Notes under the pieces: generated by a model
The model's input: the letters and a program-made list of their open reading frames with translations, nothing else
The model's database searches: none
Told to the model about the DNA's origin: nothing
Part shown: positions 1 through 36,324 of the stretch, in pieces
How the letters are laid out: every line of letters starts with the position of its first letter
Position numbering within the stretch: the first letter of the stretch is position 1
Source of the DNA: Armatimonadota bacterium
GTDB lineage: Bacteria; Armatimonadota; UBA10988
Direction of reading: 5' to 3'
Assembly: GCA_016183835.1 (NCBI GenBank)
Contig: JACPDV010000037.1
Coordinates: 1 to 36,324, forward strand
DNA length: 36,324 bases
Program-made: the position numbers and the translations under genes

Positions 1-663
1 CCCGAGTTCAAGCTGGCCGAGTGGGGGGTCAACCAGGACGGCTGGCGGCGCTGCTTCTTCAACGGCATTGGCTGGATCGGCACGGACTACGGCGTCGGAT
101 GGGAGGTCTTCCAGGTGCTGCGCGAGAACGGAGACGCCTTCGCCACGCTGCACCCGGAGCCCCTGGTTGCCACGCTCCAGTCGCACGTGCTCGCCAACCG
201 GTTCCCCGCGGCGGGCAAGGTGGTCTACACCCTGTACAACAAGAACTCGACGGCGGTGGCCGGCGACTTGCTCACGGTGCCGGGCGCGCCGGGCTGCCAC
301 TACGTCGAGCTGCGCTACGACCGCCCCGTCACCGCGCGCCACGACAGGGGCCGCGACACGCTGGCGCTGGACGTGCTGCCGACCGACGTGGTCTGCCTGG
401 CGCAGTTGCCGAGCCTGCTCCAAGCCCGGGCGGAAGGCGGCGTGGTGCGAATCCGTGTCACCGGCAAGGCGGACAAGGGGGTGTTGTGGGCGTTCCTCGA
501 CCGCGACGACAGCCACCTGCTGCAGCCCACCGGCCGGCCGGTGCCGGTGCGCGACGGGGTGGCCGAGCTGAACGTGCGCGAAGTGTTCGGGCGGGACGGG
601 CGGGTGATTCTCAAGCTGGTGCGCGATCAGCACCTGCTCGACGAAGTGGTGCTCGGGGCGTAG
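1..663 (+). CDS. hypothetical protein, C-terminal fragment (5' end lies outside the window)
   Basis: Frame 1 is open from base 1 (PEFKLAEWGVNQDGW...). It runs through the listed 115..663 ORF to TAG at 661-663. Amino-acid composition is normal, unlike the Arg/Pro/Gly-rich overlapping ORFs (21..1664, 68..571). No family recognised. Confidence 0.6.
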   Translation, partial: PEFKLAEWGVNQDGWRRCFFNGIGWIGTDYGVGWEVFQVLRENGDAFATLHPEPLVATLQSHVLANRFPAAGKVVYTLYNKNSTAVAGDLLTVPGAPGCHYVELRYDRPVTARHDRGRDTLALDVLPTDVVCLAQLPSLLQARAEGGVVRIRVTGKADKGVLWAFLDRDDSHLLQPTGRPVPVRDGVAELNVREVFGRDGRVILKLVRDQHLLDEVVLGA

Positions 664-682
664 GGGGCGCGGGGCGGCGAAG

Positions 683-2021
683 TCACGACAGGCCCGCCAG
701 GATCCGCTCGGCCGCCGCCGCCAGGTCGTCGGCCACGCACACCCCGGCCAGTCGGCCGTGCCGGCGCAGCCGGGCCTCCGTGCTCGCGCCGCCGCCGGTC
801 CGCACCAGGATCGGCGTCACCCCCGCCGCCGCACCGGCCGCCAGGTCGCCCTCGTGGTCGCCGACCATGAACGAGCGGCTCAGATCGAGCCCCATCCGCC
901 GCCCGCAGGAGGTAGTCCGGCCGCGGCTTGCCGTGCGGGTCGTCCGCCAGGCTCGGGTGCACCGCCCAGCTTCCGGCCCCGGTGCTGAAGTAGTACGCAT
1001 CCCAGCTCGCGCCGTCCGCGGCCAGCGCCCGCGCCAGGTGGTCGAAGACGCTGCTGACCACGGCCGTGGTCACGTACCCGGCGCCCACCGCACTCTGCGA
1101 GCTGACCACCACCAGGGCGTAGCCGGCCTCCTTCAGACTGCGGAGCGCGGTGCCGGCGCCGGGCATCGGCGTCAACTCCTCCGGCCCGCTCCGCCAGCTC
1201 GGCTGCACGTTGAGCACCCCGTCGCGGTCGAGGAAGACGCACGGCCGGCCCTGCTCCACCGGGCGATCGAGCAGCGGCACTTCGGTCATCGTCACGGTGC
1301 CGCTCGCCACGTCGAACAGCCGGTAACGATGCGGGAACTCGCAGAACGCGGGGGCGGTGGTGAAGGCGCAGCCGCCCTCGCGGAGCAGCTCGGTGCCGAG
1401 GTGGTAGTGCCCCGAGACGGCCAGGACGACGCGCCCGGAGTCCGCCAGCGTGCGCGTCAGGTGTTCGCCTTCGAGGTAGGTGTGCGGCCAGCCCTGGTTC
1501 AGCTCGGGCGTGATGACGTAGTGCTGGAGGTGGATCTGCGGCGGCGAACCGGGCTCGGCGAGGACCCGCTCGAGCAGTGCGCGCTCACGGTCGAGCCGGC
1601 GCGGTACGTTGGCGTAGAAGTCGCGGTCCCAGAAGCTGACGAACCGGCACCCGCCGCGGTCTAGAACGGGCGCGGGCGGGAGGACGCCTTGCATGACGGC
1701 GATCTTGTCATGGTTGCCGGGGAGCGCCACCCAGGGCAGCCCGCAGCCGTCGAGCAGCTCCCTGAAGAGGTGGTAGTCGGCCTCGATGTCACGGTCCCAC
1801 TGCTCGCGGCCGTAGTCGTAGTAGTCGTCGCCGGAGAGGATGTAGCCGGGCACGTCGAGCAGGTCGCCGAGGACAGCGATCAGCTCGGCGCCGCGTTCGC
1901 GGGCGTCGCGGAGGCCCTGCTGGAAGAGCCGAGGCATGAGCCGGCTGCGGCGCGCGGCGATGCTGCTGGTGCCCGGCTGGTGGCAACGGGCGTGGAGGTC
2001 GGCGAAGGCGGCGAAACGCAT
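683..2021 (-). pseudogene. metallophosphoesterase fused to a GmhB-like HAD phosphatase; reading frame broken by a 1-nt indel near 893-908
   Basis: The N-terminal half has calcineurin-like motifs (MRFAAFADLH, GDLLD, GNHD, SGHYH). It is followed by HAD motifs FLDRDGVLN, SSQSAV and GKPRP in the 627..2099 ORF. HAD motif IV (FMVGDHEGD) and a natural C-terminus continue in a different frame (ORF 683..1000). On the minus strand the joint reads ...ctgcgggcggcggatggggctc... The start was chosen at ATG 2021 (MRFAAFADLH) rather than 2099. Confidence 0.75.
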
Positions 2022-2069
2022 GGGGGGAGGTATCGTCGACGGCGGCCGGACCTCCTCCTCGGTTTCGGC

Positions 2070-2075
2070 TATACT
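2070..2075 (+). promoter_or_regulatory. candidate -10 box TATACT upstream of the heparinase-like gene
   Basis: This is an AT island within the 76-bp divergent intergenic region, 22 nt upstream of ATG 2098. GGAG at 2087-2090 is a plausible SD. The same 11-mer GCTATACTCGG recurs upstream of nagB. Confidence 0.3.
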
Positions 2076-2097
2076 CGGTGGGGCGGCGGAGCGAGAC

Positions 2098-4497
2098 ATG
2101 GGCCACTGGCTGGTCGGCCCGGCGCTGATTGTGTGCGCCTCGGCGCTGGCGCTGGACCTGGACGAGCGGCCGCGCGGGGCCGGTGAATGGGGCTATCGTC
2201 CCGAGCCGGGCTCCGCGGCGGAGACCACGCCACCCGGCTTCGTCTGGCGGCCGACCCGGGGCGTGGCGACCTGGGAGCTGGAGGTCGGCCGAGGCGACGA
2301 TTTCGAAGCAGTCGTCTACCGGGCAGAGAAGCTCCGCTACAACGTCCACTGCCCGCCAGAGGCGTTCCCGCCCGGCAGCTACACCTGGCGCTATCGCGGG
2401 ACCGGAGCGGACGGCGAAACCACTGCCTGGAGCCAGGCGCGCACCTTCACCGTGCGCCCGGGCACGCCGGAGCTGCCGCTCCCGCCGCGCGACGAGCTGC
2501 TGGCCAGGATCCCCACGGAGCACCCGCGCCTGTTCATCCGCCCCGAGCAGCTCGACTCGCTCCGGCGCCGGATCGACGGCGACCTCAAGCCGCAGTACGA
2601 CGGGCTGGCGGCCGAGTGCAAGAAGCTCGTCGCCGCCCCGCCGCCCACGGCGGAGCCGCCCAAGTACCCCGACGGGACGGTCCGCGGCTCCGACCCCTGG
2701 CGGGCGGTCTGGTGGGGCAACCGGGAGTACACCAGCCGCGCCCTCAACGGTGCCGCCACGCTGGCCTTCTGCTGGCGGCTGGACGGCAACGAAGCCTACG
2801 GGCAACTGGCGCGCCGGATCCTGGTCGACTGCCTCCACTGGGACCCCGTCGGCGCCACCGGCTACCGCTACAACGACGAGGCCGGGATGCCCTACAACTG
2901 GGGCGTCAGCCGCACCTACACCTTCGTCCATCCGCTGCTGACCGAGGACGAGCGCGCCCTCGCCCGGCGCGTGATGAAGGTCCGCGGCGACGAGATGTAC
3001 CGGCACCTCTACCCCAAGCAGTTCTGGACGCCCTACGACAGCCACGCCAATCGCGCCTGGCACAAGCTGGGAGAGATCGGGATCGCCTTCCTCGGCGAGG
3101 TCGAGGGCGCCGATGAATGGGTCTGGTTCGCCGTCAACGAGTTCTTCAACACCTACCCCGTGTGGAGCGACGACGACGGCGGGTGGCACGAAGGCGTGTC
3201 CTACTGGTCCAGCTACCAGTCGCGCTTCACCTGGTGGGCGGACGTGATGCGCGCCGCGATGGGCATCGACGCCTACCACAAGCCGTACTTCGCCAAGGTC
3301 GGCTACTACCCGATGTACCTGCTGCCGCCCAACACCGCCGACGGTGGGTTCGGCGACCTGACTGAGAACGTCAAGAGCCGCAGCTACGCCAACCTGGTGG
3401 CCAACTTCGCGGCGCAGGCCGGCAACGGCCACTGGCAGTGGTGGGTGGCGCAGCATGGGGACCCGGCGCAGTTCCGCGACGCCGGGTACGTCGGCTTCGT
3501 CCGCGGCGCCCGCCAGCCGGTGGCGCCCACGCCTCCCACCGACCTGCCCACCTCGCGCCTGTTCCGCGGCATCGGCCAGGCCATGCTCAACACCACCTTG
3601 GAGGACGGCAACCAGAACGTGCAGGTGCTGTTCAAGTCGAGCCCGTTCGGGAGCCAGTCACACGGCTACGAGGCGCAGAACTCGTTCCTCCTCTGGGCCT
3701 ACGGCCAGCGGCTCCTGATCCGCACCGGGCGGCGCGACAGCTACGGCAGCGAGCACCACGCCAAGTGGATGTGGTCCACCCGCTCGGTCAACAACCTGAC
3801 CGTGGACGGCGTGGGCCAGCGGTCCCACAGCGCAGGCTCCCGCGGCGAAGTGACCGCGTTCATCACCACCCCGTCGCTGGACGCCGTGGCCGGCGAGGCG
3901 GGCAACACCTACCGCCAGACGCGCGAGGGGAAGGACTCGCCGCTCCTCCGGCGCTTCACCCGCACCGTCCTCTTCGCCAAACCGGAGCTGGTGGTGATCT
4001 ACGATCGTGTCGCGGCGGACGAGGCGCACCGCTGCGAGTACTGGCTCCATGCGCTGAACCGGATCGAGACGCCGGACCAGCACAGCTTGCTGGTGTCAGC
4101 CGGGGAGGTGCGCTGCGCCATCGACTTCCTGACGCCTGCGGGCCTGACGTTCAGGCAGACCGATCAGTACGACCCGAACCCGCGCGAGCGGGTGACGGTG
4201 CGCGAGTGGCACCTCACGGCGACGGCCGAGCCGCGGGAGCAGGTGGAGTTCGTGACCCTCTACAGGCCCTACCGCGCCGGTCAGGAGCCACCGCGCGACG
4301 CCACCTTGACCCCGCTCGACGGCGGCTACGCACTGCGCGTGAAGCTGACCGACGGTGAGCTGGCGGCGCTCCTGCCGAGGCGCGACGATGCGAAGCTCGC
4401 TGCCGTGGGGCTCGAGACCACGGGCGTGGTGGCCGCCGAACGACGCGACCCGGCGGGCAGAGCGCGTGACCGGGTGAGGCTCGATCGGTTGCCCTGA
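2098..4497 (+). CDS. secreted heparinase II/III-like polysaccharide lyase family protein (DUF4962-type N-terminus plus Hepar_II_III C-terminal region)
   Basis: The start was chosen at MGHWLVGPALIVCASALALD (signal-peptide-like), preceded by GGAG. The N-terminal pattern (PPGFVWRP...WELEVG...YTWRYR) and the later SPFGSQSHGYEAQNSF...HHAKWMWSTRSVNNLTVDG resemble heparinase II/III-like and alginate-lyase-like proteins. Confidence 0.8.
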   Translation: MGHWLVGPALIVCASALALDLDERPRGAGEWGYRPEPGSAAETTPPGFVWRPTRGVATWELEVGRGDDFEAVVYRAEKLRYNVHCPPEAFPPGSYTWRYRGTGADGETTAWSQARTFTVRPGTPELPLPPRDELLARIPTEHPRLFIRPEQLDSLRRRIDGDLKPQYDGLAAECKKLVAAPPPTAEPPKYPDGTVRGSDPWRAVWWGNREYTSRALNGAATLAFCWRLDGNEAYGQLARRILVDCLHWDPVGATGYRYNDEAGMPYNWGVSRTYTFVHPLLTEDERALARRVMKVRGDEMYRHLYPKQFWTPYDSHANRAWHKLGEIGIAFLGEVEGADEWVWFAVNEFFNTYPVWSDDDGGWHEGVSYWSSYQSRFTWWADVMRAAMGIDAYHKPYFAKVGYYPMYLLPPNTADGGFGDLTENVKSRSYANLVANFAAQAGNGHWQWWVAQHGDPAQFRDAGYVGFVRGARQPVAPTPPTDLPTSRLFRGIGQAMLNTTLEDGNQNVQVLFKSSPFGSQSHGYEAQNSFLLWAYGQRLLIRTGRRDSYGSEHHAKWMWSTRSVNNLTVDGVGQRSHSAGSRGEVTAFITTPSLDAVAGEAGNTYRQTREGKDSPLLRRFTRTVLFAKPELVVIYDRVAADEAHRCEYWLHALNRIETPDQHSLLVSAGEVRCAIDFLTPAGLTFRQTDQYDPNPRERVTVREWHLTATAEPREQVEFVTLYRPYRAGQEPPRDATLTPLDGGYALRVKLTDGELAALLPRRDDAKLAAVGLETTGVVAAERRDPAGRARDRVRLDRLP

Positions 4498-4501
4498 ACC
4501 G

Positions 4502-6637
4502 CTACGGACGCAGCTCGCCCGCCAGGAACCGCTGCGCCAGCTCCGAGGCGGGCAGCGGCTCGCCCCGCAGCGCCTTGGCCACCGCGTCGGGATCGTGGAG
4601 CTGGGCGTAGCCGGCGCACGGGTAGAGGCTATCGCCGATGCGCCAGGTGACGGCCTTGGCCGCCGGCTCGCTGCCGTGCCAACGGCCGTCGGCCGTGGCG
4701 ACCAGCCACTCGCCGGGCTCATAGGCCACCAGCGAGGCGCGAAGGTCGCCGGTGACGGCGTCCCACAGGCGGGTCACACCGTCGCGCCCGGCGGCCGCGA
4801 TGGCCTTGCCATCGGGCGACACCGCCACCGCGCGGGAGCCGGCTGGCGGGCCGGGCAGCACGCCACGCGGCTTCCCGCCGGGCAGGTCCCAGAGGTGCAC
4901 GCCGAAAGGCCCTTGACCGGGAGATCCCGCCGATGCCGCCGCGAGCCAGGCGCCATCGGGAGCAAACGCCAGCGACAGGAAGCTGCCGTGAGCGCCCGTC
5001 AACTCGCCCCTGAGCGCCCCGTCGGCCGGGCCCCACAGCTTCACCTGCCCGTCACCGCCGCCACTGGCGAGCAGCATGCCGTCGGGGGCGAACGACAACG
5101 CGGCGGCCCTGTCCGTGTGGGCATCGATGGTCCGTAGCAGAGCGCCGGTCTCGGTCTCGTAGAGCCGGACGTCGCCGCGGTAGAACATGCCGTCGCGCCG
5201 CAAGCTCGCGGTGGCCGCGAGCCGCCCGTCGGGCGAGAGCGCCACGGCCATGACCGTCGACGGGTGGCCCGGCAGCTCGAGCAGCTTTGCGCCGGCGGCG
5301 GTGTCGAACAGCCTGGCCACCAAGTCACCGGAGGCGAGCAGCCGCGTGCCATCGCCGGAGAATGCCACCGACCCGACGCCGCGCTCCTGCACGGCGATGG
5401 TCCGCAGGACCTGCCCGGTAGCGGGCTCCACCAGGCGCACCACCCCGGGCCCGCCGCCCGAGGCGCAGGCGAGGACTCGTCCGTCGGGCGACAGCCGCAG
5501 GTCGGCCACGCGCTCGGGGAACCGGGCCAGGACGCGCACCACCGCGGCGCGCAGATCCCAGGCGCGCACAGCGCCGTCGTCGCCCGCGGTGATGAGCGCC
5601 GTGCCGTCGGGGCTGAACGCCAGCGCGGCGCTGCCGAGCTTCGGCGGGTCGAGGCGGCGGACCGCCCCGCCGTCGGCCGGCTGCCAGAGCAGGATGGACC
5701 CGGAGCCCACCGCCACTGTCAGGCCACCGGGCAGGAAGGCCAGCGGCCCGGCCACTCCGGGCTCGACGAGCCGAGCCACCGGCTTCAGCGTGGCCACGTC
5801 CCAGAGGAACAGCTCGTCTCGGCTGCCGCCGGCGGTGGAGGCCAGGCGCGCGCCATCGGGGGAGTACGCCAGCGAACGGACGGTCTGGTTCCGGGTGTGA
5901 CCCTCCAGCCGCCCACGCTCCGACCAGGTGGCGGTGTCCCACAGCACGATCACCGTGCCCAGCGGCCCGCTTGCAGCCAGGGTGGCGCCGTCGGGCGAGA
6001 AGGCCAGCCCATCGACGTAGTCGCGCTCGTCGCCCAGTTGCCGGACCAGCCTCCCGGTGGCAGCATCCCACATGCGCAGCCCGGACGGCCCCGCCCCGAC
6101 GCCGCAACCGCTGGCCAGCCGCTTGCCATCGGGCGAAAACGCCAGCGCCTGGATGCGCACTTGCGGGTGCGGGCCGCAGGTCGCCACCACCTGACCCGAC
6201 CCCCGGTCCCAGACGAAGACCTGCCCGCCGACCGCCGCCGCCACGCGTTGCCCATCCGCGGAGACAGCCACGGCATGCGTGGCGCCGATGTCGCCCGGCG
6301 GGCCGGTGCGGCCCTCGGGCCGTGGCGGCTCGAGCGTCCGGAGCAGGCTTCCGGTCTCGGGATCCCACACTCGTACGGTCCCGTTCGGTCCGCCGCAGGC
6401 GACGAGACGGCCGCCGGGGTCAAAGGCCACAGTGGTGGACTCGGCGGCCTGAGCCCGCACCGGCCGGTTGGCCCCGTTCGCCAGGTCCCAGAGCCGCAGG
6501 TCGCCGTCGCGGCCCGTGGTGGCCGCCAACTTCCCGTCTGGCGCCAGCGCCAGGCTCGTGATCCCGCCCAGATGGCTGCTCGGCGGCACCAGCTCCGGAG
6601 GTGCACCAGCCAGCAGCACCACAAAAGTCCAGACCAT
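4502..6637 (-). CDS. WD40-repeat protein (multi-blade, probably two beta-propellers) with an N-terminal hydrophobic signal/anchor
   Basis: More than 12 repeats of the type (S/A)(L/V)AFSPDG..LA(S/T)...DG.(V/L)RLWD. The start was chosen at MVWTFVVLLAG (ATG 6637), 21 nt after the stop of the upstream gene. The listed ORF extension to 6871 overlaps that gene and is Gly/Arg-rich. Confidence 0.85.
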   Translation of the reverse strand: MVWTFVVLLAGAPPELVPPSSHLGGITSLALAPDGKLAATTGRDGDLRLWDLANGANRPVRAQAAESTTVAFDPGGRLVACGGPNGTVRVWDPETGSLLRTLEPPRPEGRTGPPGDIGATHAVAVSADGQRVAAAVGGQVFVWDRGSGQVVATCGPHPQVRIQALAFSPDGKRLASGCGVGAGPSGLRMWDAATGRLVRQLGDERDYVDGLAFSPDGATLAASGPLGTVIVLWDTATWSERGRLEGHTRNQTVRSLAYSPDGARLASTAGGSRDELFLWDVATLKPVARLVEPGVAGPLAFLPGGLTVAVGSGSILLWQPADGGAVRRLDPPKLGSAALAFSPDGTALITAGDDGAVRAWDLRAAVVRVLARFPERVADLRLSPDGRVLACASGGGPGVVRLVEPATGQVLRTIAVQERGVGSVAFSGDGTRLLASGDLVARLFDTAAGAKLLELPGHPSTVMAVALSPDGRLAATASLRRDGMFYRGDVRLYETETGALLRTIDAHTDRAAALSFAPDGMLLASGGGDGQVKLWGPADGALRGELTGAHGSFLSLAFAPDGAWLAAASAGSPGQGPFGVHLWDLPGGKPRGVLPGPPAGSRAVAVSPDGKAIAAAGRDGVTRLWDAVTGDLRASLVAYEPGEWLVATADGRWHGSEPAAKAVTWRIGDSLYPCAGYAQLHDPDAVAKALRGEPLPASELAQRFLAGELRP

Positions 6638-6657
6638 CGTCCTACCCCCGGCCGGCC

Positions 6658-9300
6658 TCAGGGCACCGGCACCACCTGGAACAGGTCCACCCACATCACC
6701 CCCGCCGTCGCCGGCCGGTAGCTGACGTAAGCGTGCGGCTGGTCCTTGGCCACCGTGCCCGTCACCACGCACTCCGTCCACCCGGTGCCCACGTCGAACC
6801 GGCGGTCCGGCTGCTCCATGCCCGGCACGCTCAGCGCCAGCTTGCCCCCCGCGCGGTCGCTCTTCGCCCACAGGCTGACGCGCAGCTTCTGCCCGGCCTG
6901 GAAGTGGATCGGGAAGGCCGACAGCCCCATCCCGCCCCCGTCCGCCGGCGTCACGAAGCGGACCGAGTGCCGCCCCTGGTACGCGACCCGCGAGTCCACG
7001 TGGATCGACGCGCCGTCTTTGCCGGCGTTCGCGTAGTAGCCGTCCGGCTTGCCCACGTTGAACTGCTGCTCGCAGCCCGGGTTCTTGGTCAGGTTCTTGG
7101 GGTCCACGCCGGCGTTCGGATCCTCCGGCCGGAGCGGGATGCGGTAGACGCGCGTCCCGAAGCCGTCGATATAGTCGTCGATGGCCCCGCCCTTGACGGC
7201 GATGGTCCGGTTCTCGAACTGCACCGTGGCGGTCGTGTCGGGCGCGCCGGCGATGGTCAGGTGGAGCGGCGCCGGCTCGTTGGCCGCGTTGACCGCGGCC
7301 ACAGTGAGCGCGTCGGCGGTGGCCCAGCCGCGGGCGTGGATCCGGGTATCGGAGGCGTGCACCTCGGGCGCCGGGAGCGGGGAGAGGAGGTCCGGCGTCA
7401 GCTCGGCCACCTCGTCAGCCATGTCGCGGCATGCGCTCCACATCCGCGTGCAGAACGGCCGCACGCCGTCCAGCACGCGCATGAAGTACTGCACGCCGGT
7501 GGCGCCGTGGACGATGCCCAGCCAGGTCATCGCCCGCTCCTCCTGCGCGCTGGGTTCGCGGGCCCACCACTCGCCGCCGCCGAAGGCCTGCGGCACCACC
7601 CACACCGGCGGCAGGTGGCCGAGCGAGTCGTCCAGCCCGGTGATGGCGCCCGCCACATTGGTCACCGGCCCGTTGGGGATGGGATAGGGGTCGGTCATGA
7701 CGATGTCCATCCCCGGCGCGTAGTCCGGCGCCTGGCGCGGGTCGGCGAAGACCATCGTGCAGGGATGGTAGGGGTCCAGCTCCTTGACGAAGCGGTAGGC
7801 CTTCGCCATCAGCTCCGGCGGCTGGCTCCCGCGCTGCAGCTCGGGCTCGTCGGCGAGGTACCAGCAGAGCAGCGCCGGGTGGCTGCGCACCGCCTCCACC
7901 TCGCGCTTCAACAGGTCCCACTTGGCCGGCGTGTCGGGCATCGTGGCGATGGGGCGGATGTCGTAGTGCACCCGGAAGCCCAGCGCGGCGCAACGGTCGA
8001 GCGCCGCCAGCATCTCCTCCTGCGCGCCCGCCTGGTTGAAGTTGGTGCTCCGGTAGGGCGCCAAGTGGGTGAAGCTCATGGTGGCCTCTTCGAGCGCCAC
8101 GGCCTGCGGCGGGTGGAAGCAGTAGGCGCCGAAGGGGAAGGTAGGGATGCCGTCGACCAGCAGCCCGCGCGAGGCGAGGTCGATCTTCACCTCGTGCTCG
8201 GCCGGCGGCGCCTTGCGCACGGTGGTGGCGGCCTCGGCCACCAGCCGCTGCCCAAGGAAGAGCCGGGCCGTCAGCTCCGTGGCGCCGTCGGGCAGCTTGC
8301 CCGGGTCGAACGGCAGCGGCGTGCGGCGGCCCGGCACCGGCACGCCCTCGAAGCTCAACCCGCCGCCGCTGACGGTCAGCCGGAGGCCCTCGGCCCGCAC
8401 GCCGGGCCGCACCAAGGCGAGCAGCGACGCGCCGGCCTCGCGGGTGTAGAGCGACCGGTCGGGCGTCACCTGGAACGGCGCCAGGACCTTCAGCGCCAGG
8501 CTGTCGCGCTGCCAGACCTCCTTCCCGGCGGCGGTGAGGGCGATCCTGAGCCGGTAGTCGCCGGGCACCGGGAGCGGCAGCTCGAGCCCGGTGACCCGCG
8601 GCTCGGCGGCCGGCGCGGCCTTCGCCTCGGCCACCACCGCCGCGGCGCCGGCGCGCGTGGCGGAGACTCTGACCGTGACCTCGCGCGGACCGTCGGCGGC
8701 GCGCGAGAGGCGGATCCCGGCGCGCAGCAGGCCGTCTTCGATGCTGTCCGGCAGCGCCAGGCCGCCGAGCACGAGCCCGCCCGCCTCCACCCGTGGCGGG
8801 CTGAACGTCAGCTCGAAGTGGAAGGTGTGCTCCTCGCCGACCGGGAGCCGCTCGTCGAAGCCGAGAAAGAAGGCGCCGCCGCGCTGCTCGTAGTCGTAGA
8901 GCGTGAGGCCCTTGTCGGCGCTGATCCGCAGGTTGCCGAAGATGCTCTGCAGGCTGATGGCCGTGGCGTTGACGAACGGGTTGCGGCGGGCCGGGTCGAA
9001 GGTGACCGGCACGACGGCCCGGAGCTGTCCGCCGCGGCCCTCGGTCTGGAAGTCGGCGCCGGCCCAGAAGCCCTCCGTGGGCTTCGCGAAGCCGAGTTGC
9101 AGCGCGCCGTCGTCCCACCGCGTCTGGCGGTAGCGGTAGTCGAGGGTGAGCTTCTCGCCCGGCCCGCTGGTGATGATCTGGGTGCACCGGAGACCGTCGT
9201 CGGGGAACTCGACGCGGAGGGTCTTACGGTCGGCGGCGGTCTCCAGCGTTGCGGTGGGCTGATGGGTGCTGCTGTTGTAGTATTGCCGGGTCCACTTCAC
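6658..9300 (-). CDS. glycoside hydrolase-like protein (clan GH-A-type TIM barrel) with a C-terminal CBM4/9-like carbohydrate-binding module
   Basis: The central region contains WYLADEP (an NEP-like acid/base motif) and PQAFGGGEWW. The C-terminal roughly 150 aa (NLTKNPGCE...GRHSVRF...WTECVVTG) look like a CBM4_9 domain. The listed start is GTG 9300 and gives no signal peptide. See the finding on a possible upstream start. Confidence 0.75.
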   Translation of the reverse strand: MKWTRQYYNSSTHQPTATLETAADRKTLRVEFPDDGLRCTQIITSGPGEKLTLDYRYRQTRWDDGALQLGFAKPTEGFWAGADFQTEGRGGQLRAVVPVTFDPARRNPFVNATAISLQSIFGNLRISADKGLTLYDYEQRGGAFFLGFDERLPVGEEHTFHFELTFSPPRVEAGGLVLGGLALPDSIEDGLLRAGIRLSRAADGPREVTVRVSATRAGAAAVVAEAKAAPAAEPRVTGLELPLPVPGDYRLRIALTAAGKEVWQRDSLALKVLAPFQVTPDRSLYTREAGASLLALVRPGVRAEGLRLTVSGGGLSFEGVPVPGRRTPLPFDPGKLPDGATELTARLFLGQRLVAEAATTVRKAPPAEHEVKIDLASRGLLVDGIPTFPFGAYCFHPPQAVALEEATMSFTHLAPYRSTNFNQAGAQEEMLAALDRCAALGFRVHYDIRPIATMPDTPAKWDLLKREVEAVRSHPALLCWYLADEPELQRGSQPPELMAKAYRFVKELDPYHPCTMVFADPRQAPDYAPGMDIVMTDPYPIPNGPVTNVAGAITGLDDSLGHLPPVWVVPQAFGGGEWWAREPSAQEERAMTWLGIVHGATGVQYFMRVLDGVRPFCTRMWSACRDMADEVAELTPDLLSPLPAPEVHASDTRIHARGWATADALTVAAVNAANEPAPLHLTIAGAPDTTATVQFENRTIAVKGGAIDDYIDGFGTRVYRIPLRPEDPNAGVDPKNLTKNPGCEQQFNVGKPDGYYANAGKDGASIHVDSRVAYQGRHSVRFVTPADGGGMGLSAFPIHFQAGQKLRVSLWAKSDRAGGKLALSVPGMEQPDRRFDVGTGWTECVVTGTVAKDQPHAYVSYRPATAGVMWVDLFQVVPVP

Positions 9301-9397
9301 GTCGTGGAGGGTCAGCTCGCTGGGATAGGCGGTGAAGGCGGGCCGCCCGAGGTAGGCGACGGCAGGAGCCAGAAGAGCACGCCACGTGACCGCATAT

Positions 9398-9476
9398 GGA
9401 CGGGCGGGGGAACCCCGCCCCTACCTGCGGCGCGGGACGTAACGGACCGGTAGGGGCGGGGTCTCCCCGCCCGTCC
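9398..9476. repeat. inverted pair of 28-nt GC hairpin units (GGACGGGCGGGG-N3-CCCCGCCCCTACC) separated by 23 nt
   Basis: Unit 1 is 9398-9425 (ggacgggcgggggaaccccgcccctacc). Unit 2 is 9449-9476 (ggtaggggcggggtctccccgcccgtcc). The reverse complement of unit 2 equals unit 1 except in the 3-nt loop. Each unit folds as an 8-bp G/C stem. Confidence 0.8.
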
Positions 9477-9493
9477 GGCGTCTCCGGCAACAG

Positions 9494-11761
9494 TCATTTG
9501 ATCCTCCAATGCAGCGGCTTCCCGACCTCCTGCATCTGCTTGATGCCGAGGTAGCCGAGGATGCTCACCGCCAGCATCCCGTTGCTCTCCGTCCGCCCGC
9601 AGCCGCCCGCGGGCGCGCGGTCGAGGAAATCGTGCCAGCCGCGCTCCACGCTCCAGCGCCGGTCCAGCACCGTCAACCAGCCGGTCATCTTCTCATCCGG
9701 CCCCACCGTGTCCAGCCACTCGGTGAACAGCCAGTAGACGTACGGCCCGACCCAGAACTCCAGCGGGTACGTGAACTTCCTGCCTTTGATGTAGCAGTCG
9801 TCGGTAACGTAGCGGTAGGCCCGCTTCGCCGCCGTGGCGGCCGCCTGCGCCGGGCCCTCGCGGCCGGCCAGGCGGTCGGCCAGGCAGACCCCGTAGAGCC
9901 CTTCGCCGATGTAGATGTTGCCCAGGAAGGTGTGGCAGCCGCCCTCCACCACGTCCTCACACTGCCAGTCGAACCAGCCGTTGGGCTTCATCTTGCGGTC
10001 GCACCAGGTCACCGTGTTGTCGAAGATGGGCCACCAGGCGTCGGGCACTTTGTCGCCCAGCACCTGCATCGCATAGGCGTAGTAGGAGGCCCCCGCCAGC
10101 GCGCGGCCGAGGTAGACGTCGCACTGCCGGCCCTCCTGGTGGTAGGTCTGCTGCGCCACGCTGCCGTCGCCCTTCTCCGAGAGGTGGAGGTGCCGCAGCA
10201 CGCTGGGCAGGCCGTCGGCGTCCTGCGCGCCGTGGGCCATCAGGTAGTCGGCCGTGCGGCGCACCGCGGCGCTCAGTCGGACCGCGTCGACGCGGCGCTC
10301 GGGCACCTGCGCGCAGTAGAGGATGGCGTAGGTGATGGCGCGCATCCACTCGCCCATCTGGTTGGTGTCGTAGCCGCCGAAGGCCTGCGAGCCACCGCCC
10401 TTGCCGATGCCCTCGTCGAAGAGCTGGTTGACCCAGGTGATGGCCCCGCCGGAGGGCGCCTGCATGTGCTGGATCATGCTGTCGCAGCTCTCGAGGAGGA
10501 GCCGCTCGGTGTAGGCGGTGCGCACCGGGTCCCCGCTCTTTCTGAACGCCTCGGCGGCGAGCGCCAGCCCGGTGTCGCCGGCCTCGTTGCCCTCGGTGTG
10601 CTTGCCGGTGGCCAGGCCGTGGAGGTCGATGAACTGCGCGTAGGTGCCCTTGTCGAGCGGGTCGTAGACGTGCGGCAGGGCGATCCGGGTGTCGCACATG
10701 ATGTCGCCGTGGAGCTGGTCGCGGACCCACTCGCACATGCCGGTGCGGATCGAGAGCACGGTGTAGGTCATCGACTCGCCGGGCCGCTTGACGTACAGGT
10801 CGTCGCAGCCGACCCGCCCGCCGAGGAGCGACTTGCCCTCACGCTGCACGTCGGCGGTGACGAGATAGTAGCCTGGGCCCAGCGCGCTGACATCCACGAA
10901 GTCGGTGAAGCGGTGCGTGCCGCCCGGCGGCAGGTCGCCGCCCAGGTTGGCGGTCCGCACCGTCTCCCTGCCGCTGAAGACATCGTGGAAGCGGTAGCGG
11001 ACCTGGTCCTCTACGCTCAGGTTCATCTTTGCGCCAGTCTCGCAGACGAGCAGGATCGGCAGCTCCCTGGCGCCCTGCTCCACGATCACCGCCTGGTCGC
11101 CGGTGTCGCCGCGCTCGCCAACCCACAGACCGCAGGCGGCCGCGTCGGCCGGCAGCTTCGAGAGCACGCGATGCAGCTTCACGAGCTGGAACCCGCCGAT
11201 CTGGAAGACCAGCTCGTCGCCGTGGTGGTACTCGCTCTCGCTGAGGAAGAAGTGGAGCCGGTCCACCTGGTCCAGGGCCGGCACACCCCGCAGACTCTGC
11301 GTGACCTGTTTCCACTCGCCCGGCTTGAGCGCGGCGATCTGCTCGTTGATCCGCCCCTCACCGCCGCTCCAGAGGATGAAGCGGATCGGGAGACCACGCT
11401 CCACCTTGGTGTCGCAGCGGATCCAGTAGGTCACCGCGTCGAAGCCCGAGAAGTCGAGCTTCGGGTTCGGCTGGACCTCGAAGGCGGGCCAGCCCTGGGG
11501 GTAGGCGCCCTCGTTGTGGTGGTCGATCTTGACGGTGAACTCGAACCGCTTGCCGCCCCACGGCCCGGGCTCGTCGAGGATGCGGAGGGTGCCCTCCTGG
11601 CCGCCGGTGCTCTTCCACGGGAGCTGAGAGAGGCTTTCGAGATCGCGGCTCTGCTCGGCGGTAGGCTCCTCGATCCAGCGCTGCCAGGGGAGCAGCTTGT
11701 CGGCGGCCCGGGCGCAGAGGCAGGCCAAGCCCAGGGCTGCGACGCACAATCTGCGACTCAT
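9494..11761 (-). CDS. secreted hypothetical protein; N-terminal beta-sandwich/CBM-like region plus a C-terminal region that may be an alpha/alpha-toroid glycan-active domain
   Basis: Clear signal peptide (MSRRLCVAALGLACLCARAAD). The 755-aa ORF is Trp/Tyr/Cys-containing with normal composition. It is co-oriented with the GH and WD40 genes. Functional assignment is weak. Confidence 0.75.
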   Translation of the reverse strand: MSRRLCVAALGLACLCARAADKLLPWQRWIEEPTAEQSRDLESLSQLPWKSTGGQEGTLRILDEPGPWGGKRFEFTVKIDHHNEGAYPQGWPAFEVQPNPKLDFSGFDAVTYWIRCDTKVERGLPIRFILWSGGEGRINEQIAALKPGEWKQVTQSLRGVPALDQVDRLHFFLSESEYHHGDELVFQIGGFQLVKLHRVLSKLPADAAACGLWVGERGDTGDQAVIVEQGARELPILLVCETGAKMNLSVEDQVRYRFHDVFSGRETVRTANLGGDLPPGGTHRFTDFVDVSALGPGYYLVTADVQREGKSLLGGRVGCDDLYVKRPGESMTYTVLSIRTGMCEWVRDQLHGDIMCDTRIALPHVYDPLDKGTYAQFIDLHGLATGKHTEGNEAGDTGLALAAEAFRKSGDPVRTAYTERLLLESCDSMIQHMQAPSGGAITWVNQLFDEGIGKGGGSQAFGGYDTNQMGEWMRAITYAILYCAQVPERRVDAVRLSAAVRRTADYLMAHGAQDADGLPSVLRHLHLSEKGDGSVAQQTYHQEGRQCDVYLGRALAGASYYAYAMQVLGDKVPDAWWPIFDNTVTWCDRKMKPNGWFDWQCEDVVEGGCHTFLGNIYIGEGLYGVCLADRLAGREGPAQAAATAAKRAYRYVTDDCYIKGRKFTYPLEFWVGPYVYWLFTEWLDTVGPDEKMTGWLTVLDRRWSVERGWHDFLDRAPAGGCGRTESNGMLAVSILGYLGIKQMQEVGKPLHWRIK

Positions 11762-11789
11762 CGGGGTCTCCTCACGCGGCGATCCGGCT

Positions 11790-11880
11790 CCCTCTCCCCA
11801 CGGGAGAGGGCGGGGGTGAGGGCCGTCCCCGCTGGCGCCGCCGATGCCCTCACCCTAGCCCTCTCCCGGGGGGAGAGGGG
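11790..11880. repeat. structured three-hairpin GC-rich intergenic element
   Basis: Hairpin 1: ccctctccc (11790-11798) pairs with gggagaggg (11802-11810). Central stem: gggtgagggc (11814-11823) pairs with gccctcaccc (11846-11855) around a 22-nt loop. Hairpin 3: ccctctccc (11859-11867) pairs with gggagaggg (11871-11879). The element lies in the divergent region between genes starting at 11761 (-) and 11943 (+). Confidence 0.8.
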
Positions 11881-11942
11881 ATCGGAGCTCGTGGCAGGAT
11901 GATCCCTCGGCCCGCCGTCGAATCCTCCCCCGGGGACACCAC

Positions 11943-13064
11943 ATGCACGTGCGTCCGGACTACGACACCGCCCGCGCCGAGGCGGGTTTCGGCTGGTGGG
12001 TGGGCAGCTCGCAGGACCTCCTCCGCGAGCTGACCGGCATCCCCATCGGCGAGTTCAACCTGCGGCCCGAGGCCTGCATCACCGCCTATCGAGAGGGCCG
12101 GCCGCAGATTCGCGAGCGGTTCGGCGAGTTCGTCGGGCTCCCCGGCCTCAGCACGCCGGCGGTCAGCTATGGTCATGCCGACGCCCTCGGCGCCGAGCTG
12201 CTCTTCCCCGCCCACGGCGAGGTCTGCCTGACCCACCCGTGGCGCTCACTGGAGGACGGCCTGGCGCGACTCGCCGAGCCGCTGGAGCCGGCCACCGCCG
12301 GCTGGGCGCCGTTCTTCCTCCACTTCCGCGAAGAGCTGCAGCGCGCCTTCCCCGGCGAGACCGCGGCCTACGGCTGCGGCGGCGAGGGGCCGCTCACCAC
12401 CGCCTACGAGATGCGCGGCGAGGGCTTCTGGCTCGACCTCCACGACCGGCCCGAGCTGACCGTCGAGTTCCTCGCCCGGCTCACCGACAGCATCGTCGAG
12501 TACGACCTGTGGCAGGCGCGGGTCAACGGCCGCGAGCTCCCCGGCCCCGCCGCCGGGATGTGCGACGATCTGGCCAGCGTCATCCCCCCGCGCCTCTTCC
12601 CCACGCTGGTGCTCCCCGCCTGGGACCGGTTCTACAACGGCCTCACCGACGGCCGCCGCTCGGCCCACGTCGAGGACCTGAAGCCCGAGCAGCTTCCGTT
12701 CCTGGAGGACATCGGGCTGTGGAGCTTCGACCCGTCCATCTCCAACCGCCTCAATCCCGCGCTCCTCCGCGACCGCTGCCGGGTGCCTTTCACCTGGCGC
12801 CTCGGTTCGTTCCACTGCCACCGGATGACCCCCGCCGAGGTGCGCGACTACGTCTACCAGGCGGCGGCCGACGGGGCGAGCAGCGTCCACCTTGTGCTCG
12901 AAGCCGTGCACGCGCGCTACGGGCTGGAGCCGCAGGTGCGCGCCTTCGCCGAGGCGGGGGCGGAGGCGAAACGGCAGCTCGGCGAGGGGCTCCCGCGTGA
13001 GGCGCTCGCCGAGCAGGTCAGTCCGGCCGGCCGCGAGCGCTTCTGGTCCCGCTGGCCGGAGTGA
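11943..13064 (+). CDS. uroporphyrinogen decarboxylase (URO-D)-like family protein
   Basis: 373-aa ORF. The segment GEGPLTTAYEMRGEGFWLDLHDRPE...MCDDLASVIPPRLFPTLVLPAW resembles the URO-D/MtaA-type TIM-barrel pattern (GP.T.A..L.G.E.......PE ... DD.A..I.P..F). No obvious SD, so the start is uncertain. Confidence 0.65.
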   Translation: MHVRPDYDTARAEAGFGWWVGSSQDLLRELTGIPIGEFNLRPEACITAYREGRPQIRERFGEFVGLPGLSTPAVSYGHADALGAELLFPAHGEVCLTHPWRSLEDGLARLAEPLEPATAGWAPFFLHFREELQRAFPGETAAYGCGGEGPLTTAYEMRGEGFWLDLHDRPELTVEFLARLTDSIVEYDLWQARVNGRELPGPAAGMCDDLASVIPPRLFPTLVLPAWDRFYNGLTDGRRSAHVEDLKPEQLPFLEDIGLWSFDPSISNRLNPALLRDRCRVPFTWRLGSFHCHRMTPAEVRDYVYQAAADGASSVHLVLEAVHARYGLEPQVRAFAEAGAEAKRQLGEGLPREALAEQVSPAGRERFWSRWPE

Positions 13065-13096
13065 TCTACTCTGGCGACGGAGTCCGGTCGGTCGCG

Positions 13097-13876
13097 TCAC
13101 GCAGGCAGCCAGGGCACGGTGTCGCGGCTGCCGCCGAGCCATTCCGCCAGGTTCCCGCCCCACACCGCCGCCTTGGCCTGCGCGGGCAGGTCGGCGATCT
13201 CGACCTTGACCATCGCCGCTCGGACGCAGAGCAGCGGCACCTGCGTGTCGAACACCACCTGCGCCGCCGGCACGTCCGCCAGCAGACTCTGCAGCGTGTT
13301 CAGCGACTCCACGTTGGCGATCCCGACCAGCAGGTTCGGCGCCGCCGCCAGGTCCACTGCTTCGTGGCGGTACGCGCCGAGCACCACGAACCGCTCGCCC
13401 GCCCGCCGCCGCGCCAACTCGAGCACGGCCTCCACCGGCACAGCGGGCACGGGCATCAGCGGGTGTTGCCGCCGCTCGTCCTCGAGGCGCAACTGCACGG
13501 CCACGCGCAGGCCGCGTCGCGCGGCGGCGTCGAGCAGCTTCTCGCAGCCGGGGTCGGCGAGGCCATAGCGGTGGTAGTTGGGCGTCAGCCGGAGCTGCCG
13601 GACGCCTCGCTCGCGGCACTCGGCGAACGCTCGCGGCCAGGTGGCCAGCGCGGGGTTGAGGACCGCCACGGGCTCGAGCGTGGGGTGCTCGCGAAGCTCG
13701 CGGAAGAGCCGTTCGTTGGCCGGCTGCGGGTCGTCGTGGAAGGGCGCGTCGAGCGCGGCCACGCAGCTCAGGTGGATGCCGCGTGCGGCCTGGTGCGCCA
13801 TCAGCTCCTGCGCGCTGTCGGGCTCCACCTCGCCGAACGGCCAGCGGCCGAGCCAGGCTCCGGCGTCGAGGATCAT
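13097..13876 (-). CDS. amidohydrolase-fold protein lacking the N-terminal HxH metal motif (degenerate paralog)
   Basis: The start at MILDAGAWLGRW (ATG 13876) overlaps the upstream stop as ATGA. It resembles the upstream amidohydrolase in architecture, but DIHVH is replaced by DAGAW. The listed ORF extension to 14437 is Arg/Pro/Gly-rich shadow. Confidence 0.7.
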   Translation of the reverse strand: MILDAGAWLGRWPFGEVEPDSAQELMAHQAARGIHLSCVAALDAPFHDDPQPANERLFRELREHPTLEPVAVLNPALATWPRAFAECRERGVRQLRLTPNYHRYGLADPGCEKLLDAAARRGLRVAVQLRLEDERRQHPLMPVPAVPVEAVLELARRRAGERFVVLGAYRHEAVDLAAAPNLLVGIANVESLNTLQSLLADVPAAQVVFDTQVPLLCVRAAMVKVEIADLPAQAKAAVWGGNLAEWLGGSRDTVPWLPA

Positions 13877-14649
13877 GCCGGCTCCTCCGCGGGCAGGCCC
13901 ATCAGCCGGCAGGCGTTGACGCCCAGCACGCGGCGCTTCTGGCGCTCGGTCAGTCGGCTGCCCTCCACCCGGGCCACCGCCACGCTGAAGTCGCGGCCCG
14001 GCGCGTCGCTGCCGAACAGCACCCGCTCCTCGCCCAGCTCGCGCACCGCGTACTCGACCAGCCCGGCGACGGGCGGCCCGCCCGAGGTGTCCGCGTAGAC
14101 GTTCGGGTAGTCCGCCACGTCCGCCACGCCACGGCGCCCGCCGCCGGTGAGGTGGGCCATCACGATGGAGACCTGCGGCCAGCGCCGCGCCAGCTCCGCC
14201 ACGTCGGCCGGGCTGGATTCGTCGGGGTAGCCCTGCACGGTCTTGTACCAGGCGTGCTGGAGCACGGGCAGGCAGGTGTCGGCGGCGAGCGCCATCGTGT
14301 CGTCGAGGCGCGGGTCGGAGGCCTTGAGGGCGATCCAGAGCTTCACGCCGCACATGCCGAGCGCCAGGCAGCGGGCCAGCTCGTCGCGGCAGAAGCCCGG
14401 ATCGTGGCGCGGACTGAGGTAGCAGTAGCCGAGGCACTCCAGCGGCCGGTGGCGGATCCAGCTCAGGGTGACGTCGTTGGCCTGCCGGACCTGCTCGGGC
14501 GTGGGGTAGAAGCCCATCTCGCCGACGGTGCCGAGGAGCACGAGCCGGTCCACGCGGGCGCGCCGGGCCGCGGCAACGAGGGCGTCGCAGGCGTCCTCGG
14601 TGGGTTGGCCGAGGGTGGGGTGGACGTGGATGTCGACGACCGGCGACAA
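13873..14649 (-). CDS. amidohydrolase family (TIM-barrel metal-dependent hydrolase) protein
   Basis: MSPVVDIHVHP carries the HxH motif. MAHLTGGG is present, and LFGSDAPGRD carries the C-terminal Asp. 258 aa. Confidence 0.8.
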   Translation of the reverse strand: MSPVVDIHVHPTLGQPTEDACDALVAAARRARVDRLVLLGTVGEMGFYPTPEQVRQANDVTLSWIRHRPLECLGYCYLSPRHDPGFCRDELARCLALGMCGVKLWIALKASDPRLDDTMALAADTCLPVLQHAWYKTVQGYPDESSPADVAELARRWPQVSIVMAHLTGGGRRGVADVADYPNVYADTSGGPPVAGLVEYAVRELGEERVLFGSDAPGRDFSVAVARVEGSRLTERQKRRVLGVNACRLMGLPAEEPA

Positions 14650-14656
14650 GGCGGAT

Positions 14657-15646
14657 CTACCGGCTGTCCTCGAGCCACCCGGGAAGCCCCAGGCCGCACG
14701 GGCTGGTCCACACGCCGCTGACTTTCATGCCGGCGAAGCGGGGGTCCTTGATCTCGATCCTGGCGCCGCGCACCAGGTCGGCGAGGAACTGGTCCTGCGG
14801 GTTCATCTGCGTGGCCAGCCAGTCGGCGGCGATGCGCGCATGCTGGCGCTGGAAGTCGGCGTGCACGACGGGGTCGTGCTCGAGCAGTAGGAGCACCAGG
14901 AAGCGCTGGCCGTAGTAAACCGGCCGCTTCGCGCACTGGCCGGGCTCCAGGTCCTTCAGGGCGTCGAACAGCGCGGCGGAGAAGCCGGCGAGCCGGTCCG
15001 CGGGAACCGGCCCGATGCGCCCGCCGGTGCGCTGCGCGCCGGGATCCTCGGAGACCTCGCGGGCGACCTTGACGAAGTCTTCACCGTGCTCGATGCGGGC
15101 GAGCACCGCCTGGGCGGCGGCCAGGTTGTCGGGGTCGGCGCCGCCCTCGTCCTCCTTCGGCGTCTTGCCTTTCCACGGGACGATGATCTGCCGGTAGACA
15201 TAGCTCTCCGGCCGCTCGTAGAGGTCCTGGTTCTTGTCGAAGAAGCGCTTGAGCGTGTCGTCGTCGGTGGGGATGCCGCGGGAGCGGAGCTTGCGCTGGG
15301 CGACCTGGACGCGGATCTCGTCGCGGAGGGTGATCTCGTCGCGGCCGTACTCCTTCAGCCAGCGCTGGTAGCGCTCGGGCTGGTTGCTGAAGTTCTCGTG
15401 AAGGAACAGGTCGAGCTCGGCGTCGACCTCGCCGGGGTTGGGCGTCTGGCCGGCTTTCTGAGCCGCGGCGAGGATCAGGTCCGAGAGGATCGCGGTCTCC
15501 ACGAAGCGGTAGCCGAAGCGCTGCTCGAGCTGCCGTTGGAAGCGCTCCTGCGGGATGGGCTGGCCGTCCACGGTGGCCAGGTCATCCTGGGCCCGGACGG
15601 GGAGGACGACCCAGAGCGCGGCGAGGGCACAGGCGGTACGGCGCAT
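14657..15646 (-). CDS. SurA/PrsA-like parvulin-domain chaperone (peptidyl-prolyl isomerase family), secreted
   Basis: Signal peptide MRRTACALAALWVVLPVRAQ. SurA-N-like helices are followed by a parvulin-like block (YRQIIV...DF.KVAREVSEDPGAQRTGGRIGPV). ATG 15646 shares its A with the TGA of the upstream gene (TGATG). Confidence 0.8.
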   Translation of the reverse strand: MRRTACALAALWVVLPVRAQDDLATVDGQPIPQERFQRQLEQRFGYRFVETAILSDLILAAAQKAGQTPNPGEVDAELDLFLHENFSNQPERYQRWLKEYGRDEITLRDEIRVQVAQRKLRSRGIPTDDDTLKRFFDKNQDLYERPESYVYRQIIVPWKGKTPKEDEGGADPDNLAAAQAVLARIEHGEDFVKVAREVSEDPGAQRTGGRIGPVPADRLAGFSAALFDALKDLEPGQCAKRPVYYGQRFLVLLLLEHDPVVHADFQRQHARIAADWLATQMNPQDQFLADLVRGARIEIKDPRFAGMKVSGVWTSPCGLGLPGWLEDSR

Positions 15647-16641
15647 CACGGTCTCCCGCCGGCGCCCTCAGCGGCCGGCGCGGGCGGCGGAGCTTCGAAG
15701 GCCGCCGCCGCCGCCCGGTAGCGCGACGGCAGCCCGTCGATGCGGAACTTGCGGAGCAGCTCGGGGTAGAACTTGTCTTCGGGCACCGCCTTGGAGACGA
15801 GGTAGTCGCGGCGGATGTGGGAGACCACCTGCTCGTAGGGTGTGGACTTGCCCGCCGTGCGCTCGACGAGCATCAGGATCACCCACTTGTCGCCCTGGGC
15901 CACGGGCTCCGGAGTCGTCTGGTAGACCTGCAGCTTGCTCAGGGCGTCGAACAGCGCCGGCGTCTGCTCCTTGAGGCTGATCTCGGGCACCGGGCCCACC
16001 AGCCCGCCGGTGTCCTTGGCCGCCGGATCGACCGAGAATCGCGCGGCGGCGCCGAAGAAGTCGACCTCGCCGGCGCGGATCTTCTTCAGCACGTCCTCGG
16101 CTTGCTCCTTGGTCACCGTCACCACCTGGCGGAACTTGACCAGAGGCGGCCGGTCGTAGAGCTTCTCGTGGTTGGCGTCGTACCACTTGTGCAGCTCCTC
16201 GTCGGTGACGGTGACGCCCTGGGTGCGGAGGCTCAGATCGCGGATGTCGCTGGCGAGCCGTCGCTTGACGCTCTCTTCGGTGGCGCCCTCGCTGGCCAGC
16301 CAGCCGGTGAACTGCACCATGTCGCCATCGAACCTCTCGGCCACGAGCTCCTTGAGCCGTGCCTCGATCGCCTCGGGCGTGGGATCCAGGCTGAGCCGCA
16401 CCGCCTCCTGTCGGATGGCCTCCTCGATCAGCAGGCGCTCGGCCGCTTCGCGGCCGGCGAGGTCCTGCAGCATGTCGAAGAAGCTGCCGTAGCTGAGGCT
16501 GACCCCGTTGACGCTGGCGAAGGGCGCGTCGGCGGCGGGCAGGCTGGGGTCGCCCACGATGCTGCCGGCCAGCAGCCCGGCGGGAACGGCCCACCACAGC
16601 AGGCGGCGGAGGGAGAGAGGAGAGCGGTTCGTCGAAGACAT
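15646..16641 (-). CDS. SurA/PrsA-like parvulin-domain protein (second paralog), membrane-anchored or secreted
   Basis: The start was chosen at MSSTNRSPLSLRRLLWWAVPAGLLAG (ATG 16641), with GGAG 11 nt upstream. Parvulin-like block: FRQVVTV...DFFGAAARFSVDPAAKDTGGLVGPV...WVILMLVER. Confidence 0.8.
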   Translation of the reverse strand: MSSTNRSPLSLRRLLWWAVPAGLLAGSIVGDPSLPAADAPFASVNGVSLSYGSFFDMLQDLAGREAAERLLIEEAIRQEAVRLSLDPTPEAIEARLKELVAERFDGDMVQFTGWLASEGATEESVKRRLASDIRDLSLRTQGVTVTDEELHKWYDANHEKLYDRPPLVKFRQVVTVTKEQAEDVLKKIRAGEVDFFGAAARFSVDPAAKDTGGLVGPVPEISLKEQTPALFDALSKLQVYQTTPEPVAQGDKWVILMLVERTAGKSTPYEQVVSHIRRDYLVSKAVPEDKFYPELLRKFRIDGLPSRYRAAAAAFEAPPPAPAAEGAGGRP

Positions 16642-16685
16642 GCCGAGTGTAGCTCCACAGCCGCGAGGCGGCGGTTCCGAACGCA

Positions 16686-16691
16686 AGTATA
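16686..16691 (-). promoter_or_regulatory. candidate -10 box TATACT for the parvulin/amidohydrolase operon
   Basis: The minus strand reads ggtggTATACTtgcg, about 45 nt upstream of ATG 16641, in the 110-bp divergent region shared with mutS2. Confidence 0.3.
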
Positions 16692-16738
16692 CCACCGCCT
16701 GCGCGGACTGCCGGACCCCCAGTCGCCGGGCCAAGTCG

Positions 16739-16744
16739 TATAAT
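16739..16744 (+). promoter_or_regulatory. candidate -10 box TATAAT placed 7 nt upstream of the mutS2 ATG (possible leaderless transcript)
   Basis: The sequence is gtcgTATAATcgggtccATGgac. There is no SD-like sequence between the box and the ATG at 16752. Confidence 0.3.
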
Positions 16745-16751
16745 CGGGTCC

Positions 16752-18950
16752 ATGGACCCGCACGCGCTCGAGGTGCTCGAGTTCGGCAAGGTGCGCGACC
16801 TCCTGGCCGAGGCCGCCGCGTCCGCGCTGGGTCTCGAGGCCGCCGCCGCATTGCAGCCCCTTACCGAAGAGGACCAGATCCGCCTCGCGCTGCAGCACAC
16901 CTCCGAGGCGCGGAGCATCTTCGACGGCGGCGACGACATCCCATTGGGCGGGCTGCACGACCTTCGCCCGCTCCTGCACCAGGCATCCATCGGCAGCGTC
17001 CTGCTCGGCGAGGAGCTGCTTGCGGTCGCCCAGACGCTCGGCTGCGTGGCGAAGGTGAAGCACTTCTTCGCCGGCCGCGACGCCGTGCCCGCGCTGGGCC
17101 GGGTGGCGGGCGAGCTGGTGGACCTGCCGGCCGTCGCCGCGGAGATCGTCCGTTGCATCGGCGACGACGGCGAGGTGCTCGACGACGCCAGCGCCGAGCT
17201 GCGGCGGCTCCGGCGGCTCGCGCGGCAGCTTGCCGACCAGGTGCAGGCCACCCTCCGCCGTCTCCTCGGCAGCCTGGCCGGCGACGAAGCCGTGCAGGAG
17301 GCCGTGGTCACCATCCGCCAGGGGCGCTACTGCATCCCGGTCAAGTCCAGCTTCCAGGGCCGGTTCGACGGCATCGTCCACGACCGCAGCGCCTCGGGCC
17401 AGACCGTCTTCATGGAGCCCACCTCCGTGGTGAGGCTCAACAACGAGCTGCGCGAGGCCACGCTCGGCGAGCAGCAGGAGGTCTACCGGATCCTGTCCGG
17501 CCTCTCCCGCCAGGTGGGCGACTCCGCGCCGCTCCTCGGCGGCAACCTCGCGCTCCTGCGCACGCTCGACCTGGCGCGAGCCAAGGGTCGTCTTTCGCGC
17601 CGCCTCGGCGGGGTCGAGCCGGAGCTGTCCGCCGGCGCCGCGTTCGACCTCCGCCGCGCCCGCCACCCGCTGCTCGAGGCTCGCGCCGGCGCCGAACGCC
17701 GCATTCCGCTCTGCGAACAGGTCTACGCCGACATCGGCGACGAGCAGAGCTTGGAGCAGAGCCTCAGCACCTTCGGCTCCCACCTGACCCAGATCGTGCG
17801 CATCCTGCGCTCGGCCGGCGAGGGCGCGCTGGTGCTTTTGGACGAGCTCGGCGCCGGCACCGACCCGGTCGAGGGCGCGGCGCTGGCCGAGGCCGTGCTC
17901 GCCGCGCTCCACGCGCGGGGCTGCCTCGTCGCCGCCACCACGCACCACGGCTCATTGAAGGCCTTCGCCTACCGCACCGACGGGGTCGAGAACGCCAGCG
18001 TGGAGTTCGACTCCGCCACCCTGGGGCCGACGTACCGGCTCCTGACCGGGATCCCCGGCGCCAGCCACGCGTTCGAGATCGCCACCCGGCTGGGGGTGCC
18101 CGAAGAGGTGCTGGCCGAGGCCCGGGCACTCCTGCCCGAGGAGCACCACGAGGCGGCGGACATCATCGTCGAGATGCAGGCGCGGCAGCGGCGGATCGAG
18201 ACCGAGCTGCAGAGCGCCGAGCACGAGGCCGCGGCGGCCAGCCATTCGCGGCGCGAGCTGGAGCGCGAGCGCAAGCGCCTGCGCGAGCTGGAGGTCGAGA
18301 TCCGCGAGCGGGCGCGGCGCGAGGCGGAGGCGCTGCTGGCCAAAGTGCAGGCCGAGGCCGACGGGATCCTGGCGGAGCTGCGCCGCGCCGAGCGCGAGGG
18401 GCGGGCCACCGAGCAGGCGCGGCAGCGGCTGCGCAACCTGCGCGAGGAGTCGCGCGGCGGCGGCGAGAGGCTGGCACCGGGTCCGGCGGCCACGCCCGAG
18501 GCGGCGTTCGGCGAGGGCGACGTGGTGGAGGTGCTCCGCCTGGAGCGGCAGGGGCAGGTGGTAGCGGTGGAAGAGAACGGCGAGCTGCAGGTGCAGGTGG
18601 GCCCGATGCGGATGACGGTGGAGCCGGGCGACGTGGCGCTGGTGAAGCGCGGCGACCCGCGGACGCCGACCGTGTCGCGGCACCGCGTGGAGGTGGCGCC
18701 GGGCTTCGCGCTGGAGCTGCATCTGCGCGGCAAGCTGGTGGACGATGCGCTGATCGAGCTGGACCGCTACCTGGACCAGGCGCTCCTGGCCAACGTGCCG
18801 GACGTGCGGATCGTGCACGGCAAGGGCACGGGCGCGCTGCGGCGGGCGGTGTGGCAGTACCTCCGCGAGCACCCGCACGTGAAGCGCTTCGAGCACCCGC
18901 CCGAGGCGCTCGGCGGCGGCGGCGTGACGGTGGTGAAACTTGAGCTGTAG
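16752..18950 (+). CDS. mutS2: endonuclease MutS2 (MutS domain V remnant plus C-terminal Smr domain), lacking the Walker A segment
   Basis: MutS2 hallmarks are present: ARHPLL, YADIGDEQSLEQSLSTFGSH, Walker B LVLLDELGAGTDP, a coiled-coil region, and the Smr domain (LHLRGKLVDDAL...VRIVHGKGTGALRRAV). No GPNxGGK(T/S) P-loop occurs anywhere in the ORF. Confidence 0.9.
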   Translation: MDPHALEVLEFGKVRDLLAEAAASALGLEAAAALQPLTEEDQIRLALQHTSEARSIFDGGDDIPLGGLHDLRPLLHQASIGSVLLGEELLAVAQTLGCVAKVKHFFAGRDAVPALGRVAGELVDLPAVAAEIVRCIGDDGEVLDDASAELRRLRRLARQLADQVQATLRRLLGSLAGDEAVQEAVVTIRQGRYCIPVKSSFQGRFDGIVHDRSASGQTVFMEPTSVVRLNNELREATLGEQQEVYRILSGLSRQVGDSAPLLGGNLALLRTLDLARAKGRLSRRLGGVEPELSAGAAFDLRRARHPLLEARAGAERRIPLCEQVYADIGDEQSLEQSLSTFGSHLTQIVRILRSAGEGALVLLDELGAGTDPVEGAALAEAVLAALHARGCLVAATTHHGSLKAFAYRTDGVENASVEFDSATLGPTYRLLTGIPGASHAFEIATRLGVPEEVLAEARALLPEEHHEAADIIVEMQARQRRIETELQSAEHEAAAASHSRRELERERKRLRELEVEIRERARREAEALLAKVQAEADGILAELRRAEREGRATEQARQRLRNLREESRGGGERLAPGPAATPEAAFGEGDVVEVLRLERQGQVVAVEENGELQVQVGPMRMTVEPGDVALVKRGDPRTPTVSRHRVEVAPGFALELHLRGKLVDDALIELDRYLDQALLANVPDVRIVHGKGTGALRRAVWQYLREHPHVKRFEHPPEALGGGGVTVVKLEL

Positions 18951-18963
18951 CGCGGGGGTTGGG

Positions 18964-18969
18964 TACAAT
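18964..18969 (+). promoter_or_regulatory. candidate -10 box TACAAT for the vapBC pair
   Basis: The sequence is gggTACAATcag, 23 nt upstream of ATG 18993. GAGGGA is a plausible SD at 18982-18987. Confidence 0.3.
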
Positions 18970-18992
18970 CAGGGGGTGGGCGAGGGACGACG

Positions 18993-19238
18993 ATGGCGAA
19001 GGCACTGCGATACCACACGACCGTCCTGCCGGGCAACCGGGTGGAGGTTGAGGCACCGGAAATGGCGGTGGGGCAGCGGGTGGAGGTGATCGTGGTCGAA
19101 GAGGATGCGGTCGCCGACGGGCCGCGCATGACCATCGAGGAGATCCTAGCTGACCTGCCCCCGGGAACTGGTATCTTCCAGTCTGCCGCGGAGGTGGATC
19201 GCTATCTCGAGGAAGAGCGCAACTCGTGGGACGAATGA
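18993..19238 (+). CDS. type II antitoxin (VapB-like partner of the downstream PIN toxin)
   Basis: 81-aa acidic ORF whose stop overlaps the PIN gene start (ATGA). The C-terminal AAEVDRYLEEERNSWDE tail is typical of small antitoxins encoded upstream of PIN toxins. The family was not identified precisely. Confidence 0.7.
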   Translation: MAKALRYHTTVLPGNRVEVEAPEMAVGQRVEVIVVEEDAVADGPRMTIEEILADLPPGTGIFQSAAEVDRYLEEERNSWDE

Positions 19239-19672
19239 CGGTGCCGGACGAAGGGGTGATCTACCTCGACACGACTGTGGTGATCTACGCCGTCGAGCTG
19301 CACCAACGATATCGTCCGCTGCTGGCCCCGCTCTGGCGTGATGCCAGGCTGGGTCGCCTGATGCTGGTCACCAGCGAACTCACGCTGTTGGAGGCGCTTG
19401 TCACACCGATCCGCGCCGGCAACACCAGGCTTCAACGGGGCTATGATCGCATGTTGTGCTGCTCGTGCGTGGTCGCCCGACCCATCTCGCGTGCTGTTCT
19501 CCGGCTCGGCGCCGAGCTGCGCGCGGCGGCGCCACCGCTCAGGACTCCGGACGCCATCCACGTCGCCACGGCCCAGCTAGAGTCCTGCACCACCTTCCTC
19601 ACCAACGACCGCCGACTTCGCGGCGTCCCCGGCCTGCCAACGCTGTTGCTCGACGACCTCGACGCAGTCTGA
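19235..19672 (+). CDS. vapC: PIN-domain ribonuclease toxin VapC
   Basis: The four PIN acidic positions are visible (IYLDTTV, TSELTLLE, TPDAIHVATA, LTNDRRL). ATG 19235 overlaps the antitoxin stop. An alternative GTG start is at 19226. Confidence 0.8.
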   Translation: MTVPDEGVIYLDTTVVIYAVELHQRYRPLLAPLWRDARLGRLMLVTSELTLLEALVTPIRAGNTRLQRGYDRMLCCSCVVARPISRAVLRLGAELRAAAPPLRTPDAIHVATAQLESCTTFLTNDRRLRGVPGLPTLLLDDLDAV

Positions 19673-19768
19673 GCCGACCGTCGTGACGCCGGAGGAGCGC
19701 CGAACCGGGATCTGTCTGGACAGAGGCTGAGCCGTCTCGGCGGCGAACTCGGCGGGCGGAGAGCGATC

Positions 19769-21385
19769 ATGCGGTTGCGGCGGCTGTGCTGGTGGGTGAC
19801 GGTCCTGGCGGCGGCGGCGGGCGCGCAGAATGCCCCGCGCCAGCAGACCGTGATGGTGCCCATGCGGGACGGGGTGAAGCTGGCCACCGAGGTGTTCCTG
19901 CCGCAGGGCGACGGGCCGTGGCCGGTGATCCTGGCGCGCACGCCCTACTCGCGGAAGGCCGGGCAGGGCATTGCCGCCGGGCTCAACCTGGCCGGCTACG
20001 CCGTGGTGGCCCAGGACGTGCGCGGCCGGTTCGACTCGGAGGGCGAGAACAAGCCCTTCATGTTCGATGGCTGGGGCAAGCAGCAGGACGGCTACGACGC
20101 CTGCCAGTGGATCGTCGCCCAGACCTGGTGCAACGGCATGATCGGCACCTGGGGCGGCTCGGCGCTGGGGATCACGCAGGTGCTCACCGCCGGGGCCAAC
20201 CCACCCGGGGTGGCGGCCCAGCACATCAGCGTCTGCACCGGCAGCCTCTACCACCACGCGGCCTACATCGGCGGCGCCTACTGCCAGGCGCTCGTGGACG
20301 GCTGGGTGGCGGGCAACAAGTTCGATGCCGAGGCCCTCGAGCTGATGCGCACCCACACCACCTACGACGACTACTGGCGCGGCCTGGACAGCAGCACGCG
20401 GGTCGAGGGCATCAACCTGCCCGCCATCTTCCTCGGCGGCTGGTACGACGTCTTCACCCAGGGCACCATCGACGCGTTCCAGTGGCGGCAGGAGCGCGGC
20501 GCGCCGGGCGCGCGGGGGCAGCAGAAGCTGATCATGGGGCCGTGGGGGCACGGCATCACTCCCAAGATCGGCGATCTGTCCTATCCCAACTCGGGCAAGG
20601 CGCCCGGTCCGCTCAACGAGCTGGCTTGGTTCGGCTACTGGCTGAAGGGCCAGGACACCGGCGTCAAGGACGCGCCGGCGGTGACCTACTACCTGATGGG
20701 CGATCCCACCGATCCCACCTCGCCCGGCAACGTCTGGAAGACCAGCGACGTGTGGCCGCCGAAGCACACCCCCACGGCGCTCTTCCTCCACCGCGACGGC
20801 GCCCTGTCCGCCACCGCGCCGGCCGCCGGCGACGAGCCGCTGCGCTACACCTACGCCCCGGCCAACCCGGTGCCCACCCGCGGCGGCAACAACCTCAACC
20901 TCCCTGCCGGCCCGCGCGACCAACGCGACGTCGAGGGCCGGCCCGACGTGCTGACCTTCACCGGTGCCCCGCTGACCGACCCGCTGACCATCACCGGCCC
21001 CATCCTGGCCAAGCTGTGGGTCGCCTCGTCCGCGGTGGATACCGACTTCACCGTCAAGCTCACCGACGTCTACCCCGACGGCCGCTCGATGCTGGTGATC
21101 GACGGCATCCGCCGCATGAAGCACCGCAACACCTTCGAGCAGGACGAGCTGCTCACGCCCGGCGAGGTCTACCCGATCACCGTGGACTGCTGGTCCACCG
21201 CCCTGGTGTTCAGCACCGGGCACCGGATCCGCATCGACGTGAGCAGCAGCAACAGCCCGAAGTGGCAGCCCAACCCCAACACCGGCAAGCCGTTCGGCGA
21301 CCTGGAGAAGGTCAAGGCCGACAACACCGTCTACCTGTACGGCGCGCGGCCTTCGCATGTGGTCCTGCCGGTCGTGACGGAGTAG
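19769..21385 (+). CDS. CocE/NonD family alpha/beta hydrolase (X-Pro dipeptidyl-peptidase S15-like), secreted
   Basis: Signal peptide MRLRRLCWWVTVLAAAAGAQ. VPMRDGVKLATEVFLP...PVILARTPY, the nucleophile elbow GTWGGSALG, and a C-terminal beta-sandwich (YLYGARPSHVVLPV) are typical of this family. Confidence 0.85.
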   Translation: MRLRRLCWWVTVLAAAAGAQNAPRQQTVMVPMRDGVKLATEVFLPQGDGPWPVILARTPYSRKAGQGIAAGLNLAGYAVVAQDVRGRFDSEGENKPFMFDGWGKQQDGYDACQWIVAQTWCNGMIGTWGGSALGITQVLTAGANPPGVAAQHISVCTGSLYHHAAYIGGAYCQALVDGWVAGNKFDAEALELMRTHTTYDDYWRGLDSSTRVEGINLPAIFLGGWYDVFTQGTIDAFQWRQERGAPGARGQQKLIMGPWGHGITPKIGDLSYPNSGKAPGPLNELAWFGYWLKGQDTGVKDAPAVTYYLMGDPTDPTSPGNVWKTSDVWPPKHTPTALFLHRDGALSATAPAAGDEPLRYTYAPANPVPTRGGNNLNLPAGPRDQRDVEGRPDVLTFTGAPLTDPLTITGPILAKLWVASSAVDTDFTVKLTDVYPDGRSMLVIDGIRRMKHRNTFEQDELLTPGEVYPITVDCWSTALVFSTGHRIRIDVSSSNSPKWQPNPNTGKPFGDLEKVKADNTVYLYGARPSHVVLPVVTE

Positions 21386-21389
21386 GGCG

Positions 21390-22658
21390 ATGCTCGCACC
21401 AGCACTGCTCACCGGCTGCCTCGCCGTCGCTTGGGAGCCGGACGTGAGCCGCTTCCCGCCGGATCCGGCGCGGCTCCCCGCGCGGCTGGAGCTGATGCGC
21501 CCCGGGCAGGTCCGCGACGCGGTGGCCCGGCAGGCGGCGTGTCTGCTTCCGGTGGGCGTGCTCGAGGCACGCGGTGATGCACCGCTCGGCGGCAGGGTGG
21601 ACGCGCAGGAGGCCGCCCTCTGGTCCCTCGCCGGTGAGCTCGGCGCGGTCCTCGCGCCGCCCATTCTCTACGGCCCCACCGGCTGCCTCCGCAGCGACGC
21701 GGGCGCCGGCACCTTCGACGCGCCCGTGGAGGGCTTCGCCGGCTACCTCGAAGCGGTGCTCAAGACGCTCCACGCGGTCGGGTTCCGGCGGGTGCAGGTG
21801 GTGCCGCTGTCCGCTGCCGAGCCGCTCCGCGACGCGATCAGCTTCGTCCTGGCCAACCTCTTCAACGACTTCTGGAAGGATCCGCAGTTCGGCCTCAACT
21901 GGTGGGTCCGGCCGGATCGGGAGACGCTGCCGGCGGATGCGTTCAGCCTCCGCGAGCTGCCGGCGCTGCCCGACCTGCCGGAGGAGCGCTCGCCGGTGCC
22001 ACGGCTGGAGCGGCTCTGGCCCGCGGAGCTGCACGAGGCGATGGCGACGCGGCTGTCGTGCTTCGTGCCGGTGGGGGTGATCGAGAACCACGGCAACCAG
22101 TGCCCGCTGGCCTGCGACACCTTTGAGGCGCTCGACCCGCTGCTCCTGGCGGCGGCAGAGGCGCCCTGCGTGGTGGCGCCACCGGTCTGGTACGGACCCA
22201 CCGGCTACGCGGTGACCGGCCCTGCGCTGGCCACCACCGACATCGACGGGTTCGTCTACTTCCGCTACTTCCGCGGGCTGGTGGCGGGTCTGGCGGCGAT
22301 GGGGTTCCGCGACATCGTCTTCCTCTCCGTGCACCAGGGCGCGGGCGGGGCACAGCAGTCGGCGGAGCGGCTGGCGATCCAGGAGTATCGCGCCACGCAC
22401 CCCGCGGGGCCGAAGCTGGAAGTGCTCAGCCCGCCCGCCGGGCAGTACGACCACGCAGGACGGAACGAGACCTCCTGGATGCTCCACCTCCACGGCGAGC
22501 ACACCGACCTGAGCCTCGTCCGGGAGGGCGACTACCGCTTCTGCTGGGAGCCGGGGAACGAGGCGAAGCTGGCGACGGCGGATCGGGGCCGCGAGCTGTG
22601 CGGGCTGGTGACCGACGGCCTCAAGCGGTTGATCCGCGACCGGGCCGCGCGAGACTAG
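21390..22658 (+). CDS. creatininase-fold protein with an internal tandem duplication (degenerate N-terminal half, motif-bearing C-terminal half)
   Basis: The C-terminal half has VPVGVIENHGNQCPLACD and DHAGRNETS (creatinine amidohydrolase/MftE-like motifs). The N-terminal half has the cognate LLPVGVLEARGDAPLGGRVD with the His replaced and no HAG..ETS. The start lies 4 nt after the CocE/NonD stop, with GGAG 7 nt upstream. Confidence 0.75.
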   Translation: MLAPALLTGCLAVAWEPDVSRFPPDPARLPARLELMRPGQVRDAVARQAACLLPVGVLEARGDAPLGGRVDAQEAALWSLAGELGAVLAPPILYGPTGCLRSDAGAGTFDAPVEGFAGYLEAVLKTLHAVGFRRVQVVPLSAAEPLRDAISFVLANLFNDFWKDPQFGLNWWVRPDRETLPADAFSLRELPALPDLPEERSPVPRLERLWPAELHEAMATRLSCFVPVGVIENHGNQCPLACDTFEALDPLLLAAAEAPCVVAPPVWYGPTGYAVTGPALATTDIDGFVYFRYFRGLVAGLAAMGFRDIVFLSVHQGAGGAQQSAERLAIQEYRATHPAGPKLEVLSPPAGQYDHAGRNETSWMLHLHGEHTDLSLVREGDYRFCWEPGNEAKLATADRGRELCGLVTDGLKRLIRDRAARD

Positions 22659-22770
22659 CCGGCATCTCCCATCGCAATACTCGTGCAACATCCACCTATA
22701 GCGCTCCCGTTCCGGGGATGCTACTATCCGGCTATCGGTCGGCAGGGTAGTTCGCCAAAGGAGGCCACGA

Positions 22771-23508
22771 ATGCGTCCACGCACTGCTCGCGGGGGCTTC
22801 ACGCTGATCGAGTTGTTGGTCGTGATCGCGATCATCGCCATCCTGGCGGCGATCCTCTTCCCGGTCTTCGCCAAGGCCCGGGAGAAGGCGCGCCAGGCGA
22901 GCTGCGGCTCGAATGTCAAGCAGCTCACGCTGGCCATGCTGCAGTACCTGCAAGACTACGATGAGCGCCTGCCGCGGTTCAACTGGGGTGAGCGGGCCTG
23001 CGGCGGGAGCCCGGCCTCGCCGGGCATGCTCATGTGGTGGGCGGCCATCTACCCCTACACGAAGAACACCCAGCTCTACGTGTGTCCGAGCGACAGCGGC
23101 AACCCGAAGTGCCTGAATGGCAACGCCGCGGTGCCCTGGCAGGCGATGGTGCCGGTGTGCTCCTACGGCATGAACGAGCCGCTCAGCGCCAAGTGCTGCA
23201 GCCGGGACTTCAAGGACATGCGCTACCCGGCCGAGGTGCTGCTGATGGGAGACTGCCGCTCCTCCCTCGGCGGTTGGGAAACCAACGCCCCGCGCATCCT
23301 CAACCGCTTCGCGCTGGCGCGGACGGGCGCCCCGTGCATCGGCTGCAATGCCAGCGCGCAACTGCCCGCCGGAGCGGAAGACTGGGCCCGGCACAACGGT
23401 GGCGAGAATATCGGCTTTGCGGACGGCCACGCCAAGTGGATGAAGCTGACCAACATCAAGCCCTCGTCGTACGGCGGCCCGATCCGCTACCGGGCGTCGG
23501 AGTTGTGA
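22771..23508 (+). CDS. prepilin-type N-terminal cleavage/methylation domain protein, DUF1559 / H-X9-DG family
   Basis: [37 protein letters not shown] is the classic class III signal. [16 protein letters not shown] is the H-X9-DG motif. A strong SD (AAGGAGG) lies 6 nt upstream. Confidence 0.9.
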
Positions 23509-23517
23509 TCCGGCCGC

Positions 23518-23551
23518 CCGCCCCCCGCAGCCGGACGGCTGCGGGGGGCGG
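23518..23551 (+). terminator. GC-rich stem-loop, candidate intrinsic terminator of the DUF1559 gene (no U-tract)
   Basis: A 15-bp perfect stem: ccgccccccgcagcc (23518-23532) pairs with ggctgcggggggcgg (23537-23551). The loop is ggac. It starts 10 nt after the TGA. Confidence 0.45.
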
Positions 23552-23615
23552 CCCGGGCCGCGGCGGACAGCCGGTGCGGCCGCACTCACAATGCCGGTGA
23601 AGTGAGGCGCCAACC

Positions 23616-23936
23616 ATGCTGTTCGCCGCGGTGTTCACCCTCGTCTACGGCCTGCTGATCCTGGCCGGCGGGATCATGGGCTACGTCAAAGCACAGAGCG
23701 TGCCGTCCCTGGTCAGCGGCGTGGTGGCGGCGCTGATCGCCCTGCCCGCGGCCTGGCTGCTCCGCGGCGGCGCACGGAGCGGGGTCGCCCTCGCCGCCGG
23801 GCTGGCGGTGGCGCTGTCGGTCTTCGGCGGCAAGTCGTTCCTCATCGACCACAAGCCGTTCATGCCCCGCGGCCTGATCTTCGTCCTCAGCCTGCTCGAG
23901 CTGGCCGTGGTCCTCTCCGCCCGCCGAGGAGGGTAA
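23616..23936 (+). CDS. TMEM14/UPF0136-like small integral membrane protein
   Basis: 106 aa with about four hydrophobic helices. The motif GGIMGYVKAQSVPSLVSG is typical of the TMEM14 family. GAGG SD is 9 nt upstream. Confidence 0.65.
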   Translation: MLFAAVFTLVYGLLILAGGIMGYVKAQSVPSLVSGVVAALIALPAAWLLRGGARSGVALAAGLAVALSVFGGKSFLIDHKPFMPRGLIFVLSLLELAVVLSARRGG

Positions 23937-24023
23937 CCCTCACCTCCCCGGAACTTGCCGGCGGCGGGGAGCGATGGATCCCACCGGAGCGCCGCGCGGC
24001 GGCGCCGAGAGGCAAGGTGTCCC

Positions 24024-24830
24024 ATGTGGTACTGGTTGTTGGGGCTGTTCATTGTCTTCGTGAGCGGGTTCCGGATCGCGGCGCAGTGGGAGCGCGGGGT
24101 GGTGTTCCGCCTGGGCCGCTACAGCAGCACCAAGGGCCCGGGGCTGTACTGGCTGCTCCCGCTGGGTATCGAGCGGCAGCGCAAGATGGACACCCGCACC
24201 GTGGTGATGAACGTCGAGCCGCAGGAGACCATCACCCGTGACAGCGTGACCATCAAGGTCAACGCGGTCGTCTGGTACCTGATCGAGGACCCCATGCGCG
24301 CGGCCTGCCGGGTGCAGGATTTCCGCACGTCCGTCTACCAGCTCGCCCTGACCACCCTGCGCAACGTCATCGGCCAGCACTTCCTCGACGAGGTGCTGCG
24401 CGAGCGCGACAAGCTGAACGAGCTGATCTGGCACGACATCGACGAGGCCACCGCGCCCTGGGGCGTGAAGGTCGAGCGGGTGGAGATGAAGGACGTCGAG
24501 ATCCCCACGGCAATGCAGCGGGCGATGGCCAAGGAGGCCGAGGCGCTGCGCGAGAAGCGCGCCCGGCTGATCAAGGCCCAGGCCGAGCAGGAGGCCGCCG
24601 AGCAGTTGACCGAAGCGGCGGCCATGATCGCGGGCAGCCCCGGCGCGCTCGAGCTGCGCCGCATGCAGATGCTCACCGAGATCGGCGCGGAGCAGAACTC
24701 CACCACCATCGTCGTGATGCCGGCCGACTTCGTCACGCTGGCGCACAACCTGGCCGACGCGGTGAAGGGCCGGATGACGGTCTCGGAGACCACGGACGAG
24801 AGTGGGACGGTGTCGGCCGACGCCGGCTAG
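24024..24830 (+). CDS. SPFH domain/band 7 (stomatin-like) protein
   Basis: The start was chosen at MWYWLLGLFIVFV (membrane anchor). WERGVVFRLGRY...GPGLYWLLP...ETITRDSVTIKVNAVVWY...AMAKEAEALREKRA is a typical stomatin/slipin sequence. Confidence 0.9.
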   Translation: MWYWLLGLFIVFVSGFRIAAQWERGVVFRLGRYSSTKGPGLYWLLPLGIERQRKMDTRTVVMNVEPQETITRDSVTIKVNAVVWYLIEDPMRAACRVQDFRTSVYQLALTTLRNVIGQHFLDEVLRERDKLNELIWHDIDEATAPWGVKVERVEMKDVEIPTAMQRAMAKEAEALREKRARLIKAQAEQEAAEQLTEAAAMIAGSPGALELRRMQMLTEIGAEQNSTTIVVMPADFVTLAHNLADAVKGRMTVSETTDESGTVSADAG

Positions 24831-24834
24831 GCGA

Positions 24835-25620
24835 TCAGCGATACCGCTCCCACTCCGGCTCGTTGTCGAAGATCCAGCGGTAGTAGTCGCGGTTCTCGAG
24901 GAGCTGCGCCGCCTCTTCGTCCACGATCACCCGGCACTCGGGATGGAGCTGCAGGGCCGTGGCGCTGATCATCGACGTCACCGGCCCCTCCACCGCCTTG
25001 GCCAGCACCCAGGCCTTGTCTTCGCCCGTCACCAGCAACAGGCAGCGCCGCGAATCGAGGATCGTCCCCACACCCATCGTGATCGCCCGGCGCGGCACGT
25101 TGGCCACGCCGCCAAACAGCTCCGCGTTCTGCTCCAGCGTGGTCTCGCTGAGGGCCTTGGCGCGGGTCCGCGAGCGCATCGCCGAGAGCGGCTCGTTGAA
25201 CCCGATGTGGCCCGTGCGGCCCATCCCCAGGAGCTGCAGGTCGATCCCGCCCATCTCCCGCATCAACTCTTCATAGCGGGCACACTCGGCGTCCACGTCG
25301 CGGGCCAAGCCGTCGGGCAGGTAGGTGTTGCGCGGGTCGATGTTGACCTTCGAGAAGAGGTGGGTGTTCATGTACCAGCGGTAGGAGCGCGGGTCGCGCG
25401 GACCCAGGCCGAGGTACTCGTCCAGGTTGAACGTCACCGCCAGGGAGAAGTCCAGCCCCTCGAAGGCGTGCGCGGCGGCGAGGTGCTCGTAGACCCGCTC
25501 CATGGTCCGCCCAGTGGCCAGGCCGAGCACGGTGCGGGGCTGGGCGCGCAGCCGGTCGGCGATCAGCCGCGCCGACAGCCGGCAGGCGTCCTCGGCGGTG
25601 GGGCGAATGATGACTTCCAT
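24835..25620 (-). CDS. nagB: glucosamine-6-phosphate deaminase
   Basis: MEVIIRP...LGLATGRTM...TFNLDEY.GL......SY..YM...LF..V...LLGMGRTGHIGFNEP are canonical NagB motifs. 261 aa. The ORF extension to 26175 is shadow. Confidence 0.9.
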   Translation of the reverse strand: MEVIIRPTAEDACRLSARLIADRLRAQPRTVLGLATGRTMERVYEHLAAAHAFEGLDFSLAVTFNLDEYLGLGPRDPRSYRWYMNTHLFSKVNIDPRNTYLPDGLARDVDAECARYEELMREMGGIDLQLLGMGRTGHIGFNEPLSAMRSRTRAKALSETTLEQNAELFGGVANVPRRAITMGVGTILDSRRCLLLVTGEDKAWVLAKAVEGPVTSMISATALQLHPECRVIVDEEAAQLLENRDYYRWIFDNEPEWERYR

Positions 25621-25641
25621 CGGCTGGTTCCTCGCGCCCCG

Positions 25642-25647
25642 AGTATA
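25642..25647 (-). promoter_or_regulatory. candidate -10 box TATACT for nagB in a 39-bp divergent intergenic region
   Basis: The minus strand reads cGCTATACTCGGgg, 21 nt upstream of ATG 25620. The 11-mer is identical to that at 2068-2078. GAGGA SD follows. Confidence 0.3.
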
Positions 25648-25659
25648 GCGGAGGGTGCC

Positions 25660-26535
25660 ATGTTCATCGACATCCACGGCCACGTCCAGAAGCGCCCGGG
25701 GGTGCTCCGCGGCGCGAAGCCCTGCTTCGCCTCGCCCGAGCAGCTCATCGCCCGCCACGACGCGGTGGGCATCGAGCAGGGGGTGCTGCTGCCCCTGATT
25801 CATGCCGAGTGCAACTACGTGATCCAGGGCAACGAGGAGGTGCTCGAGATCGCCGAGACCCACCCCGGCCGCTTCATCCCCTTCTGCAACGTCGAGCCGC
25901 GGATGATGAGCAACTCCACCGACGCGCCGCTGGGCGACCTGATGCGCCACTACCGCGACCAGGGCTGCCGCGGGCTGGGCGAGGTCTGCGCCAACCTGCC
26001 GTTCCTCGACCCGCTCCTCCAGAACTTGTTCCGCCACGCTCAGGAGGTGGGCTTGCCGGTGACCTTCCACGTGGCGCACCGGATCGGGGGCATCTACGGC
26101 ATCTACGACGAGCCCGGTCTGCCGCAGTTCGAGACGACCCTCCAGCGGTACCCCAAGCTGCGGTTCCTCTGCCACTCGCAGTCGTTCTGGGCGGAGATGG
26201 GGCGGCTGCGCACGCCGGCCGATCGCGGCGGCTACCCGAGCTACCCGATCGACGAGGAGGGCGTGGTGCCGCAGCTCTTCCGGCGCTACGAGAACGTCTA
26301 CGGCGACCTCTCAGCGGGGAGCGGCTGCAATGCGCTGAACCGGGACCCCGACTACGCCGTGCAGTTCCTCAACGAGTTCCAGGACCGGCTGCTCTTCGGC
26401 ACCGACATCTGCGCGCCCGACACGCCTACGCCGCTGGTGGACTTCCTGCTCGAGCTGCGAGACGCGGGTCGGATCAGCGCGTCGGTCTTCGCCAAGGTGG
26501 CGCGCGAGAACGCCGTCAGACTGCTCGGCCTCTAG
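25660..26535 (+). CDS. amidohydrolase family protein (TIM-barrel metal-dependent hydrolase)
   Basis: The start at MFIDIHGHV carries the HxH motif and is preceded by GGAGGG. It also has LFGTDICAPD (C-terminal Asp) and 291 aa of normal composition. Confidence 0.8.
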   Translation: MFIDIHGHVQKRPGVLRGAKPCFASPEQLIARHDAVGIEQGVLLPLIHAECNYVIQGNEEVLEIAETHPGRFIPFCNVEPRMMSNSTDAPLGDLMRHYRDQGCRGLGEVCANLPFLDPLLQNLFRHAQEVGLPVTFHVAHRIGGIYGIYDEPGLPQFETTLQRYPKLRFLCHSQSFWAEMGRLRTPADRGGYPSYPIDEEGVVPQLFRRYENVYGDLSAGSGCNALNRDPDYAVQFLNEFQDRLLFGTDICAPDTPTPLVDFLLELRDAGRISASVFAKVARENAVRLLGL

Positions 26536-26536
26536 G

Positions 26537-26761
26537 TCAGTGAGCGGGTTGGTCGGCAGGCTTCGGCGTCGCCCCGCCGCTCTGCCCCGGCATGTTCTTC
26601 TGCATCTGCTGCATCATGCGCGGGTTCTCCGCGCTGGCCGGCAGCGCCTTCGGCTTCAAGGTGACCCACCACCCCACGACGCCCACGATCAGCAGCGTCA
26701 GCACGATCACCACTGCCACGGTCGACGGGCTCAACTCGCTGGATGCTCTGGACTGAGCCAT
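26537..26761 (-). CDS. small single-pass membrane protein, hypothetical
   Basis: MAQSRASSELSPSTVAVVIVLTLLIVGVVGWWV... has one clear TM helix and a Pro/Gly/Gln-rich tail. GAGGT is upstream. TACAAT occurs on the minus strand at 26829-26834. No homology recognised. Confidence 0.45.
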   Translation of the reverse strand: MAQSRASSELSPSTVAVVIVLTLLIVGVVGWWVTLKPKALPASAENPRMMQQMQKNMPGQSGGATPKPADQPAH

Positions 26762-26923
26762 CTGTTGGTGGACCTCGGCCGGGCCGTTAGGCCCGGCTTG
26801 CGGCAACCTGTTTCCGGGCCGCGCGGCGATTGTAGCCGACCCGCCGGGGCCACGTCAACCGATCCACGGCCGGCAGGACCGCGGCCCGCGCCGGCCAATC
26901 GTGCGCCGTCGTGTGAGGTCGCC

Positions 26924-27916
26924 ATGCTCCGTCTCGCGCTCTTCGGCGCCGGCCGCCTCGGCCGGCAGAACATCACCCGCGCCGTCGAAACCGGGCAGGC
27001 CCGCCTGACCGCTGCGTGCGACGCGTCGTCCGCCGCCGCCGAGGCGCTCGCCGGCGACTTCGGCGCCGCGGTGTGCCCCGACCTGGCCGCGCTGCTCGAC
27101 AGCGGGCCCGACGCGCTCTTCGTCTGCACCCCGCCCCGCGTCCGCCGCGAGGCGCTCCTCGACGCCGCAGCGCGCGGGATCCACGTCTTCGTCGAGAAGC
27201 CGCCCGCCTACGCCTGGCCCGACGCCGTCGAGTGCGCCGGCGCGCTGCGGCGGGCCGGGGTGATCACCGCCTGCGGCTTCCAGGGCCGCTACACCCGCGC
27301 GCTGCAGCGCGCCCGCGAGCTGCTTGCCGGCAGGCGGCTGCAGGCCACCCTGAGCCACGGCTTCTTCGACCATTACGTCAACGACTACTGGCCATCCTGG
27401 TACCTGCGCTACGCCGACGCCGGCGGGCCGCTCTGCGAGCAGGCCATCCACGCCTTCGACGGCCTGCGGTTCATTGCCGGCGACATCGCCGAGGTCCACG
27501 CCCGCGGCGCTCACCGCTTCCACCCCCCGACCGCCGAACACGACGCCGAGGACACTCTCGCGCTGTCGCTGCTCTACGCCGACGGCGCGCTCGGCACCCA
27601 CACCCACGGCTGCGCCAACCGCGCCGGCGGCTGCGGGCTCGAGTTCATCGCCCCGGACGTGCGCCTCCGCGTCGGCTGGTTCGGCGGCCCGCTCGGCGGC
27701 ACGGTGGACGGCGTGGCCATCGACGAAGACCCGCCAAGCGACCCGGCCCGCGACAAGGTGGCCTCGTTCTTGACCGCGATCGAGACCGGCGACCGCAGTC
27801 TGGTGCTCAGCGGTTACGACGACGCCTGCCGCACCCTGGCCGTGAGCCTGGCCGGCAACGCTTCGCTTCGCTCCGGCAGCCCGGAGCCCGTCCCGTCCCT
27901 GGAGAACCCCTCGTGA
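26924..27916 (+). CDS. Gfo/Idh/MocA family oxidoreductase
   Basis: MLRLALFGAGRLG is the Rossmann GxGxxG. VFVEKPPA is the EKP motif. 330 aa, with GAGG SD 5 nt upstream. Confidence 0.85.
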   Translation: MLRLALFGAGRLGRQNITRAVETGQARLTAACDASSAAAEALAGDFGAAVCPDLAALLDSGPDALFVCTPPRVRREALLDAAARGIHVFVEKPPAYAWPDAVECAGALRRAGVITACGFQGRYTRALQRARELLAGRRLQATLSHGFFDHYVNDYWPSWYLRYADAGGPLCEQAIHAFDGLRFIAGDIAEVHARGAHRFHPPTAEHDAEDTLALSLLYADGALGTHTHGCANRAGGCGLEFIAPDVRLRVGWFGGPLGGTVDGVAIDEDPPSDPARDKVASFLTAIETGDRSLVLSGYDDACRTLAVSLAGNASLRSGSPEPVPSLENPS

Positions 27917-28911
27917 ACGTCCTCGTCATCGGTGGCACCGGCAACATCAGCACGCAGATCGTCCGCTCACTGCTCGTCCACGGGCACGCGGTCACCATCG
28001 TCACCCGCGGCAAGCGCCCGGCGCCCGACGGAGTGCGCGCCGTCGTCGCCGACCGCAAGCAGCGCGACGCCTTCGAGACCGCCATGCGCGCCGAGTCGCC
28101 GGACGCCGTGATCGACATGATCGCCTACGAGCCGGCCGACACCGAATCCACCCTCCGGGCCTTCGCCGGGCGGGTCGGACATCTGGTCCATTGCTCCACG
28201 GTGATGACCTACGGCCCGCCCATCGCCCACGTCTACGCCGACGAATCCTGCCCACTCCAGGCGCGCTCGGGCTACGGCAAGAACAAGATCGTGATCGACG
28301 AGCTGCTGCTCAGGGCGCACGCGGACAGCGCGCTGCCGGTGACCATCGTCAAGCCGAGCTACACCTACGGCCCCGGCATGCCGTTGCTCCGCCAGGTGGG
28401 CGATGACGGCCGGTGGATCGACCGGATCCGCAAGGGCAAGCCGATCCTCTCGTCGGGCGACGGCAACGGCTTCTTCCAGATGCTTCCCACCCGCGACGCC
28501 GGGGAGTTCTTCACGCTGCTGCTCGGCCGCGAGCACACCTTCGGGCAGATCTACAACATGGTCCACCCCGAGCCCACCACCTGGGACCAGTGGCATCGCA
28601 TGGCGATGCAGGCGGTGGGGCGCGAGGTGGAGATCGTCCACGCGCCGGCCGAGCTGCTGATGGCCACCGACCAGCGTTACGCCGGGCTGGACCACAACTT
28701 CGGCCACCACCAGCTCTTCAGCGGGGCCAAGGCGGCGCGTGACGTGCCCGAGTGGCAGGCGACCACCGACCGGGTCGAGTGGATGCGCGAGAACATCGCC
28801 TACATGGACCGGCAGGGCCTGATCGTCGACACGGACGCCGACGGCGACGACCTGGAGGACCGGCTGGTCGCGGCGCTGTGCGGCCTGCCGGCGTCGCTCG
28901 CGTCGACGTAG
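27913..28911 (+). CDS. NAD-dependent epimerase/dehydratase (extended SDR) family protein
   Basis: The GTG start overlaps the upstream stop (GTGA), with GGAGAA 7 nt upstream. VNVLVIGGTGNISTQIV is the GxxGxxG motif. SGYGKNK is the YxxxK motif. Confidence 0.85.
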   Translation: MNVLVIGGTGNISTQIVRSLLVHGHAVTIVTRGKRPAPDGVRAVVADRKQRDAFETAMRAESPDAVIDMIAYEPADTESTLRAFAGRVGHLVHCSTVMTYGPPIAHVYADESCPLQARSGYGKNKIVIDELLLRAHADSALPVTIVKPSYTYGPGMPLLRQVGDDGRWIDRIRKGKPILSSGDGNGFFQMLPTRDAGEFFTLLLGREHTFGQIYNMVHPEPTTWDQWHRMAMQAVGREVEIVHAPAELLMATDQRYAGLDHNFGHHQLFSGAKAARDVPEWQATTDRVEWMRENIAYMDRQGLIVDTDADGDDLEDRLVAALCGLPASLAST

Positions 28912-28937
28912 GCTCACGCGGACGCGTCCGGCGGCGG

Positions 28938-29717
28938 CTACGAGGCGGCGGGCGGCGTGCTCACGTCCGGGGTCGCGGGCGCGCCGGACCGAGCCCGCGG
29001 CAGCGGCACCAACGCCGGCACCTCCTGCCGGTAGGCCTCGTACTCCGCGCCGTGGAAGGTCAGCAGGTCGCGCTCCTCGAGGGCCACGCCGATCAGGATG
29101 TAGGCCGTAGTGGCCACGGCGAAGAGCAGGTGGCCGGCCGTCATGCGGGGCGTCGCCCAGAACGCGATGATGAAGCCCAGCATGATGGGGTGGCGGACGT
29201 AGCGGTAGAACGCCCGCTTCACGAACGGCGGCGGCTGGTGCGTTTCACCCCGCGCATAGGCGCGGACCTGCTTCACGCCGAACAGGTCGAAGTGGTCGAT
29301 CATGCAGGTCGACGACAGGACCAGCAGCCACCCCAGAGCGAAGAGCGCCTGCAAGACCAGTCGCCCGAGTGGCGTCTCGACGCTCCACACCACGGCCGGG
29401 AACGGCCGCCACTGCCAGAACAGCAGGGCGAGGAGCAGGCTCGAGATCAGCACGAACGTGCTCCGCTCGATGGCCTTGGGGATGTACTGCGTCAGCCAGC
29501 GCTTGAAGACCGGGCGGGCCATCACGCTGTGCTGCACCGCGAACAGGCCAAGCAGGAGCACGTCCACCGCCAGCCCGGCGCCAGTCGAGCCCGCATTCCC
29601 CGTGTCGATGGCCTTCGGCACCACCAGATTGCCCACGAATCCGATGGCGTAGAGGAAGACGACCAGGAACAGCCCGTAGCTCACGACGCCGTACCCCAAC
29701 ACCAAGCTCGCACCCAT
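28938..29717 (-). CDS. membrane-bound ICMT/PEMT-superfamily methyltransferase (MddA-like)
   Basis: Multiple TM helices. The C-terminal FYRYVRHPIMLGFIIAFWATP...ALEERDL...G..Y..Y is characteristic of isoprenylcysteine carboxyl methyltransferase-like/MddA-type enzymes. A strong SD (AAGGAG) lies 7 nt upstream. Confidence 0.75.
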   Translation of the reverse strand: MGASLVLGYGVVSYGLFLVVFLYAIGFVGNLVVPKAIDTGNAGSTGAGLAVDVLLLGLFAVQHSVMARPVFKRWLTQYIPKAIERSTFVLISSLLLALLFWQWRPFPAVVWSVETPLGRLVLQALFALGWLLVLSSTCMIDHFDLFGVKQVRAYARGETHQPPPFVKRAFYRYVRHPIMLGFIIAFWATPRMTAGHLLFAVATTAYILIGVALEERDLLTFHGAEYEAYRQEVPALVPLPRARSGAPATPDVSTPPAAS

Positions 29718-29824
29718 CGGTGTCTCCTTCTCCTCCTATTCTCGTGCGTCTGCCCGGTAGACGCCGGAAGTGGCGCCGAGGAGCCCCGCGCCGACCGGTG
29801 AATGGCCCGTCTGGAGACCCGCCG

Positions 29825-32800
29825 ATGCGCTTTCTCCTGCCATGCCTCCTCGTTGCCGTCCCGCATGTGCTCGCCGCGGAGTATGTCGCGCCCCTCACGC
29901 CCCAGCCGCCGGCGCTCGACGGCCGCATCGACGCCACCGAGTGGGCCGCTGCCGTGGGCTTCGACGGCTTCGCCTGGGAGGGCCGGCTCGAGCGCCGGCG
30001 CGTCCGCGCCTGGGTGACCGCCGCGCCCGACACCATCTACGTGGCCATCCGCTCCCAGCTCCCCGCCGAGGGCGCGCTCGTGGCGGCCATCGACAAGGAC
30101 ATCGAGAAGCTCGTCTTCGACGACAGCGTGGAAGTCTGGCTCGCCATGCACGCCCGCGGCAACGCAAAGCAGGATCCCGGGTGGGACGGCGGCTGGCGGG
30201 TCGCCTCCACGCAGCACGACGGCTGGTGGGACTGGGAGTGCGCCCTCCCGCTCGCCGCGGTGGCGCCCGGAAGGCGGAGCACCGACGGCGCCTGGGGCAT
30301 CAACCTCTGCCGCAACTGGAAGCAGGACTGGGCCTTCTCCTCCCTCGGTGGCGGCGGGTACGCGCCGGGCAAGGAGGTGCTGTTCAGATTCGTGCCGGGC
30401 GCGCCGGCGATCCAGCACACGCAGCGGCGGGATCCGGCCGGCACCGACGTCATGAGCGTCGTCGCGATCGCCGGCCCGGCGCGGGTGCAAGTGGTGCAGC
30501 GGCTCCAGCGCGACAAGATGCCGGACGTCCTGGTCGACGAGCACCACGACATTGCCGCCGGCAAGCCGTTCGAGGTGCCGCTCACCGTGGACGACCAGAA
30601 CACCTCGGGCACGTTCACGCTCAGCCTCGAGGTGACTTCGGAGGACGGCCAGACGGTCTACTACCGCCGCCAGGTGGGCTGGCGGGCCGGCCCACGCGAC
30701 TGGACCTGGAAGACCGCCAAGCCGGTCAAGCTCCCGGTGGACCTGCAGATCGCCTACTACCCTTACGCCGCGAAGCTGCGCGTCCTCGCCGACGTGAGCG
30801 GGCTCCCGCCCGAGGCGAAGCTGCAGCACCTGCTCGTCACCGTGCGGCCGAAGGGCAAAGCCGCCGCGCTCAAGTCGCTGACGCTCAACCAGTTCGACCC
30901 GAACGGCCGGCAAGCGGCGGAGCTGGCGCTCCCCGGGCTCGACGGGGAGTACGAGGTGGTGGCCAAGGCCGTGGGCGCCAACGTCCCGGCGGGCGAGGTG
31001 GTCAAGCCGCTGACCCGCACGAAGTTCGAATGGGAGCACAATCCGGCCGGCCGGAAGCCCGCGGTCTACGCGCCTTTCACCCCGCTGAAGCTGACCGGGA
31101 AGACGCTCGACGCGGTGCTGCGGCGGCACGAGCTGAACGGCCTGGGGCTCTGGGACCAGGTCACCGCCGCGGCGCAGAACACCGGCGTCAGCAAGCCACT
31201 CCTCGCCGCGCCGATGCGCATCCGGGCGACCACGGCGAATGGCGATCAGACGGTGCAGCCGGCGGCATTGGGCGTGGTGCAGCCGGGCGAGGCGCGGATG
31301 GTCCTCTCCGGCGGCTTCCGGGCCGGCCCGTTGCGGGCGGCGACGCGCACCACCTGGGACCTGGACGGCCTGGCCTGGACCGAGCTGACCCTCCAGCCCA
31401 CCGGCGGGCAGACCGTCCAGGCGCTGACCCTCGAGATCCCCTTCCGCAACGACGCCGCGACGCTGATGCACGCCATGAACGAGGGCATCCGGCACGTGAT
31501 CTACTCGCAGGCCGTGCCGGCGGGTGAGGGCGTGGTGTGGGACGCGGGCAAGCTGCCGCCGGGCGAGCTGCCCAAGGGCTTCTGCACTTACTGCTTCGTC
31601 GGCAATCCCAACCGCGGCATCGCCTGGTTCGCCGAGAACGACAAGGGCTGGAGCTGGGACGCCGGCAAGCCGAACCTGGAGCTGGTGCGCGAGGGCGCTA
31701 CGCTGACCCTCCGGGTGCACCTGATCAGCAAGCCCCTCGCGATCGACCAGCCGCGCACGCTCCGTTTCGGCCTCCAGGCGGCGCCCGCCAAGCCGCGGCT
31801 CGCGCCCTGGCGCTACCGCTTCTACCGCGACAACTACTCGCTCCTCGGCACCGACATCAACTGGTTCGCCCTCGGCGACTGCGGCTCGGTCTACCCCGCA
31901 CACAAGGACCTGTACCTGTGGGAGATGCTGGCCCGCGGCAACAAGGAGAAGCTCAGCGACCAGGACGTGGAGAAGGTGGTCGGCTACGGGCTCAAGTACT
32001 GGGAGCCCTACGGCCCCGACCGGGTCAACGCCTACAAGGCCCACGTGCGCTACAACCTCCGCTCGCGCTACGGGGCGAAGATGGTCTTCTACTACAACCG
32101 CGCCAGCTTCCAGCTCGCCGACGAGTTCCAGACCTTTGAAGACGAGTGGGCGCTGAGCGACTACCGCACCGTCGGACCGGGCAACGGCATCGGCGAGGTC
32201 AAGATCGTGCCCTGCGAGTCCTACGACGACCACGCGCTCTACTGGTACGGCAAGTCGTTCGATGTGGGCGGCAACCAGGGGGTCTACTGGGACAACTGGT
32301 TCATCTGCCCGACGCAGAACACGACGATGACCGACGCCTACCGCACCCCGGACGGCTCGGTGGTGCCGGCGGCGGGCATCCTGGGCATGCGCGAGCTATG
32401 CCGCCGCACCTTCAACTACATGAACGAGCGGAAGATGACGCCCATCACCTTCCCGCACATGACGAGCACCAACATCCTGCCGATGCACGGCTTCGCCACG
32501 GTGCAGTACGACTGGGAGTGGAAGTACAGCGAGGGCGACGTGCAGAACCGCTTCCCGCGCGAGTACCTGCTGCTGGTCAGCAACGGCGATCTGGCGGGCA
32601 CCTGGCCGGTGCTGCTGGGCGACCACGGCCCGCAGGCGGAGGACCCGTGGACGCAGCGCACGTTCGCGGCGGTGAGTATCGTCCACGAGCTGAACCCGAG
32701 CACGGCGGGCTGGCAGAAGTGCTACGCGCTGTCGTGGAAGCCGTTCATCGAGCCCATCATCGCGCTGCTGGACGATCCGGCGCTGGTGGTCTACCGCTAC

Positions 32801-33076
32801 TGGGACGAGCGCCCGCAGCCGGTGACGGCGAACGACCCGGACCTGCCGACCATCGTCTACAGCGTGCTTGGCAAGGAGGCGGTGGCGGCGGTGGTGAGCT
32901 ACGCTGGCGAGGACCGCGACGTAACACTGACCATCGACCCGGCGGCGCTGGGGTTCAAGGCGGGCTACACGGTGACCGACGTGGAGACGGGCGAGGCGGT
33001 GGCGGTGGCGGGGGATCGGGTGCAGTTCCGGATGAAGAAGCACGATCTCAAAGAGCTGCGCCTCTCCGCGGGGTAG
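29825..33076 (+). CDS. large secreted protein with an N-terminal CBM9/DOMON-like module; putative glycan-active enzyme of unassigned family
   Basis: The start was chosen at MRFLLPCLLVAVPHVLAAE (signal peptide), with GGAGAC 8 nt upstream. PPALDGRIDATEWAAA...DSVEVW...WECALP resembles CBM9-type modules. The 1083-aa ORF has normal composition. The catalytic family was not recognised. Confidence 0.8.
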   Translation: MRFLLPCLLVAVPHVLAAEYVAPLTPQPPALDGRIDATEWAAAVGFDGFAWEGRLERRRVRAWVTAAPDTIYVAIRSQLPAEGALVAAIDKDIEKLVFDDSVEVWLAMHARGNAKQDPGWDGGWRVASTQHDGWWDWECALPLAAVAPGRRSTDGAWGINLCRNWKQDWAFSSLGGGGYAPGKEVLFRFVPGAPAIQHTQRRDPAGTDVMSVVAIAGPARVQVVQRLQRDKMPDVLVDEHHDIAAGKPFEVPLTVDDQNTSGTFTLSLEVTSEDGQTVYYRRQVGWRAGPRDWTWKTAKPVKLPVDLQIAYYPYAAKLRVLADVSGLPPEAKLQHLLVTVRPKGKAAALKSLTLNQFDPNGRQAAELALPGLDGEYEVVAKAVGANVPAGEVVKPLTRTKFEWEHNPAGRKPAVYAPFTPLKLTGKTLDAVLRRHELNGLGLWDQVTAAAQNTGVSKPLLAAPMRIRATTANGDQTVQPAALGVVQPGEARMVLSGGFRAGPLRAATRTTWDLDGLAWTELTLQPTGGQTVQALTLEIPFRNDAATLMHAMNEGIRHVIYSQAVPAGEGVVWDAGKLPPGELPKGFCTYCFVGNPNRGIAWFAENDKGWSWDAGKPNLELVREGATLTLRVHLISKPLAIDQPRTLRFGLQAAPAKPRLAPWRYRFYRDNYSLLGTDINWFALGDCGSVYPAHKDLYLWEMLARGNKEKLSDQDVEKVVGYGLKYWEPYGPDRVNAYKAHVRYNLRSRYGAKMVFYYNRASFQLADEFQTFEDEWALSDYRTVGPGNGIGEVKIVPCESYDDHALYWYGKSFDVGGNQGVYWDNWFICPTQNTTMTDAYRTPDGSVVPAAGILGMRELCRRTFNYMNERKMTPITFPHMTSTNILPMHGFATVQYDWEWKYSEGDVQNRFPREYLLLVSNGDLAGTWPVLLGDHGPQAEDPWTQRTFAAVSIVHELNPSTAGWQKCYALSWKPFIEPIIALLDDPALVVYRYWDERPQPVTANDPDLPTIVYSVLGKEAVAAVVSYAGEDRDVTLTIDPAALGFKAGYTVTDVETGEAVAVAGDRVQFRMKKHDLKELRLSAG

Positions 33077-33098
33077 TTAGCCAAAGGAGGAGAAAGAC

Positions 33099-33148
33099 GT
33101 CATTGCGAGGAGGTCCGCCGACGAAGCAATCTCGTCAGCCAGCCACCC
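33099..33148 (+). repeat. left copy of the GIY-YIG-associated ~50-nt repeat (core gtcattgcgaggaggtccgccgacgaagcaatc)
   Basis: The core 33099-33131 is a perfect 33/33 reverse complement of 33562-33594. The full 50 nt match 33623-33672 in inverted orientation at 45/50. Confidence 0.85.
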
Positions 33149-33192
33149 CTCGCCGGTTCGCTCCGCAACAGCCCGCCAACCAAGGGCGCCCC

Positions 33193-33513
33193 ATGTCATC
33201 GGACAAGCGCGGCTACGTCTACATCATGACCAACGTCCGGCACACCGTGCTCTACACCGGCGTGACCAGCGACCTGATCCGCCGCGTCTACCAGCACCGC
33301 GAGGGCCTATGCCCGGGCTTCACACGGCGGTACAACGTGGTGAAGCTGGTGTACTTCGAGGACCACGACCGGATGGACGATGCGATCGCCCGCGAGAAGG
33401 CGATCAAGGGCGGATCGAGGGACAGGAAGCTGACGCTCATCGAGAGCATGAACCCGGGGTGGCGTGACCTGTACGACGACGTTGCCCCCGGTGGGAATTC
33501 TGCGGAGGAGTGA
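33193..33513 (+). CDS. GIY-YIG nuclease family protein (small stand-alone URI-domain, COG2827/YhbQ-like)
   Basis: KRGYVYIMTN...VLYTGVTSDLIRRVYQHREG...VKLVYFE...AIAREKAIKG...K is the canonical small GIY-YIG pattern. 106 aa. Confidence 0.9.
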   Translation: MSSDKRGYVYIMTNVRHTVLYTGVTSDLIRRVYQHREGLCPGFTRRYNVVKLVYFEDHDRMDDAIAREKAIKGGSRDRKLTLIESMNPGWRDLYDDVAPGGNSAEE

Positions 33514-33561
33514 CGCGATGGCAGCACGGACCACTCTCGTCGGGGGCTTGTTGGCCAACGC

Positions 33562-33594
33562 GATTGCTTCGTCGGCGGACCTCCTCGCAATGAC
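33562..33594 (-). repeat. internal inverted copy (core only) of the GIY-YIG-associated repeat
   Basis: gattgcttcgtcggcggacctcctcgcaatgac is the exact reverse complement of 33099-33131. Confidence 0.85.
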
Positions 33595-33622
33595 AGTGGT
33601 TGGTGTGCGGGCGAGGGTGAGG

Positions 33623-33672
33623 GGGTGGCTGGCCAACGCGATTGCTTCGTCGTCGGACCTTCTCGCAATGAC
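33623..33672 (-). repeat. right inverted copy of the GIY-YIG-associated ~50-nt repeat
   Basis: gggtggctggccaacgcgattgcttcgtcgtcggaccttctcgcaatgac matches the reverse complement of 33099-33148 at 45/50. Its terminal ...caATGac supplies the ATG of the downstream ORF. Confidence 0.85.
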
Positions 33673-34450
33673 GATTGGGCTTGTGCTGCTGTCTGCCTGC
33701 GGGCGCCCGGCCTCCGCACAGAGCCGTTCAGTCGCTGCTCTGGTCCCGCCCGCCTGGGAGCCCGGCCTGGTCTACTACCAGTCGTTTGACGCCGAGCAGG
33801 GATTGCCGGAGGTGAACACCGGTGGGCTGCAGGCCCAGATGGCGCTGGGCCTCTGCGCCGGCGGGTTCCGCGGGCGGTGCGGCGGACCGGAGGGCGCCGG
33901 CGACCCCAACCAGAAGGCCCTCCGGCTGGTGGCGAAGGACGACACCCTCTCGCCCCACCACCCACTCTCCGTCCTGCTGTGGTGGAGGCTGCCCGCCGAC
34001 CTGCCCGTCAACGGCGGGTTCGACATCCTCTACGTCAACGCCAGGCAGGGCTTCGTCAGCACCTTCGCCCGCGGCGGGCCGTGGTGCGGGCTGGCCGCGA
34101 CCGCCGGCGTGGTGCAGGTCTACTACCTCCCCGGGATCAGCAACGTCAACGGCATCTACGCCTCGCCGCTGCGCGCGGGGCTCGACCTGCGCGGCGGCGT
34201 GTGGCACCACAGCGCGATGGTGATCAGCGCCGGCTCGTTGGTGGAGGTCTACACCGACGGCGCGAAGGTGTTCGAGACCCGCATCCAGGGCCGGCCGTTC
34301 GCCGCGGAGGACGAGTTCCGCACGCTCACACTGGGCGGGTGGGGGCTGTCCATCGACGAGGCGATGGTGCTGCGCCGGCCGCTCGACGCCGAGAGCCTCG
34401 CCGACTACGTGCGCGGCATGTGGCAGATGCGTGCGGCGTATGGATGGTGA
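33668..34450 (+). CDS. putative lipoprotein with a LamG/concanavalin-A-like lectin domain
   Basis: MTIGLVLLSAC has a lipobox (LSAC). The later ...WHHSAMVISAGSLVEVYTDGAKV... is LamG-like. An in-frame alternative ATG at 33518 would translate both repeat copies (LANAIASS.DLLAMT twice), which seems unlikely. Confidence 0.55.
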   Translation: MTIGLVLLSACGRPASAQSRSVAALVPPAWEPGLVYYQSFDAEQGLPEVNTGGLQAQMALGLCAGGFRGRCGGPEGAGDPNQKALRLVAKDDTLSPHHPLSVLLWWRLPADLPVNGGFDILYVNARQGFVSTFARGGPWCGLAATAGVVQVYYLPGISNVNGIYASPLRAGLDLRGGVWHHSAMVISAGSLVEVYTDGAKVFETRIQGRPFAAEDEFRTLTLGGWGLSIDEAMVLRRPLDAESLADYVRGMWQMRAAYGW

Positions 34451-34454
34451 GCGG

Positions 34455-35016
34455 TCACTTGCCGCAACGGCCGCCTTGGTTGTGCGGCAGGCGGGCGATG
34501 CCCTCGGCCAGCGGGCAGTAGCCGGTGCCGCCGGCCATCAACAGGCCGCAGCCCATGAAGCCGGGCAGGATCAGGAACCAGGGCGACACCAGCACGCCCA
34601 GCAGCGTCGCCGGCGCCCACCGTGAGCTGCGTCTGGCGGAGCACGCTGAGGTGCGCCTTGCCGGTGCTCTCGACCGCGTAGCCGGCCTCCTGCCAACCTG
34701 TCACGCCGGCCTCGAAGCAATAGACCTCGGTGCAGCCGGCGTCGAGCAGTCGCTTGGCCGCCTGACCCGCGCGCATGCCGGACTGGCAGTGGAGCACGAG
34801 CTTGCGCCCGTCCTTCGGCTGGACCGCCGCGCAGTCGAACTTTGACAGCGGCATGAGCCTCGAACCGGGAATGTGCGCCGCGGCGTGCTCCGCCGGCTCG
34901 CGTACGTCCACCAGGACCGCCTCGCCGCGCTCGAGCCAGCCCTTGAGCGTCGCTGCGTCCACCGTCTTGAACCCGACTTCACGTGCCGCTACCGGCGCCG
35001 CCACTGCCTGTGCCAT
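34455..35016 (-). pseudogene. rhodanese-domain protein fused to a DUF2892 (YgaP-like) membrane domain; frame broken by a 1-nt indel near 34605-34618
   Basis: Rhodanese domain: LVDVREPAEHAAAHIPGS...LHCQSGMRAGQAA (active-site CxxxxxR loop). After ...RQTQLTVGAG the listed frame becomes Arg/Pro-rich and overlaps the convergent gene. The +1 frame reads TLLGVLVSPWFLILPGFMGCGLLMAGGTGYCPLAEGIARLPHN...K-stop (34455-34457), the canonical DUF2892 pattern. Start is ATG 35016 with GGAG upstream. Confidence 0.75.
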
Positions 35017-35171
35017 GTTCGCTCTCCAACGTTCCCCGAGTCCCTTAACGCTCAAATACCCCCAGGGGTTTCTAGAGTGTGGCACAGATGTGGGAAGCGG
35101 TCAAGTCGGTGGCTGGGGCGGGCGGCGCGACAGGCACACGTTGTGGCGAATCGCGGCACGTCGCCGAGAGG

Positions 35172-35199
35172 GTGTGGCACTGGCAGTCTGCTGCCAGTG
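35172..35199 (+). repeat. palindromic repeat unit U1 (GTGTGGCACTGGCAG-tctg-CTGCCAGTG)
   Basis: A 9-bp perfect stem: cactggcag (35178-35186) pairs with ctgccagtg (35191-35199). The loop is 4 nt. Confidence 0.85.
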
Positions 35200-35245
35200 T
35201 CCGGGGACCCCCAGAACGGGCCCGCCCGGCCGGACCGTGGATCCA

Positions 35246-35273
35246 GTGTGCCACAGGCAGCTTGCTGCCAGTG
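35246..35273 (+). repeat. palindromic repeat unit U2 (GTGTGCCACAGGCAG-cttg-CTGCCAGTG)
   Basis: Same architecture as U1, with one stem mismatch (cacAggcag). Direct orientation relative to U1. Confidence 0.85.
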
Positions 35274-35338
35274 TCTGCGAGGGCATCGTCGGCGCTGAAC
35301 GTGCGGACGTATCAGGTGCAGCCAGCAGGTCTCCGGCG

Positions 35339-35367
35339 CACTGGCAGACAAGCTGCCAGTGGCACAC
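35339..35367 (-). repeat. palindromic repeat unit U3, inverted orientation (CACTGGCAG-acaag-CTGCCAGTGGCACAC)
   Basis: The reverse complement reads GTGTGCCACTGGCAGcttgtCTGCCAGTG, the U1/U2 unit in opposite orientation. The 9-bp stem is perfect. Confidence 0.85.
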
Positions 35368-35474
35368 CCCGGGGGCAACGCAGGGCCCGCAGGGTGTGCC
35401 GTGGCCCTTCGCCGGGGCGTCCGGGTAGCGCCACAGCCGCGGCACGCCGTCGAGGCACAGGATCTGTCCGGCGT

Positions 35475-36062
35475 CTACGCCAGCTCCTCGCGCAGCCTGG
35501 CCAGGGCCACCTTCACCCGGCTGCGCAGCGTGCTCTCCGGCAGGCCCGTCAGCTCCCCCATCGTGACGTACGATTCGCCCGCCAGGAACCGCAGCCGGAC
35601 GGCTTCCGCCTGCCCCGCCGGCAGCCTCGCCAGGGCCTGCCGCACGCGCTCGGCCTCCTCGCGCCGCAGGACGATCACCTCGGGACCCTCGTCGTCCGGC
35701 AGCGCCTCGGCGAGGGGCTCCGCCATCAGCGTCACGCGCCGGAGCCACCCGCACCGCTCCTGGTCCCTGGCCACGTTCACCGCGATCCGGCCCAGCCAGG
35801 CCGACACTTCGCCCCCGCGATAGCCCACTGCTCCGCGCCAGGCGCGCAGAAACGTCTCCTGCACCAGATCGGGCGTGAGGTGCGGATCGTCGGTGAGCGA
35901 GGAGATCAGGCGCCCCACCAGCCCGCTGTAGCGCTGCACCAAGGCTTCCAGGGCCGCGCTGTCGCCCGCGCGGAGGTGCTGGACGAGATCCTCGTCGCGC
36001 TCCGGCGCAGCGGGTGACCGGACGTTGCGGTCTTCTGCGGTTACCTCGATACGGCCCGTCAT
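35475..36062 (-). CDS. ECF (sigma-70 family group IV) RNA polymerase sigma factor
   Basis: The start was chosen at MTGRIEV (ATG 36062), which overlaps the upstream stop as ATGA. Region 2 (DLVQETFLRAWR) and region 4 (LPAGQAEAVRLRFLAGESYVTMGELTGLPESTLRSRVKVALARLRE) are canonical. Confidence 0.9.
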   Translation of the reverse strand: MTGRIEVTAEDRNVRSPAAPERDEDLVQHLRAGDSAALEALVQRYSGLVGRLISSLTDDPHLTPDLVQETFLRAWRGAVGYRGGEVSAWLGRIAVNVARDQERCGWLRRVTLMAEPLAEALPDDEGPEVIVLRREEAERVRQALARLPAGQAEAVRLRFLAGESYVTMGELTGLPESTLRSRVKVALARLREELA

Positions 36063-36324
36063 GGTTCCCCACCCAAGCGTACCCCGCTCGGGGCATGCTC
36101 TGCCAGCGCGCGGTCCAGACGCTCGGTCTCGAGGTCCATCACCCGCGGCGCCAACCGTCCTGCCCGGTCCATCGCCATCACCAGCGGCACCTTCCAGTAG
36201 AGTGCGACCACCAGGAACACCGCCGCCAACGGCAACGCGAGCGCCGCCCACGAGCGCCGGACGAAGTCGAGGCGCGGCGGGATGGTCCACGGCCCAGCCT
36301 CGAGGACCCACTCGACGAACCGGT
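36059..36324 (-). CDS. hypothetical membrane protein, C-terminal fragment (5' end outside the window), translationally coupled to the ECF sigma gene
   Basis: This is not in the ORF track because it has no start in the window. The minus-strand frame reads RFVEWVLEAGPWTIPPRLDFVRRSWAALALPLAAVFLVVALYWKVPLVMAMDRAGRLAPRVMDLETERLDRALAEHAPSGVRLGGEP-stop. It has strongly G/C-biased third positions and one TM helix. Its TGA overlaps the sigma ATG. Confidence 0.5.
   Translation of the reverse strand, partial: RFVEWVLEAGPWTIPPRLDFVRRSWAALALPLAAVFLVVALYWKVPLVMAMDRAGRLAPRVMDLETERLDRALAEHAPSGVRLGGEP

Follow-up and report, generated by a model that had tools for sequence, protein, structure and literature searches.

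Among the systems described so far, the closest to the locus reported here is the Ssn/SRM family, for which a link between a nuclease gene and a family of repeats was established by Chenal et al. (Nat Commun 2025; PMC11893778). SsnA is a site-specific nuclease of single-stranded DNA (ssDNA) that binds a hairpin and cleaves next to it on the 5' side; the determinants defined by experiment are the palindrome of the hairpin, a GTC preceding it and a C directly following it (PMC11893778). The IS-like NTS-ssnA-NTS layout was already remarked upon by the same authors, who also published a degenerate pattern for the Ssn-related motifs (SRMs), namely HGTCWYN(0-2)YYVSBRHN(0-5)WNVSBRGN(0-2)RNCYNB, and reported that 71% of ssn genes are associated with SRMs (PMC11893778). 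A second related group, the CGTC-tagged REPs (Di Nocera et al., BMC Genomics 2013; PMC3733652), comprises the families CGTC-1 to CGTC-4 with stems of 8-9 bp and loops of 4-5 nt, and includes the Neisseria repeat dRS3 and the Rickettsia repeats RPE-4/RPE-6; no protein dedicated to these repeats was found in that study.

We analyzed a window of 36,324 nucleotides from an Armatimonadota bacterium, the whole stretch of DNA under study, and found in it a locus that in all likelihood represents an Ssn/SRM module, that is, an ssn gene flanked on both sides by its cognate recognition repeats, which are hairpins in inverted orientation (Table 1).

Table 1. Features of the ssn locus and its borders, in coordinates of the window
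Feature	Position	Strand	Basis
Upstream host gene, GH123_N-like, 1118 aa	29720..33076	+	Pfam GH123_N E=2e-15; left border
SD-containing 20-mer GGGTAGTTAGCCAAAGGAGG	33071..33090	+	its start runs across the stop codon of the GH123_N-like gene
SRM-F, left Ssn-related motif	33098..33149	+	inverted-repeat pairs I1, I2; YGTC+palindrome+C scan
ssn, GIY-YIG nuclease, single domain, 106 aa	33193..33513	+	PF01541 and SsnA similarity
GGAGGAG SD (33504-33510) within the 3'-terminal part of ssn, with an ATG (33518-33520) after it	33504..33520	+	sequence
SRM-R1, inner right copy	33538..33594	-	pair I1; 31-mer with 0 mismatches; generic scan
SRM-R2, outer right copy	33622..33673	-	pair I2; 2 mismatches; generic scan; duplication D1
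Downstream host gene, LamG-like lipoprotein	33668..34450	+	Laminin_G_3 E=3.5e-5, below Pfam cut-off; right border

The initial annotation had recognized a stand-alone GIY-YIG gene at this locus, and this assignment holds, with residues 7-78 of its product matching the Pfam GIY-YIG profile (PF01541, E=7e-15); searches of Pfam and NCBIfam with the 106-aa protein returned nothing besides this domain, and no accessory domain. In a pairwise comparison the protein is 54% identical to N. gonorrhoeae SsnA over 89 aa (E=1e-34, 101 bits), with the similarity reaching residue 97, and in the alignment its catalytic residues Y10, Y21 and E68 stand opposite Tyr, Tyr and Glu in the gonococcal protein; the comparator here is the gonococcal orthologue, taken from chromosomes mislabelled as plasmids, and not N. 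meningitidis (Nm) NMV_0044 itself. The residues mutated in Nm SsnA are Y6, Y17 and E64, and homology to SsnA was defined in that study by E<1e-10 (PMC11893778), a value well above that obtained for the window protein. The gonococcal ssnA was also matched by tblastn (E=5e-23 in a 7.3-Gb database). The identical Ssn protein is absent from the contig index; the nearest homologue among genome contigs shares 66% identity with the window protein, and a Sphingorhabdus homologue with 48% identity to it carries exact Neisseria-type NTS repeats on its flanks; a scan of genome contigs with the NTS pattern recovered chiefly non-Neisseria loci, with one ssn only. The GIY-YIG homing endonucleases (I-TevI, Seg) and the UPF0213/YhbQ proteins share the catalytic fold; unlike the former, the window protein is devoid of a DNA-binding extension and of an intron or phage context, being encoded in a chromosomal operon, whereas from the latter it is separated by similarity scores, as the UPF0213 structure 1zg2, the sole solved relative found by sequence, scores only 23 bits against the 101 bits to SsnA. 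On sequence similarity, the product of the window gene is very probably a member of the Ssn family (cd10448 nucleases), with which it shares the organization as a single GIY-YIG domain of ~100 aa.

The gene is enclosed by inverted repeats of ~50 nt, as had been noticed earlier. The outer arms (33098-33149 and 33622-33673) measure 52 nt and are 90% complementary, while the inner arms (33099-33155 and 33538-33594) measure 57 nt and are 86% complementary; a third, internal copy noted in the initial annotation is confirmed by the 33-nt core at 33099-33131, whose reverse complement is found perfectly (33/33) at 33562-33594. The core of SRM-F reads CGTCATTGC-GA-[GGAGGTCCGCCGAC]-GAA-GCAATC-TCG, with 0 mismatches, and is followed by a shared tail of 18 nt. 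The core of SRM-R1 is identical to it, and SRM-R2 has two substitutions, both of them in the inner hairpin, where they break inner pairs. Both right copies are part of a 78-nt tandem duplication, D1 (33543-33620 plus 33621-33698). A generic scan showed that the three copies begin CGTC-ATTGC, TGTC-ATTGC and CGTC-ATTGC, and thereby share a YGTC tag, an AT-initiated palindrome and a C after it; the experimentally defined GTC, palindrome and 3' C are present despite the mismatch of these repeats to the published pattern. The same scan gave an SRM-like match at 19104-19132, which is probably a chance occurrence. The 36-kb window contains three copies of the repeat, all at the ssn locus, and the 31-nt core, which occurs three times in the window, was encountered in none of 100 shuffles.

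A survey of homologous loci indicates that the pairing of gene and repeat extends far beyond this genome. Of the 80 closest homologues, which come from many phyla, 43 have the CATTGCGAG..CGAAGCAATC repeat no more than 400 nt away, and in 30 of the 80 loci it is present on both sides of the gene; its density is 1.76/kb near the gene as against 0.085/kb elsewhere in the same loci, an enrichment of ~21-fold. A generic SRM is present near 72 of the 80 homologues, and the type of SRM palindrome tracks protein divergence among them. These patterns bear out the proposal of the initial annotation that the GIY-YIG gene and its inverted repeats constitute one unit. The motif is present in more than 120 loci of many phyla, so the repeat is not limited to the window locus, and most of the copies away from ssn are solo inverted doublets, MITE-like or REPIN-like and numbering in the thousands. 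We give virtually no credence to the reading that the palindrome arose by chance or is peculiar to this locus and has no functional relation to the ORF: the restriction of the three window copies to the ssn locus is the observation in its favor, and it is refuted by the shuffles, the many loci across phyla and the enrichment beside homologues.

Conservation within the repeat was assessed over 140 independent copies, in which G3 of the tag is retained in at least 90% and T4 is invariant, both positions being outside the pattern used for searching. The inner hairpin covaries, with 178 double-change cells as against 66 in shuffles, none of 500 shuffles reaching 178, and with far lower values in slid-partner controls. 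The published degenerate SRM pattern has 0 matches in the window and 0 among 146 related copies. That this repeat type is missed by the published pattern suggests that the reported ssn-SRM association of 71% is too low.

In its repeats, the locus resembles the Ssn family in the presence of inverted hairpins on both sides of the gene, the frame CGTCATT-palindrome-AATC, the extra tandem copies, the cross-phylum spread and the predominance of solo copies. It differs in that its repeats are unmatched by the SRM pattern and in that the module lies inside an operon. In place of the continuous 9-bp ATTCCCGCG stem of the NTS, the window repeat has an ATTGC/GCAAT palindrome, whose internal loop is GA/GAA, and an inner hairpin that varies (31-32 nt). 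With the CGTC-tagged REPs, going by their description in PMC3733652, it shares the CGTC/TGTC tag, an initial AT in the stem, a brief tail on the 3' side, dimers arranged head to head and an occurrence in several phyla, Planctomycetes included; it departs from that description in its 5-bp outer stem, short of the 8-9 bp that define those families, its GA/GAA internal loop and its inner hairpin. Since the gene-repeat pairing was published in 2025 (PMC11893778) and CGTC-tagged repeats had been catalogued in 2013 (PMC3733652), the locus is a further case of Ssn/SRM and not the candidate new element class that the initial annotation had proposed.

The repeats might instead act chiefly at the RNA level, as mRNA stabilizers, terminators or translational regulators of the operon, the adjacency of the GIY-YIG gene being incidental or cis-regulatory. 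In its favor, the three genes at the locus are co-oriented, which means that transcription would include the repeats; a position downstream of ORFs, and with it probable transcription, is noted for many REPs in PMC3733652; and the inner hairpin covaries. We nevertheless consider this highly improbable. Rfam searches at the gathering and E<=10 thresholds gave no relevant family for the repeats, and a search for a terminator-like site at the repeats yielded none. RNA folds of single repeat copies were no better than those of shuffles. Furthermore, sequence as well as structure is conserved across phyla, the enrichment is confined to ssn neighbourhoods, and SsnA does not bind RNA (PMC11893778).

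Evidence on how the module came to occupy its present position is provided by a Planctomycetaceae metagenome-assembled genome, L201. Across its entire length, up to the C-terminus, the upstream gene shares 45% identity with ORF 1501-4812 of L201. The downstream gene shares 38% identity with its orthologue there, and the ATG of this orthologue overlaps the stop of the gene before it (ATGA). As the flanking orthologues are thus contiguous and overlapping, without the cassette, in L201, the cassette appears to have been inserted here, in agreement with the initial annotation; L201 is the sole syntenic relative found, and a distant one (38-45% identity). At the left border, the SD-containing 20-mer recurs with 19/20 identity at 22745-22764, where 0 matches are expected by chance, as the leader of a gene starting at 22772. 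There an ATG lies 6 nt downstream, while at the same spacing the copy beside ssn is followed by ACG. The earlier view that this leader is orphaned stands insofar as no ATG or GTG is present at 5-10 nt, but 12 nt past the GGAGG there is a TTG (33103) that shares the reading frame of the ssn ATG. At the right border, the outer copy ends ...CTCGCAATGACG, whose ATG at 33668, taken in the initial annotation as the start of the lipobox ORF (MTIGLVLLSAC), is in frame with it; the candidate starts of the lipoprotein are ATG 33518, 33590 and 33668. The ATG at 33518-33520 is likewise in frame with the lipoprotein ORF, and an open frame from 33464 to 34450 spans both right repeats, which may perhaps contribute the start codon or signal peptide of the lipoprotein.

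These borders bear on a more far-reaching proposal, which treats the cassette as an IS-like element, active and autonomous, with Ssn as transposase or homing nuclease and the repeats as TIRs; it would have landed recently between an RBS and a start codon, re-supplied the ATG from its own end and given rise to the solo doublets as non-autonomous derivatives. The proposal draws on the constancy of the repeat-gene-repeat layout across phyla, the thousands of solo inverted doublets, the fit of the cassette to the gap in L201, the identity of the 33-nt cores of SRM-F and SRM-R1, and the ACG found where the second leader copy has ATG. It can also point to an internally deleted cassette adjoining a full one in S. 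meliloti and to non-syntenic ssn loci in two of four Bosea and in two Spirochaetes. Several observations lead us to regard it as unlikely. The ACG at both junctions, noted earlier, is rejected as a target-site duplication, being a one-base palindromic extension (C-GTCAT...ATGAC-G) of a kind seen in doublets elsewhere, whose flanks are complementary in 76 of 107 cases; direct flank identity is depleted, with 8/107 at 1 nt and 1/107 at 2 nt. GIY-YIG enzymes hydrolyse DNA; by their established enzymology, they are not known to pass through covalent intermediates or to carry out strand transfer. The codon usage of ssn is host-like (GC3 of 0.90 as against 0.93-0.96 in host genes). Its loci are syntenic in five Thiobacillus species, where the flanks are better conserved than ssn itself, and between two Desulfocapsaceae genomes. 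Viral records are nearly free of the gene, with one weak match among 50,697 phage records and ssn in none of 34 viral contigs that bear the motif. Finally, in Neisseria the enzyme acts in transformation, a role at the level of the host (PMC11893778). On the whole, the host-like codon usage and the largely syntenic loci within genera argue for a resident gene, and autonomous mobility of the Ssn/SRM module is unproven.

A splitting of an RBS from its gene would predict an empty-site allele of the form AAAGGAGGAGAAAG-ATGACGATTGGG. A wobble-tolerant pattern for the right flank, together with a protein search of metagenome contigs, gave no match and no empty allele, and no pair of filled and empty alleles was found among the sites compared in metagenome contigs and in plasmids of Novosphingobium, Rhizobium and Sinorhizobium. 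The comparison of N. aromaticivorans pNL2 with two related plasmids is uninformative in this respect because the intergenic region is wholly replaced, and the locus of Rhizobium sp. CIAT894 offers no clean boundary as an IS4 element forms its left flank. A 192-nt polymorphism in S. medicae, considered as a clean insertion, was rejected as it is a tandem duplication that includes a repeat.

The REP/REPIN-RAYT (TnpA-REP) and IS200/IS605 systems offer a further parallel, as they likewise have a single-copy gene between inverted hairpin repeats, dispersed solo doublets, recognition of ssDNA hairpins, no target-site duplication and a largely vertical, domesticated behavior. They differ in that Ssn is a GIY-YIG hydrolase and not an HUH/Y1 transposase, in that the tag is CGTC and not GTAG, and in that the flanking sites are on opposite strands rather than on the same strand. 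The sole ORF between the window repeats is the GIY-YIG gene, with neither an HUH/Y1 transposase nor a DDE ORF among them.

Returning to the locus as an Ssn/SRM module, homology with N. meningitidis SsnA suggests that the window protein would bind the repeat only as ssDNA and in one orientation, recognizing the tag YGTC together with the palindrome that starts with AT and the C behind this palindrome, and would nick a few nt 5' of the tag. The predicted nicks lie at about 33092-33097 on the top strand and directly to the right of 33594 and of 33673 on the bottom strand, such that all three would fall just outside the repeats. Some observations count against the module reading: the published SRM pattern misses these repeats, the window copies fold weakly as ssDNA (z ~0, the outer stem having 5 bp and the inner hairpin only 2 Watson-Crick pairs), DNA folds of single copies being no better than those of shuffles, the substitutions in SRM-R2 disrupt inner pairs, and the insertion is supported by one distant syntenic comparator. 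The module would have been inserted between two operonic genes of the kind that overlap in L201, with ssn now probably a resident gene of host-like composition in the same orientation as the operon. Its biological role may be either ssDNA restriction or the control of recombination, or that of a selfish element comparable to REP/RAYT.

These findings extend the Ssn/SRM system, published in 2025, to the host of this window and document a widespread repeat type, CGTCATTGC-GA-[hairpin]-GAA-GCAATC, that lies outside the published search pattern. Each Ssn/repeat pair is a potential sequence-specific ssDNA-cutting reagent, and a defined new specificity class would therefore be of some practical value. 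The syntenic gap suggests that an operon can receive such a module at a junction where its genes are translationally coupled, which bears on the question of the mobility of Ssn modules. It is conceivable, if doubtful, that the insertion was transposition-like, without a target-site duplication, between the SD and the first codons of the lipoprotein, that its start codon and a portion of its signal peptide now come from the repeat end …GCAATGAC, and that the ATTGCGAG bipartite repeat is a major cross-phylum class missed by the SRM pattern; if true, this would be the first natural before-and-after evidence of Ssn modules moving as units.

The paired repeats, the GIY-YIG ORF (ssn) and the leader described in the initial annotation were all recovered in place by repeat search, Pfam and core search. 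The 31-nt core of the repeat found no matches in 100 shuffles, and the two right-hand copies, R1 and R2, together form a single tandem direct duplication. The left copy (F) and R1 are identical in the core, while both substitutions in R2, which is fused to the downstream ORF, lie inside the inner-hairpin segment and may reflect decay or a differing constraint. Tandem repeat arrays with a spacing of 47-162 nt also lie alongside the gene at other ssn homologue loci (e.g. L004, L131, L185 and L186). A generic match to the Ssn-related motif (SRM) on the minus strand at 19104-19132, comprising GTC, the 5-bp palindrome ATGCG/CGCAT and then C, lies in apparent coding sequence and is probably a chance occurrence.

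Repeats and GIY-YIG gene of the module in the window
Feature	Position	Description	Source
Inverted pair I2 (F with R2)	33098-33149 with 33622-33673	52 nt, 90% complementary	Repeat search
Inverted pair I1 (F with R1)	33099-33155 with 33538-33594	57 nt, 86% complementary	Repeat search
Core CATTGCGAGGAGGTCCGCCGACGAAGCAATC, plus strand	33101-33131	31 nt, single copy	Window search
Core, minus strand	33562-33592	0 mismatches	Window search
Core, minus strand	33640-33670	2 mismatches	Window search
Direct duplication D1 (R1 and R2)	33543-33698	78-nt unit, 73% identity across whole unit	
ssn ORF	33193-33513	106 aa, GIY-YIG, E=7e-15	Pfam

Two published systems bear on this arrangement. The CGTC-tagged REPs were defined from five phyla, Planctomycetes among them, and comprise four families, with AT-initial stems and units arranged as head-to-head dimers; they include Neisseria dRS3 and Rickettsia RPE-4/RPE-6, and were concluded to "apparently lack a dedicated transposase" (Di Nocera et al. 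2013, PMC3733652). SsnA of N. meningitidis is a 94-aa single-domain GIY-YIG protein (cd10448) whose binding to the NTS repeat CGTCATTCCCGCGMAVGCGGGAATCYRG is confined to ssDNA and to one of the strands; it cuts a few nucleotides 5' of the repeat and modulates natural transformation. Its homologues have an SRM nearby in 71% of cases and on both sides in 42%; NTS-ssnA-NTS was explicitly likened there to an IS and an analogy with REP/RAYT was drawn, with mobility not demonstrated (Chenal et al. 2025, PMC11893778). Beyond the latter study, our literature search returned none naming SsnA and GIY-YIG in such a context and none naming cd10448.

The window protein matches a gonococcal sequence in a tblastn search of PLSDB (E=5e-23) and is 54% identical over 89 aa to the gonococcal ssnA translation (pairwise E=1e-34); its Y10, Y21 and E68 line up with the two Tyr and the Glu that were mutated in PMC11893778. 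A Sphingorhabdus homologue with exact NTS repeats alongside is 48% identical to it; UPF0213 (PDB: 1zg2) scores only 23 bits. The window repeats share with SRMs the features that proved critical in experiments, a palindrome with GTC ahead of it and C behind it, but the published degenerate SRM pattern matches none of the window copies and 0/146 copies of the window type. Taken at the sequence level, the locus is best assigned to the Ssn/SRM modules, with a repeat variant outside the published search pattern. As the repeats were described in 2013 and their link to the nuclease in 2025, the earlier proposal of a candidate new element class falls. The exact Neisseria NTS pattern CGTCATTCCCGCGNANGCGGGAATC (L206-L325) occurs in many non-Neisseria phyla, often as inverted doublets, its hosts including Dehalococcoidia, Planctomycetaceae, Bacteroidota and Sphingomonadales. 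The PLSDB entries NZ_CP119142.1 and NZ_CP119140.1 are N. gonorrhoeae chromosomes (2.17 Mb) mislabelled as plasmids, as is the S. meliloti chromosome CP090106.1 (3.7 Mb), and N. gonorrhoeae strain 2022NG-0032 has an ssnA whose reading frame is out of register with the gene's own ATG.

Scanning for CATTGCGAG-N13-CGAAGCAATC, with one genome per species, placed the repeat far beyond this locus, at 120 or more loci whose hosts, among the matches listed, include Alphaproteobacteria, Chloroflexota, Patescibacteria, Planctomycetota, Gemmatimonadota, Omnitrophota, Clostridia and others. In an alignment of 140 distinct copies, of the two bases directly 5' of the search pattern, the G reaches at least 90% conservation and the T is invariant, which extends the conserved unit to YGTCATTGCGAG...CGAAGCAATC. 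The variable stretch of 13 bases makes up a small hairpin that clearly covaries: double-change cells number 178, compared with 66±5 in shuffles; the covariation score was attained in 0/500 shuffles, and slid-partner controls gave 28-70. The parts of the repeat are a CGTC tag, an outer stem of 5 bp (ATTGC/GCAAT), an internal loop (GA/GAA), the inner hairpin with its variable sequence, and a C. The majority of copies are paired as inverted doublets, a long one and then a shorter one in inverse orientation with 10-30 nt between them, and these usually stand alone, a GIY-YIG ORF being nearby in only one of 120 motif-selected loci among the matches listed. A perfect ATTGCGAG-type copy lies at 432-463 of a short (2949 nt) contig binned as a Bathyarchaeia MAG (L029), which could be mis-binning or true cross-domain presence.

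The reverse test, on the 80 homologues closest to the window protein (49-68% identical, from many phyla), is decisive for the link: the gene and the repeat form a real unit. The motif lies within 400 nt of the gene in 43/80 homologues, including nearly all of the top 26, and on both sides in 30/80, its density being 1.76 per kb near ssn but 0.085 per kb over the rest of those loci. With a more general detector, which asks for GTC, a palindrome of 5 bp or more and then C, 72/80 have a repeat nearby, an upper bound since it gives occasional chance matches. The palindrome shifts as the protein diverges: ATTGCGA predominates (38/80 loci, mainly closer relatives), ATCCTGA, ATTCTGA, ATCCTGG and others accompany more remote homologues, and those of Rhizobium and Sinorhizobium carry CGTCATCCCAGGG... 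and CGTCATCCTCGGG....

The SD-containing 20-mer at 33071-33090, earlier taken for an orphaned RBS leader, does recur with a 19/20 match at 22745-22764, 6 nt 5' of an ATG, and may represent a leader or translation-initiation motif particular to this genome; it was found in none of the 328 comparison loci. The likeness stops at 20 nt, the two positions being unrelated. Its orphan status is less secure: a TTG at 33103-33105, 12 nt past the SD, shares the reading frame of the ssn start (ATG at 33193), and an Ssn with an N-terminal extension could be translated from the leader. The downstream lipoprotein ORF has a frame that stays open across both right repeats, with three in-frame ATGs (33518, 33590 and 33668). 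The first lies 7 nt after a GGAGGAG SD in the 33504-33520 region, within the last ssn codons, and a start there would add 50 residues before the lipobox, including two copies of ...LANAIASS(A/S)DLLAMT...; neither of the other two, each contributed by the end of a repeat, has an SD.

Synteny with this region was found in a single relative, the Planctomycetaceae MAG L201. Both neighbours of the module have orthologues there, the upstream one 45% identical over its whole length and the downstream one 38%, the upstream stop codon overlapping the downstream ATG (ATGA) with no cassette between them. Relative to this arrangement, the ~590-bp module is an insertion between translationally coupled genes. 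Along with this absence, mobility of Ssn/SRM modules is suggested by their repeat-gene-repeat layout, the existence of solo doublets, a lack of synteny between ssn loci in some genomes of Bosea and Spirochaetes, and an internally deleted cassette adjoining a full one in S. meliloti Ak57 (L329, CP090106.1). The deleted cassette, comprising a repeat, the last ~28 ssn codons and an inverted repeat (161-322), lies directly upstream of the complete cassette (445-817) in the gltA-lpxB spacer, and is a natural non-autonomous derivative formed by deletion. However, several features argue against recent or frequent movement. Target-site duplications are absent: the ACG noted earlier at both junctions reflects a complementary Y...R extension seen in 76/107 doublets, direct flank identity being found in 8/107 at 1 nt. 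The GC3 of ssn (0.90) is close to that of host genes (0.93-0.96), ssn occupies the same locus in five Thiobacillus species and in two Desulfocapsaceae genomes, it is essentially missing from phage records and motif-carrying viral contigs, and several comparisons yielded no clean filled/empty pair. GIY-YIG nucleases hydrolyse DNA, and none is known to carry out strand transfer; hence, any movement would need host recombination or replication functions. A 192-nt presence/absence polymorphism between S. medicae chromids (L330, WSM419, 560-860, versus L331, SU277) was rejected as a clean insertion, being a tandem duplication of a unit with a CGTC-tagged repeat; single-copy strains have a degenerate repeat (CCGCTATCC...).

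This locus adds modestly to what is known of Ssn/SRM modules: it brings in a member from a planctomycete and a bipartite repeat type that is widespread yet escapes the published SRM pattern, and its syntenic comparison shows insertion of a module between translationally coupled genes.

Follow-up and report, generated by a model that had tools for sequence, protein, structure and literature searches.

Three hairpin units between an ECF sigma-factor gene and a rhodanese gene probably belong to a dispersed, non-coding REP/BIME/MITE-like repeat family

Classical REPs reach hundreds of copies and are usually species-specific. Hairpin MITEs, such as the Correia elements of Neisseria, ERIC and RUP, are non-coding elements of around 100 bp with terminal inverted repeats and target-site duplications, which occur in many intergenic copies and whose internal part can adopt a fold in RNA. 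An 8-bp target duplication is typical of DDE transposases, and HUH/RAYT enzymes are not known to make one. The REP superfamilies are recognised by a conserved unpaired tag, GTAG or CGTC (PMC3733652), and the class 3 TnpA-Y1 genes of Planctomycetes and Acidobacteria are flanked by atypical secondary structures that have the foot CnGA (PMC6006769). The hairpin units under study share features with each of these systems and differ from all of them.

The window, which is the whole stretch of 36,324 nucleotides that was analysed, carries on its minus strand an ECF sigma-factor gene (35475–36062; Pfam Sigma70_r2 and r4) and, downstream of the repeats, a rhodanese/YgaP-like gene (34405–35016), separated by a spacer of 458 nt (35017–35474). 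A preliminary description of this DNA had placed three palindromes in the spacer and assigned the two flanking minus-strand genes as sigma factor and rhodanese. The Pfam analysis confirms both genes, and the palindromes are present as described, with 9-bp stems, the loops TCTG, CTTG and ACAAG in U1, U2 and U3, a direct orientation of U1 and U2, an inverted U3, and gaps of 46 and 65 nt between the units. Using a covariance model trained on 71 copies from other genomes, we find that U1, U2 and U3 are the sole matches in the window. The canonical unit is U3 (minus strand, core 35339–35367, model span 35335–35371; 50.1 bits, E 4e-12), whose minus-strand reading consists of the tail GGGGTGTGC (GTGTGC in the core), the stem CACTGGCAG/CTGCCAGTG and the loop CTTGT, and which is 100% identical across 28–31 nt to copies in many other genomes. 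U2 (plus strand, core 35246–35273, model span 35242–35277; 41.9 bits, E 7e-10) has the tail GTGTGC, a stem CACAGGCAG/CTGCCAGTG that contains one A.A mismatch, and CTTG as its canonical loop. The divergent unit is U1 (plus strand, core 35172–35199, model span 35168–35203; 29.8 bits, E 2e-6), with the tail AGGGTGTGG (GTGTGG in the core), the stem CACTGGCAG/CTGCCAGTG and the atypical loop TCTG, its DNA fold being of −11.8 kcal/mol (z −3.6). The pattern CTGGCAG-N3-7-CTGCCAG is found in the 36-kb window at this spacer only, with 0.01 occurrences expected.

A scan for the exact palindrome CACTGGCAG-N4-5-CTGCCAGTG across 185,579 species-representative genomes returned at least 117 loci. Among the matches listed, the full oriented unit is present at about 104 loci in about 50 MAGs, and a few of the palindromes are chance occurrences in unrelated bacteria, lacking the tail and having other loops. 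The labels of the carrier MAGs are, again among the matches listed, nearly all Planctomycetota (Phycisphaerae/Phycisphaerales, Tepidisphaeraceae, Sedimentisphaerales, Pirellulales and Planctomycetaceae), three being labelled otherwise (Thermoanaerobaculia, Nitrospinota and 'bacterium'). The oriented unit is of 30 nt, G(G/T)GTG(C/G)-CACNGGCNG-CT(T/C)G(Y)-CNGCCNGTG, and comprises an unpaired 5' tail, G(G/T)GTG(C/G), a G+C-rich stem of 9 bp, CACNGGCNG, and a loop of 4–5 nt, CT(T/C)G(Y). It is asymmetric: in 101 of 120 copies the GTG(C/G) tail, most often GGGTGC, is confined to a single side, and the direction of the loop is tied to the tail, as in tail-first orientation the loop always reads CT(T/C)G, to which a pyrimidine may be added. 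A G+C-rich palindrome of 20–40 nt, one end of which bears a short conserved tail that stays unpaired, is also what characterises the REP, BIME and REPIN sequences of Enterobacteria and Pseudomonas; however, the present tail is G(G/T)GTG(C/G) and not GTAG or CGTC. The class 3 TnpA-Y1 structures are likewise REP-like hairpins from the same phylum, in many copies and with a short 5' foot, but CnGA differs from the present tail, no class 3 gene was seen beside the present units, and the motif is absent from the supplementary files of that study (PMC6006769).

Variation within the family respects the hairpin. Stem variants keep complementarity, with T-A replaced by G-C at pair 4 and A-T by G-C or T-A at pair 8, and other stems have both arms changed (CACGGGCGG/CCGCCCGTG, CACTGGCGG, CACGGGCAG, CACTGGCTG), in an alignment that is partly circular because the copies were chosen for pairing. 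In an unselected test that started from the tail and CAC only, 127 of 204 sites had 0–1 stem mismatches, 71 had 4–7 and just 6 had 2–3, half-decayed copies being therefore few. When applied to 364 kb of control loci, which had been selected through an unrelated protein, the covariance model returned nothing convincing except at locus L145, from a Planctomycetota MAG, where three clustered units (11225–11333) represent a sister hairpin family: these share with the present units the GGTGG/CCACC tails and the CAC-NGGC stem start, but have 8-bp stems and 3-nt loops (triloops).

Dispersal is evident also in the source. In Logan contigs of the source reads, a groundwater metagenome run (X1), the limits of U1 and U3 coincide exactly with contig ends, and the depth over the units is of about 130–140 versus about 8 in the unique flanks, that is around 17-fold. 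The U3-type unit is found at 90% identity or more on 14 contigs of this run, most of them at a depth of 4–9 like the window, and their flanks diverge immediately outside the 30-nt unit. From the number of contigs and the depth, the source therefore holds about 15–20 copies of the U3-type variant alone; other doublets in the run have spacers of 19–22 nt. Overall, the copy number appears to be of tens per genome, with up to at least 12 loci per MAG and about 16 extra clusters per Mb in carriers. The preliminary description had held that hundreds of dispersed copies would speak for an ordinary REP family and against a local operator; we find dispersal of that kind, at tens of copies per genome and not hundreds. 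In this the unit departs from classical REPs, as its tens of copies are common to many distant genomes. The fact that the unit is scattered in the source and in dozens of other genomes indicates mobile, junk-like repeat DNA rather than a locus-specific regulatory site. At a practical level, short-k source contigs break at the units in 35168–35371, a cause of assembly fragmentation in such genomes, and the window contig terminates only about 850 nt past the repeat cluster.

The genomic context, obtained from codon-model gene calls and hence rough, reveals that clusters of units are mostly intergenic, beside unrelated genes, and favour gene 3' ends. Clusters are present in 17 of 86 convergent spacers, 7 of 77 divergent ones and 37 of 325 co-directional ones, convergent spacers carrying them about twice as often as divergent ones. 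The 87 neighbour genes match 113 different Pfam families (e.g. NadA, PdxJ, PepA, response regulators and sulfatases) with no transposase among them, and the genes bracketed by units on both sides are also ordinary (e.g. PepA and kynureninase) and comprise no transposases. As to arrangement, 39 of 46 neighbouring unit pairs are forward-then-reverse with tails outward and gaps of 2–60 nt; the two units of a doublet usually differ in stem variant and their tails are complementary, which allows the doublet to adopt the form of a Y or of a long hairpin. U2 and U3 adopt this family-typical arrangement (35246–35367), with outward tails, a 65-nt spacer and an inverted repeat of 19 nt that is 95% complementary, U1 being an extra forward copy beside the doublet. 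A dispersed, mostly extragenic distribution with a bias to gene 3' ends is shared with REP/BIME sequences, and the alternation of two stem variants in inverted doublets or clusters is reminiscent of the Y and Z REPs of BIMEs and of REPIN doublets. This distribution among unrelated neighbours, usually as inverted doublets, supports the REP/BIME-like palindromes that figured among the candidates of the preliminary description. REP-RAYT systems have a cognate RAYT (Y1 HUH transposase) gene with the repeats on its flanks. No RAYT or other transposase was found near the present copies in about 1.2 Mb of 8-kb blocks, searched with a HUH/Y motif regular expression, tblastn with E. coli RayT and the Pfam matches of neighbours. 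At locus L011, about 75 nt separate a family hairpin from a reverse-transcriptase gene (3456–4424; Pfam RVT_1), probably by coincidence.

Two subfamilies are bona fide MITEs. In the first, the doublet is enclosed by a 100-bp element, present in 32 copies in 4 MAGs, whose terminal inverted repeats are GGTACTGGTA...TACCAGTACC. From its 27 complete copies, 23 are flanked by 8-bp direct repeats that match in at least 6 of 8 positions, 15 of them perfectly, when compared to a mean of 1.3 under shuffled pairing. These target-site duplications prove insertion of the 100-bp subfamily, and imply a transposase acting in trans and making staggered cuts. Terminal inverted repeats are likewise found in the second subfamily, whose ends are GGGGTCCRTGACAC... 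and which has 7–8-bp duplications at loci L013 and L069. The parent insertion sequence of the 100-bp MITE was not among the loci examined, as all 32 left ends belong to short copies. The 100-bp subfamily thus resembles Correia elements, ERIC and RUP in size, non-coding nature, terminal repeats and target duplications, the last two features setting it apart from REP/RAYT systems. In contrast to these hairpin MITEs, it is the internal doublet that is conserved here, whereas the outer repeats vary by subfamily (GGTACTGGTA..., GGGGTCCRTGACAC...), no parent insertion sequence was found among the loci examined, and the copies in the window show the 30-nt unit only. Similarity between the spacer and other copies is absent beyond the 28–33-nt unit, and no clear terminal inverted repeats were detected around the copies of the window. 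The window doublet has one candidate duplication matching at 8 of 8 positions, GGGCCCGC (35218–35225 and 35383–35390), for which the element ends match poorly and the chance probability is estimated at about 0.08.

Tail motifs that occur outside the palindromes had also been reported in the preliminary description, and these are real and enriched: 6 of the 14 GTGTGSC sites of the window fall in the 458-nt spacer, which corresponds to 1.3% of the sequence, and three of these six are solo. They are GTGTGGCAC at 35077–35085 (plus strand), which has no hairpin (fold z +0.5) and is possibly a decayed unit, GTGTGCC at 35133–35139 (minus strand), which was missing from the earlier list, and GTGTGCC at 35394–35400 (plus strand), which has no significant hairpin and forms with its flank a 16-nt inverted repeat with the U3 tail (35361–35376 versus 35385–35400). 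On folding, none of the solo tails forms a hairpin, and none scores with the covariance model. A sigma-70-type promoter for the rhodanese gene, which had been proposed to overlap one of these motifs, is not supported, as only 8 of 12 positions match and a scan of the region for promoters and terminators returned zero sites.

The window hosts other repeats. An unrelated inverted hairpin doublet lies between two minus-strand genes (9398–9425 and 9449–9476), with 28-nt arms (GGACGGGCGGGGGAACCCCGCCCCTACC) that are 93% complementary and a 23-nt spacer. A third inverted doublet is placed between divergent genes (11783–11823 and 11846–11886) and has 41-nt arms with CCCTCTCCC-NNN-GGGAGAGGG hairpins and a 22-nt spacer; the genome thus seems to host several families of doublet hairpins. 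In addition, a small GIY-YIG nuclease gene (33193–33513) is enclosed by inverted repeats that measure about 55 nt and have the core GTCATTGCGAGGAGGTCCGCCGACGAAGCAATC (33098–33155, 33538–33594 and 33622–33673), the right-hand repeat being duplicated as a 78-nt tandem unit. This gene splits GH123-like and LamG-like genes that are adjacent in relatives, so that it looks like a separate mobile insertion.

We have compared the locus with related ones, where sigma homologues are 60–64% identical to that of the window. Loci L176 and L177 have the order sigma, anti-sigma (zf-HC2), a spacer of about 100 nt, rhodanese/YgaP and URO-D, and L175 has zf-HC2, sigma and permease. In L124, from an Armatimonadetes groundwater MAG, the order GH123, LamG, rhodanese is as in the window, with a 67-nt spacer and no hairpins. 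The hairpin unit is absent from all these sigma or rhodanese loci (L175–L177 and L124), whose spacers are of 48–100 nt. In the window, the C-terminus of a zf-HC2 protein is found upstream of the sigma gene (36113–36316), and no remnant of an anti-sigma gene was detected in the spacer. The adjacency of sigma and rhodanese genes in relatives argues that the join of the window across the repeats is genuine. The rhodanese/YgaP gene is itself frameshifted between 34621 and 34604, its rhodanese and YgaP-like membrane parts being in different frames: in tblastn it matches intact homologues in two pieces in different frames, and the coverage by X1 contigs stops near 34609. Decay to a pseudogene, strain variation or an error in the assembly could explain this.

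The affiliation of the window bears on the distribution of the family. Its MutS2 is 57% identical to that of a Fimbriimonadaceae MAG and then 39% to those of other Armatimonadota, with no Planctomycetota in the 80 best loci, the GH123-LamG-rhodanese synteny is shared with Armatimonadota MAGs in tblastn of the called proteins, and one sigma homologue is on a contig named Armatimonadota_UBA10988. Judged from MutS2 and gene order (e.g. 16752–18950 and 29720–34450), the window looks Armatimonadota-like, but its phylum is ambiguous, the repeat family being otherwise encountered almost exclusively in MAGs labelled Planctomycetota. Megablast of the window against the species-representative collection gave no locus match, its best protein relatives being 57–62% identical; exact-protein look-ups of three of its proteins gave zero records, and about 250 kb of other Armatimonadota loci are free of the unit. 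This points to a spread of the family across phyla, as would fit a mobile element, or else to unreliable taxonomic labels; the Armatimonadota-like character of the window hints at the former.

Taken together, U1–U3 are in our assessment probably copies of a dispersed, non-coding repeat family of the REP/BIME/MITE type. That the family exists, is dispersed, is organised in doublets and has a subfamily that inserts is directly observed; for the copies of the window, we infer arrival by insertion as in the 100-bp subfamily. The family would spread by insertion through a trans-acting transposase making staggered cuts, and the same or a similar process would have put U1–U3 and three decayed tails into the sigma-rhodanese spacer, inflating it to 458 nt. 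As a consequence, the sigma transcript would gain three stable stem-loops 100–300 nt past its stop codon which, by analogy with REPs, could stabilise or end this transcript and insulate the rhodanese gene.

One feature is not obviously predicted by a purely selfish element, namely the conservation of the core together with the small number of half-decayed copies. The 30-mer is kept across very different genomes, the outer sequences differ and decayed copies are few, which could reflect selection on the hairpin itself. The unit may be a conserved, sequence-specific module (CUUG-loop hairpin, GGGUGC tail and Y-shaped doublets) that is recognised by a conserved protein or by RNA-processing machinery and has been spread by different mobile shells across Planctomycetota and other phyla, a proposal that we hold as tentative and rather doubtful. 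If true, this would mean either that the unit has been domesticated as a bidirectional transcript-end or insulator element, or that it serves as substrate in a repeat-transposase partnership that is new and does not involve RAYT.

Unlikely in our view is that the primary role lies at the RNA level, the hairpin being selected itself as a transcript-end module (factor-independent terminator, 3' stabiliser or RNase site) with mobile elements as mere carriers. A number of observations are in agreement with such a role. Read tail-first, nearly all loops are CUUG or CUCG(Y) with a closing G-C pair, and G-C-closed CUUG-type loops are a class of stable tetraloops. Single units downstream of genes are sense in 26 cases versus antisense in 13, clusters favour gene 3' ends, decayed copies are few, and the fact that the core is conserved although the outer ends vary would suit a role in RNA as well as in protein binding. 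In the window, U3 is in sense orientation about 104 nt past the sigma stop codon, the sigma transcript would run into U3, U2 and U1, and in the predicted fold of the minus-strand spacer RNA, which is better than that of shuffles (z −4.3), U3 pairs with U2. However, no U-tract follows the hairpins, the bases at these positions being variable, and stem mismatches have no preference for G.U on either strand (4 versus 4). Moreover, doublets have a symmetric build, the local transcript would contain U1 and U2 in antisense, some of the clusters are found in divergent spacers, and a Rfam search of 34800–35700 with E up to 10 gave noise only (best hits of 15–17 bits, E 0.9–8, far below threshold). Hairpins acting in the 3' UTR of the sigma gene, which the preliminary description had also considered, are possible as a side effect only, the lack of a U-tract and of a G.U bias speaking against more. 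An intrinsic (Rho-independent) terminator was considered separately and rejected, since the U-run after the hairpin is absent and the scan returned no site.

Even less probable, indeed highly so, is an array of operators or binding sites for a regulator acting locally on the rhodanese or sigma gene, or for a global nucleoid-type protein. Inverted repeats of 9 bp around a 4–5-bp centre do resemble sites for dimers, the stretch upstream of the rhodanese gene is crowded with three such sites and three half-motifs, and the sequence is strongly conserved across genomes. Yet neighbours are functionally unrelated, the sites are rarer in divergent (promoter) spacers, an asymmetric tail and loop is unexpected for a symmetric dimer site, copies with target-site duplications arrive by insertion, and related sigma/rhodanese loci are devoid of units; the last point goes against the locus-specific operator array of the preliminary description. 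A reading of the units as sigma-54-type promoters, on the resemblance of TGGCAG-N5-CTGC to TGGCAC-N5-TTGC, has practically negligible probability: although 5-nt-loop units have GG and GC dinucleotides at the sigma-54 spacing, about one third of the units have 4-nt loops that shift it, the stems co-vary as a palindrome, which is not required of a promoter, the location is biased to gene 3' ends, and the consensus departs at two core positions.

In light of the reading of U1–U3 as members of a REP/BIME/MITE-like family, the 458-nt spacer would be a landing pad for repeat elements rather than a region devoted to control of the rhodanese or sigma gene. No description of the motif was found in Rfam or in the literature searched, including that on REP, MITE and RAYT in Planctomycetes, so that the family, whose hairpin core is conserved across many uncultured Planctomycetota, is undescribed in these sources. 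It has unusual traits, such as its packaging in MITEs with 8-bp duplications in some genomes and its apparent presence in genomes labelled as other phyla. These repeats may thus serve as a marker of horizontal exchange in groundwater and soil bacteria, and may provide a lead to the enzyme that moves them.
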